Source: Escherichia coli O157:H7 | Lineage (GTDB): Bacteria; Pseudomonadota; Gammaproteobacteria; Enterobacterales; Enterobacteriaceae | Length of the DNA stretch: 64,000 bases | Assembly (NCBI RefSeq): GCF_013167455.1 | Contig: NZ_CP038328.1 | Direction: 5' to 3' (one strand) | Shown: piece after piece, positions 1-64,000 of the stretch | Position numbering within the stretch: the stretch's first letter is position 1 | Layout of the letters: each line of letters opens with the position of its first letter | Program-made: the position numbers and the translations under genes | The notes under the pieces: generated by a model | Told to the model about the DNA's origin: nothing | Databases searched by the model: none | Seen by the model: only the letters and a program-made list of their open reading frames with translations

Positions 1-337
1 ATGGCCCCAGATTAGTGATGCTCGCCCGATGATGGATCCTCAAAAGTGTCAGCTTTGCGGTGCATGCTGGCGGGCCTGCGAGCAACAGGTCTTTTCGCTT
101 AACGAAGGCCATTTACAAATAAATGATGCCTTGTGTAACGGATGCCAAAATTGTATTGCTGTTTGTTTTCATCAGGCAATGACCGTTGAATTGACGATTC
201 TACCGGCAAAAATTGTGAATCTTCATGCTAATCGCAAAGTCTGTAAAACCTGTCAAAAATCCTTTCTTACTTTTCAGCAAAATGCGCAAAATTGTCTTTA
301 TTGCCAACGTCATCGTTATGGGATGAGAACACCATAA
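1..337 (+). CDS. partial ORF (5' end outside window), Cys-rich with two CxxCxxCxxxC motifs; identity uncertain, pbpC 3' end expected here by synteny
   Basis: Frame 2 is open from position 2 to TAA at 335-337 (track ORF 29..337 is its ATG-initiated tail); the other two forward frames stop at 13-15 and 30-32; 12 Cys in the last 102 codons; no obvious SD before ATG 29/32. Confidence 0.5.
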   Translation, partial: WPQISDARPMMDPQKCQLCGACWRACEQQVFSLNEGHLQINDALCNGCQNCIAVCFHQAMTVELTILPAKIVNLHANRKVCKTCQKSFLTFQQNAQNCLYCQRHRYGMRTP

Positions 338-477
338 AAGTCGAGTTGTTGCTAAAACTCATTTTATTTTAAAAAAATGTTACCTTCATCAATAGTCAAC
401 GGCTCTGTTGCTCATTATAATCCGCGCCATCTCGTACGCTGGTACAGACAACAACAGAACAATTTACAGAGGTAAAA

Positions 478-909
478 ATGGCTATTGAACGTACTTTTTC
501 CATTATCAAACCGAACGCGGTAGCAAAAAACGTCATTGGTAATATCTTTGCGCGCTTTGAAGCTGCAGGGTTCAAAATTGTCGGCACCAAAATGCTGCAC
601 CTGACCGTTGAACAGGCACGTGGCTTTTATGCTGAACACGATGGAAAACCGTTCTTTGATGGTCTGGTTGAATTCATGACCTCTGGCCCGATCGTGGTTT
701 CCGTGCTGGAAGGTGAAAACGCCGTTCAGCGTCACCGCGATCTGCTGGGCGCGACCAATCCGGCAAACGCACTGGCCGGTACTCTGCGCGCTGATTACGC
801 TGACAGCCTGACCGAAAACGGTACCCACGGTTCTGATTCCGTCGAATCTGCCGCTCGCGAAATCGCTTATTTCTTCGGCGAAGGCGAAGTGTGCCCGCGC
901 ACCCGTTAA
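478..909 (+). CDS. ndk: nucleoside diphosphate kinase
   Basis: Track ORF 143 aa, N-terminus [15 protein letters not shown] and NGTHGSDS motif typical of NDK; SD agagg upstream. Confidence 0.97.
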
Positions 910-970
910 TAATTTCGTAAATGCCGCGTGCAAACGTGGCATCCGTGCGCCAGAATTTGTACAATGCAGC

Positions 971-1012
971 GCCCCCGGACGAGCAGCCGCTCACCGGGGC
1001 GTTTCTTTTTTC
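971..1012 (+). terminator. rho-independent terminator after ndk
   Basis: GC-rich inverted repeat (cccccgg…ccggggc) followed by gtttcttttttc. Confidence 0.6.
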
Positions 1013-1058
1013 AACCCTCCAGGGGCCATAACGTGTAATAACGAGGCCGGAATAGCAT

Positions 1059-2213
1059 ATGTCTGAACAATTAGTCACACCTGAAAACGTCACCACCAAA
1101 GATGGAAAAATCAACCTGCTGGATCTCAATCGTCAGCAGATGCGGGAGTTTTTTAAAGATTTAGGTGAAAAACCCTTCCGCGCCGATCAGGTGATGAAGT
1201 GGATGTATCACTATTGCTGCGACAATTTTGATGAGATGACCGACATCAACAAAGTGTTGCGCGGCAAACTGAAAGAGGTGGCGGAGATCCGCGCACCGGA
1301 AGTGGTTGAAGAACAGCGTTCATCTGACGGCACCATTAAATGGGCGATTGCCGTGGGTGACCAGCGTGTCGAAACGGTGTACATCCCGGAAGACGACCGC
1401 GCTACGCTCTGCGTCTCTTCGCAGGTGGGGTGTGCGCTGGAGTGTAAATTCTGTTCCACCGCCCAGCAGGGCTTTAACCGCAACCTGCGGGTATCGGAAA
1501 TTATTGGCCAGGTGTGGCGTGCGGCGAAAATCGTCGGCGCAGCAAAAGTCACCGGTCAGCGCCCAATCACTAACGTAGTGATGATGGGCATGGGCGAGCC
1601 GCTGCTCAACCTGAACAACGTCGTTCCGGCGATGGAAATCATGCTTGATGATTTCGGTTTTGGTCTGTCTAAACGTCGCGTGACGCTTTCCACTTCCGGT
1701 GTAGTTCCAGCGCTGGATAAACTGGGCGATATGATCGATGTTGCGCTGGCAATTTCCCTGCACGCGCCGAACGACGAAATTCGTGACGAAATTGTGCCGA
1801 TCAACAAAAAGTACAATATCGAAACGTTCCTTGCTGCGGTGCGCCGTTATCTGGAGAAATCCAACGCCAATCAGGGCCGAGTCACTATTGAATACGTGAT
1901 GCTTGACCACGTTAACGACGGCACTGAACACGCGCACCAACTGGCGGAACTGCTGAAAGATACGCCGTGTAAGATCAACCTGATCCCGTGGAACCCGTTC
2001 CCGGCTGCGCCGTATGGACGCAGCTCGAACAGCCGTATCGACCGTTTCTCAAAAGTGCTGATGAGCTACGGTTTCACCACTATTGTGCGTAAAACGCGTG
2101 GTGATGATATCGATGCTGCCTGTGGTCAGTTGGCGGGCGATGTTATCGACCGTACGAAACGTACCCTGCGTAAACGGATGCAGGGTGAAGCCATCGACAT
2201 TAAAGCGGTCTGA
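1059..2213 (+). CDS. rlmN: 23S rRNA m2A2503 / tRNA m2A37 methyltransferase (radical SAM)
   Basis: Track ORF 384 aa; CxxxCxxC radical-SAM motif (CALECKFC); synteny next to ndk. Confidence 0.95.
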
Positions 2214-2217
2214 TAGC

Positions 2218-2260
2218 CATTACGCCACGGTTACTTTATGTACCGTGGCGTAATGTTTTA
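2218..2260 (+). terminator. rho-independent terminator after rlmN
   Basis: Perfect 14-bp stem cattacgccacggt/accgtggcgtaatg, then TTTTA. Confidence 0.65.
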
Positions 2261-2497
2261 TGAATGAAGTATTAAGTTGCAATTGTCTGGTCAATATTAA
2301 CGGTGCGTTTTTGCTGACTTTAAGGCAGTATGTAACGATGCAACAGTAAGTTAGCCTTAGTGAATGTGGGCTTTGTCACGAGCACACAGACGGTCTTATA
2401 CTGTATGATAACGGTTAACTTAACGGATGTTTCGCGGTGTGGGTGAGCATGATGGTTCACCGGCATCTCAATTCTCATTTAAACGTACCTGCAGCGA

Positions 2498-3511
2498 ATG
2501 AATACTGAAGCCACGCACGACCAAAATGAAGCACTTACTACCGGCGCTCGCCTGCGTAATGCTCGCGAACAACTAGGACTTAGTCAGCAGGCCGTTGCCG
2601 AGCGACTTTGCCTGAAGGTTTCCACGGTACGCGACATTGAAGAAGATAAGGCACCCGCCGATCTTGCTTCAACATTCCTGCGCGGATATATCCGCTCTTA
2701 TGCGCGTCTGGTACATATTCCAGAAGAAGAACTGCTGCCAGGGCTGGAAAAGCAGGCTCCACTACGGGCTGCAAAAGTTGCGCCGATGCAGAGTTTTTCC
2801 CTCGGTAAACGCCGCAAAAAACGCGACGGCTGGCTGATGACCTTCACCTGGCTGGTGTTGTTTGTGGTTATCGGCCTGAGCGGTGCCTGGTGGTGGCAAG
2901 ACCACAAAGCTCAGCAGGAAGAGATCACCACTATGGCCGATCAATCTTCGGCGGAACTGAGCAGTAATAGCGAGCAGGGGCAGAGTGTTCCGTTAAATAC
3001 GTCGACAACTACAGACCCGGCTACAACGTCCACGCCGCCAGCGTCTGTGGATACTACCGCAACCAACACGCAAACACCTGTCGTAACTGCGCCAGCACCA
3101 GCTGTTGATCCGCAACAGAATGCGGTTGTTTCGCCTTCGCAGGCAAATGTTGATACCGCCGCGACCCCGGCACCAACGGCAGCAACAACGCCAGATGGTG
3201 CTGCGCCGTTGCCAACCGATCAGGCTGGCGTGACCACGCCGGTGGCTGATCCGAATGCGCTGGTGATGAACTTTACTGCCGATTGCTGGCTGGAGGTCAC
3301 TGATGCTACCGGTAAAAAATTGTTTAGCGGTATGCAGCGTAAAGACGGTAATTTGAACTTAACCGGCCAGGCACCGTACAAACTGAAAATTGGTGCGCCA
3401 GCCGCAGTACAGATCCAGTATCAAGGGAAACCTGTCGATCTGAGTCGTTTTATCAGAACTAACCAGGTTGCGCGTCTGACCCTCAATGCCGAACAATCAC
3501 CGGCGCAGTAA
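2498..3511 (+). CDS. rodZ: cytoskeleton protein RodZ (HTH, TM, Pro/Thr/Ala-rich periplasmic linker)
   Basis: Track ORF 337 aa; N-terminal HTH, single TM segment, low-complexity linker. Confidence 0.93.
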
Positions 3512-3537
3512 CAGACGGGTAACGCGGGAGATTTTTC

Positions 3538-4656
3538 ATGCATAACCAGGCTCCAATTCAACGTAGAAAATCAACACGTATTTACGTTGGGAATGTGCCG
3601 ATTGGCGATGGTGCTCCCATCGCCGTACAGTCCATGACCAATACGCGTACGACAGATGTCGAAGCAACGGTCAATCAAATCAAGGCGCTGGAACGCGTTG
3701 GCGCTGATATCGTCCGTGTCTCCGTACCGACGATGGACGCGGCAGAAGCGTTCAAACTCATCAAACAGCAGGTTAACGTGCCGCTGGTGGCTGACATCCA
3801 CTTCGACTATCGCATTGCGCTGAAAGTAGCGGAATACGGCGTCGATTGTCTGCGTATTAACCCTGGCAATATCGGTAATGAAGAGCGTATTCGCATGGTG
3901 GTTGACTGTGCGCGCGATAAAAACATTCCGATCCGTATTGGCGTTAACGCCGGATCGCTGGAAAAAGATCTGCAAGAAAAGTATGGCGAACCGACGCCGC
4001 AGGCGTTGCTGGAATCCGCCATGCGCCATGTTGATCATCTCGATCGCCTGAACTTCGATCAGTTCAAAGTCAGCGTGAAAGCGTCTGACGTCTTCCTCGC
4101 TGTTGAGTCTTATCGTTTGCTGGCAAAACAAATCGATCAGCCGCTGCATCTGGGGATCACCGAAGCGGGTGGCGCGCGCAGCGGGGCAGTAAAATCCGCC
4201 ATTGGTTTAGGTCTGCTGCTGTCTGAAGGCATCGGCGACACGCTGCGCGTATCACTGGCGGCCGATCCGGTCGAAGAGATCAAAGTCGGTTTCGATATTT
4301 TGAAATCGCTTCGTATCCGTTCGCGAGGTATCAACTTCATCGCCTGTCCGACCTGTTCGCGTCAGGAATTTGATGTTATCGGTACAGTTAACGCGCTGGA
4401 GCAACGCCTGGAAGATATCATCACTCCGATGGACGTTTCGATTATCGGCTGCGTGGTGAATGGCCCGGGTGAGGCGCTGGTTTCTACACTCGGCGTCACC
4501 GGCGGCAACAAGAAAAGCGGTCTCTATGAAGATGGCGTGCGCAAAGACCGTCTGGACAACAACGATATGATCGACCAGCTGGAGGCACGCATTCGTGCGA
4601 AAGCCAGTCAGCTGGACGAAGCGCGTCGAATTGACGTTCAGCAGGTTGAAAAATAA
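3538..4656 (+). CDS. ispG: 4-hydroxy-3-methylbut-2-enyl diphosphate synthase (IspG/GcpE)
   Basis: Track ORF 372 aa; recognised GcpE sequence; operon position after rodZ. Confidence 0.96.
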
Positions 4657-4746
4657 TAACGTGATGGGAAGCGCCTCGCTTCCCGTGTATGATTGAACCC
4701 GCATGGCTCCCGAAACATTGAGGGAAGCGTTGAGGGTTCATTTTTA
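4657..4746 (+). ncRNA. sroE: candidate SroE-type 3'UTR-derived sRNA in the ispG-hisS spacer
   Basis: 110-nt spacer after the ispG stop holds a GC hairpin (4666-4684) and a terminator-like stem (4695-4700/4734-4739) plus T-run 4740-4746; recalled that SroE maps between gcpE(ispG) and hisS. Confidence 0.4.
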
Positions 4747-4766
4747 TATTCAGAAAGAGAATAAAC

Positions 4767-6041
4767 GTGGCAAAAAACATTCAAGCCATTCGCGGCATGA
4801 ACGATTACCTGCCTGGCGAAACGGCCATCTGGCAGCGCATTGAAGGCACACTGAAAAACGTGCTCGGCAGCTACGGTTACAGTGAAATCCGCTTGCCGAT
4901 TGTAGAGCAGACCCCGCTATTCAAACGTGCGATTGGTGAAGTCACCGACGTGGTTGAAAAAGAGATGTACACCTTTGAGGATCGCAATGGCGACAGCCTG
5001 ACTCTGCGCCCTGAAGGGACGGCGGGCTGTGTACGCGCCGGCATCGAGCATGGTCTTCTGTACAATCAGGAACAGCGTCTGTGGTATATCGGGCCGATGT
5101 TCCGTCACGAGCGTCCGCAGAAAGGGCGTTATCGTCAGTTCCATCAGTTGGGCTGCGAAGTTTTCGGTCTGCAAGGTCCGGATATCGACGCTGAACTGAT
5201 TATGCTCACCGCCCGCTGGTGGCGCGCGCTGGGTATTTCCGAACACGTAACTCTTGAGCTGAATTCTATCGGTTCGCTGGAAGCACGCGCCAATTACCGC
5301 GATGCGCTGGTGGCATTCCTTGAGCAGCATAAAGAAAAGCTGGACGAAGACTGCAAACGCCGCATGTACACTAACCCGCTGCGCGTGCTGGATTCAAAAA
5401 ATCCGGAAGTGCAGGCGCTTCTCAACGACGCTCCGGCATTAGGTGATTATCTGGACGAGGAATCTCGTGAGCATTTTGCCGGTCTGTGCAAACTGCTTGA
5501 GAGCGCGGGGATCGCTTACACCGTAAACCAGCGTCTGGTGCGTGGTCTGGATTACTACAACCGTACCGTTTTCGAGTGGGTGACTAACAGTCTCGGCTCC
5601 CAGGGCACCGTGTGTGCAGGCGGTCGTTATGACGGTCTTGTGGAACAACTGGGCGGCCGTGCAACACCGGCTGTCGGTTTTGCGATGGGCCTCGAACGTC
5701 TTGTATTGTTAGTACAGGCCGTTAATCCGGAATTTAAAGCCGATCCTGTTGTCGATATATACCTGGTGGCTTCAGGTGCTGATACACAATCTGCGGCTAT
5801 GGCATTAGCTGAGCGTCTGCGTGATGAATTACCGGGCGTGAAATTGATGACCAACCACGGCGGCGGCAACTTTAAGAAACAGTTTGCCCGTGCTGATAAA
5901 TGGGGTGCCCGCGTTGCTGTGGTGCTGGGTGAGTCTGAAGTGGCTAACGGCACAGCAGTAGTGAAGGATTTGCGCTCTGGTGAGCAAACGGCAGTTGCGC
6001 AGGATAGCGTAGCCGCGCATTTGCGCACGTTACTGGGTTAA
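4767..6041 (+). CDS. hisS: histidine--tRNA ligase
   Basis: Track ORF 424 aa with GTG start at 4767; class II aaRS motifs. Confidence 0.96.
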
Positions 6042-6058
6042 GGAAGGAGAAGGACAGC

Positions 6059-6679
6059 GTGGAAATTTACGAGAACGAAAACGACCAGGTAGAAGCGATT
6101 AAACGCTTTTTTGCTGAAAATGGCAAAGCACTGGCTGTTGGGGTGATTTTGGGCGTTGGCGCACTGATTGGCTGGCGCTACTGGAACAGCCATCAGGTTG
6201 ATTCTGCACGCTCCGCTTCTCTTGCCTATCAAAATGCGGTTACCGCAGTGAGCGAAGGCAAACCGGATAGCATCCCGGCGGCGGAAAAATTTGCTGCTGA
6301 AAATAAAAATACTTATGGTGCGCTGGCTTCTTTGGAACTTGCGCAGCAATTTGTTGACAAAAATGAACTAGAGAAAGCTGCCGCCCAGTTACAACAGGGG
6401 CTGGCAGACACGAGCGATGAAAATCTCAAAGCCGTGATAAATCTGCGTCTTGCTCGCGTTCAGGTACAGCTCAAGCAGGCTGATGCCGCGCTGAAAACCC
6501 TTGATACCATCAAAGGTGAAGGGTGGGCTGCCATTGTTGCCGACCTGCGTGGTGAAGCATTGCTGAGCAAAGGTGATAAGCAAGGTGCGCGTAGTGCATG
6601 GGAAGCAGGCGTGAAAAGCGATGTTACTCCGGCACTGAGCGAAATGATGCAGATGAAAATTAATAATTTGTCCATCTGA
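6059..6679 (+). CDS. yfgM: ancillary SecYEG translocon subunit YfgM (TPR-like, single TM)
   Basis: Track ORF 206 aa, GTG start 6059; synteny hisS-yfgM-bamB-der. Confidence 0.9.
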   Translation: MEIYENENDQVEAIKRFFAENGKALAVGVILGVGALIGWRYWNSHQVDSARSASLAYQNAVTAVSEGKPDSIPAAEKFAAENKNTYGALASLELAQQFVDKNELEKAAAQLQQGLADTSDENLKAVINLRLARVQVQLKQADAALKTLDTIKGEGWAAIVADLRGEALLSKGDKQGARSAWEAGVKSDVTPALSEMMQMKINNLSI

Positions 6680-6689
6680 GAGGGACCCG

Positions 6690-7868
6690 ATGCAATTGCG
6701 TAAATTACTGCTGCCAGGACTGCTTTCCGTTACCCTTTTAAGCGGCTGTTCGCTGTTTAACAGCGAAGAAGATGTGGTAAAGATGTCCCCATTGCCAACC
6801 GTTGAAAACCAGTTTACGCCGACCACGGCGTGGAGCACTTCCGTTGGTAGCGGCATTGGCAACTTCTATTCCAATCTTCATCCGGCACTGGCGGACAACG
6901 TTGTCTATGCAGCGGACCGCGCTGGTTTAGTAAAAGCGCTGAATGCGGATGATGGCAAAGAAATCTGGTCTGTCAGCCTGGCCGAGAAAGATGGCTGGTT
7001 CTCTAAAGAGCCTGCATTACTTTCTGGCGGTGTGACCGTGTCTGGTGGACATGTCTACATTGGCAGCGAAAAGGCGCAGGTTTACGCGCTGAATACCAGC
7101 GATGGTACTGTGGCATGGCAAACTAAAGTCGCGGGTGAAGCACTTTCGCGCCCGGTGGTCAGCGACGGTCTGGTGTTAATCCACACCAGTAACGGTCAGT
7201 TACAAGCGCTGAACGAAGCTGACGGCGCTGTCAAATGGACAGTTAACCTCGATATGCCTTCGCTCTCTTTGCGTGGCGAGTCTGCGCCGGCAACGGCTTT
7301 TGGTGCGGCCGTCGTGGGGGGCGATAATGGTCGCGTCAGCGCAGTGCTGATGGAACAGGGCCAGATGATTTGGCAGCAGCGTATTTCCCAAGCGACCGGT
7401 TCTACCGAAATTGACCGTCTGAGCGATGTTGACACGACTCCCGCCGTTGTTAACGGCGTTGTTTTCGCGCTGGCCTATAATGGTAACCTGACGGCGCTTG
7501 ATCTGCGCAGTGGTCAGATTATGTGGAAACGCGAACTGGGTTCGGTGAATGATTTCATCGTCGACGGCAATCGCATCTATCTGGTCGATCAAAATGACCG
7601 GGTGATGGCGTTGACCATTGATGGCGGCGTTACGCTGTGGACACAAAGCGATCTGCTGCATCGCCTGCTGACTTCTCCGGTGCTGTATAATGGCAACCTG
7701 GTGGTCGGTGACAGTGAAGGTTATTTGCACTGGATTAACGTCGAAGATGGTCGTTTCGTTGCCCAGCAAAAAGTTGATAGTTCCGGTTTCCAGACTGAAC
7801 CGGTTGCCGCTGACGGCAAACTGCTGATCCAGGCAAAAGACGGAACCGTGTACTCTATTACACGTTAA
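6690..7868 (+). CDS. bamB: outer membrane protein assembly factor BamB (lipoprotein, beta-propeller)
   Basis: Track ORF 392 aa; lipobox LLSGC near N-terminus; repeated propeller blades. Confidence 0.95.
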   Translation: MQLRKLLLPGLLSVTLLSGCSLFNSEEDVVKMSPLPTVENQFTPTTAWSTSVGSGIGNFYSNLHPALADNVVYAADRAGLVKALNADDGKEIWSVSLAEKDGWFSKEPALLSGGVTVSGGHVYIGSEKAQVYALNTSDGTVAWQTKVAGEALSRPVVSDGLVLIHTSNGQLQALNEADGAVKWTVNLDMPSLSLRGESAPATAFGAAVVGGDNGRVSAVLMEQGQMIWQQRISQATGSTEIDRLSDVDTTPAVVNGVVFALAYNGNLTALDLRSGQIMWKRELGSVNDFIVDGNRIYLVDQNDRVMALTIDGGVTLWTQSDLLHRLLTSPVLYNGNLVVGDSEGYLHWINVEDGRFVAQQKVDSSGFQTEPVAADGKLLIQAKDGTVYSITR

Positions 7869-7985
7869 TCGTCTCTGTCGTTCACTTTGAAAACGGCTCC
7901 TGGACAGGGGCCGTTTTCCTGTTTTTAACAACGACGCGAATATAGCGTGCGTTGTCTGATGATTTATAAAAATGAGGCTTTAAAC

Positions 7986-9458
7986 ATGGTACCTGTGGTC
8001 GCGCTTGTCGGGCGCCCTAACGTAGGAAAATCCACGTTATTTAACCGTCTAACTCGCACCCGAGATGCGCTGGTTGCGGATTTCCCGGGTCTGACTCGTG
8101 ACCGTAAGTACGGTCGTGCGGAAATTGAAGGCCGTGAGTTTATCTGTATTGATACCGGCGGGATTGATGGCACAGAAGACGGTGTAGAAACCCGCATGGC
8201 GGAACAGTCGCTGCTGGCGATTGAAGAAGCGGACGTCGTACTGTTTATGGTGGATGCGCGCGCGGGCCTGATGCCGGCAGATGAAGCGATTGCCAAACAT
8301 CTGCGCTCCCGTGAAAAACCGACCTTCCTGGTGGCAAACAAAACTGACGGTCTGGATCCCGATCAGGCAGTGGTTGATTTCTACTCGCTTGGTTTAGGTG
8401 AAATCTACCCGATCGCCGCGTCTCACGGTCGTGGCGTATTAAGTCTGCTGGAGCATGTGCTACTGCCGTGGATGGAAGATCTCGCACCGCAAGAGGAAGT
8501 CGACGAAGACGCTGAATACTGGGCGCAATTTGAAGCGGAAGAGAACGGCGAAGAAGAAGAGGAAGACGACTTCGACCCGCAAAGTCTGCCGATCAAACTG
8601 GCGATTGTGGGTCGTCCGAACGTAGGTAAGTCTACACTCACTAACCGTATTCTTGGTGAAGAGCGCGTTGTTGTTTATGACATGCCTGGTACGACGCGTG
8701 ACAGTATCTACATTCCAATGGAACGCGATGGACGTGAGTATGTGCTCATTGACACCGCTGGCGTACGTAAACGCGGCAAAATCACCGATGCTGTAGAGAA
8801 ATTCTCCGTAATCAAAACGTTGCAGGCCATTGAAGACGCCAACGTGGTGATGTTAGTGATTGATGCGCGCGAAGGTATTTCCGATCAGGATCTCTCGCTG
8901 CTGGGCTTTATTCTCAATAGTGGGCGCTCACTTGTCATTGTGGTGAATAAGTGGGATGGCCTGAGTCAGGAAGTGAAAGAGCAGGTGAAAGAAACGCTGG
9001 ACTTCCGTCTGGGCTTTATCGATTTTGCTCGTGTGCACTTTATCTCTGCCTTGCACGGCAGTGGTGTTGGTAACTTGTTTGAATCAGTACGTGAAGCGTA
9101 TGACAGCTCCACCCGTCGTGTGGGGACCTCTATGCTGACGCGCATCATGACGATGGCTGTTGAAGATCACCAACCGCCGCTGGTACGCGGTCGTCGTGTG
9201 AAGCTGAAATATGCACACGCCGGTGGTTATAATCCGCCGATTGTGGTGATTCACGGTAATCAGGTGAAAGACCTGCCTGATTCCTACAAGCGTTACTTGA
9301 TGAACTACTTCCGCAAATCGCTGGACGTAATGGGATCGCCGATTCGTATTCAGTTCAAAGAAGGGGAAAACCCGTATGCGAACAAGCGTAACACCCTGAC
9401 GCCAACCCAGATGCGTAAACGTAAGCGTCTGATGAAGCACATCAAGAAAAATAAATAA
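7986..9458 (+). CDS. der: GTPase Der/EngA (tandem GTPase domains)
   Basis: Track ORF starts at GTG 7947; the recognised N-terminus [17 protein letters not shown] begins at ATG 7986; two GxxxxGKS P-loops. Confidence 0.94.
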
Positions 9459-9526
9459 TTATCCGTAAGTATTTTATCTGCCATTCCCTCTATGAATGTA
9501 GAGGGGTGGCTACCGGAGGAATTCAT

Positions 9527-11139
<1,613 letters not shown>

Positions 11140-11185
11140 TTATTCAGTCGATAGTAACCCGCCCTTCGGGGATAGCAAGCATTTT

Positions 11186-11227
11186 TTGCAAAAAGGGGTA
11201 GATGCAATCGGTTACGCTCTGTATAAT
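11186..11227 (+). promoter_or_regulatory. guaB promoter region: -10 TATAAT at 11222-11227, AT-rich upstream tract, candidate pur-box-like element at 11202-11217
   Basis: TATAAT hexamer 44 bp upstream of the guaB ATG; aTGCAAtCGgTTaCgc is a weak (11/16) pur box match. Confidence 0.4.
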
Positions 11228-11270
11228 GCCGCGGCAATATTTATTAACCACTCTGGTCGAGATATTGCCC

Positions 11271-12737
11271 ATGCTACGTATCGCTAAAGAAGCTCTGACG
11301 TTTGACGACGTTCTCCTCGTTCCTGCTCATTCTACCGTTCTGCCGAATACTGCTGACCTCAGCACCCAGCTGACGAAAACTATTCGTCTGAATATCCCTA
11401 TGCTTTCCGCAGCAATGGATACCGTAACGGAAGCGCGCCTGGCTATTGCTCTGGCTCAGGAAGGCGGTATCGGCTTTATCCACAAAAACATGTCCATTGA
11501 ACGCCAGGCAGAAGAAGTTCGCCGTGTGAAAAAACACGAATCTGGTGTGGTGACTGATCCGCAGACTGTTCTGCCAACCACGACGCTGCGCGAAGTGAAA
11601 GAACTGACCGAGCGTAACGGTTTTGCGGGCTATCCGGTCGTTACCGAAGAAAACGAACTGGTGGGGATTATCACCGGTCGTGACGTGCGTTTTGTTACCG
11701 ACCTGAACCAGCCGGTTAGCGTTTACATGACGCCGAAAGAGCGTCTGGTCACCGTGCGTGAAGGTGAAGCCCGTGAAGTGGTGCTGGCAAAAATGCACGA
11801 AAAACGCGTTGAAAAAGCGCTGGTGGTTGATGACGAATTCCACCTGATCGGCATGATCACCGTGAAAGATTTCCAGAAAGCGGAACGTAAACCGAACGCC
11901 TGTAAAGACGAGCAAGGCCGTCTGCGTGTTGGTGCTGCAGTTGGCGCAGGTGCGGGTAACGAAGAGCGTGTTGACGCGCTGGTTGCCGCTGGCGTTGACG
12001 TTCTGCTGATCGACTCCTCCCACGGTCACTCAGAAGGCGTTTTGCAGCGTATCCGTGAAACCCGTGCTAAATATCCGGATCTGCAAATCATCGGCGGCAA
12101 CGTGGCAACAGCTGCAGGTGCACGCGCTCTGGCAGAAGCTGGTTGCAGCGCGGTTAAAGTCGGTATCGGCCCTGGTTCTATCTGTACGACTCGTATCGTT
12201 ACTGGCGTAGGTGTTCCGCAGATCACTGCCGTTGCTGACGCAGTTGAAGCCCTGGAAGGCACCGGTATTCCGGTTATCGCAGATGGTGGTATTCGCTTCT
12301 CCGGCGACATCGCCAAAGCTATCGCCGCTGGCGCAAGCGCGGTGATGGTAGGTTCCATGCTGGCGGGTACTGAAGAATCTCCGGGTGAAATCGAACTCTA
12401 CCAGGGCCGTTCTTACAAATCTTACCGTGGTATGGGTTCCCTGGGCGCGATGTCCAAAGGTTCCTCTGACCGTTATTTCCAGAGCGATAACGCTGCCGAC
12501 AAACTGGTGCCGGAAGGTATCGAAGGTCGCGTAGCTTATAAAGGTCGCCTGAAAGAGATCATTCACCAGCAGATGGGCGGCCTGCGCTCCTGTATGGGTT
12601 TGACCGGCTGTGGTACTATCGACGAACTGCGTACTAAAGCGGAGTTTGTACGTATCAGCGGTGCGGGCATTCAGGAAAGCCACGTTCACGACGTGACCAT
12701 TACTAAAGAGTCCCCGAACTACCGTCTGGGCTCCTGA
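11271..12737 (+). CDS. guaB: IMP dehydrogenase
   Basis: Track ORF begins at 11202; the recognised N-terminus [16 protein letters not shown] begins at ATG 11271; CBS pair and catalytic Cys loop. Confidence 0.96.
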
Positions 12738-12805
12738 TTCTCTTCGCCCGACTTCATGTCGGGCGATTTATATTATCTGTTTCACTTGCCTCGGAATAAG
12801 CGTCA

Positions 12806-14383
12806 ATGACGGAAAACATTCATAAGCATCGCATCCTCATTCTGGACTTCGGTTCTCAGTACACTCAACTGGTTGCGCGCCGCGTGCGTGAGCTGGGTGT
12901 TTACTGCGAACTGTGGGCATGGGATGTGACAGAAGCACAAATTCGTGACTTCAATCCAAGCGGCATTATTCTTTCCGGCGGCCCGGAAAGTACTACTGAA
13001 GAAAACAGCCCGCGTGCGCCGCAGTATGTCTTTGAAGCAGGCGTACCGGTATTCGGCGTTTGCTATGGCATGCAGACCATGGCAATGCAGTTGGGCGGTC
13101 ACGTTGAAGCCTCTAACGAACGTGAATTTGGCTACGCGCAGGTTGAAGTCGTAAACGACAGCGCACTGGTTCGCGGTATCGAAGATGCGCTGACCGCAGA
13201 CGGTAAACCGCTGCTCGATGTCTGGATGAGCCACGGCGATAAAGTTACCGCTATCCCGTCCGACTTCGTCACCGTAGCCAGCACCGAAAGCTGCCCGTTT
13301 GCCATTATGGCTAACGAAGAAAAACGCTTCTATGGCGTACAGTTCCACCCGGAAGTGACTCACACCCGCCAGGGTATGCGCATGCTGGAGCGTTTTGTGC
13401 GTGATATCTGCCAGTGTGAAGCCCTGTGGACGCCAGCGAAAATTATCGACGATGCTGTAGCTCGCATCCGCGAGCAGGTAGGCGACGATAAAGTCATCCT
13501 CGGCCTCTCTGGTGGTGTGGATTCCTCCGTAACCGCAATGCTGCTGCACCGCGCTATCGGTAAAAACCTGACTTGCGTATTCGTCGACAACGGCCTGCTG
13601 CGTCTCAACGAAGCAGAGCAGGTTCTGGATATGTTTGGCGATCACTTTGGTCTTAACATTGTTCACGTACCGGCAGAAGATCGCTTCCTGTCAGCGCTGG
13701 CTGGCGAAAACGATCCGGAAGCAAAACGTAAAATCATCGGTCGCGTTTTCGTTGAAGTATTCGATGAAGAAGCGCTGAAACTGGAAGACGTGAAGTGGCT
13801 GGCGCAGGGCACCATCTACCCTGACGTTATCGAATCTGCGGCGTCTGCAACCGGTAAAGCACACGTCATCAAATCTCACCACAACGTGGGCGGCCTGCCG
13901 AAAGAGATGAAGATGGGCCTGGTTGAACCGCTGAAAGAGCTGTTCAAAGACGAAGTGCGTAAGATTGGTCTGGAGCTGGGCCTGCCGTACGACATGCTGT
14001 ACCGTCACCCGTTCCCGGGACCAGGCCTTGGCGTTCGTGTTCTGGGTGAAGTGAAGAAAGAGTACTGTGACCTGCTGCGCCGTGCTGACGCCATCTTCAT
14101 TGAAGAACTGCGTAAAGCGGACCTGTACGACAAAGTCAGCCAGGCGTTCACCGTCTTCCTGCCAGTACGTTCCGTTGGCGTAATGGGCGATGGTCGTAAG
14201 TATGACTGGGTTGTCTCTCTGCGTGCTGTCGAAACCATCGACTTTATGACCGCACACTGGGCGCATCTGCCGTACGATTTCCTCGGTCGCGTTTCCAACC
14301 GCATTATCAATGAAGTGAACGGTATTTCCCGCGTGGTGTATGACATCAGCGGCAAGCCACCAGCTACCATTGAGTGGGAATGA
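12806..14383 (+). CDS. guaA: GMP synthase (glutamine-hydrolysing)
   Basis: Track ORF 525 aa; GATase domain plus ATP-PPase SGGVDS motif. Confidence 0.97.
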
Positions 14384-14407
14384 TTTGACCCTGCACTATG
14401 AATGAAC

Positions 14408-14438
14408 AAAACCCTCTGTTACTACAGAGGGTTTTTTA
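14408..14438 (+). terminator. rho-independent terminator after guaA
   Basis: aaaaccctctg-ttacta-cagagggtttttt. Confidence 0.7.
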
Positions 14439-14475
14439 TCTTCAAGAATTATAGGCTTGAAGTTACTAACATCGA

Positions 14476-15015
14476 TTAATTAAACCAGCTGTCCGATTTA
14501 TTCTCTTCTGCTTTGCCCACGCTTTTCATCAGATCGCGACCGCCTTCAGTCATATTTCTGTTGGCGTCAGCTTCAGATTGCACGACATCAGTTTGCGCGG
14601 CTTTGTGCTTCAGCTCCTGATCGATAAATTCGTTTTCTCGCTTAACGCGGGCTTCTTCTTTTGCCAGCGCCAGTTTTTGTTTCTGAATCTCTAAGCTGCG
14701 TAGCTCATCTTCATAACTTTGATCGCGTTTTTTGTCCGCAGTGGCTTCGGCGTCCAGTTTATCCTGACGAGCTTTCTTATTTGCCGCTGCCGTTGCCGCT
14801 CTTTTGTTAGCGGCAGCCTGGGCATTTGCGCGACGTTGCTTCTCTTGCTGGATTTCCCTGTTGCGCTCCGCGACCCATTCGTCATGCTGCCTTTGCTCTT
14901 CATTTTTACCTTGCTGTTCCGCTTCTGCGACAGCAGAGAGTTGATCCTGCAATGATGAGGCGATAGCCGGATAGCTTAAGGAGGCTAAGATGGCGCAAAG
15001 AAAAACTTTCTTCAT
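14476..15015 (-). CDS. yfgI: YfgI, secreted/periplasmic coiled-coil Lys/Glu/Gln-rich protein
   Basis: Track ORF 179 aa; signal peptide; charged low-complexity body. Confidence 0.85.
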   Translation of the reverse strand: MKKVFLCAILASLSYPAIASSLQDQLSAVAEAEQQGKNEEQRQHDEWVAERNREIQQEKQRRANAQAAANKRAATAAANKKARQDKLDAEATADKKRDQSYEDELRSLEIQKQKLALAKEEARVKRENEFIDQELKHKAAQTDVVQSEADANRNMTEGGRDLMKSVGKAEENKSDSWFN

Positions 15016-15030
15016 GACTCCTCCTGATTA

Positions 15031-15549
15031 TTAGCTCTTTTCAGGACATTTGGTATTTGGCTGAATACGCGTTTCGTTATACGTCGTGGTAATAACAACG
15101 GCTAAACCTGTCGTAAACTGGCACTCTTTACCCACCTGAGTAGAGGTATACACTTTGGTGCCTTCCTTATACGTTAAAGAAACACCTTCCACTAAGGTTT
15201 TATCATTCATCATAGAACCCGCTGCCGCGCCTACAGCTCCGCCGCCAACTGCACCTGCCGTCGTTCCGGAATTGCTGCCAGACCCGACGTTGTGGCCGAT
15301 AACACCGCCAGCGACTGCGCCAATAAGCGCGCCGAAGGCTTGTGCGTTCCGTTTATTTTGGGAGTTGTCTACGGCAACTTTTGCGGGAAGAATGGAAATA
15401 ATATTAACGGTTTTAGTTTCTTGTTTGGTATTCAGTTGATCGGTTTGATAAACATCGGCGGCATGATCGTCAGCATTTGACTGGCATCCTGCCAGAGTGA
15501 ATGACGCTAACATTGCCACAGGCAGAAGACATTTTTTAAATTTCATCAC
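15031..15549 (-). CDS. yfgH: YfgH, glycine-zipper outer-membrane lipoprotein
   Basis: Track ORF 172 aa; lipobox LAGC; Gly-rich zipper segment. Confidence 0.85.
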   Translation of the reverse strand: MMKFKKCLLPVAMLASFTLAGCQSNADDHAADVYQTDQLNTKQETKTVNIISILPAKVAVDNSQNKRNAQAFGALIGAVAGGVIGHNVGSGSNSGTTAGAVGGGAVGAAAGSMMNDKTLVEGVSLTYKEGTKVYTSTQVGKECQFTTGLAVVITTTYNETRIQPNTKCPEKS

Positions 15550-15859
15550 TATTCCTTGTTATACACATTACGAAAAATAAGACATTTAAGATCATCAAAA
15601 GAGGAAAGTAAATGTATTGCGTATAAAGGGATGGATTAAATTTATTAAAATTCACGCCGGGAATAATTTATAAAAATACATCATTACAACATATATATTA
15701 ATTTTATATTTATTTCGCAGCCAAACAGGATAAACATCAGTCGGGACAAAGACGTATAATTTAAGATGAAAGAATATCTGCCGCTTTGATAATTCCAAAG
15801 AGCAAAAGCATCCGACAGCGAAGCGCCGTTATGTTCTGTGAAAGTGGAGAAGGTAACCG

Positions 15860-16051
15860 CTAACGTTGTACCGGTGATTCGACGGAGAGTGTGGATTGCT
15901 GAGCTTCTTTTTTGCTCTGATGGTGCTGCCAGGCACCGACGGACGAGTAGATAAAACGGCCAAAGAAGAAGATAAAGCTGATGAGCAGTACGATACGGGT
16001 CATGCGACTGTTAAATCGGTGTCGTTTTCGCATACTGGTTGCCTGACTCAC
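15860..16051 (-). CDS. yfgG: YfgG, small membrane protein
   Basis: Track ORF 63 aa with one hydrophobic helix; lies in an AT-rich region, so coding status is less certain. Confidence 0.65.
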   Translation of the reverse strand: MSQATSMRKRHRFNSRMTRIVLLISFIFFFGRFIYSSVGAWQHHQSKKEAQQSTLSVESPVQR

Positions 16052-16261
16052 AAAAGGTTCCTTGAAGTATGTCCCACGCCGTGGACGGTACTTACATTAA
16101 GGCACAACAGGACAAAATGGTCAATTCTTCGTTATGTAAAAAATCGTCAGTGGATACATATTTTAATGTTATGGAAGTTAATTTAATTATTTACAATGAT
16201 GATGTAATAATGATGAATTAACATGATAAACGTAATAATTCATTAATCAGGGTTATTTTGT

Positions 16262-16275
16262 TTGATATATATCAA
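16262..16275 (+). promoter_or_regulatory. FNR box TTGAT-ATAT-ATCAA upstream of pdeF, with candidate -10 TAGAAT at 16297-16302
   Basis: Perfect TTGAT-N4-ATCAA palindrome; centre about 32 bp upstream of the -10 candidate, as for class II FNR promoters; 128 bp upstream of the pdeF ATG. Confidence 0.55.
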
Positions 16276-16402
16276 TTGGAACTTTCATATGACACTTAGA
16301 ATCAATGCTCTCTATAGTGATGAATAATCATCATTCGAAGTCAGGTGGGATGCCTGTCTGAATACACCTCCTTCAGGATGTGGGGGATTCTGCTGAGCAT
16401 CT

Positions 16403-18646
16403 ATGAAACTGAATGCAACTTATATAAAAATACGTGATAAATGGTGGGGGCTTCCGCTGTTCCTGCCTTCTTTAATCTTGCCCATTTTCGCCCACATTAA
16501 TACTTTCGCGCATATTTCTTCCGGTGAGGTTTTTCTCTTTTATCTGCCTCTGGCACTGATGATCAGCATGATGATGTTTTTCAGCTGGGCGGCATTGCCA
16601 GGGATCGCCTTAGGGATTTTTGTCCGCAAATATGCAGAGCTGGGTTTTTACGAAACGCTCTCATTAACGGCTAATTTTATTATCATTATCATTCTCTGTT
16701 GGGGCGGTTACAGGGTCTTTACTCCCCGGCGTAACAACGTTTCACATGGTGATACCCGTTTAATTTCCCAGCGTATATTCTGGCAGATTGTGTTTCCTGC
16801 AACGCTGTTTCTGATACTTTTCCAGTTTGCTGCATTTGTAGGATTACTGGCGAGCAGAGAAAATCTGGTTGGCGTCATGCCTTTTAATCTCGGGACCTTA
16901 ATCAATTATCAGGCCTTACTGGTGGGCAATCTGATTGGTGTCCCGCTGTGCTACTTCATCATTCGGGTAGTGCGAAATCCGTTTTATTTACGTAGTTATT
17001 ATTCGCAATTAAAACAGCAGGTTGATGTCAAAGTCACCAAAAAAGAGTTCGCACTCTGGCTGCTGGCATTAGGTGCTTTACTGTTGCTGTTATGCATGCC
17101 GTTAAATGAAAAAAGCACAATTTTTAGCACCAATTATACCTTGTCATTATTGCTGCCCCTGATGATGTGGGGAGCGATGCGCTATGGTTATAAGCTGATT
17201 TCGCTGCTCTGGGCGGTCGTGTTGATGATCAGCATCCACAGCTATCAAAATTACATTCCCATTTATCCTGGCTATACCACGCAGCTGACCATAACCTCCT
17301 CCAGTTATCTGGTATTCTCTTTTATTGTCAATTATATGGCTGTACTGGCAACCCGTCAGAGAACGGTAGTCAGACGCATTCAGCGCCTTGCGTATGTGGA
17401 CCCGGTGGTTCATCTGCCAAATGTTCGCGCCCTGAATCGCGCGTTGCGTGATGCCCCCTGGTCTGCGCTTTGTTATTTACGCATCCCTGGCATGGAAATG
17501 CTGGTTAAAAACTATGGCATCATGCTGCGGATTCAATACAAGCAAAAACTTTCTCACTGGCTGTCACCCTTGCTGGAACCAGGTGAAGATGTTTATCAGC
17601 TTTCGGGTAACGATCTCGCGCTGCGACTGAATACAGAATCGCACCAGGAGCGCATTACCGCACTGGATAGCCATCTCAAGCAATTTCGTTTCTTTTGGGA
17701 TGGCATGCCGATGCAACCGCAGATTGGCGTCAGTTACTGCTATGTGCGCTCGCCAGTGAATCATATCTACCTGCTGCTGGGAGAGCTAAATACGGTCGCC
17801 GAACTTTCCATCGTGACCAACGCCCCGGAAAATATGCAGCGTCGCGGGGCAATGTATTTGCAACGCGAATTGAAAGATAAAGTCGCGATGATGAATCGAC
17901 TACAGCAGGCGCTGGAACACAACCATTTTTTCCTGATGGCCCAGCCGATTACCGGTATGCGTGGTGATGTTTACCATGAAATTCTTCTGCGCATGAAAGG
18001 TGAGAATGATGAACTAATCGGCCCCGATAGCTTCTTGCCGGTCGCGCACGAATTTGGTTTATCGTCGAGTATCGACATGTGGGTCATTGAGCATACGCTG
18101 CAATTTATGGCTGAAAACAGAGCGAAGATGCCCGCTCACCGTTTTGCTATTAATCTGTCTCCAACCTCGGTATGTCAGGCTCGTTTTCCTGTTGAAGTCA
18201 GTCAGTTGCTGGATAAATATCAGATTGAAGCGTGGCAACTTATTTTTGAAGTCACCGAAAGTAATGCTCTGACCAATGTTAAGCAGGCGCAAATCACCTT
18301 GCAGCATCTTCAGGAATTAGGCTGCCAGATTGCGATTGATGATTTCGGCACCGGCTACGCCAGCTATGCGCGGCTTAAAAATGTGAATGCCGATCTGCTT
18401 AAAATTGACGGCAGTTTTATCCGCAATATTGTGTCAAATAGTCTGGATTATCAGATAGTGGCATCGATTTGCCACCTGGCGCGAATGAAGAAAATGCGGG
18501 TAGTGGCAGAGTACGTTGAAAACGAAGAGATCCGCGAGGCGGTGCTCTCTTTGGGGATCGATTATATGCAGGGTTATCTTATTGGTAAGCCGCAACCGTT
18601 AATTGATACGCTGAATGAAATCGAACCCATTCGCGAAAGTGCCTGA
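16403..18646 (+). CDS. pdeF: c-di-GMP phosphodiesterase PdeF/YfgF (MASE1, degenerate GGDEF, EAL)
   Basis: Track ORF 747 aa; N-terminal multi-TM region, C-terminal EAL domain. Confidence 0.9.
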   Translation: MKLNATYIKIRDKWWGLPLFLPSLILPIFAHINTFAHISSGEVFLFYLPLALMISMMMFFSWAALPGIALGIFVRKYAELGFYETLSLTANFIIIIILCWGGYRVFTPRRNNVSHGDTRLISQRIFWQIVFPATLFLILFQFAAFVGLLASRENLVGVMPFNLGTLINYQALLVGNLIGVPLCYFIIRVVRNPFYLRSYYSQLKQQVDVKVTKKEFALWLLALGALLLLLCMPLNEKSTIFSTNYTLSLLLPLMMWGAMRYGYKLISLLWAVVLMISIHSYQNYIPIYPGYTTQLTITSSSYLVFSFIVNYMAVLATRQRTVVRRIQRLAYVDPVVHLPNVRALNRALRDAPWSALCYLRIPGMEMLVKNYGIMLRIQYKQKLSHWLSPLLEPGEDVYQLSGNDLALRLNTESHQERITALDSHLKQFRFFWDGMPMQPQIGVSYCYVRSPVNHIYLLLGELNTVAELSIVTNAPENMQRRGAMYLQRELKDKVAMMNRLQQALEHNHFFLMAQPITGMRGDVYHEILLRMKGENDELIGPDSFLPVAHEFGLSSSIDMWVIEHTLQFMAENRAKMPAHRFAINLSPTSVCQARFPVEVSQLLDKYQIEAWQLIFEVTESNALTNVKQAQITLQHLQELGCQIAIDDFGTGYASYARLKNVNADLLKIDGSFIRNIVSNSLDYQIVASICHLARMKKMRVVAEYVENEEIREAVLSLGIDYMQGYLIGKPQPLIDTLNEIEPIRESA

Positions 18647-18651
18647 ATAAT

Positions 18652-18678
18652 GCGGGCCGACATTTCTCGTCGGCCCGC
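18652..18678. terminator. hairpin between convergent pdeF and ppx (possible bidirectional terminator)
   Basis: Perfect 10-bp stem gcgggccgac/gtcggcccgc with 7-nt loop; weak U-tracts. Confidence 0.5.
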
Positions 18679-18684
18679 AAAGCA

Positions 18685-22297
<3,613 letters not shown>

Positions 22298-22425
22298 TAC
22301 CACTTTTACTCCGTTTTATTCACGGGACACTGCCTGGATATTATGGCGAGCAATATTGGCAGATGTCCAACTATGCCAGAAAAGGGGGAAAAAAACTGCT
22401 GGAGCTTGCGATTTACAGGTGAATT

Positions 22426-22452
22426 GAAAAACGCCAGCGGCAGAGCTGGCGC
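22426..22452 (-). terminator. terminator after purN (minus strand)
   Basis: Stem cgccagc/gctggcg followed on the minus strand by TTTTTC (plus-strand A-run 22426-22431). Confidence 0.55.
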
Positions 22453-22467
22453 TTTAACTACGGGGCA

Positions 22468-23105
22468 TTACTCGTCGGCAGCGTAGCCCTGCGGCGGCAG
22501 ACGTTGACCATCCAGCCACGCGGCGTTTTCGTGCATTTTCAGACGACCATCGGCAAACCAGCTAATCACCAGTGGATAAATGGCGTGTTCCTGGGTTTGC
22601 ACGCGGGCGGTGACGTCATCCTCCGTATCACCAGCAAATACCGGGACTTTCGCCTGTAAAATAACCGGGCCACCGTCCAGTTCATCGGTGACGAAATGCA
22701 CCGATGTACCGTGCTCTTCATCGCCATTTTCCAGCGCCTGACGATGGGGATGTAATCCGGGATATTTCGGCAGCAGAGAAGGGTGAATGTTCAGCAAACG
22801 CCCGGCATAGTGGGAGACAAATGCCGGGCTGAGAATGCGCATAAAACCAGCCAGCACGACCACATCGGGTGCGTACATGTCGATTTCATGAATCAACTCC
22901 CGGTCATAGGCTTCACGACTGTCAAACGCGCTGGCGATGAGCGTATGCGTTGCAATACCCGCCTGGCGGGCGCGTTCAAGGCCGAACGCGTCGGCCTTAT
23001 TGCTGAAAACTGCCCGTACGGTGCCTTTAATTTTGTTGGTTTTACAGGCGTCAATAATTGCCTGCAAATTACTTCCGTTGCCGGAAATAAGCACCACAAT
23101 ATTCA

Positions 23106-23106
<1 letters not shown>
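22468..23106 (-). CDS. purN: phosphoribosylglycinamide formyltransferase 1
   Basis: Track ORF 212 aa; start ATG shares one nt with the purM stop. Confidence 0.95.
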
Positions 23107-24161
<1,055 letters not shown>

Positions 24162-24206
24162 TTACTTGCGGTAGAAAAATAAAATTCGGCGCAATTCTAA
24201 CAGGGA

Positions 24207-24222
24207 AAGCAAACGTTTGCGA
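24207..24222 (-). promoter_or_regulatory. PurR operator (pur box) in the purMN promoter
   Basis: aAGCAAACGTTTGCGa matches the palindromic pur box consensus; about 64 bp upstream of the purM start. Confidence 0.7.
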
Positions 24223-24467
24223 GACTGCTTTACACAACCTTTTTGCACGTCTTTTCCCCAGGCGCGCGGCGAAAGAAGACTTGTGCCAGGGCAAAGGTTA
24301 GTTTTCGGATGGAATAATCTTCTTTCATAACCATTTGAATATAAAATAACTTTATCTCAAACCGTTATCATTTTGACTAAAGTCAACGAAAATAATATTG
24401 CCGCCTTGAAGAAAGGAGGTATAATCCGTCGATTTTTTTTGTGGCTGCCCCTCAAAGGAGAAAGAGT

Positions 24468-25094
24468 ATGAAGATCGTGGAAGTCAAACACCCACTCGTC
24501 AAACACAAGCTGGGACTGATGCGTGAGCAAGATATCAGCACCAAGCGCTTTCGCGAACTCGCTTCCGAAGTGGGTAGCCTGCTGACTTACGAAGCGACCG
24601 CCGACCTCGAAACGGAAAAAGTAACTATCGAAGGCTGGAACGGCCCGGTAGAAATCGACCAGATCAAAGGTAAGAAAATTACCGTTGTGCCAATTCTGCG
24701 TGCGGGTCTGGGGATGATGGACGGTGTGCTGGAAAACGTTCCGAGCGCGCGCATCAGCGTTGTCGGTATGTACCGTAATGAAGAAACGCTGGAGCCGGTA
24801 CCGTACTTCCAGAAACTGGTTTCTAACATCGATGAGCGTATGGCGCTGATCGTTGACCCAATGCTGGCAACCGGTGGTTCCGTTATTGCGACCATCGACC
24901 TGCTGAAAAAAGCGGGCTGCAGCAGCATCAAAGTTCTGGTGCTGGTAGCTGCGCCAGAAGGTATCGCTGCGCTGGAAAAAGCGCACCCGGACGTCGAACT
25001 GTATACCGCATCGATTGATCAGGGACTGAACGAGCACGGATACATTATTCCGGGCCTCGGCGATGCCGGTGACAAAATCTTTGGTACGAAATAA
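24468..25094 (+). CDS. upp: uracil phosphoribosyltransferase
   Basis: Track ORF starts at 24441; ATG 24468 preceded by AAGGAG SD gives [15 protein letters not shown]. Confidence 0.96.
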
Positions 25095-25111
25095 AGAATA
25101 AAAATAATTAA

Positions 25112-25140
25112 AGCCGACTTTAAGAGTCGGCTTTTTTTTG
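25112..25140 (+). terminator. rho-independent terminator/attenuator after upp
   Basis: agccgact-ttaag-agtcggct followed by eight T. Confidence 0.65.
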
Positions 25141-25179
25141 AGTAAAGCGCCTATAACACATAATACAGAGGATAATACT

Positions 25180-26469
25180 ATGACGCGCCGTGCTATCGGG
25201 GTGAGTGAAAGACCGCCACTTTTACAGACAATCCCGCTTAGTTTGCAACATTTGTTCGCCATGTTTGGTGCAACCGTCCTGGTGCCCGTCTTATTTCATA
25301 TTAACCCGGCGACTGTACTGTTATTTAACGGTATTGGAACGCTGCTGTATCTCTTCATCTGTAAAGGGAAAATTCCGGCTTATCTTGGTTCCAGCTTTGC
25401 CTTTATTTCACCGGTATTGTTACTGTTGCCGTTAGGGTATGAAGTCGCGCTGGGCGGCTTTATTATGTGCGGCGTGCTGTTCTGCCTGGTTTCTTTTATC
25501 GTGAAGAAAGCGGGGACCGGCTGGCTGGACGTGCTGTTTCCACCTGCGGCAATGGGCGCAATCGTTGCCGTCATCGGTCTGGAGCTGGCGGGCGTAGCTG
25601 CCGGTATGGCGGGTTTACTCCCGGCTGAAGGGCAAACGCCAGACTCCAAAACCATCATCATCTCTATTACCACCCTGGCGGTCACGGTTTTAGGTTCCGT
25701 GCTGTTCCGTGGTTTCCTGGCAATTATCCCGATTTTAATTGGCGTGCTGGTGGGGTACGCGCTCTCTTTCGCAATGGGAATTGTCGATACCACGCCGATT
25801 ATTAATGCTCACTGGTTTGCGCTGCCAACCCTCTATACGCCGCGCTTCGAGTGGTTTGCCATTCTGACTATTCTGCCAGCGGCGTTAGTGGTTATTGCCG
25901 AACACGTAGGGCACCTGGTAGTAACGGCTAATATCGTCAAAAAAGATCTGCTGCGCGATCCAGGTCTGCACCGTTCGATGTTTGCTAACGGCTTGTCGAC
26001 CGTGATCTCCGGCTTCTTTGGCTCCACGCCAAACACCACCTACGGGGAAAACATTGGCGTGATGGCGATCACCCGTGTTTACAGTACCTGGGTTATCGGC
26101 GGGGCGGCGATTTTCGCTATCCTGCTTTCCTGCGTCGGTAAACTGGCTGCCGCTATCCAGATGATCCCATTGCCGGTGATGGGCGGCGTTTCGCTGCTGC
26201 TTTATGGTGTCATCGGTGCTTCCGGTATTCGTGTTTTGATCGAATCGAAAGTGGATTACAACAAAGCACAGAACCTGATCCTGACTTCCGTGATTTTGAT
26301 CATCGGCGTCAGTGGCGCGAAGGTAAACATTGGCGCGGCGGAGCTGAAAGGTATGGCGCTGGCGACCATCGTCGGTATCGGCTTAAGTTTGATTTTCAAA
26401 CTGATTAGTGTGCTGCGCCCTGAAGAAGTGGTGCTGGACGCAGAAGACGCGGATATAACAGACAAATAA
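25180..26469 (+). CDS. uraA: uracil:H+ symporter
   Basis: Track ORF starts at 25138; recognised N-terminus [15 protein letters not shown] at ATG 25180; polytopic membrane protein. Confidence 0.94.
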
Positions 26470-26563
26470 TGTACCGACCGGGCAGTGTTGCTGCCCGGTT
26501 CAAACATCATGGGATTCTGTGGTAAACTTCTCGCGATTTTGTGAAATCCTGGTTGAGGTATCT

Positions 26564-27265
26564 CTGAACACACCGGCACAGCTCTCTTTGCCACTTTATC
26601 TTCCTGACGACGAAACCTTTGCAAGTTTCTGGCCGGGGGATAACTCCTCTTTACTGGCCGCGCTGCAAAACGTGCTGCGTCAGGAACATAGCGGTTACAT
26701 CTATCTCTGGGCACGCGAAGGCGCGGGGCGCAGCCATCTGCTGCACGCGGCTTGCGCGGAATTGTCGCAGCGTGGCGATGCGGTGGGCTATGTCCCGCTG
26801 GATAAACGCACCTGGTTTGTTCCGGAAGTGCTCGACGGTATGGAGCATTTGTCGCTGGTCTGTATCGACAACATTGAGTGTATTGCAGGCGATGAGTTGT
26901 GGGAGATGGCGATTTTCGATCTCTACAATCGAATTCTGGAATCGGGCAAAACACGGTTGTTGATCACCGGCGATCGTCCACCGCGGCAGTTGAATCTGGG
27001 ATTACCGGATCTCGCGTCGCGACTCGACTGGGGGCAGATCTACAAATTGCAGCCACTTTCTGATGAAGATAAGTTGCAGGCGCTACAGTTACGCGCGCGT
27101 TTGCGTGGTTTTGAACTGCCGGAAGATGTGGGGCGTTTCTTGCTGAAGCGGCTCGACAGAGAAATGCGCACGCTATTTATGACGTTGGATCAGTTGGATC
27201 GTGCGTCGATTACCGCGCAACGTAAGCTGACCATTCCGTTTGTGAAAGAAATTCTGAAGTTGTAG
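26564..27265 (+). CDS. hda: DnaA-inactivating AAA+ protein Hda
   Basis: Track ORF from GTG 26519; recognised Hda sequence (…[18 protein letters not shown]…); start placed at the CTG at 26564 from recollection that Hda uses a non-AUG start; Walker A-like GAGRSHLL. Confidence 0.85.
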
Positions 27266-27279
27266 ATAAGGTGTTTATT

Positions 27280-27375
27280 GTCGGATGCGGCGCGAACGCC
27301 TTATCCGAACTACGCGAAGTTAATCCATAGAATTCGTAGGCCGGATAAGACGTGGCAAGCGTCGCATCCGGCAAT
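27280..27375. repeat. REP/BIME element between convergent hda and yfgD
   Basis: Two inverted REP-like units (gtcggatgcggcgcgaacgccttatccg… and …gtaggccggataagacg…gcgtcgcatccggc). Confidence 0.7.
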
Positions 27376-27402
27376 GTGCTTCAACTAGCGATGGAGCACA
27401 TC

Positions 27403-27762
27403 TTAACCCACGATTTCCAGTACCTGCTCCGGTGGACGACCAATCCGCGCTTTGCCATTCGCGACCACAATCGGGCGCTCCATCAGCTTCGGATTATCCA
27501 CCATTGCCTGAATCAGCGCCTCTTCGCTAAGCGAACTGTCAGCCAGGTTCAGTTCTTTATAAAGATCCTCTTTCTGGCGCATCAATTCACGGGCGCTATT
27601 CATCCCCAGCATTTTCAGCAAATCGCGCAGCGTTGCCGCATCGGCGGGTGTCTCAAGGTAGAGCACCACTTCTGGCTCCACGCCGTTTTCTTTCAGCAGG
27701 TTCAGCGTTTCCCGGCTCTTTGAACAGCGTGGGTTATGGTAGATTTTTACCTGTTTGGTCAT
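27403..27762 (-). CDS. yfgD: ArsC-family reductase-like protein YfgD
   Basis: Track ORF 119 aa; ArsC/Spx fold with N-terminal Cys (NPRCSKSRE). Confidence 0.9.
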   Translation of the reverse strand: MTKQVKIYHNPRCSKSRETLNLLKENGVEPEVVLYLETPADAATLRDLLKMLGMNSARELMRQKEDLYKELNLADSSLSEEALIQAMVDNPKLMERPIVVANGKARIGRPPEQVLEIVG

Positions 27763-27782
27763 TGTTCTTCCTTTAATGCGAA

Positions 27783-29246
27783 TTACATCTTGGTATAAGG
27801 CTTAAAGCGTTCCTGCAGCTGGCGCAACTGGTCGATGCGCGCATCGTAACGCGCTTGTTGCAGGCTGCCTAATTTCACCTGCGAACTGGCGCTACTCAAC
27901 AGCGAAATGGCCTGATCGAGTCGTCCGGCGAGCGCATAACCTTCTGCTCGCGCAGCCAGCTCCTGATCGCGGTTATTTAGCGCGGCTTCCGCCTGTGCCA
28001 GCAAATCCCAGCCGTTGCTGTCATCTTTATTATTAAAGGTGTAGCGATTAAGAATATTGGCCGCTTCTTGTGGTTGACCGCCTTGTAGATAAGCGTTCGC
28101 CAGGTTGAGCTGCAACACAGGATTGGTGCGCAAATCGCGGGCATTTTTCAGACGATTGATCGCCTCATTGGCTTTGTTTTGCCCAAGATCGATATCAGTA
28201 GCCAGATCGAGATACCATGCGTTGCCAGGTTCTGCCGCCAGTAACGGTTGCAGCGTTTTTCGCGCCTCGTCGTATTTATTGGCTTCCATCGCCTGTAAAG
28301 CACGACCATATTGCGCCGCTCGTTGCTGACGAACGTTTCCTTTCGCCCATTCATCCAGCAAATCACTGGTGAGCTGGTTACGTCCGGAATTATACATCCC
28401 CAGTGTGCGCGCTTTCGCCAGATAGAAATCTTCCGACGACTGCACCACCATCGGGCGCATCTGATTAGCACGGTTGCGGGCATCTGCCAGACGACTTTCC
28501 GGCAACGGGTGAGTCAGTAAAATTTCCGGCGGGCGCGAGGAGTAACGCGCCTGATCGAGTAATTTTTCGAGGAAGGTTGGCATCGCCTGCGGATCGAATC
28601 CCGAGCGTTGCAGCACCTGAATACCAATGCGGTCCGCTTCCTGTTCATTTTGCTGGGTGAAACTGATCATCCCCTGACGCGTTCCCGCCAGTGTACCGGT
28701 CAGCGCCGCCATCCCCGCCTGCGGACTGGCCATCGCCAGTAAAATAGAACCTAACGCGCCGACCCAGGTCAGCGGCGCGTTGCGCTGCTGATCTTCCATC
28801 GCTCGCGCCAGGTGACGTTGGGTGACGTGGGAGATTTCGTGCGCCATAACTGAAGCCAGTTGACTTTCGTTATCGGAATAACGGAACAGGGCAGAGTGCA
28901 GCACCACGTTGCCGCCAAAGAAAGCAAAGGCGTTAATTTCGTCGTTGTTGATCAGAAAGAAATGAAACGGTGTCTTAACCGAATTGGCATGCGAAACCAG
29001 ACGCATCCCCAGCGAATTAATATATTGCGTTAACAGCGGGTCATTAATTAACGGCGCGCTGCCGCGTAGCTGGCGGACATAATAGTCGCCCATCTGCATT
29101 TCCTGACCAATGGAAAGCGTGCTTCCTGCGGAGGTTCCCATATCCGGCAAGGTGTCTGCGCTGTCGGCAAATGCCGGGGCTACCTGACCAATGGTCATAG
29201 CAGCAATGAGGGTTGCAACCAGGTTTTTTTTCAACTGCCTGAACAT
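27783..29246 (-). CDS. bepA: periplasmic beta-barrel assembly-enhancing protease BepA (M48 + TPR)
   Basis: Track ORF 487 aa; HEISH zinc motif; signal peptide; sigmaE-type promoter upstream. Confidence 0.95.
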
Positions 29247-29277
29247 AACCTCTATCCTGTATTTCTGAAGATAGTCA

Positions 29278-29305
29278 TTTGACCGATACTGTGAAATATC
29301 GTTCC
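29278..29305 (-). promoter_or_regulatory. sigmaE-type promoter for bepA (-35 GGAACga, 16-nt spacer, -10 TCAAA)
   Basis: Minus strand reads GGAACGA-tatttcacagtatcgg-TCAAA, ending about 32 nt upstream of the bepA ATG. Confidence 0.55.
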
Positions 29306-29458
29306 CACCGCGCCGCCTTTGAGTGTAACGGCGAAGATTAGCCCACTCAAATGACTTTTCAGTTTCCTGAATCCGTCATAAAAAGCGAAGTCTTTTTTGT
29401 GACATTTCGATACAATTGCGGATCGCAATCCCGCTCTTGAGGTTCAGGGAAGGTCTTT

Positions 29459-30520
29459 ATGCTCGAAATGTTGATGCAATGGTATCGCCGCCGTTTTAGC
29501 GACCCGGAAGCGATTGCCTTGCTGGTTATTTTAGTTGCCGGATTTGGCATTATCTTTTTCTTTAGTGGCCTGCTTGCTCCGTTGCTGGTGGCTATTGTGC
29601 TGGCCTATTTGCTGGAATGGCCAACCGTGCGCCTGCAATCTATTGGCTGCTCCCGCCGCTGGGCGACGTCGATTGTATTGGTGGTTTTCGTCGGTATATT
29701 GCTACTGATGGCGTTCGTGGTACTGCCTATCGCCTGGCAGCAGGGCATCTACTTAATCCGCGATATGCCGGGGATGCTCAATAAGCTTTCTGACTTTGCC
29801 GCCACGTTGCCGCGCCGCTATCCGGCGTTAATGGATGCGGGCATTATTGATGCAATGGCCGAAAATATGCGCAGTCGGATGCTGACCATGGGCGATTCGG
29901 TGGTGAAAATTTCCCTCGCCTCGCTGGTCGGTTTGCTGACCATTGCCGTCTATCTGGTGCTGGTACCATTGATGGTCTTCTTCCTGCTGAAAGACAAAGA
30001 GCAGATGCTGAATGCCGTTCGCCGGGTGCTGCCGCGTAACCGTGGACTGGCAGGACAGGTGTGGAAGGAGATGAATCAACAAATCACCAACTATATCCGC
30101 GGCAAAGTGCTGGAGATGATCGTAGTAGGGATCGCCACCTGGCTGGGATTCTTACTCTTCGGGCTGAACTATTCGCTGCTGCTGGCGGTGCTGGTCGGCT
30201 TCTCGGTACTTATTCCGTACATTGGCGCATTTGTGGTGACCATTCCGGTGGTTGGCGTGGCGCTATTCCAGTTTGGTGCAGGCACTGAATTCTGGAGCTG
30301 TTTCGCGGTGTATCTGATCATTCAGGCGCTTGACGGCAACCTGTTAGTACCGGTGTTGTTCTCCGAAGCGGTTAACCTGCATCCGCTGGTGATTATTTTA
30401 TCGGTGGTGATCTTCGGTGGTTTGTGGGGATTCTGGGGCGTATTCTTCGCCATTCCATTGGCGACGCTGATCAAAGCCGTGATCCACGCCTGGCCCGATG
30501 GGCAAATAGCGCAAGAATAA
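29459..30520 (+). CDS. perM: AI-2E-family inner membrane permease PerM/YfgO
   Basis: Track ORF 353 aa; polytopic membrane protein. Confidence 0.9.
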   Translation: MLEMLMQWYRRRFSDPEAIALLVILVAGFGIIFFFSGLLAPLLVAIVLAYLLEWPTVRLQSIGCSRRWATSIVLVVFVGILLLMAFVVLPIAWQQGIYLIRDMPGMLNKLSDFAATLPRRYPALMDAGIIDAMAENMRSRMLTMGDSVVKISLASLVGLLTIAVYLVLVPLMVFFLLKDKEQMLNAVRRVLPRNRGLAGQVWKEMNQQITNYIRGKVLEMIVVGIATWLGFLLFGLNYSLLLAVLVGFSVLIPYIGAFVVTIPVVGVALFQFGAGTEFWSCFAVYLIIQALDGNLLVPVLFSEAVNLHPLVIILSVVIFGGLWGFWGVFFAIPLATLIKAVIHAWPDGQIAQE

Positions 30521-30524
30521 TCTT

Positions 30525-30556
30525 CAGCCCGACGAACTGTTTCGCCGGGCTGATTT
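30525..30556. terminator. bidirectional terminator between perM and focB
   Basis: 12-bp stem (one mismatch) cagcccgacgaa/ttcgccgggctg, T-run on plus, A-rich on the other side. Confidence 0.6.
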
Positions 30557-30557
30557 T

Positions 30558-31406
30558 TCAGGATTCCTGACGTAAATAAATAGCCCGATAACAAATACTC
30601 ACCAGCACTGCACCGCCGATAATATTACCCAGCATCACCGGGAGCAGATTGGCGGTAATAAAATGGCTGACCGTCAGTGCAGGAAAATTGTCTGCGCTAC
30701 TGTGCGCCAGTTGCCAGAAGGAGGTAGGGGCGAAATGGCGAATGGCAATGGCGAACGGAATCACAAACAAATTGGCGATACAGTGCTCAAAGCCACTGGC
30801 GACAAACAGGGTGATGGGCAAAATCATGGCGACGATTTTGTCGCATAACGAACGCCCGCAATAACTCATCCACAGCGCCAGGCAAACCATCAGATTGCAC
30901 ATAATGCCGAGGCTGACAGATTCAGTAAATGTATGATGCATTTTGCCCTCGGCGCAGTGTAAAACCGCGACTCCCCACATCGCGTTTTCACTCATCACCA
31001 GCCCGGAAAACCAGATTAACAAACTGAAACAGGCAATACCTGCCAGATTACCGCAGGCCACCAGAAGTGCGTTAATCAGCCAAGTTCGCCAACTAATAAC
31101 GCCCCGACTTTTTGCCATCACCGTCATTACCGACGAGGTGAACAGGCTGGTGCCGCAAACCGCCAGCAAAATAAAGCCGAGTGTAAAGCAAAGGCCGCCC
31201 ACCAGATGGGTTAATGCCTGTGAAGACGGGGCATCGGCGATAACGGAAAGGTAAAAAGTAAATCCGATCGCCATAAACACGCCAGCGGACATCGCCATTA
31301 AAAAGACCGACACTTTACTGCGGGCAATTTTATGGGCGGCAATCCGTTCAGCGATTGCCGCTTTTCTGGCGCTCAACTGCAAGTCGAAAGAGAGTTTGTT
31401 TCTCAT
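30558..31406 (-). CDS. focB: formate channel FocB (FNT family)
   Basis: Track ORF 282 aa; last gene of the hyf locus. Confidence 0.9.
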   Translation of the reverse strand: MRNKLSFDLQLSARKAAIAERIAAHKIARSKVSVFLMAMSAGVFMAIGFTFYLSVIADAPSSQALTHLVGGLCFTLGFILLAVCGTSLFTSSVMTVMAKSRGVISWRTWLINALLVACGNLAGIACFSLLIWFSGLVMSENAMWGVAVLHCAEGKMHHTFTESVSLGIMCNLMVCLALWMSYCGRSLCDKIVAMILPITLFVASGFEHCIANLFVIPFAIAIRHFAPTSFWQLAHSSADNFPALTVSHFITANLLPVMLGNIIGGAVLVSICYRAIYLRQES

Positions 31407-31427
31407 GCATACTCCTGCAAAAGCAGA

Positions 31428-33440
31428 TTACAACACCTCGCGAACCGAGATCCCCAGACGCTGCATTCGTGACAGCAGCGTGGTGCGCTTCATCCCTAAT
31501 CGTGTCGCCGCGCCACGGGGCCCGGCAACAATGCCATTGGTTTCTCGCAATACCTGAACAATGCGCTGACGTTCTTCTTCGTCATTCTCTGGCGTCGTCG
31601 GGTGCAGCAACTGCGCCATTGAACTGCGAAGCGCTGAATCTTCATTTAGCGTCGGCAGTAAACGGCTTTGTCGGACATTAAGATGTAAATTCAGACTGTT
31701 ACCGCGAGTCAGCAGTACCGCTCGCTCAATCACGTTTTCCAGCTCGCGCACGTTGCCCGGCCAATCCCACGACATCAACTGGCGTAGTGCCTCGGTCGGG
31801 ATGGCGTCAATTGCGCGATTCATATGGCGCGCCATTTTTTGCGTGAAATGTTTTGCTAAAAGAGGGATATCTTCCGGACGGTCTCGCAGCGGCGGCAATT
31901 CCAGTGGGAAGACATTCAGGCGATAAAAGAGATCGCTGCGAAACTGGCGATCTTCAACCATTTGCCACAAATCACGGTTGGTGGCGGCAATGACTCTGAC
32001 ATTCACCGGGATCGTTCTACTCCCGCCGAGACGCTCAATTTCCCGCTCCTGCAATACGCGCAGCAATTTAGGCTGAAGTTCTAACGGCAGATCGCCAATT
32101 TCATCGAGAAACAACGTACCGCCATCGGCAATTTCAAAACGACCACGATGGGTATTAATCGCACCAGTAAAGGCCCCTTTGTCATGACCGAATAACTCAC
32201 TTTCCAGAAGACTGGCGGGGATGGCAGCGCAGTTGATTTTGACCAGCGGCTTGTCGCGTCGCGGGCTAAGTTGATGGATCGCTCTGGCGATCACCTCTTT
32301 GCCGGTTCCGGTTTCACCACAAATCAACACCGTACTGTCGCTCTTCGCCACAATATCTACCTGCTGGAGCAGGTCTTCCATTGCCTGGCTTTGATAGATA
32401 ATGTCACCGACGCCCAGATTCGAAAGGAGCTGCTCGCTAAGCTGGTGGTTTTCTTGCTGCAAACTTTCCTGCAAATCGGTCATGCTACGCCAGGCATCGG
32501 CATTGCCAACGGCAATAGCGATGCGATCGGCTATGTGTTGTAGTAGCTGGCAGTTTTCCTCACTAAAGAGAGTGGTAGAGGTATGCGCCAGCAACAATGC
32601 ACCCGGTGTATGGTTGCCAAAGGTAAGCGGTATCAGGAGCGAAGATTCGCAGCCGTTAGATGCAAGTAAGTGTAATAACGGGTCGCGTTGCCAGAGAAAC
32701 AGATCGTCTGCACGGTGCGTCAAGGTCGGTTGTCGGGTTTGTAGCGTTTGTGTCAGCAATACACTGTCGCCAGGCATATTGCGTGGCAGACACGCACAAT
32801 GTGAGGCAGAAAGATCGCTGCACCACAGGCTGAACTTCTCGTTCTTTCGATGATCGCCCAGTACCATACTGACTGAAGCCAGACCGAAAAAATGATGGAT
32901 CTCACGAGCGACGTCAGCGATCAGATCGTCGAGATCAAGATGTGACAGCACTGCATTAGTGATATCCACCAGTACCCGATGATGATCGCGATCTTTCTCC
33001 AGCAAACGCAGCGCCACCTGTTGTTCTTCATCATTGAGCCATGATTGCAGAACCGGGGTGATAATGCGTGCCAGCCAGTTAAACAGTGTGCAATCCTGGG
33101 GAGTAAAACGACTGCCGTGGGTGCGAATAAAGCGTAGCTCCGCCATTCCACTACTGCCGAGAAGGACGGCGTGACGCGAATAATCGACCATCTCGCCCTG
33201 ATACTCTGTTGTTGCCGTCACATCGCTGCCATCATCATGGTAGCGGTAATAGAAGTTGCTTTTGAGAACATGCAGTTCAATAAGTTGTACCGGGCTGAAC
33301 GGCGGCGGCAGCGGGATGAAGGCGCGTAATAAAGACGCCTTGCCGTGTTTCTGCGCTAACCGCTCTGCGAGCATTCCGTTTACCGCTTCAATTGTTATTC
33401 CTTGCGGCGGGGCAAACATCGCCTCGTCTGACATAGCCAT
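31428..33440 (-). CDS. hyfR: sigma54-dependent transcriptional activator HyfR
   Basis: Track ORF 671 aa (TTG at 33443, ATG at 33440); AAA+ GETGTGKE Walker A and C-terminal HTH. Confidence 0.9.
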   Translation of the reverse strand: MAMSDEAMFAPPQGITIEAVNGMLAERLAQKHGKASLLRAFIPLPPPFSPVQLIELHVLKSNFYYRYHDDGSDVTATTEYQGEMVDYSRHAVLLGSSGMAELRFIRTHGSRFTPQDCTLFNWLARIITPVLQSWLNDEEQQVALRLLEKDRDHHRVLVDITNAVLSHLDLDDLIADVAREIHHFFGLASVSMVLGDHRKNEKFSLWCSDLSASHCACLPRNMPGDSVLLTQTLQTRQPTLTHRADDLFLWQRDPLLHLLASNGCESSLLIPLTFGNHTPGALLLAHTSTTLFSEENCQLLQHIADRIAIAVGNADAWRSMTDLQESLQQENHQLSEQLLSNLGVGDIIYQSQAMEDLLQQVDIVAKSDSTVLICGETGTGKEVIARAIHQLSPRRDKPLVKINCAAIPASLLESELFGHDKGAFTGAINTHRGRFEIADGGTLFLDEIGDLPLELQPKLLRVLQEREIERLGGSRTIPVNVRVIAATNRDLWQMVEDRQFRSDLFYRLNVFPLELPPLRDRPEDIPLLAKHFTQKMARHMNRAIDAIPTEALRQLMSWDWPGNVRELENVIERAVLLTRGNSLNLHLNVRQSRLLPTLNEDSALRSSMAQLLHPTTPENDEEERQRIVQVLRETNGIVAGPRGAATRLGMKRTTLLSRMQRLGISVREVL

Positions 33441-33469
33441 CAACAGTCCTTATTAATGAGAAATCCTTC

Positions 33470-33883
33470 TCACGCAATTTTTCTGGCCATCAGATAGATA
33501 GCCGGTTCCAGCACAATTTCATCCAACAGATGAATGAATTGAATGCTACGCGCTTGCCACACAGACGTCGCGTCATCTGCCAGTGGCGCGAATGCCCGGG
33601 TCAACAGGGCGGTGTGGCTGGCGTCAATAACAATCTCACCAAAAGTCATCACCCCCAGCATCTTACGTCGGGCTTGCTCCTCTTCGACCAGTGCAAGCCA
33701 ATCTTCGTATTCCGTCAGTGGGCAGCGGAAGGTGACATTCAGACAATCAATCACGCCAACGTGATGACCGATAGCCAGCGAGTAATACATTACCTGGGAG
33801 CTGTGTTCCGGCATCTCGTCGCTACTGGCGACAAACTTTTTTCGCAGCGTCCAGAAAACAATTTCCCCGCACTCTTCAGTCAT
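33470..33883 (-). CDS. hyfJ: hydrogenase-4 component J (HycH-like maturation factor)
   Basis: Track ORF starts at 33946; ATG 33883 gives the recognised [12 protein letters not shown]-terminus; overlaps hyfI 3' end. Confidence 0.85.
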
Positions 33884-34634
33884 GTAACCCCCGGAGTACG
33901 CGAAAGAGTTGCTGAACGATACTATTGAGACGTGGATCGTCGGCATCGCGCAACCAGGTGTTAACCCGATTTCCTGTAGGATCGTTGCTTAAATGGCGCA
34001 GGAGCCGATCGCAAATTTCTTGCCCCTGACGATAGCCCGCCAGCCGCCGCGCTTCTCGCTCAATGGCGATACGCTGTGATGGCGGGATCTGCGGCCACAA
34101 CGGTTGCATAGTCACCCCGGTGGGATCGCGATAATCCACCGCGTGAATCTTCTGTTGCAGCAAACCGAGCGCCACGGCGAAACCGTGAATGGTGGCGGCC
34201 GGTGTTGGCGGGCAGCCGGGGATCCAAACATCAATGGGGACAATGGTGTCGCTGCCGCCCCAGACGCTGTAGAGATCGTGGAAAATACCGCCGCCGACAC
34301 CGCACGCGCCGTAGGAAACACAGATTTTATGATCGGGGGCAGACTCATACGCCCGAAGTGCAGGCATACGCATCGCCCGGGTGACTGCGCCAGTAAATAA
34401 CAAAATATCGGCGTGACGCGGTGATGAAACAACCTTAATGCCAAAACGTTCTGCGTCGAATACGGGTGTGATGGCGGCAAAAATTTCGATTTCACAGGCG
34501 TTGCAGCCGCCGCAATCGACGCGATAAACGTAGGCTGAGCGACGGATATCCTGTAGCAAATGCCGCTTCATCTTTTGCGTTTGCTCGTCCAGCGTGATGG
34601 GCTGGCTGACATGTTGTGTAAGCACTGGACTCAT
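33876..34634 (-). CDS. hyfI: hydrogenase-4 small subunit (NuoB-like)
   Basis: Track ORF 252 aa; NuoB-type Cys ligands. Confidence 0.9.
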
Positions 34635-35176
34635 AGCTGCTCCTTAGCCACCAGCGGTACATCTGTATCGTCGTTGATCAGCGTCGCGCGTTGTTTGCAC
34701 TCCGGGCAGACGCTCGCTTGCGCCCGCAACATTTCGCGGTTTTGTGGCGCATTTTGTTGCTGTGCCAACAATTCAGCAGCCAGTGCGACGGTTTTTTGCG
34801 GGGCAAACGGGCGTTCGCAACGGCTGCAACGTTGTAGATGGAACGTCGCGCGGGTATAGAGATCGGCTTTATTGGTGACGGTCAGTTCAAAGTTATTGGT
34901 AAGCTGGATGGCTCTGGTCGGGCACACTTCTTCACAACGTCCGCAGTAAATACAACGCCCCAGATAGAGCTGCCAGGTGCGCGAATTTTGCTGGTCGTCG
35001 GTCTGGATAGTCAGCGCATTTGTCGGACAAGCACAGGCGCAGGCACCACAGGCAATACATTGGCTGGGCATCAGGTCCGGTTTCCCGCGAAAGCCTGGGC
35101 TGACCTCCAGTGGCGCGAAGGGATATTTCACCGTCGCGGTTCCGGCGCGCATAATAGTTTTCAGTAACTTCAGCAT
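34631..35176 (-). CDS. hyfH: hydrogenase-4 2[4Fe-4S] ferredoxin subunit
   Basis: Track ORF 181 aa; CxxCxxCxxxCP motifs. Confidence 0.9.
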
Positions 35177-35185
35177 CTTCTGTCC

Positions 35186-36901
35186 TTACTTCAGCGGCGA
35201 ACGGTTACGATCAATGCCGTAGCGTTCGATCTCTTTATACGGCACGGTTTTTGACTGGCGCTTGCGCACATCAACCAGCGTCACACGGTCGGTACAGGAG
35301 TAGCAGGGATCAAGGCTACCGATAATCAGCGGTGCGTCAGAAACGGTATTGCCGCGCAGCATGTAACGCAACACCGGCCAGTTGGCGTAGGTGGCGGCAC
35401 GGCAGCGCCAGCGGAACAATTTTTGGTTATCACCGAGCATGCTCCAGTGCACGTCTTCACCGCGTGGCGCTTCAACAAAGCCGAGCGCGAATGCGTGAGG
35501 TTTATAGCTAAAGCCTTCGGTCAGCAGTGGGGTATCCGGCATGTTGTCGAGAGCAAATTCCAGCATTGCCAGCGAATCAAACGTCTCTTTGACACGGACC
35601 ATCACGCGGGAGAAAACATCGCCGCCGGTGAAGGTAAACAGTGTTTTTGGAATATTGCCGTAGTCGGCGTAGGGGTGATCAAAGCGCAAATCACGGGCAA
35701 AACCACTGCCGCGGATCAGCGGCCCTACAGGGCTATAATCACGGGCGATTTGTCGGTCGAGAATGCCAATGCCCTGAGTGCGTTGTTCCATATTCGGCGT
35801 GGCAAGCAGCATTTCTACCAGCTCCGACACGTCGGCGCGCATCTCGCGCACCAGTTTCAGCGTTTGCAGACGTTGCTCTTTGAGAATATCGCGGCGAACA
35901 CCACCAATCAGATTCAGACCGTAGGTTTTACGCGACCCGGTCAGCAATTCCGCCATTGTCATCGACTTTTCCCGCACGCGGAAAAATTGCATAAAGCCGG
36001 TATCAAATCCAACAAAATGGCAGGAGAGGCCAAGGTTGAGCAAATGACTGTGTAGCCGTTCGACTTCCAGCAGAATCGAGCGAATGGTATGCGCTCGTTG
36101 CGGCACCTCAATCCCCAGTGCATTTTCAACCGAGTTGGTATAGGCCACACTGTGGGCAAAACCGCAAATCCCACACACGCGGTCCGATAAGAAGGTCACT
36201 TCGTTGTAGCCCATCCGCGTTTCTGCCAGTTTCTCCATGCCGCGATGGACATAAAACAGACGGTAATCAGCATCGACAATTTGCTCGCCATCCACAAACA
36301 AGCGGAAGTGACCCGGTTCATCGGAGGTGATATGCAGCGGGCCGACAGGGATCACCCGCGCACCGCTGTTGCCCTCATTGATAAACGGATACGTTTCGGA
36401 ATCAGTCGTCGGTTCAGGGCGCAGTCGATAATCCATCGCATCTTTGCGCAGCGGATGCATATCTTCCGGCCAGTCATCGGGCAACACCAGGCGACGCTGA
36501 TCCGGCAGGCCAACCGGAATCAGCCCGTACATATCACGAATTTCTCGCTCGCCCCAGACCGCGGCAGGGACGCGCGGTGTGACTGACGGAAACTCCCGAC
36601 TGTCGGCATCGACCAGCGCCTTCACCACAATCCAGCATTTTTCGGCCCCTTCCATTGAAAGGGCATAATAAACCGCGTAATGACCGTTAAGTGTCCGCTC
36701 GTCGTTGCCAAACAGGACCGGAAGCCAGCCATCATGTTGATAATAAAGATACTGTACAACGTCAGGCAGCAGATTGATTTTCACCGTAATGGTGACCTGT
36801 TCAGGCGTTTGTCGCTCTTCATCCAGCACCGCGCCGGGGAACTGCGTTTTCAGGGCGGCGAGAATCGCTTCGCCACGATTTGACGATGAATTAACGTTCA
36901 C
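35186..36901 (-). CDS. hyfG: hydrogenase-4 large [NiFe] subunit (NuoCD-like)
   Basis: Track ORF starts at ATG 36946 with no SD; in-frame GTG at 36901 has a GGAG SD and overlaps the hyfF stop; exact start uncertain; C-terminal DPCxxC nickel ligands. Confidence 0.88.
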
Positions 36902-38471
36902 TGTGTTTCTCCGAAACAGATGCGGTGCCTGAAGGCAAAAAATCATGCCAGGTGCTACGTTGTGCAGGCAGGTCGTGCGTCCCTGAGAGGACTATAGTGG
37001 AAGCGCCCGCCAGGATCCTGATGACAGGTTGTGGAATATGCGTTCCCATCGCCAGCATCATGACCAGCAGAATCACCATTGGCGAGGTGGTCAACCAGCC
37101 GAGATCACCCCGGTTAACGGCCTGCGGCGGTTTCGCCATTAACACCCGCGCAGCCATCCGTACCAGGCCCGCCAGCACCAGCGTTAACAGCAATAACAGC
37201 AGGACGATAATCAGCAGGTGATTACGTGCCAGTCCGGCGGTAACGGTCATAAATTCGCTAAGAAAAATGTTGAAGGGCGGCATCCCTGCCAGCGCCAGCG
37301 CACCGCCGCCAAACAGCACGGCGGTAAATGGCATGATTTTGAGCATCCCACAGACGACGTTGAGATCGCGCGTGCCGTACTTGAGCAGTACATTGCCGGA
37401 ACCGCAGAACAGCAGCGTTTTTGCCAGACTGTGGTTTAAGGTGTGCAGCAGCGCGGCAAAAATTCCCAGCGGCCCGCCAATGCCTAGCGCCACCGCGACC
37501 AGTCCCATGTTCTCCACGCTGGAGTACGCCAGCAGACGCTTAATGTCCCGCTGTACCAGAATGAAAAATGCCGCCACGGCAACCGACAACATGCCGAAGA
37601 TGAGCAACAACCGGTTGGGGAAATCGCTGCCGATGGCCTGGCAAATAATGATGTAATAGCGAATCAGCACCAACAGCGCGCAGTTCAGCAATACGGCGGA
37701 GAGTAGGGCGCTGACCGGACTCGGCGCTTCACTGTGAGCATCCGGCAGCCAGGCGTGCATGGGAAATAGCCCGGTTTTGGTACCAAAGCCAATTAGCACA
37801 AACACAAAGGCCAACAGCATTAATGTTGGATCAAGCAAGGACGATTGCTTAAGAACCTCGCTCCAGAATATCGCCATTTCTGCCTGCGGCATAACGCTGG
37901 CGGCGTTGGCGTATACCAGCACGGTACCGAACAGACCAAAAGCGACACCAACAGTACAAATAATGATGTACTTCCATGCTGCTTCCAGCGATGAACGCTG
38001 ACCGTAAATGCCTACCAGAAACGCCGAGCTTAAGGTGGTGGCTTCGATCGCCGCCCACATCACAATCAGGTTATTGCTGGTAACAACCAGCAGCATGGTG
38101 AACAAAAACAGATGGAAGAAACCGTAGTAATCGCACAGCGTAACGGGTGAAAGCTCGCCGTGCTCAACTTCATGACGCATGTAGCCAATCGAGTAAACAC
38201 CGGTGAGAAAGCCAATCACACCAAGAATGGCGAGGAACAAACCGCCCAGACCATCAATATGAAGCCACAGTCCCGCAGCGAATATTTCTCCTGCATCAGC
38301 GGCAGTTTGGACCACCCAGAGTGCCAGAATCAGCAGCAGTGTGATCCCTAAGCTATGTAATACTGTCACCGTGCGAGTCGCAGAGTGCCCTCGTTTCCGG
38401 CAGGCAAAACAGAGCAGCGAAAAAAGCAGCGGAGTGAGCAGGAGTAAAGCGAACATCACAGAATAACTCAT
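36891..38471 (-). CDS. hyfF: hydrogenase-4 antiporter-like membrane subunit (NuoL/M/N family)
   Basis: Track ORF 526 aa; polytopic. Confidence 0.9.
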
Positions 38472-38475
38472 CTCA

Positions 38476-39126
38476 TTATCCCTTCAGCGCGGTCAAGTTG
38501 TTCACGTCCAGCGTGCCGTGGGTACGCCATATTTTTCTTGCCAGTAACACCATCACAATGACGGCGAAGATGGCGTCGGTAGCGATACCAATTTCCACCA
38601 GTTCCGGTGCACGCCAGGCTAGAAGCGCCAGCACCAGATGGGAGCCGTTTTCCATCAGGCAGTAACCAAAAATTTGCCGCAGGATATTGCGCTGGCTAAC
38701 AATGCACAGCAGGCCAAGCAGAAAATGACCTAACGCCACCGCCAGCGCTGGTTTCAGCCCGGTAGCCATCGGTAGCTTCACGGGCTGAACGACAAATGCG
38801 CAAAGCAGGACAATTAACGCCGCGAGCAGTGCCATCATTGCCGGACCGAATAACGCTTTTTCCGGGATGTTCTGGGGAATATTTCGTGCAGCGTAAGTCA
38901 TGATTAACGGTACCAGCAGCACTTTGGTGATAAAGGCGCTGGCGGACCAGATCAGCAGTTGCTCTGCGGCGAACAGGCACGAGAGGGTGGCGAAAATAGA
39001 CACCAGCACCAGCGACTGGCAGGCGTAAAATCCGCATGACAGGCGATAGCTTTTGACGCTAATCACAAACAGCGATGTCAGCATCATCAGTCCCGCCAGA
39101 TTATTTACGATCATAGAACCGGTCAT
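38476..39126 (-). CDS. hyfE: hydrogenase-4 membrane subunit E
   Basis: Track ORF 216 aa; polytopic. Confidence 0.88.
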
Positions 39127-39137
39127 TCATCATCTCC

Positions 39138-48650: not shown

Positions 48651-49514
48651 ATGCGTTGGCAAGGGCGACGTGAAAGTGACAATGTTGAAGACAGGCGCAA
48701 TAGCTCCGGCGGTCCGTCAATGGGCGGTCCCGGTTTCCGTCTGCCGAGCGGTAAAGGCGGGCTGATTTTACTGATAGTCGTGCTGGTTGCAGGCTACTAT
48801 GGCGTTGATTTAACCGGGTTGATGACCGGGCAGCCGGTTTCTCAACAGCAATCAACGCGGTCAATTAGCCCAAATGAAGACGAAGCCGCAAAATTCACCT
48901 CGGTGATTCTGGCAACCACGGAAGACACCTGGGGACAACAGTTCGAGAAGATGGGTAAGACCTATCAGCAACCGAAGCTGGTCATGTACCGTGGAATGAC
49001 GCGTACCGGATGCGGGGCGGGCCAGTCCATAATGGGGCCGTTCTATTGCCCGGCGGATGGTACGGTTTATATCGATCTCTCCTTCTATGATGACATGAAA
49101 GACAAACTTGGCGCGGATGGCGATTTTGCCCAGGGGTACGTTATCGCCCATGAAGTCGGTCATCATGTGCAGAAACTGTTAGGCATCGAGCCGAAAGTTC
49201 GTCAACTGCAACAAAACGCGACGCAGGCGGAAGTGAACCGCTTATCTGTGCGTATGGAACTCCAGGCCGACTGTTTTGCCGGTGTCTGGGGGCATAGCAT
49301 GCAGCAGCAAGGCGTTCTGGAAACCGGCGATCTGGAAGAGGCGCTGAACGCGGCGCAGGCCATCGGCGATGACCGTTTACAACAGCAAAGTCAGGGGCGA
49401 GTAGTACCAGACAGTTTCACTCATGGCACTTCTCAGCAACGCTACAGCTGGTTTAAACGTGGTTTCGACAGCGGCGATCCGGCACAATGCAATACTTTTG
49501 GTAAAAGCATTTAA
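48651..49514 (+). CDS. ypfJ: YpfJ, predicted membrane-anchored zinc metallopeptidase (HExxH), function unknown
   Basis: Track ORF 287 aa; HEVGH at 49149-49163; N-terminal TM segment. Confidence 0.85.
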
Positions 49515-49528
49515 CTTCCGGGGCAGGG

Positions 49529-51544
49529 ATGGCTGAACTGACTGCGCTTCACACATTAACAGCGCAAATGAAACGTGAAGGGATCCGCCGCTTGCTGGTG
49601 TTGAGCGGGGAAGAGGGTTGGTGTTTTGATCATGCGCTTAAGTTACGTGATGCCTTACCTGGCGACTGGCTGTGGATTTCGCCGCAGCCAGATGCTGAAA
49701 ACCACTGTTCTCCCTCGGCACTACAAACTTTACTTGGGCGCGAGTTCCGGCATGCGGTATTCGACGCCCGCCACGGCTTTGATGCCGCTGCCTTTGCCGC
49801 ACTTAGCGGAACGTTGAAAGCGGGAAGCTGGCTGGTTTTGTTACTCCCTGTATGGGAAGAGTGGGAAAACCAACCTGATGCCGACTCGCTGCGCTGGAGT
49901 GATTGCCCTGACCCTATTGCGACGCCGCATTTTGTCCAGCATTTCAAACGCGTACTTACGGCGGATAACGACGCTATCTTCTGGCGGCAAAACCAGCCGT
50001 TCTCGTTGGCGCATTTTACTCCCCGTACTGACTGGCACCCCGCGACCGGCGCACCACAACCAGAACAACAGCAAATCTTACAGCAGCTACTGACCATGCC
50101 GTCGGGCGTGGCAGCGGTAACTGCTGCGCGTGGGCGCGGTAAATCGGCGCTGGCAGGGCAACTCATTTCTCGTATTGCGGGTAGTGCGATTATCACTGCG
50201 CCCGCAAAAGCGGCAACGGATGTACTGGCACAATTTGCGGGCGAGAAGTTTCGCTTTATTGCGCCTGATGCCTTGTTAGCCAGCGATGAGCAAGCCGACT
50301 GGCTGGTGGTCGATGAAGCCGCAGCCATACCTGCGCCGTTGTTGCATCAACTGGTATCGCGTTTTCCTCGAACGTTGTTAACCACTACGGTGCAGGGCTA
50401 CGAAGGTACCGGACGTGGTTTTTTGCTGAAATTTTGCGCTCGCTTTCCGCATTTACACCGTTTTGAACTGCAACAGCCGATCCGCTGGGCACAGGGATGC
50501 CCGCTGGAAAAAATGGTTAGTGAGGCACTGGTTTTTAACGATGAAAACTTCACCCATACACCACAAGGCAATATCGTCATTTCCGCATTTGAACAAACGT
50601 TATGGCGAAGCGAGCCAGAAACGCCGTTAAAGGTTTATCAGTTATTGTCTGGTGCGCACTACCGGACTTCGCCGCTGGATTTACGCCGCATGATGGATGC
50701 ACCAGGGCAACATTTTTTACAGGCGGCTGGCGAAAACGAGATTGCCGGAGCGCTGTGGCTGGTGGATGAGGGGGGATTATCTCAAGAACTCAGTCAGGCG
50801 GTATGGGCAGGTTTTCGTCGCCCGCGGGGTAATCTGGTGGCCCAGTCGCTGGCGGCGCACGGCAGCAATCCACTGGCGGCGACATTGCGTGGACGGCGGG
50901 TCAGCCGGATAGCAGTTCATCCGGCGCGTCAGCGCGAAGGCGTTGGGCAACAGCTCATTGCCAGCGCTTTGCAATATAGGCCTGGCCTCGACTATCTTTC
51001 GGTGAGTTTTGGTTACACCGGGGAGTTATGGCGTTTCTGGCAACGCTGCGGTTTTGTGCTGGTGCGAATGGGTAATCATCGTGAAGCCAGCAGCGGTTGC
51101 TATACGGCGATGGCGCTGTTACCGATGAGTGATGCGGGTAAACAGCTGGCTGAACGTGAGCATTACCGTTTACGTCGCGATGCGCAAGCTCTCGCGCAGT
51201 GGAATGGCGAAACACTCCCTGTTGATCCACTAAACAATGCCGTCCTTTCTGACGACGACTGGCTTGAACTGGCCGGTTTTGCTTTCGCTCATCGTCCGCT
51301 ATTAACATCGTTAGGTTGCTTATTGCGTCTGCTACAAACCAGTGAACTGGCATTACCGGCGCTGCGTGGGCGTTTACAGAAAAACGTCAGCGACGCGCAG
51401 TTATGTACCACACTTAAACTTTCAGGCCGCAAGATGTTACTGGTCCGTCAGCGGGAAGAGGCCGCACAGGCGCTGTTCGCACTTAATGATGTTCGCACTG
51501 AGCGTCTGCGCGATCGCATAACGCAATGGCAATTTTTTCACTGA
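49529..51544 (+). CDS. tmcA: tRNA(Met) cytidine acetyltransferase
   Basis: Track ORF 671 aa; helicase-like ATPase plus GNAT domain; 15-nt gap after ypfJ. Confidence 0.9.
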   Translation: MAELTALHTLTAQMKREGIRRLLVLSGEEGWCFDHALKLRDALPGDWLWISPQPDAENHCSPSALQTLLGREFRHAVFDARHGFDAAAFAALSGTLKAGSWLVLLLPVWEEWENQPDADSLRWSDCPDPIATPHFVQHFKRVLTADNDAIFWRQNQPFSLAHFTPRTDWHPATGAPQPEQQQILQQLLTMPSGVAAVTAARGRGKSALAGQLISRIAGSAIITAPAKAATDVLAQFAGEKFRFIAPDALLASDEQADWLVVDEAAAIPAPLLHQLVSRFPRTLLTTTVQGYEGTGRGFLLKFCARFPHLHRFELQQPIRWAQGCPLEKMVSEALVFNDENFTHTPQGNIVISAFEQTLWRSEPETPLKVYQLLSGAHYRTSPLDLRRMMDAPGQHFLQAAGENEIAGALWLVDEGGLSQELSQAVWAGFRRPRGNLVAQSLAAHGSNPLAATLRGRRVSRIAVHPARQREGVGQQLIASALQYRPGLDYLSVSFGYTGELWRFWQRCGFVLVRMGNHREASSGCYTAMALLPMSDAGKQLAEREHYRLRRDAQALAQWNGETLPVDPLNNAVLSDDDWLELAGFAFAHRPLLTSLGCLLRLLQTSELALPALRGRLQKNVSDAQLCTTLKLSGRKMLLVRQREEAAQALFALNDVRTERLRDRITQWQFFH

Positions 51545-51617
51545 CTCCTTCAATTTTCTCCCATGGTCATTGTGAGTCAGCGGCGTAAAATTAATGACAT
51601 CAGTTAAGGAGTTCGCC

Positions 51618-52316
51618 ATGAAACATGACCATTTTGTTGTTCAAAGCCCGGATAAACCTGCGCAACAGTTGTTACTGCTTTTCCACGGTGTCGGGGATAA
51701 CCCGGTGGCAATGGGGGAAATAGGTAGCTGGTTTGCACCGTTGTTCCCGGATGCGCTGGTGGTGAGTGTCGGTGGCGCGGAGCCGAGCGGTAATCCGGCG
51801 GGGCGTCAGTGGTTTTCGGTGCAGGGTATTACGGAAGATAATCGCCAGGCGCGTGTGGATGCCATCATGCCGACGTTTATTGAAACGGTGCGCTACTGGC
51901 AGAAACAGAGCGGAGTAGGGGCTAACGCCACGGCGCTAATCGGTTTCTCTCAAGGCGCGATTATGGCGCTGGAGAGCATTAAAGCCGAACCGGGCCTTGC
52001 TTCACGCGTCATTGCTTTTAACGGACGCTATGCGAGCCTGCCGGAAACCGCGTCTACAGCCACGACAATTCACTTGATTCATGGCGGTGAAGATCCGGTT
52101 ATCGATCTGGCGCATGCAGTTGCGGCGCAGGAAGCGTTAATCAGTGCCGGTGGTGACGTGACGCTGGATATCGTGGAGGATTTAGGCCATGCGATCGACA
52201 ATCGCAGTATGCAATTTGCCCTGGATCACTTGCGTTATACCATTCCGAAACATTATTTCGACGAAGCGCTAAGCGGCGGTAAGCCTGGCGATGATGATGT
52301 GATTGAAATGATGTAA
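51618..52316 (+). CDS. ypfH: esterase YpfH (alpha/beta hydrolase)
   Basis: Track ORF starts at 51594; ATG 51618 preceded by AAGGAG gives MKHDHFVVQSP; GFSQG nucleophile elbow. Confidence 0.9.
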   Translation: MKHDHFVVQSPDKPAQQLLLLFHGVGDNPVAMGEIGSWFAPLFPDALVVSVGGAEPSGNPAGRQWFSVQGITEDNRQARVDAIMPTFIETVRYWQKQSGVGANATALIGFSQGAIMALESIKAEPGLASRVIAFNGRYASLPETASTATTIHLIHGGEDPVIDLAHAVAAQEALISAGGDVTLDIVEDLGHAIDNRSMQFALDHLRYTIPKHYFDEALSGGKPGDDDVIEMM

Positions 52317-52321
52317 TAATA

Positions 52322-52389
52322 GCCGGGTAGGCCTGATAAGACCGTATCAGGCATCATGGCCGGATGCGGCGTTAACGCCTTATCCGGCC
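52322..52389. repeat. REP element between convergent ypfH and ypfN
   Basis: gccgggtaggcctgataagacc…ggccggatgcggcgttaacgccttatccggcc. Confidence 0.7.
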
Positions 52390-52396
52390 ACTTAGC

Positions 52397-52597
52397 TTAC
52401 TTCTTCGGTTGATCCTTTTTCGGCCAGTCGTCGTCATCGTCCCACTTATCGTTGAAATCACGATGCGGGGGAAGCTCCGGCTTGTTGGCGAGAAATTTCT
52501 TATGGTCGACGCGCTTGAGATCTTTAATCACGTTCAGCAGGACGCCTACCAAAAAGACAATCACCAGAATCCACCAATATTTAGCCAGCCAGTCCAT
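52397..52597 (-). CDS. ypfN: small membrane protein YpfN (UPF0370)
   Basis: Track ORF starts at 52621; internal ATG 52597 gives [22 protein letters not shown]; acidic/basic tail. Confidence 0.75.
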
Positions 52598-52624
52598 GCT
52601 TATTTCCTCTTGCAGAACCACTCA

Positions 52625-53752
52625 TCACGCGACGAGCTGTTCCATGATACGTTGATACATACGGGCAAGTAGCTGCAGGTCGGCAGCGTTCACACATTCA
52701 TTAATTTTATGAATAGTGGCATTGACCGGCCCGAGTTCCACCACCTGCGCCCCCATGCGGGCAATAAAGCGCCCGTCGGACGTTCCGCCTGTGGTCAGTA
52801 GCTGCGGTTTAATTTCATTATAGTGCTCAACCGCGTTAACGACCGCATCCACCAGTTTACCGCGCGCGGTCAAAAATGGCTGCCCGGAAAGCCACCAATC
52901 CACCGTATAGCGCAGTTGATGTTTTTCAAGCAGGGCAAGCACCTGCGCTTTGATCATCTCATCAGTCAGTTCGGTGCTGAAGCGGAAGTTAAACTGCACA
53001 AACAGTTCACCCGGAATAACGTTGTTACTGCCCGTTCCCGCCTGAATATTGGCAATCTGCATACTGGTCGCCGGGAAGAATTCATTGCCCTGATCCCACT
53101 CAATAGCCACTAATTCATTAAGGAAAGGTGCTGCGCGATGTACCGGATTGTCAGCCAGATGTGGGTAGGCAACATGCCCCTGAACGCCATGAATGGTTAG
53201 GTTGCAGGTTAACGATCCACGACGACCATTTTTCACCACATCACCTACCACTTCGATACTCGACGGTTCGCCGACCAGGCAGTAATCGAGACGCTCATTA
53301 CGTGCCATTAACGCTTCGACGGCTTTTACCGTACCATTGTGGGCACTGGCTTCTTCATCAGAGGTGATCAGAAATGCCAGTCGCCCTGTATGGTTGGGAT
53401 GTTGTGCGACAAAACGTTCTGCAGCTACCACCATCGCCGCCAGCGAGCCTTTCATATCTGCCGCACCGCGCCCGAATAACATGCCGTCACGAATGGTTGG
53501 TTCAAACGGCGGATTGATCCAACGATCGGCGTCGCCAGGCGGCACCACGTCGGTATGCCCGGCAAAGGCCAATGTTTCACCTTGCCCACGCCATGCCCAA
53601 AAATTCTGCGTATCGGCAAAGTCCATGCGTTCAACGGTAAAACCGATCGCCTGCAAACGTTCAATCAACAAAGCCTGGCATCCTGCGTCATCAGGACTCA
53701 GGGAAGGGCGGCGAATAAGCTGTTGTGTCAGCTCAATAACCGGGCACGACAT
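52625..53752 (-). CDS. dapE: succinyl-diaminopimelate desuccinylase
   Basis: Track ORF 375 aa; M20 peptidase family. Confidence 0.95.
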
Positions 53753-53755
53753 AGA

Positions 53756-54130
<375 letters not shown>

Positions 54131-54492
54131 TTATGAGAATAAATACTCATTTAAGAGTGAAAACATTTTGCCTGCAAATGATTATCAGGAAATATAACAT
54201 TATCGAAGTATTCAAATTAACAGCTATTAAATAATATTAAACATTTTTAACGTAAACATTAAGAATATTCATCTTGTTATCTGTCTGTATTTTAACCAGA
54301 ATTAAATCAGTATTAGATGCCGTATGAATATCTCGAAATGTTGCTGTGTATCACATACAAATCATCACTGCAGGACCATAGTATTTACATAAGGTTTGTC
54401 CCCCGGAGGTAGTCATCGCAGCAATCGAGTAAATTAGCTTCACCACGGTATATTGTTTCCGTAGAATACCCATAATTATAAGAGAGGTTGTT

Positions 54493-54552
54493 ATGATTGA
54501 ACGTGAACTGGGGAACTGGAAAGACTTTATTGAAGTTATGCTTCGTAAGTAA
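54493..54552 (+). CDS. ypfM: 19-aa small protein YpfM
   Basis: ATG 54493 preceded by AGAGAGG SD, encodes MIERELGNWKDFIEVMLRK, TAA at 54550-54552; not in ORF track (below length cutoff); recognised from small-protein literature. Confidence 0.6.
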   Translation: MIERELGNWKDFIEVMLRK

Positions 54553-54615
54553 TTCCTGAGACAAAGTACAAACAGCAAGAACCCGCTGAGCAGGTTCTTA
54601 ATCGGAAAGTTGAAA

Positions 54616-54646
54616 AAGGCGACACATTGGCATGTCGCCTTTTTTA
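54616..54646. terminator. bidirectional terminator between ypfM and acrD
   Basis: aaggcgaca/tgtcgcctt stem flanked by gaaaaa and ttttt. Confidence 0.65.
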
Positions 54647-54650
54647 TTGC

Positions 54651-57600
54651 TTATTCCGGGCGCGGCTTCAGCGGGAAGCGGCGGCGCACCAGCACAAAGA
54701 ACAGCGGCACGAAGTAAATAGCCAGAATAGTGGCTGAAATCATCCCGCCCATTACGCCAGTACCCACCGCATGCTGACCACCGGAACCGGCACCCGTGCT
54801 GGTTGCCATTGGCAATACGCCGAAGATAAATGCCAGCGAGGTCATCAGAATCGGGCGTAAACGCTGACGGCAGGCGTGGAGCGTCGCTTCAAACAGGTCG
54901 TGGCCTTTTTGGTTCATCTCGTTAGCAAACTCGACGATCAGGATGGCGTTTTTCGCCGATAAACCAATGACCGTTAACAGGCCCACCTGGAAGTAAACGT
55001 CGTTTTCCAGCCCGCGCATCCAGGTTGCCAGCAGCGCGCCGATTACCCCCAGCGGCACGACCAGCATTACCGAGAACGGTACCGACCAGCTTTCATACAA
55101 TGCAGCCAGACACAGGAATACCACCAGCAAGGAAATGGCGTACAGCGCCGGAGCCTGCGCGCCGGAAAGCCGCTCCTGATACGACATCGCCGTCCACTCC
55201 AGACCAAAGCCGTTTGGTAGCTGCTTCACTAACGATTCCATAATATCCATCGCCGTACCGGTACTGACCCCCGGTGCGGCTTCCCCAACAATTTCAACCG
55301 CAGAATAACCGTTATAGCGTTCCAGACGCGGCGAGCCTGTCTCCCAGCGTGAGGTCGCGAAAGCAGAGAAGGGCACCATGCCGCCATCTTTATTTCGGAC
55401 ATACCAGAGATTGATGTCATCTGGCAGCATGCGATACGGCGCAGCTGCCTGCACATAGACTTTCTTCACGCGACCGCGATCCATAAAGTCATTCACATAG
55501 CTCGAACCCCAGGCGGTTTGCAGTGTGTCGTTAATATCGTCGATAGCAACGCCCAGCGCCTGAGCTTTACGCTGGTCGATATCAATCTGCAACTGCGGAC
55601 TGTCATCGAGGCCGTTATGGCGCACACGGGTTAGCTCCGGGTTTTCCGCCGCCAGCGCCAGCAACTGGTTACGTGCTGCCATCAGCGCATCGTGACCTGC
55701 TCCAGCGTGGTCCTGCAACTCCATATCAAAACCTGCAGAACTACCAAGACCGCTAATTGCTGGCGGGCTGCTGGCGATAACGCGAGCTTCTTTAATTTGG
55801 TTAAACGCCTTTGTTGCACGCTCGATAATGGCAAACGAGGTGCCGGTCTTACTGTCGCGTTCGCTCCAGTCTTTCAGGCGGATAAACATTCGCGCCACGT
55901 TTTGCCCGTTACCCCCAGGGCCAGAACCAACAGTGGCAAACACCGACATGATGTTGTCTTTTTCATGGGTGAAGTAATATTTCTCGATTTGCTCAACGAC
56001 TTTCAGGGTCTGTTGTTGGGTTGAACCGCTGGGCAATTGTACCGAGGTAGTAAACATGCCACGGTCTTCCAGCGGTAAGAACGACGTCGGCAAACGCAGG
56101 AACAGGAACACCATGCCGCCAAGCAGCAGGACATAAATCACAATCCAGCGCAGGCTACGGTGGAGAATTTTCGCCACCCCTTTTTCGTAGCGTTCGGCGT
56201 TGCGGTTAAACATCTGGTTAAACCAGGCAAAAAAGCCTTTTTGCCCGTGATGCTCACCTTTTTTCAGTGGCTTAAGTAGTGTGGCACACAGAGCCGGAGT
56301 GAGGATCATCGCTACCAGTACTGACAGCACCATCGCCGCAACAATGGTAATAGAGAACTGGCGATAGATGGCACCGGTGGTGCCGCCGAAGAAGGCCATT
56401 GGTACAAATACCGCCGAAAGCACCATCGCAATCCCGACCAGTGCCCCCTGGATCTGCCCCATCGATTTACGCGTGGCTTCGCGAGGAGTGAGTCCTTCCT
56501 CACTCATAATACGTTCGACGTTTTCCACCACCACGATGGCGTCATCCACCAGCAGACCGATCGCCAGCACCATCGCGAACATGGTTAAGGTGTTGACGCT
56601 GTAACCGAAGGCGTAAAGTACGGAGAAGGTTCCCATCAACACCACCGGCACGGCGATAGTGGGTATCAGCGTGGCGCGGAAGTTTTGCAGGAACAGATAC
56701 ATAACGAGGAAAACCAGAGCGATAGCTTCCAGCAGCGTTTTCACCACGTCTTCAATGGAGGCTTTAACAAACGAGGTGGTTTCATACGCCACCTTGTATT
56801 CCAGTCCGTGCGGGAAATACTGCGCCAGCTCGTCGAGACGATTGAGCACCAGCTCCGCTGTCGCCATTTCGTTCGCGCCGGAGGCCAGTTTTACCCCCAA
56901 CCCGGAGGCTGGCTTACCATTGAAGCGGCTAAGATAATCGTATTTCTCCGCCCCCATTTCGGCGGTGGCGACATCGCCGAGCCTTACTTCTGAGCCGTCC
57001 TGATTCACCCGCAAGGTGATATCGCGGAACTGTTCTGGTGTTTGCAGCAGTGACTGGGCGTTAATGGTGGCGTTGAGCGCCTGCTTATCGACGGAAGGTG
57101 TACCACCAAGTTGCCCAACCGCAATCTGCGCGTTCTGTGACTCAATGGCATCAGTGACATCTTTAGCTGTCATCTGGAAACTGTTGAGTTTCGCCGGGTC
57201 CAGCCAGATACGCATGGAATATTGCGAACCATAGGCATCGATATCCCCGACGCCATTTACGCGGCTTAACGGGTCCTGAATATTACTGGCAACATAATCA
57301 GCAATATCCTGTTTATCCATCGAACCATCGGTAGAGACGAAGGCAATGGTCAGAATGTTGGTATCGCCGGTTTTACGCACAGTCACGCCCTGATTTTGCA
57401 CCGCCTGCGGTAACTTTCGCATGGCTGATTGCAGCTGGTTTTGTACTTGCTGCACGGCTTCGTCCGGATCGGTGCCTGCTTTAAAACTTAAAGTGACAGA
57501 TGCCTGACCGGTGCCACTGCTCTGAGATGACATATACATGAGATTATCGAGGCCGGTCATATTTTGCTCGATAACCTGGGTCACGGTGTTTTCCAGCGTC

Positions 57601-57764
57601 TGGGCCGATGCGCCGGGATAGTTAGCGGTCACTCGCACATTCGGTGGCGCGAGATCGGGGTATTGTTCAACGGGCAATGAAAAAATCGCCAGGGTACCTG
57701 TCAGACACAACAGGATTGCCAGCACCCAGGCAAAAATGGGGCGATCAATAAAGAAATTCGCCAT
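54651..57764 (-). CDS. acrD: RND aminoglycoside efflux pump AcrD
   Basis: Track ORF 1037 aa; 12-TM RND transporter. Confidence 0.95.
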
Positions 57765-57927
57765 TAAAAGAGGACCTCGTGTTTCTGCGTATCGTTGTAG
57801 GCTTGACTTGCTTCACTGTAGCGGCAAGGTACGAGCCAATCGTGGAGAAAAAAAGGAGTTAATGTAAATTATCATGCCCTTTTATACTGAACCTTAACTG
57901 CAAGTATTCTTTGGTCAGTAGGAGGCA

Positions 57928-59628
57928 TTACATCAACTGACTTTCCTCACCCTCCGCAGAGCGAAAGCTAATACTCACTAACGTGCCGCCGCCGGAAGGT
58001 TGTGAAAAAGTCAGCGTCCCACCTAGCCGTTCCGCGCGTTCGCGCATGATATTCAGACCATAATGACCTTCGGGTTCTTTCGGTTCACCGATACCAATCC
58101 CGTTATCACGGATATAAACCGTGTGATTGCCGTCCGGCGCGGTGACGCAACTGACGGCGATTTCGCTGGCGTTGGCGTGCTTCATCGCATTCAGCACCGC
58201 TTCGCGAATAATTTGCAACAAATGCACCTGCATTTGCGCATCCAGTGCCAGGGTTGGCAGACGGCAGTCGAGGGTCAGTTTGGCGCTGGTTTGATTTTGT
58301 AACGTATCCAGAATTTCCCTCAACGCGGAGGGGAGATCCGCCTGCTGCAGCGTCAGGCGAAAAGTAGTCAACAGCTCGCGTAACTGCCGATAAGCATCAT
58401 TCAACGCCTGGGAAAAATCGGCCATGATACTTTGTGCGGTGGCGTTATCTTCCGGTATCGAACGCTTAAGTAACGTCAACTGGATACGTAAGTAAGAAAG
58501 TACCTGAGCCAGCGAGTCGTGCAATTCGCGGGCGATGGTTGCACGTTCTTCCATCAACAATAACTGCTGAAAATGCTTCTGCGCCTGATTAAAGTACAAA
58601 CCGCGTCCCAGCATCGACGAAACGCTGTTAAGCAGCGGTTCTGATGATGAAACGTGACTATTTTGCCAGTGCAGTTCGCCGTAAACCGTCTCTTGCATTG
58701 TCACCGGTAAAATCTGCATCGGCAATTCCGGGTTTGGTTGCCCTTCGCTAATCCGCCAGTTTTCACCGACATTTAACTCCAGATATTCAGCCGCTTCATT
58801 GTCGCGAACAATCTGCAAAATATGGCGGAAACAATGCACATCAATCTGGCTGGTGTTCAGCGCCTGCGAACATTGATACAACACCTCCAGACGACGCTTG
58901 GCCTCGTGGAGATCGCGGGTCTTTTCTTCTACTGACGCCTCCAGCGAACGGTACAATTTATGCAGCTCGCTCGACATCTGGTTAAAGGTTTTTGCAAGTA
59001 GACCAAGCTCATTCGGCAGGCTGGTATCCAGCGGTGGCGAGTCGAACTGTCCGTGTTCAATACGCTGACTGGCGGTAACCAGCTGATTCAGCGGGGCAAC
59101 CACCTGATGGCGTATGCGGCCCAAAGTAAAAAAGACCAGCGTGAAAATACCGATACCGCCAGCCAGGGAAATCGCCACCACCAGCAGCATTTTGCGTTCA
59201 GCGTAGTGCTGTAAAGCCAGCACGAACAGGTCTATCTGATTAACATAATTATTAATATTGGCCTGATACCACGGCAAATCGCCCTTGCTGAGCCGATTAT
59301 TCATCTCCAGCCAGTTGGCATTCAGATGCGCATAGCGAGTTTTTACTGCTTCTGGCACATACCAGACGTTGAGGTTGGTTAATACCGGTGAATGCAGTGC
59401 CTGCTGAAACAGCTGGCGATGTGCATTGAGTTGTGGAGTGCCACTTTGCAAGTCGTAGCCCAGGCGGTAACTCTGCATACGCAGCGATCCGGCAATATTG
59501 ATAGCCTCAGCGTCGCGCAAACTGCTCGCCAGAGTTAGCAGAGCGATACCCGTGGAAAGAATCGACAGCAGCACAATGTAAAAAAAGGCCCGGGCCAGAC
59601 TGGCCGAGACGGGTCGTTTAACAATCAC
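57928..59628 (-). CDS. narQ: nitrate/nitrite sensor histidine kinase NarQ
   Basis: Track ORF starts at GTG 59643; in-frame GTG at 59628 gives the recognised (M)IVKRPVSASLARAFFY. Confidence 0.93.
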   Translation of the reverse strand: MIVKRPVSASLARAFFYIVLLSILSTGIALLTLASSLRDAEAINIAGSLRMQSYRLGYDLQSGTPQLNAHRQLFQQALHSPVLTNLNVWYVPEAVKTRYAHLNANWLEMNNRLSKGDLPWYQANINNYVNQIDLFVLALQHYAERKMLLVVAISLAGGIGIFTLVFFTLGRIRHQVVAPLNQLVTASQRIEHGQFDSPPLDTSLPNELGLLAKTFNQMSSELHKLYRSLEASVEEKTRDLHEAKRRLEVLYQCSQALNTSQIDVHCFRHILQIVRDNEAAEYLELNVGENWRISEGQPNPELPMQILPVTMQETVYGELHWQNSHVSSSEPLLNSVSSMLGRGLYFNQAQKHFQQLLLMEERATIARELHDSLAQVLSYLRIQLTLLKRSIPEDNATAQSIMADFSQALNDAYRQLRELLTTFRLTLQQADLPSALREILDTLQNQTSAKLTLDCRLPTLALDAQMQVHLLQIIREAVLNAMKHANASEIAVSCVTAPDGNHTVYIRDNGIGIGEPKEPEGHYGLNIMRERAERLGGTLTFSQPSGGGTLVSISFRSAEGEESQLM

Positions 59629-59833
59629 ACGCGTCTTCTCCACAAAAAATCATTAATGTTCCAGTTCGCTGAAACGCAATTTAGTTAGTGATGGGATTAT
59701 TTGATCTGCCACAGTTTATAGCGAAATAGTTACTTATTCTGGGCACATGAACATTGCCGATTCCCCTGTAAGTCGGGTAATAACAACACTCATATAAAGA
59801 ATAAGGTTTTTACAACCAAAAAAGAAGGTCGTT

Positions 59834-61813
59834 ATGAATCGTTTTATTATGGCCAACAGTCAGCAATGTCTGGGTTGTCATGCTTGTGAAATCGCTTGTG
59901 TCATGGCTCACAATGATGAGCAACATGTCCTGAGCCAACACCATTTTCATCCCCGAATTACGGTTATCAAACATCAGCAGCAACGTAGTGCAGTGACCTG
60001 TCACCATTGTGAAGATGCGCCCTGCGCCCGTAGCTGCCCTAATGGCGCAATCAGCCACGTTGATGACAGCATTCAGGTCAATCAGCAAAAGTGTATTGGC
60101 TGTAAATCCTGCGTGGTGGCCTGTCCGTTTGGTACGATGCAAATCGTCCTGACACCCGTCGCAGCGGGCAAAGTTAAAGCCACGGCGCATAAATGCGACC
60201 TTTGTGCAGGGCGCGAAAACGGTCCTGCCTGTGTCGAGAATTGCCCGGCGGACGCGCTGCAGCTGGTCACTGACGCCGCACTCTCAGGCATGGCGAAATC
60301 CCGCCGCTTGCGTACCGCACGTCAGGAACATCAACCGTGGCATGCCAGTACCGCTGCACAAGAAATGCCGGTAATGAGTAAAGTCGAACAAATGCAGGCA
60401 ACGCCCGCGCGTGGCGAGCCGGATAAACTGGCGATTGAAGCGCGCAAAACCGGTTTTGATGAAATTTATCTGCCATTCCGTGCCGATCAGGCACAACGGG
60501 AAGCCTCGCGCTGCCTTAAATGCGGCGAGCACAGCGTTTGTGAATGGACCTGCCCGCTGCATAACCATATACCGCAGTGGATTGAACTGGTGAAAGCCGG
60601 AAACATCGACGCCGCCGTCGAGCTTTCTCACCTGACCAACACCCTGCCGGAAATTACCGGACGCGTTTGTCCGCAAGACCGTTTGTGTGAAGGTGCCTGT
60701 ACTATTCGCGATGAGCACGGTGCGGTAACTATCGGCAACATTGAACGCTACATTTCAGATCAGGCGTTGGCGAAAGGTTGGCGTCCTGACTTAAGCCATG
60801 TCACCAAAGTGGACAAGCGGGTGGCGATTATCGGTGCAGGTCCGGCAGGGCTGGCCTGTGCGGATGTTCTGATCCGCAATGGCGTGGCGGTGACGGTGTA
60901 CGATCGCCATCCAGAAATCGGTGGCTTGCTCACTTTCGGCATTCCTTCTTTCAAACTGGATAAATCCCTGCTGGCACGTCGTCGGGAAATCTTCAGCGCG
61001 ATGGGGATTCACTTCGAACTCAATTGTGAAGTGGGTAAAGATGTCTCTTTGGATTCGCTTTTGGAACAATACGACGCGGTCTTCGTTGGCGTAGGCACTT
61101 ACCGTTCCATGAAAGCGGGTTTACCCAATGAAGATGCGCCGGGCGTTTATGACGCGCTGCCGTTCCTCATCGCCAACACTAAACAGGTGATGGGGCTCGA
61201 AGAGCTACCGGAAGAGCCGTTTATCAATACCGCCGGACTTAACGTCGTGGTACTGGGCGGCGGCGACACCGCGATGGACTGTGTGCGTACTGCGCTGCGC
61301 CACGGCGCGAGTAACGTCACCTGCGCTTATCGTCGTGATGAAGCTAACATGCCAGGCTCGAAGAAAGAGGTGAAGAACGCCCGCGAAGAGGGGGCCAACT
61401 TCGAATTTAACGTCCAGCCGGTGGCGCTTGAGCTGAATGAACAAGGTCACGTCTGCGGGATTCGTTTCCTGCGCACGCGTCTTGGCGAGCCGGATGCCCA
61501 GGGGCGTCGGCGTCCAGTGCCGGTGGAAGGCAGTGAATTTGTCATGCCAGCCGACGCGGTGATTATGGCGTTTGGCTTCAATCCGCACGGGATGCCGTGG
61601 CTGGAGTCGCACGGTGTAACGGTAGACAAATGGGGCCGCATCATCGCGGATGTGGAAAGCCAGTACCGTTACCAGACCACCAATCCGAAAATCTTCGCCG
61701 GTGGCGACGCCGTGCGTGGTGCGGATCTGGTGGTTACCGCAATGGCAGAAGGACGTCATGCGGCACAGGGGATTATTGACTGGCTGGGGGTAAAATCAGT
61801 CAAATCTCACTGA
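59834..61813 (+). CDS. aegA: anaerobically expressed Fe-S / GltD-like NAD(P)H oxidoreductase AegA
   Basis: Track ORF 659 aa; N-terminal 4x CxxCxxCxxxC, C-terminal GltD-like domain with GAGPAG dinucleotide motif. Confidence 0.9.
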   Translation: MNRFIMANSQQCLGCHACEIACVMAHNDEQHVLSQHHFHPRITVIKHQQQRSAVTCHHCEDAPCARSCPNGAISHVDDSIQVNQQKCIGCKSCVVACPFGTMQIVLTPVAAGKVKATAHKCDLCAGRENGPACVENCPADALQLVTDAALSGMAKSRRLRTARQEHQPWHASTAAQEMPVMSKVEQMQATPARGEPDKLAIEARKTGFDEIYLPFRADQAQREASRCLKCGEHSVCEWTCPLHNHIPQWIELVKAGNIDAAVELSHLTNTLPEITGRVCPQDRLCEGACTIRDEHGAVTIGNIERYISDQALAKGWRPDLSHVTKVDKRVAIIGAGPAGLACADVLIRNGVAVTVYDRHPEIGGLLTFGIPSFKLDKSLLARRREIFSAMGIHFELNCEVGKDVSLDSLLEQYDAVFVGVGTYRSMKAGLPNEDAPGVYDALPFLIANTKQVMGLEELPEEPFINTAGLNVVVLGGGDTAMDCVRTALRHGASNVTCAYRRDEANMPGSKKEVKNAREEGANFEFNVQPVALELNEQGHVCGIRFLRTRLGEPDAQGRRRPVPVEGSEFVMPADAVIMAFGFNPHGMPWLESHGVTVDKWGRIIADVESQYRYQTTNPKIFAGGDAVRGADLVVTAMAEGRHAAQGIIDWLGVKSVKSH

Positions 61814-61880
61814 TAGCCTGCGCAGACAAACCCGACTTCACAGCGTAATATAATTGTTCATTTCGCGCTGTGGAGTCGGT

Positions 61881-62456
61881 ATGACGCAACAAATCACCCT
61901 CATTAAAGACAAAATTCTCTCCGATAACTATTTCACCCTGCACAACATTACTTACGATCTCACGCGCAAAGATGGCGAAGTTATCCGCCATAAACGTGAA
62001 GTTTACGATCGCGGTAATGGTGCGACGATCCTCCTGTACAACGCGAAGAAAAAGACCGTGGTTCTGATTCGTCAGTTCCGTGTCGCTACCTGGGTTAATG
62101 GCAATGAAAGCGGGCAGCTGATTGAAACCTGCGCCGGGCTGCTGGATAACGACGAACCGGAAGTGTGCATTCGCAAAGAAGCGATTGAAGAGACGGGCTA
62201 TGAAGTGGGCGAAGTGCGCAAATTATTTGAACTGTATATGTCGCCAGGCGGTGTGACTGAGCTAATCCACTTTTTTATCGCCGAATACAGTGACAATCAG
62301 CGCGCTAACGCCGGTGGCGGTGTCGAAGATGAAGATATTGAAGTGCTCGAGCTGCCGTTCAGCCAGGCGCTGGAGATGATCAAAACCGGCGAGATACGTG
62401 ACGGTAAGACGGTGTTATTGCTTAACTATTTGCAAATGTCACATTTAATAGACTGA
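61881..62456 (+). CDS. nudK: GDP-mannose pyrophosphatase NudK (Nudix)
   Basis: Track ORF starts at 61854; recognised N-terminus [11 protein letters not shown] (GTG 61881); Nudix box. Confidence 0.88.
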
Positions 62457-62581
62457 AAAATAACAATAATATTTCGTTGTTTATTCTTGGCTCAATCCGA
62501 CAAATCCGATTGAGCCGCGCTACCTGCGCAACGAAGATACGACTTGTGCTGTTTGTTTGAACTTCTGGGGTCGTACCGTCC

Positions 62582-63625
62582 ATGCGCTATCGCATTTTCC
62601 TTCTCTTTTTTTTCGCTTTGTTGCCGACGTCTTTGGTGTGGGCGGCACCAGCGCAACGGGCGTTTTCCGACTGGCAGGTCACCTGTAATAACCAAAACTT
62701 CTGCGTGGCGCGTAATACGGGCGATCATAATGGACTGGTGATGACCCTGAGCCGCAGCGCCGGGGCGCATACCGATGCCGTTTTACGTATTGAGCGCGGC
62801 GGGTTGAAGTCGCCGGATGCGTCTGAAGGGGAAATTGCGCCACGGCTGCTGTTAGATGGCGAGCCGTTGGCGTTAAGTGGTGACAAGTGGCGGATTTCAC
62901 CATGGTTATTAGTAACCGATGATACGGCAACCATCACCGCGTTTTTGCAGATGATTCAGGAAGGGAAGGCGATCACCTTACGCGACGGCAATCAGACCAT
63001 TTCTCTGAGTGACTTAAAAGCGGCGTTGTTGTTTATTGATGCTCAGCAAAAGCGCGTTGGCAGTGAAACCGCGTGGATCAAGAAAGGGGACGAACCGCCG
63101 CTCAGCGTACCGCCCGCGCCTGCGCTGAAAGAGGTCGTGGTGGTTAACCCAACGCCGACGCCACTCTCACTCGAAGAACGCAACGATTTGCTGGATTATG
63201 GAAACTGGCGGATGAATGGTCTGCGCTGCTCGCTTGATCCATTGCGTCGTGAGGTGAATGTCACTGCGCTGACTGATGATAAAGCGCTGATGATGATTAG
63301 CTGTGAGGCAGGGGCCTATAACACCATTGATTTGGCATGGATTGTGTCGCGTAAAAAGCCGCTGGCCTCGCGCCCGGTCCGGCTGCGTTTGCCGTTCAAC
63401 AACGGTCAGGAGACGAATGAACTGGAACTGATGAACGCAACATTTGATGAGAAATCGCGTGAACTGGTGACCTTAGCGAAAGGGCGCGGATTAAGCGATT
63501 GTGGCATTCAGGCGCGCTGGCGCTTTGACGGTCAGCGTTTTCGCCTGGTGCGTTACGCCGCAGAACCCACCTGCGATAACTGGCATGGGCCAGACGCCTG
63601 GCCCACGTTGTGGATCACCCGTTAA
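62582..63625 (+). CDS. ypfG: YpfG, periplasmic DUF1176-type protein of unknown function
   Basis: Track ORF 347 aa; N-terminal signal peptide; several Cys pairs. Confidence 0.85.
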   Translation: MRYRIFLLFFFALLPTSLVWAAPAQRAFSDWQVTCNNQNFCVARNTGDHNGLVMTLSRSAGAHTDAVLRIERGGLKSPDASEGEIAPRLLLDGEPLALSGDKWRISPWLLVTDDTATITAFLQMIQEGKAITLRDGNQTISLSDLKAALLFIDAQQKRVGSETAWIKKGDEPPLSVPPAPALKEVVVVNPTPTPLSLEERNDLLDYGNWRMNGLRCSLDPLRREVNVTALTDDKALMMISCEAGAYNTIDLAWIVSRKKPLASRPVRLRLPFNNGQETNELELMNATFDEKSRELVTLAKGRGLSDCGIQARWRFDGQRFRLVRYAAEPTCDNWHGPDAWPTLWITR

Positions 63626-63642
63626 ACAAAATGGCGGGACAT

Positions 63643-63712
63643 GTAGGCCGGATAAGACGCTGTAGGCCGGATAAGACGCGTCAGCGTCGCATCCGGCAAT
63701 CAGCATCCGGCG
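63643..63712. repeat. REP/BIME cluster between ypfG and tktB
   Basis: Tandem gtaggccggataagacgc units followed by an inverted gcgtcgcatccggc unit. Confidence 0.7.
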
Positions 63713-63719
63713 ATCACCA

Positions 63720-64000
63720 TCAGGCACCTTTTACTCCCAGCACCTTATGCGCTTTTGCCACAATATTCTCGGCGGTAAAGCCAAAGAACGGGAACAGCTT
63801 ATCCGCCGGAGCAGATTCCCCATAACCCGTCATCCCGACAATTGCCCCTTTCAGACCAACATACTTGTACCAGTAATCGGCAATACCTGCTTCCACCGCC
63901 ACGCGAGCCGCAACGTTAGAAGGCAACACCGACTCCCGATATTCCTCATCCTGGGCGTCGAAAATATCGGTCGAGGGCAGGGAAACCACGCGAACATTGC
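63720..64000 (-). CDS. tktB: transketolase 2, C-terminal portion (5' end outside window)
   Basis: Track ORF 63720..63989 ends …[19 protein letters not shown], typical transketolase C-terminus; open to window end. Confidence 0.9.

Follow-up and report, generated by a model that had tools for sequence, protein, structure and literature searches.

The window, a stretch of 64,000 nucleotides from contig NZ_CP038328.1 of Escherichia coli O157:H7 (GCF_013167455.1), carries the gene ypfJ on the plus strand, directly upstream of tmcA. In the open reading frame list of the window, ypfJ runs from an ATG at 48651 to a TAA stop at 49514 and encodes 287 amino acids, as the first-pass annotation had described. 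The following features were placed at the gene and its borders:

48499..48525, + strand: perfect, GC-rich 12-bp hairpin without a U tract, 16 nt past the purC stop and present in the centroid fold
48624..48629, + strand: perfect TATAAT hexamer without a good -35 hexamer, 22 nt before the start codon of ypfJ (sequence reading only)
48642..48645, + strand: Shine-Dalgarno-like GAGG, 5 nt before the ypfJ ATG (sequence reading)
48651..49514, + strand: ypfJ coding sequence, with full-length PF04228 and NF050010 matches and named ypfJ in RefSeq E. coli genomes
49515..49528, + strand: 14-nt ypfJ-tmcA spacer, cttccggggcaggg (sequence reading)
49529..51544, + strand: tmcA, the downstream neighbour, encoding a tRNA(Met) cytidine acetyltransferase of 671 aa with the Pfam domains TmcA_N, NAT10/TmcA helicase, GNAT and tRNA_bind_3

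The start codon is further backed by a conserved N-terminal motif, which begins at M1 in homologues of many phyla. Among complete E. coli genomes, the 4.7 kb around ypfJ were 100% identical to those of O157-type strains, and the ypfJ region was found in 5425 of 5426 genomes, with the annotated order purC-ypfJ-tmcA-ypfH.

Upstream of the gene, the promoter and terminator scan found no promoter above threshold in the purC-ypfJ spacer; the TATAAT hexamer stayed below this threshold and the hairpin received no terminator call, while a terminator was found after bamC at 47564-47585. Judged by sequence, the hairpin between purC and ypfJ might terminate transcription in part or stabilise the RNA, and the hexamer could serve as a weak ypfJ-specific promoter. 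In an Rfam scan of 44000-54500, ypfJ carried no RNA element and all matches were to REP-type naRNA4. These matches lay at 47673-47717 (bamC-purC) and 52330-52389 (ypfH-ypfN) and scored 58.9 and 30.9 bits, respectively, below the gathering score of 59.5.

Upon comparison with Pfam, the check proposed in the first-pass annotation, YpfJ matched PF04228 ("putative neutral zinc metallopeptidase") over profile positions 1-290 of 290 with 498.6 bits (E 8.2e-150, cut-off 23.2). It also matched the NCBIfam equivalog NF050010 (Zn_HExGHH_YpfJ / KPN_02809 family neutral zinc metallopeptidase) with 380.2 bits against a cut-off of 250, and the HExGHH motif of this family is present as HEVGHH at residues 167-172. 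Given these scores and the near-universal presence in E. coli, the reading frame is no chance feature, and E. coli ypfJ is a true member of PF04228/NF050010 and, by motif and fold, a gluzincin. The earlier description as a metallopeptidase-like protein of unknown function holds for the zinc-peptidase domain and understates the rest: the orthologue is a one-zinc protease in vitro (PMC3269727). The identification of ypfJ is correct, already known and ordinary, in a family that has been named and curated.

The family is very large: clustered at 50% identity, it has 10385 clusters with E <= 1e-3 and, with the stricter E <= 1e-30, 1415. In a one-genome-per-species scan, members were found in Proteobacteria, Cyanobacteria, Bacteroidota, Planctomycetota, Nitrospirota, Campylobacterota and others, and homologues were also present in Actinomycetota and on Enterococcus plasmids. 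One such Enterococcus faecium plasmid (L085 1501-2394) carries a full-length homologue with the N-terminal motif and the hydrophobic helix described below, beside an IS6 transposase; this homologue is without the second cysteine pair (Y208/G280), and the plasmids are conjugative. In Nonomuraea gerenzanensis, 11 separate places on one replicon (NZ_LT559118.1) matched YpfJ, which suggests a large expansion of paralogues in some Actinomycetota.

The features of the catalytic domain were located as follows:

48870..49511, + strand: catalytic gluzincin domain, residues 74-287
49149..49166, + strand: HEVGHH, residues 167-172, conserved and on helix 158-176, with the proposed zinc ligands H167 and H171 and the proposed general base E168
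49257..49271, + strand: E203-L-Q-A-D207 (ExxxD), conserved and on helix 192-219, with the proposed third zinc ligand E203 and the supporting D207
49422..49442, + strand: H258 to R264 (THGTSQQR), near-invariant, proposed transition-state stabilisers
49011..49049, + strand: C121 (49011-49013) and C133 (49047-49049), a proposed disulfide around the invariant GPFYCP strand
49272..49490, + strand: C208 (49272-49274) and C280 (49488-49490), a proposed second disulfide

Direct reading of the codons CAT GAA GTC GGT CAT places HEVGH at 49149-49163, where the first-pass annotation had put it, followed by another His. Among 333 aligned homologues, H167, E168 and H171 were kept in all, H172 in 327, E203 and H258 in 328 each, and D207 and R264 in 329 each; G239-D240-D241 was at least 98% conserved. 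In the AlphaFold2 model, which was confident (pLDDT 87.7, pTM 0.85), a long helix at 74-100 backs the domain and residues 109-142 make up a small beta sheet; the active-site helix spans 158-176 and the helix after it 192-219. HEVGH on helix 158-176 and E203xxxD207 on helix 192-219 give the arrangement of gluzincins (clan MA(E)), in which a "glutamate helix" (ExxxD in the thermolysin and neprilysin types) follows the HExxH helix, the ligation itself being predicted. The fold is thermolysin-like and catalytic. The first-pass annotation had named loss of HExxH among orthologues, or a non-catalytic fold, as grounds against a peptidase; the motif was invariant in the homologues and the fold is a catalytic gluzincin one. 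It had also called for a structure prediction to find a third zinc ligand, and the model offers E203 by analogy with thermolysin, which has HExxH plus E166xxxD170. By the same analogy, H167, H171 and E203 are proposed as zinc ligands with E168 as general base, D207 and R264 may support the metal site, and H258 may stabilise the transition state, the H258/R264 roles being taken from the H711-x5-R717 spacing of neprilysin. These predicted assignments are drawn from conservation, secondary structure in the model and textbook gluzincin chemistry.

The four cysteines behaved as two pairs. C121 and C133 were Cys together in 332 homologues and Ser together in one. C208 and C280 were both Cys in 281 homologues and both replaced in about 42, with F/Y paired with G/A; only one Cys was kept in 8, of which 3 were gapped at the partner column. 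C208-C280 was also the top pair of the whole protein in the MI-APC analysis (0.43). We propose from these patterns that C121-C133 and C208-C280 form disulfides that would brace the catalytic domain.

N-terminal to the catalytic domain, three segments were distinguished:

48651..48701, + strand: conserved N-terminal motif, residues 1-17 (family consensus MRWxGRRxSxNVEDRRG), from alignment, model and coevolution
48702..48761, + strand: glycine-rich flexible linker, residues 18-37 (pLDDT 43-53)
48762..48806, + strand: hydrophobic helix, residues 38-52, predicted signal-anchor or transmembrane segment

The transmembrane segment noticed in the first-pass annotation was recovered as this helix, whose mean Kyte-Doolittle value over 17 residues was 2.34 in E. 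coli YpfJ, at least 1.6 in 98% of 287 homologues and 2.25 as the family mean. The preceding linker had a median length of 15 residues and about 50% Gly across 285 homologues. Within 15 residues on either side of the helix there were 2.2 K+R before vs 0.33 after, and the N-terminal tail averaged about 6 K+R. In the close homologues P0122, P0098 and P0135 the whole N-terminus was swapped for a lipobox or a signal peptide, and in P0128 (597 aa) a signal peptide and a long extra N-terminal region preceded the YpfJ catalytic domain; this extra region looked caspase-like by eye. Distant actinobacterial relatives had a layout of cytoplasmic tail, transmembrane segment and domain, with the same Cys pairs. 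Because of the charge asymmetry, the paired behaviour of the cysteines, the lipobox and signal-peptide variants and the actinobacterial layout, the catalytic domain of YpfJ appears to be extracytoplasmic, on the periplasmic side. Two special kinds of anchor, which might have eased the topology conflict described below, were rejected. A Tat signal anchor did not fit, as the conserved R15-R16 do not directly precede the helix, the median distance being 15 residues (range 3-55); nor did a SAR domain, as G+A+S+T made up a fraction of 0.36 of the helix across the family and 0.18 of the E. coli one and the helix was strongly hydrophobic.

What is known of the activity comes from KPN_02809 (YpfJ) of Klebsiella pneumoniae MGH 78578, an orthologue about 83% identical by tblastn, which shares the length class, HExGHH, the four cysteines, the N-terminal motif and the hydrophobic helix with E. 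coli YpfJ and shows no substantive difference from it. When cloned and purified in 2012, KPN_02809 hydrolysed casein and contained about 1.2 Zn per molecule; EDTA, 1,10-phenanthroline and DTT inhibited it and PMSF was without effect, while the H171S and E172D variants were inactive, with zinc reduced in H171S to about 0.4 vs 1.2 mol/mol (PMC3269727). The homology model in that study was built on an M48 template at 11% identity and gave neither a third ligand nor a topology (PMC3269727). Zinc-dependent peptidase activity is thus established for the K. pneumoniae orthologue only and is assigned to E. coli YpfJ by orthology, and what a recombinant protein derived from a GST fusion does to casein says little about its function in the cell. 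In Yersinia pestis, a ypfJ insertion had no effect on psaA regulation, the single assay tried. The literature searched gave no physiological substrate or phenotype for YpfJ, its other mentions of ypfJ being table entries, and a search on Rv2575, COG2321, b2475 and autoinhibition gave nothing useful on function or topology.

Among better-known peptidases, thermolysin (M4) and neprilysin, PepO and Zmp1 (M13) are only about 10% identical to YpfJ, which differs from them as a much smaller single domain (~215 aa), tethered to the membrane, with an invariant GPFYCP strand and a GDD motif of its own. The Pfam search of YpfJ gave no M4 or M13 match, Foldseek against the PDB gave nothing significant, and a PDB sequence search with the single YpfJ protein or the family profile gave nothing below E 0.3. 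Membership in M13 was rejected on the missing Pfam M13 match and on the single domain of a 287-aa protein, compared with a two-domain architecture of ~650 aa. Membership in M48 (BepA, HtpX, Ste24; PDB 3C37) was rejected as well, with no PF01435 match at E <= 0.01; M48 members are multi-pass or TPR-containing and without the N-terminal motif, so that the anchoring of YpfJ differs. ImmA/IrrE-type peptidases (M78), such as CapP of CBASS, showed a local likeness over the HExxH...E segment (PADLOC CapP, E 7e-4, residues 163-210), amounting to 17 bits over 48 residues only. An anti-phage defence protease of the CapP type was rejected on this purely local match, the housekeeping neighbours and the absence of partner genes around ypfJ. 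YpfJ lies outside M48, M13, M4 and M78, and the likeness is at the level of fold or local motif only. The elastinolytic lipoprotein FP0506 of Flavobacterium psychrophilum, a cell-surface gluzincin, was a remote HHpred relative of PF04228; it is a lipoprotein whereas YpfJ is signal-anchored. Such a relative speaks for proteolysis outside the cytoplasm as a role of the wider superfamily.

In the reading that we prefer, with a probability of about 0.8, ypfJ encodes an inner-membrane-anchored PF04228/NF050010 zinc endopeptidase with a periplasmic domain, and probably shares a transcript with tmcA without functional coupling to it. The signal-anchor helix 38-52 would insert in the inner membrane with the N-terminus in the cytoplasm and would tether a thermolysin/neprilysin-like gluzincin domain of ~215 residues on the periplasmic side. 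There, H167, H171 and E203 would hold the zinc and E168 would activate water, with D207, H258 and R264 supporting the metal site and the transition state and the two proposed disulfides bracing the domain. We infer a non-essential role in housekeeping or quality control, in which unfolded envelope proteins or peptides would be cleaved.

Apart from the limited weight of the casein assay and the lack of effect of the Y. pestis insertion, one body of evidence counts against this reading, since a single-pass helix with the N-terminus inside cannot accommodate it: the coevolution and docking of the N-terminal motif. The conservation of this motif across phyla nearly equals that of the active site, with S9 kept in 297 of 333 homologues, N11 in 284, D14 in 304 and R16 in 308. 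AlphaFold2 placed a beta strand at 12-15 and gave the motif pLDDT values of 98 and 89, each for a block of ten, against around 45-50 for the Gly-rich linker and the hydrophobic helix. The picture was repeated when a homologue with 46% identity and minimal linkers was modelled, the motif having pLDDT 90-98 in both models. In the MI-APC analysis, an independent one on 302 full-length sequences with an effective number of 194, the motif coevolved with residues 81, 85, 88, 91, 92, 111 and 138, through W3-V85 (0.33), E8-K81 (0.30), R7-A88, R7-D92, N11-E91, R15-V111 and E13-K138, and pairs between the motif and the domain made up 20 of the top 50 long-range couplings vs 4.6 expected. Their partners lie on one face of helix 74-100 (81, 85, 88 and 92) and on strand 109-115. 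For the docked N-terminal strand, the couplings lead to strand 109-115 and K138. Charges were swapped in step, with E:R/K or R/K:D/E at positions 8/81 in 58 clusters (70% identity) and like charges in 4, and with R:D at positions 7/92 in 103 clusters and E:K in 6, while a W3:V/T85 pairing alternated with L3-D5:K/R85. In five clearly motif-less variants the T90-E91-D92/A88/K138 signature was gone, except in P0098.

There is good evidence that the contact between the motif and the catalytic domain is real. It conflicts with a single-pass topology because a single transmembrane helix with the N-terminus inside puts the partners on opposite sides of the membrane; along the gene, the coevolving residues 1-17 (48651-48701) and 81-92 (48891-48926) are parted by the hydrophobic helix. 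The conflict might be met by an anchor that does not span the membrane, by transient docking, or by an artefact of phylogeny common to MI and AlphaFold. That the motif physically binds the extracytoplasmic domain, at the 81/85/88/92 helix face and strand 109-115, despite the N-in-biased helix in between, is a claim we put forward tentatively and hold to be somewhat less probable than its opposite. The actinobacterial relatives L081, L082 and L084 (Nocardia, Mycolicibacterium and Rhodococcus) are without the motif and have an extra Cys pair, which by eye appears to tie the segment after the transmembrane helix to the backing helix near the equivalent of residue 88, on the face contacted by the motif in YpfJ.

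The motif and the domain could share one side of the membrane permanently, with the motif as a fixed part of the catalytic domain and the helix either anchoring the protein monotopically or peripherally or mediating oligomerisation, or else with the whole enzyme on the cytoplasmic face and the Cys pairs acting as a redox switch. We regard this as unlikely, though it would accommodate the excess of couplings, the charge swaps at 8/81 and 7/92, the single helix face formed by the partners, the confident placing of the motif in both models and the loss of T90/E91/D92 in the five motif-less variants. The full-length Klebsiella GST fusion was more than 80% soluble and DTT inhibits the purified enzyme (PMC3269727), and overexpressed ypfJ was among the listed HOCl-resistance hits, all of which fit the same arrangement. 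The uniformly and strongly hydrophobic helix (Kyte-Doolittle 2.25) with its clear positive-inside asymmetry speaks against it, as do the lipoprotein and signal-peptide variants and the paired loss of cysteines, which favour an extracytoplasmic domain, and the mutual information may be inflated by phylogeny. We know of no insertion pathway by which a lone hydrophobic helix would end up with its two flanks both periplasmic. Less probable still is an arrangement in which the protein inserts with the N-terminus inside and the C-terminus outside and the motif docks only in another state, either before export or after exit from the bilayer as in SAR endolysins, switching activity or stability. Such a latch would reconcile the signs of coevolution and docking with those of N-in insertion, and it would suit the Gly-rich linker, which is flexible throughout the family; the helix, however, is un-SAR-like (G+A+S+T 36% family-wide but 18% in the E. 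coli protein, with strong hydrophobicity), the median of 15 residues between R15-R16 and the helix leaves no Tat signal, and the tail carries about 6 K+R on average.

A different question is whether the tight arrangement of ypfJ and tmcA reflects a common pathway of YpfJ and the tRNA acetyltransferase. The two genes lie on the same strand with a short spacer, in which the promoter and terminator scan found no terminator-like or promoter-like site, and so have the layout of an operon. The first-pass annotation had seen the tight linkage and suggested co-transcription; the linkage stands, with a spacer of 14 nt and not 15, which is the difference of the coordinates, and the two genes may plausibly be co-transcribed, but being specific to Enterobacteriaceae, the linkage gives no functional hint. 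A long-read study names a "dapA-ypfJ operon" (bioRxiv 10.1101/262964), and in E. coli ypfJ probably shares a transcript with tmcA, with additional read-through from dapA-bamC-purC. Among 80 loci of different species, tmcA followed ypfJ in 12, all of them from Enterobacterales, a count of adjacency at the ypfJ loci. Tight or overlapping spacing was confined to eight Enterobacteriaceae loci. A DUF441 (PF04284) gene lay between ypfJ and tmcA in Yersinia and Acerihabitans (L008 6986-7435 and L010 6836-7321), and Providencia (L009) had three small genes there, one of them DUF7677, and six genes between purC and ypfJ. In the same sample, Aeromonas, two Pasteurellaceae and every other phylum had no tmcA beside ypfJ, and the linkage was not kept across the distant taxa sampled. 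Outside Enterobacterales there was no conserved neighbour at all, the commonest Pfam family accounting for 5 of 128 flanking genes; large clusters from the all-vs-all comparison of neighbours were discarded as alternative-frame reading frames overlapping ypfJ itself. The linkage is a lineage-specific gene order and therefore gives no hint of a function shared with TmcA: it is a gene-order feature of Enterobacteriaceae and not a functional coupling. The same strand, the 14-nt spacer free of terminators and the eight tight or overlapping loci are all that a common pathway would explain, and the synteny, with its limited adjacency, inserted genes and unlinked lineages, largely refutes it. TmcA has its substrate, tRNA, in the cytoplasm, whereas the catalytic domain of YpfJ appears to lie outside it, and we consider a shared pathway the least probable of the alternatives to an anchored periplasmic endopeptidase.

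ypfJ is a core gene of E. coli that is still among the poorly characterised envelope genes, and its family, with more than 10000 clusters at 50% identity in many phyla, is without a solved structure or a known substrate. For those who study YpfJ, the analysis provides a map of the proposed catalytic residues and disulfides: H167, E168, H171, E203, D207, H258, R264, C121-C133 and C208-C280. The evidence for a contact of the N-terminal peptide conflicts with the textbook single-pass topology and is directly testable. If the contact holds, YpfJ-type proteases would be no plain single-pass type II proteins: either the helix of the functional protein would not span the membrane, or the N-terminal peptide would dock and undock in step with membrane insertion or release, and this second case would be a new regulatory principle for membrane-tethered bacterial metalloproteases.

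Follow-up and report, generated by a model that had tools for sequence, protein, structure and literature searches.

AegA of Escherichia coli: a three-module iron-sulfur flavoprotein and candidate relay of electrons from formate to NAD(P)+

The gene at positions 59834 to 61813 of the window (the entire 64-kb stretch of E. coli O157:H7 DNA analysed here) is, effectively with certainty, E. coli aegA, which encodes a soluble iron-sulfur flavoprotein of 659 residues. From its sequence, AegA is a fusion of three modules: a HycB/HydN-type ferredoxin, a GltD/DPD-type Fe-S module, and an FAD plus NAD(P)H module. Its most likely function, which has been proposed before, would be that of an electron relay from formate dehydrogenase H (FDH-H) to NAD(P)+ in support of reductive urate catabolism. 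Transcription of the gene is modestly induced in the absence of oxygen, and this induction probably acts through a weak candidate FNR site at 59701-59714. As a whole, this account of identity, architecture, mechanism, and regulation is considered reasonably probable; the direction of electron flow, from formate through AegA to NAD(P)+, falls a little short of an even chance.

AegA and its paralogue YgfT are the sole candidates for bringing formate-derived electrons to the anaerobic catabolism of urate, a process of medical relevance given that gut bacteria lower host urate. The analysis offers several experimental handles: the invariant cofactor residues, the dispensable narQ linkage, an FNR half-site, a conserved upstream block, and a hairpin in front of nudK.

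Identity and conservation of the locus

The gene and its immediate surroundings comprise the following features:

59834..61813, plus strand: aegA coding sequence (open reading frame, NF009408 match, RefSeq annotation)
59823..59828, plus strand: aegA Shine-Dalgarno sequence AGAAGG, 5 nt before the ATG
57928..59628, minus strand: narQ, nitrate/nitrite sensor histidine kinase of 566 residues (NF008184, 925 bits, cutoff 553; RefSeq)
59629..59833, no strand assigned: narQ-aegA divergent intergenic region, 205 bp (RefSeq starts; footprint of 76 sequences)
58948..58964, plus strand: published sigma54 ChIP-seq site IA19, ACGGTACAATTTATGCA, inside narQ (PMC4591121; exact match in the window)

The plus-strand reading frame starts with ATG and specifies 659 residues plus a stop. 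Its product aligns from 1 to 659 of 659 with the NCBIfam equivalog NF009408, at 1395 bits (cutoff 1003), and identical DNA carries the RefSeq annotation aegA, between the divergent narQ and nudK. Thus the original prediction named the gene correctly, and for this reason the finding is an ordinary one: aegA is an already annotated and already known gene that belongs to the core genome of E. coli (5425 of 5426 complete genomes). The DNA of the locus is 100% identical to O157-type chromosomes, and the window shows no departure from the reference at aegA. The AGAAGG sequence before the start codon is kept in many genera, and the gene order acrD-(narQ)-aegA-nudK-ypfG, with narQ allowed to be present or absent, is seen in 77 of 81 loci. 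NF009408 bears the name "formate-dependent uric acid utilization protein AegA", a name that rests on reports from genetics that aegA is needed for the formate-dependent use of urate. The description of AegA as under-characterised is a fair one; the literature consists of genetic evidence and proposals, and no enzymology of AegA was found in the publications surveyed.

The divergent arrangement with narQ is confirmed, although the left edge of the intergenic region was first placed at 59644 on the assumption that narQ starts at the GTG at 59643, the start of the longest open reading frame. RefSeq instead starts narQ at the GTG at 59628, 15 nt further in, and the NF008184 NarQ model, which aligns from residue 7 of the longest frame, agrees with this start. 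The intergenic region therefore spans 59629-59833, or 205 bp. The sigma54 site IA19 within narQ is antisense to that gene and directed toward aegA (PMC4591121).

Architecture and cofactor motifs of AegA

The modules and motifs of the protein map as follows:

59834..60313, plus strand: HycB/HydN-type ferredoxin domain, residues 1-160 (16 Cys; NF007658, E 4e-52; 7Z0S_B, E 2e-35)
60446..60778, plus strand: Fer4_20 (DPD domain II / GltD N-terminal), residues 205-315 (Pfam PF14691, E 6e-37)
60818..61753, plus strand: FAD and NAD(P)H domains, residues 329-640 (Pfam PF07992, E 6e-29)
60833-60850, plus strand: GAGPAG, residues 334-339 (motif search)
61256-61273, plus strand: GGGDTA, second dinucleotide motif, residues 475-480 (motif search)
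residues 499-501 of AegA, plus strand: YRR motif (motif search)

The first 137 residues contain 16 cysteines in four groups, and residues 1-160 are predicted to hold four [4Fe-4S] clusters. Four CxxCxxCxxxC motifs had been expected within the first 150 residues; four motifs of the [4Fe-4S] type are indeed present, but only two have the literal spacing (C12xxC15xxC18xxxC22 and C87xxC90xxC93xxxC97), while the other two are variants (C56xxC59x4C64xxxC68 and C121xxC124x8C133xxxC137). All 16 cysteines align with those of HycB (PDB 7Z0S_B, E 2e-35). The HydN model NF007658 gives 176 bits, which is below its full-length cutoff of 260 because AegA is a fusion.

The remainder of the protein resembles GltD, the small subunit of NADPH-glutamate synthase. 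The presence of a GltD-like domain with GAGPAG, behind a ferredoxin-like N-terminus, is upheld by Pfam, NCBIfam, and PDB alignments: TIGR01318 scores 877 bits (cutoff 483), Azospirillum (A.) brasilense GltD is the top match in the PDB (6S6S_G, E 3e-120), and GAGPAG lies at residues 334-339. The Fer4_20 region, with candidate ligands at Cys 227, 230, 236, 240, 279, 285, and 289 plus E304, is predicted to hold two further [4Fe-4S] clusters; by analogy with its homologues, E304 would be a cluster ligand. The YRR motif aligns with the YRR of NADPH-dependent GltD and NfnB. In an alignment of 79 sequences, made up of 78 AegA-type proteins (the window plus orthologues) and YgfT, the 23 cluster cysteines, E304, GAGPAG, GGGDTA, and YRR are invariant. 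The motif pattern is not due to chance.

Relatives of AegA

Several characterised systems share parts of this architecture. YgfT (UacF; NF009451) is a full-length paralogue, 54% identical, with the same HycB-like and GltD-like fusion, every cofactor residue in common, and, like AegA, a reported formate-dependent urate phenotype. The two are nevertheless distinct equivalogs, since AegA scores only 870 bits against the YgfT model, under its cutoff of 1154. Their settings also differ. The ygfT gene lies inside the purine cluster, is followed by ygfS, is divergent from the urate permease gene uacT, and has a sigma54 site and strong urate induction, whereas aegA stands alone beside narQ and acrD and is only modestly induced by urate.

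GltD (6S6S_G, 2VDC_G) aligns end to end with AegA residues ~190-651 and shares the two [4Fe-4S] motifs, GAGPAG, GGGDTAMD, and YRR. However, it lacks the N-terminal four-cluster ferredoxin domain, and it works bound to the large subunit GltB, while no gltB-like gene adjoins aegA. HycB and HydN (7Z0S_B; NF007658) have 16 cysteines in register with AegA 1-160, and the N-terminal residues are similar (MNRFIMA in AegA, MNRFVIA in HycB). Unlike these proteins, AegA has its ferredoxin domain covalently joined to a flavoprotein; in addition, the third and fourth Cys motifs are separated by 9 residues in AegA and by a stretch of 36 in HycB. YgfK shares the Fer4_20 and Pyr_redox_2 modules (TIGR03315 match, E 2e-72), but it is a flavin-dependent reductase of 1032 residues that acts on 2,8-dioxopurine and has an extra FMN/DHOD-like part for catalysing reduction of the purine ring; AegA has no substrate-reducing domain.

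NfnB, the large subunit of NADH-dependent ferredoxin:NADP+ oxidoreductase (5JCA_L, 4YLF_B), contains a GltD-like module like that of AegA (E 2e-93) and a Glu at the position of E304. This likeness raises the idea that AegA is an NfnB-like bifurcating or confurcating enzyme, whose FAD would couple NADPH, a low-potential ferredoxin-like chain, and a second acceptor of higher potential. Such a mechanism has been suggested in a review (PMC8097209), and it would draw on how closely AegA matches the NfnI large subunit (5JCA_L, E 2e-93) and on the conservation of the Glu ligand position in AegA, GltD, and NfnB. Yet GltD has identical features and does not bifurcate. Furthermore, Nfn requires NfnA (FAD plus [2Fe-2S]), and AegA has neither an NfnA-like domain or subunit, with its second flavin and [2Fe-2S] cluster, nor a neighbouring gene for one. 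Bifurcation by AegA is considered very unlikely.

Proposed role in formate-dependent urate catabolism

According to papers that cite Iwadate & Kato 2019 (PMC8097209, PMC12507026), formate-dependent use of urate needs both aegA and ygfT, and that study proposed that AegA and YgfT pass electrons from FDH either to NADP+ or to urate. In the relay favoured here, the oxidation of formate by FDH-H would deliver low-potential electrons to the HycB-like domain of AegA, either directly or through ferredoxins of the HydN, YsaA, or HycB type. Between the partner protein and the FAD, the six clusters would act as a wire; the FAD would accept the electrons and then pass them to NAD(P)+. The NAD(P)H so formed would supply both reductive steps in the anaerobic degradation of urate, those of XdhD-YgfM and YgfK, with AegA acting redundantly with YgfT. 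On this scheme AegA and FdhF together may constitute the missing soluble formate:NAD(P)+ oxidoreductase of E. coli.

Published work bears on several of these steps. Two-hybrid partners of AegA are HycB, HydN, YsaA, and HyfA; the AegA-FdhF two-hybrid test is negative, and deletion of aegA leaves both the benzyl-viologen activity of FDH-H and H2 production unchanged (PMC6004506). The reductive urate pathway consumes four electrons, NAD(P)H was used in assays of recombinant YgfK, and structural models suggest that YgfM holds the FAD through which electrons of NAD(P)H reach XdhD (PMC12507026). In the structure of formate hydrogenlyase, HycB is the subunit on which FdhF docks, and its loop between the B3 and B2 Cys motifs contacts HycF and HycE. 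We infer that the 36-residue HycB stretch missing from AegA is this loop. In that case, the electrons in AegA would go on to the GltD-like domain of the same protein and not to a hydrogenase.

Gene neighbourhoods add no independent support for coupling to FDH: in a search for distant relatives with this fusion near formate dehydrogenase genes, a single cluster among representatives at 50% identity has the full fusion, and it is YgfT-like, with a YgfS-like neighbour. The remaining GltD-like proteins in that set bear different N-terminal modules.

Electrons might also run the other way, from NAD(P)H to FAD and through the six clusters to a partner reductase such as XdhD or directly to a purine, making AegA an NAD(P)H-dependent donor. 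Glutamate synthase and dihydropyrimidine dehydrogenase work in this direction, and GltD (E 3e-120) and DPD are the closest solved relatives. The same direction is one of two options in a review (PMC8097209), and the alternative of Iwadate, as quoted by others, is transfer "directly to uric acid". However, this direction leaves the requirement for formate and FDH-H unexplained. XdhD comes with an FAD subunit, YgfM, and YgfK contains a GltD-like module itself; moreover, the N-terminus of AegA is closer to the FdhF-docking HycB than to any acceptor-side protein. Flow from NAD(P)H is considered unlikely.

Another question is whether AegA is dedicated to urate at all. It might be a general module for anaerobic redox balancing, with YgfT as the urate-specific paralogue. 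Consistent with this idea, aegA lies away from the purine/urate cluster, its neighbours acrD, narQ, nudK, and ypfG are stable, and purine genes are found at none of 80 Enterobacteriaceae loci. The gene is also core (5425/5426 genomes), while ygfST is missing from ~220 genomes, and its induction by urate is modest. Liu et al. concluded that aegA, unlike ygfT and ygfK, was probably not involved under their conditions. Against this stand the genetic need for aegA in formate-dependent urate use, as relayed by the citing papers, and the NCBI family name given for urate use. In addition, the Celerinatantimonas homologue, at a single non-enterobacterial locus, comes after an adenosine deaminase gene. 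A purely general role is rated as quite unlikely, and the relay from FDH-H to NAD(P)+ is retained as the preferred function.

Anaerobic regulation of aegA

The following elements lie upstream of aegA:

59688..59707, no strand assigned: published AtoC ChIP target GTGATGGGATTATTTGATCT, overlapping the FNR half-site (PMC3118216)
59701..59714, no strand assigned: FNR-like candidate site TTGATctgcCACAG, 3 mismatches to TTGAT-N4-ATCAA
59731..59737, plus strand: single exact NarL heptamer TACTTAT, a weak candidate (consensus scan)
59739..59758, plus strand: most conserved upstream block, CTGGGCAcATGAACATTGCC (at least 90% column conservation)

The expression of aegA is reportedly dependent on Fnr and repressed by nitrate through NarL, findings attributed to Cavicchioli et al. 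1996. A scan for FNR, NarL, and NarP sites yields an FNR match with 3 mismatches and one NarL heptamer, and consensus matches of this kind are, taken alone, at chance level. The FNR-like match at 59701-59714 is the sole one in the intergenic region and has a perfect left half and a poor right half. Since the 64-kb window contains 348 matches of equal quality, it is not significant by itself. The left half, TTGATC (59701-59706), is at least 90% conserved among 76 distinct enterobacterial upstream sequences, whether narQ is present or absent.

Genome-wide studies support anaerobic control, as had been supposed. The aegA/narQ intergenic region is a target of FNR in ChIP-chip, and the site predicted under the peak, ATAAACTGTGGCAGATCAAATAAT (PMC1802558), is the reverse complement of window positions 59696-59719. 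For sigma70, occupancy at aegA/narQ is 912 under anaerobic conditions as against 294 with oxygen (PMC3688515 Table S2), and without oxygen the mRNA increases 2.5-fold for aegA and 2.8-fold for narQ (PMC3688515 Table S12). The FNR peak is called by two ChIP-chip studies but not by ChIP-seq, and no FNR site at aegA/narQ exceeds the position-weight-matrix threshold (PMC3688515 Table S5). In glucose minimal medium, aegA is absent from the table of operons differentially expressed in delta-fnr.

The original prediction held that divergence from narQ fits anaerobic control. The control itself is published; adjacency to narQ is not its cause. In 25 of 77 informative enterobacterial loci, narQ is missing between acrD and aegA, and these loci retain the TTGATC half-site and the other conserved upstream blocks of aegA. 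The linkage to narQ is thus dispensable.

In 205 bp read on both strands, chance alone would give about 0.2 exact NarL heptamers, and TACTTAT is not conserved outside E. coli in a comparison with E. albertii, Citrobacter, and Salmonella. No credible NarL 7-2-7 pair (TACYYMT) occurs within 4 mismatches in the aegA upstream region. Consensus scans give no credible promoter or terminator between narQ and aegA, nor any terminator downstream of aegA. Upstream of the gene the sequence allows several sigma70 pairings, none of them both good and conserved.

A conserved block upstream of aegA

The block at 59739-59758 is better conserved than those parts of the FNR site that lie outside TTGATC. In other genera it reads GGCAA-ATGAACA-TTGCC, and in most genera its distance to the aegA ATG is fixed at 83-87 nt. 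It could be an operator that ties aegA, via some regulator, to its real physiological signal.

Several more specific readings of the block were rejected. As a sigma54 promoter, CTGGGCAC-N7-TTGCC has the arrangement GG-N12-GC, which is 2 bp longer than GG-N10-GC, and sigma54 ChIP-seq reports no site in the narQ-aegA intergenic region, only the intragenic narQ site (PMC4591121). Of PurR, ArcA, NsrR, IscR, ModE, MarA, sigmaE, sigma32, and sigma28, whose consensus sequences were compared with the block by eye, none agrees with it in both spacing and conservation. Nor is there support for a regulator site in common with the ygfT/xdhD/ygeW cluster, since GGCAA-N7-TTGCC matches no more often than by chance, both in 26 kb of the K-12 purine cluster and in the window. 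The block does contain an ATG or TTG start whose distance from aegA is constant. However, a conserved leader peptide is unsupported, because the reading frame has as few as 4 codons in some sequences and more than 29 in others, with M-x-I-A/V as the sole common element. An Rfam search of 59500-62700 with E up to 1 returns zero matches.

The aegA-nudK spacer

A side observation concerns the region downstream of aegA:

61832..61879, plus strand: conserved 14-bp hairpin in the aegA-nudK spacer (MFE -26.9 kcal/mol, z -3.2), masking the nudK ribosome-binding site

Across 40 sequences, 94.4% of the hairpin cells are paired, versus ~40% in slid controls, and 6 of the 14 pairs show compensatory changes. 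The 3' arm covers the nudK Shine-Dalgarno sequence GGAG (61872-61875), and the loop opens with a -10-like TAATAT (61846-61851). In one reading, nudK would have a promoter of sigma70-like type whose spacer is filled by the hairpin, which would also pair with the nudK Shine-Dalgarno sequence. On transcripts that read through from aegA, translation of nudK would then be blocked; the transcript of nudK itself would start within the loop and be translated freely. In this way the hairpin may insulate nudK from aegA transcription.

Both the hairpin and the block at 59739-59758 appear to be undescribed so far. That the block is an undescribed operator, the hairpin an undescribed insulator, and AegA with FdhF a soluble formate:NAD(P)+ oxidoreductase is, as a joint proposition, rather doubtful. 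A published sigma70 ChIP-seq peak at K-12 position 2581511 corresponds to ~61868 in the window.

The aegA locus

AegA is encoded by a single long ORF of 659 aa (59834..61813, + strand, ATG start), exactly where the original prediction had placed it. The ORF matches the NCBIfam equivalog "formate-dependent uric acid utilization protein AegA" from end to end with 1395 bits (cutoff 1003), and the family already carries this matching name at NCBI. Published work already covers the gene, its architecture, control by anaerobiosis, and the connection with urate; the architecture was described by Cavicchioli 1996, as related by a citing paper. Several E. coli O157-type chromosomes carry the surrounding 2.6 kb with 100% identity, and the region, labelled narQ, aegA, and nudK by RefSeq, occurs in 5425 of the 5426 complete E. 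coli genomes; the locus shows no departure from the reference. Only the left edge needs correction. Position 59644 presumed that narQ starts at the GTG of its longest ORF (59643); in RefSeq, as in the NarQ family model, narQ begins at the GTG at 59628, which leaves 205 bp (59629-59833) as the divergent narQ-aegA intergenic region.

A synteny scan with one genome per species yielded 80 AegA-orthologue loci, among which the order acrD-narQ-aegA-nudK-ypfG is widely kept. The divergent narQ, which had been taken to fit anaerobic control, is present here and in 52 loci, but is missing between acrD and aegA in 25 of 77, where acrD lies directly upstream of aegA at 262-572 bp and the aegA upstream blocks are retained. 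These narQ-less loci include Klebsiella, Raoultella, Kluyvera, Pseudocitrobacter, and relatives (scan loci L026, L029-L039, L050-L053, L061, L065, L078, L080, and others). Thus, the narQ linkage is an ancestral neighborhood, not something that function requires. A single homologue (65% identity; locus L077:6462-9959 of Celerinatantimonas diazotrophica) came from outside the enterobacteria and lies, in this one case, directly downstream of the gene for adenosine deaminase, a purine-catabolic enzyme.

The paralogue YgfT is 54% identical to AegA across the full length. The xdhD-ygfK-ssnA purine cluster contains ygfT, which diverges from uacT (urate permease) and has behind it ygfS, the gene of a HycB-like ferredoxin that is free-standing. 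Of 5426 E. coli genomes, 5204 carry ygfST. A search of 1.84 billion proteins, representatives of clusters at 50% identity, brought up only one cluster in which the HycB-like and GltD-like parts are fused in full; it is YgfT-like with a YgfS-like neighbor, and the remaining GltD-like proteins carry other N-terminal electron-transfer modules. The fusion is therefore a restricted form, largely of enterobacteria, of a modular design that is itself widespread.

Architecture of AegA and a proposed route for formate-derived electrons

Sequence features of AegA (residue, motif)
C12: Cys group, CxxCxxCxxxC, literal spacing
C56: Cys group, CxxCx4CxxxC
C87: Cys group, CxxCxxCxxxC, literal spacing
C121: Cys group, CxxCx8CxxxC
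GltD-like part: seven Cys plus E304, the pattern of two further [4Fe-4S] clusters
334-339: GAGPAG
475-480: GGGDTA
499-501: YRR, aligned with the YRR of NADPH-dependent GltD and NfnB

Residues 1-137 contain 16 Cys in four groups. Four CxxCxxCxxxC motifs had been predicted; four groups are indeed present, but only those from C12 and C87 have the literal spacing. The N-terminal domain aligns with HycB, the FdhF-docking ferredoxin of formate hydrogenlyase (7Z0S_B, E 2e-35), with 16/16 Cys in register. Between the third and fourth Cys motifs, AegA has 9 residues and HycB about 36. In the formate hydrogenlyase structure paper, a HycB loop between two Cys motifs touches HycF and HycE, and we infer that this loop is the stretch shortened in AegA. 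The predicted GltD-like domain with its GAGPAG motif is confirmed: residues ~190-651 align end to end with GltD, the glutamate synthase small subunit (6S6S_G, E 3e-120), and also with NfnB and the N-terminal half of dihydropyrimidine dehydrogenase (DPD). An alignment of 79 sequences comprised 76 enterobacterial orthologues, the Celerinatantimonas homologue, the AegA of the window, and E. coli YgfT, the 77 homologues being translated from other genomes. All ORFs in it are intact (639-667 aa), and the cluster Cys, E304, GAGPAG, GGGDTA, and YRR are invariant in 79/79. Judged by these motifs, AegA is a soluble polypeptide with predicted sites for six [4Fe-4S] clusters and a single site each for FAD and NAD(P)H; its HycB-like end would be free for partner docking.

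Citing papers report that aegA and ygfT are required for formate- and FDH-H-dependent urate use, and relate a proposal that the proteins carry electrons to NADP+ or to urate. In two-hybrid assays AegA paired with HycB, HydN, YsaA, and HyfA, while FdhF was negative; deletion of aegA left FDH-H dye activity and H2 production unchanged (PMC6004506). FdhF is bound only loosely to HycB and may serve further partners. Reductive degradation of urate takes four electrons; assays of YgfK used NAD(P)H, and models suggest that NAD(P)H electrons reach XdhD via the FAD subunit YgfM (PMC12507026).

Our reading is that AegA would relay formate-derived electrons to NAD(P)+. The electrons would probably reach AegA via HydN, YsaA, or another small ferredoxin, and would go on to FAD and finally to NAD(P)+. 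The standard potentials of formate/CO2 and NAD(P)+/NAD(P)H are about -430 mV and about -320 mV, so that this flow would be downhill. AegA with FdhF would then constitute a formate:NAD(P)+ oxidoreductase, redundant with YgfT. The likeness to GltD and DPD also admits electron flow in the reverse direction, as in GltS and DPD, and that to NfnB an Nfn-like bifurcation, although the defining NfnA partner is absent. AegA may also have a general redox role that is not specific to urate.

The whole hyfABCDEFGHIJR-focB operon (formate hydrogenlyase-2, FHL-2) lies in the window at 30558-44187, 15.6 kb from aegA; its HycB-like ferredoxin, HyfA, gave a strong two-hybrid signal with AegA (PMC6004506).

Upstream region and anaerobic expression

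Features upstream of aegA
58948-58964 (+): exact copy of σ54 ChIP-seq site IA19, ACGGTACAATTTATGCA, inside narQ
59688-59707: AtoC ChIP target, GTGATGGGATTATTTGATCT
59701-59714: FNR-like match, TTGATctgcCACAG
59731-59737: NarL heptamer, TACTTAT
59739-59758: conserved block, CTGGGCAcATGAACATTGCC
59760-59783: imperfect inverted repeat, ATTCCCC-N7-CGGGTAAT

The sole FNR-like match in the narQ-aegA region has 3 mismatches, and because 348 matches in the window are as good, it means nothing as sequence alone. It is, however, the site predicted under a published aegA/narQ ChIP-chip peak of FNR (PMC1802558), and its TTGATC shows at least 90% conservation both where narQ is present and where it is missing (footprint of 76 distinct upstream sequences). 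The FNR peak was called by ChIP-chip and not by ChIP-seq, and has no matrix hit above threshold (PMC3688515 supplementary tables). Anaerobically, σ70 occupancy at aegA/narQ goes up to 912 from 294, mRNA without O2 is 2.5-fold (aegA) and 2.8-fold (narQ) higher, and aegA is not among the entries of the Δfnr differentially expressed operon table (PMC3688515). FNR control of aegA is thus probably real but weak under the conditions of that study. The published AtoC target (Pilalis et al. 2011) shares bases with the conserved TTGATC half of the FNR site, so that a σ54-type activator and FNR may compete for or share this DNA. Elsewhere, a perfect FNR consensus, TTGATATATATCAA (16262-16275), lies between yfgG and pdeF (yfgF); it is the yfgF/yfgG entry of published FNR ChIP-seq data, with the strongest matrix score nearby (-14.9).

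For NarL/NarP, one exact heptamer is present (~0.2 expected by chance); its conservation ends with E. coli. Cavicchioli et al. 1996 are reported to have found that nitrate represses aegA through NarL.

The best-conserved piece of the intergenic region is the block at 59739-59758, which in most genera forms an inverted repeat of 5 bp (GGCAA-N7-TTGCC) and precedes the aegA ATG by a fixed distance of 83-87 nt. It matches none of the regulators with which it was compared and no Rfam family, and has no counterpart in the ygfT cluster. The block looks like a σ54 promoter, but the spacing is 2 bp too long and σ54 ChIP-seq has no site there. It also holds an ATG or TTG that opens a mini-ORF of variable length (in E. 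coli, MNIADSPVSRVITTLI); a leader peptide was rejected, as the peptide is not conserved. The adjacent inverted repeat is E. coli-specific, poorly conserved in other genera, and probably not functional. The IA19 site (Bonocora et al. 2015) is antisense to narQ and points toward aegA, ~870 bp upstream of its ATG, and is of note given that the paralogous ygfT cluster is under σ54 control.

The aegA-nudK spacer

Features of the spacer
61825-61828: conserved GACA
61832-61845 paired to 61866-61879: 14-bp hairpin
61846-61851: TAATAT, invariant as TAnnAT
61872-61875: GGAG, nudK Shine-Dalgarno

The spacer of 67 bp contains a hairpin (-26.9 kcal/mol, z -3.2) with the nudK Shine-Dalgarno within its 3' arm. 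Across 40 enterobacterial spacers, pairing holds in 94.4% of cells versus about 40% in slid controls, and 6 of the 14 pairs show compensatory changes. The hairpin may block nudK translation on aegA read-through transcripts or stabilize the 3' end of aegA mRNA. On the minus strand it is followed by TTTGTC, and it could therefore be an antisense terminator. The 5' arm also fills the 17-bp spacer of a σ70-like promoter formed by GACA and TAATAT, and a published σ70 ChIP-seq peak maps onto the hairpin (window ~61868). A possible interpretation is that transcription from nudK's own promoter begins in the loop and leaves the ribosome-binding site free, whereas aegA read-through RNA folds and hides it.
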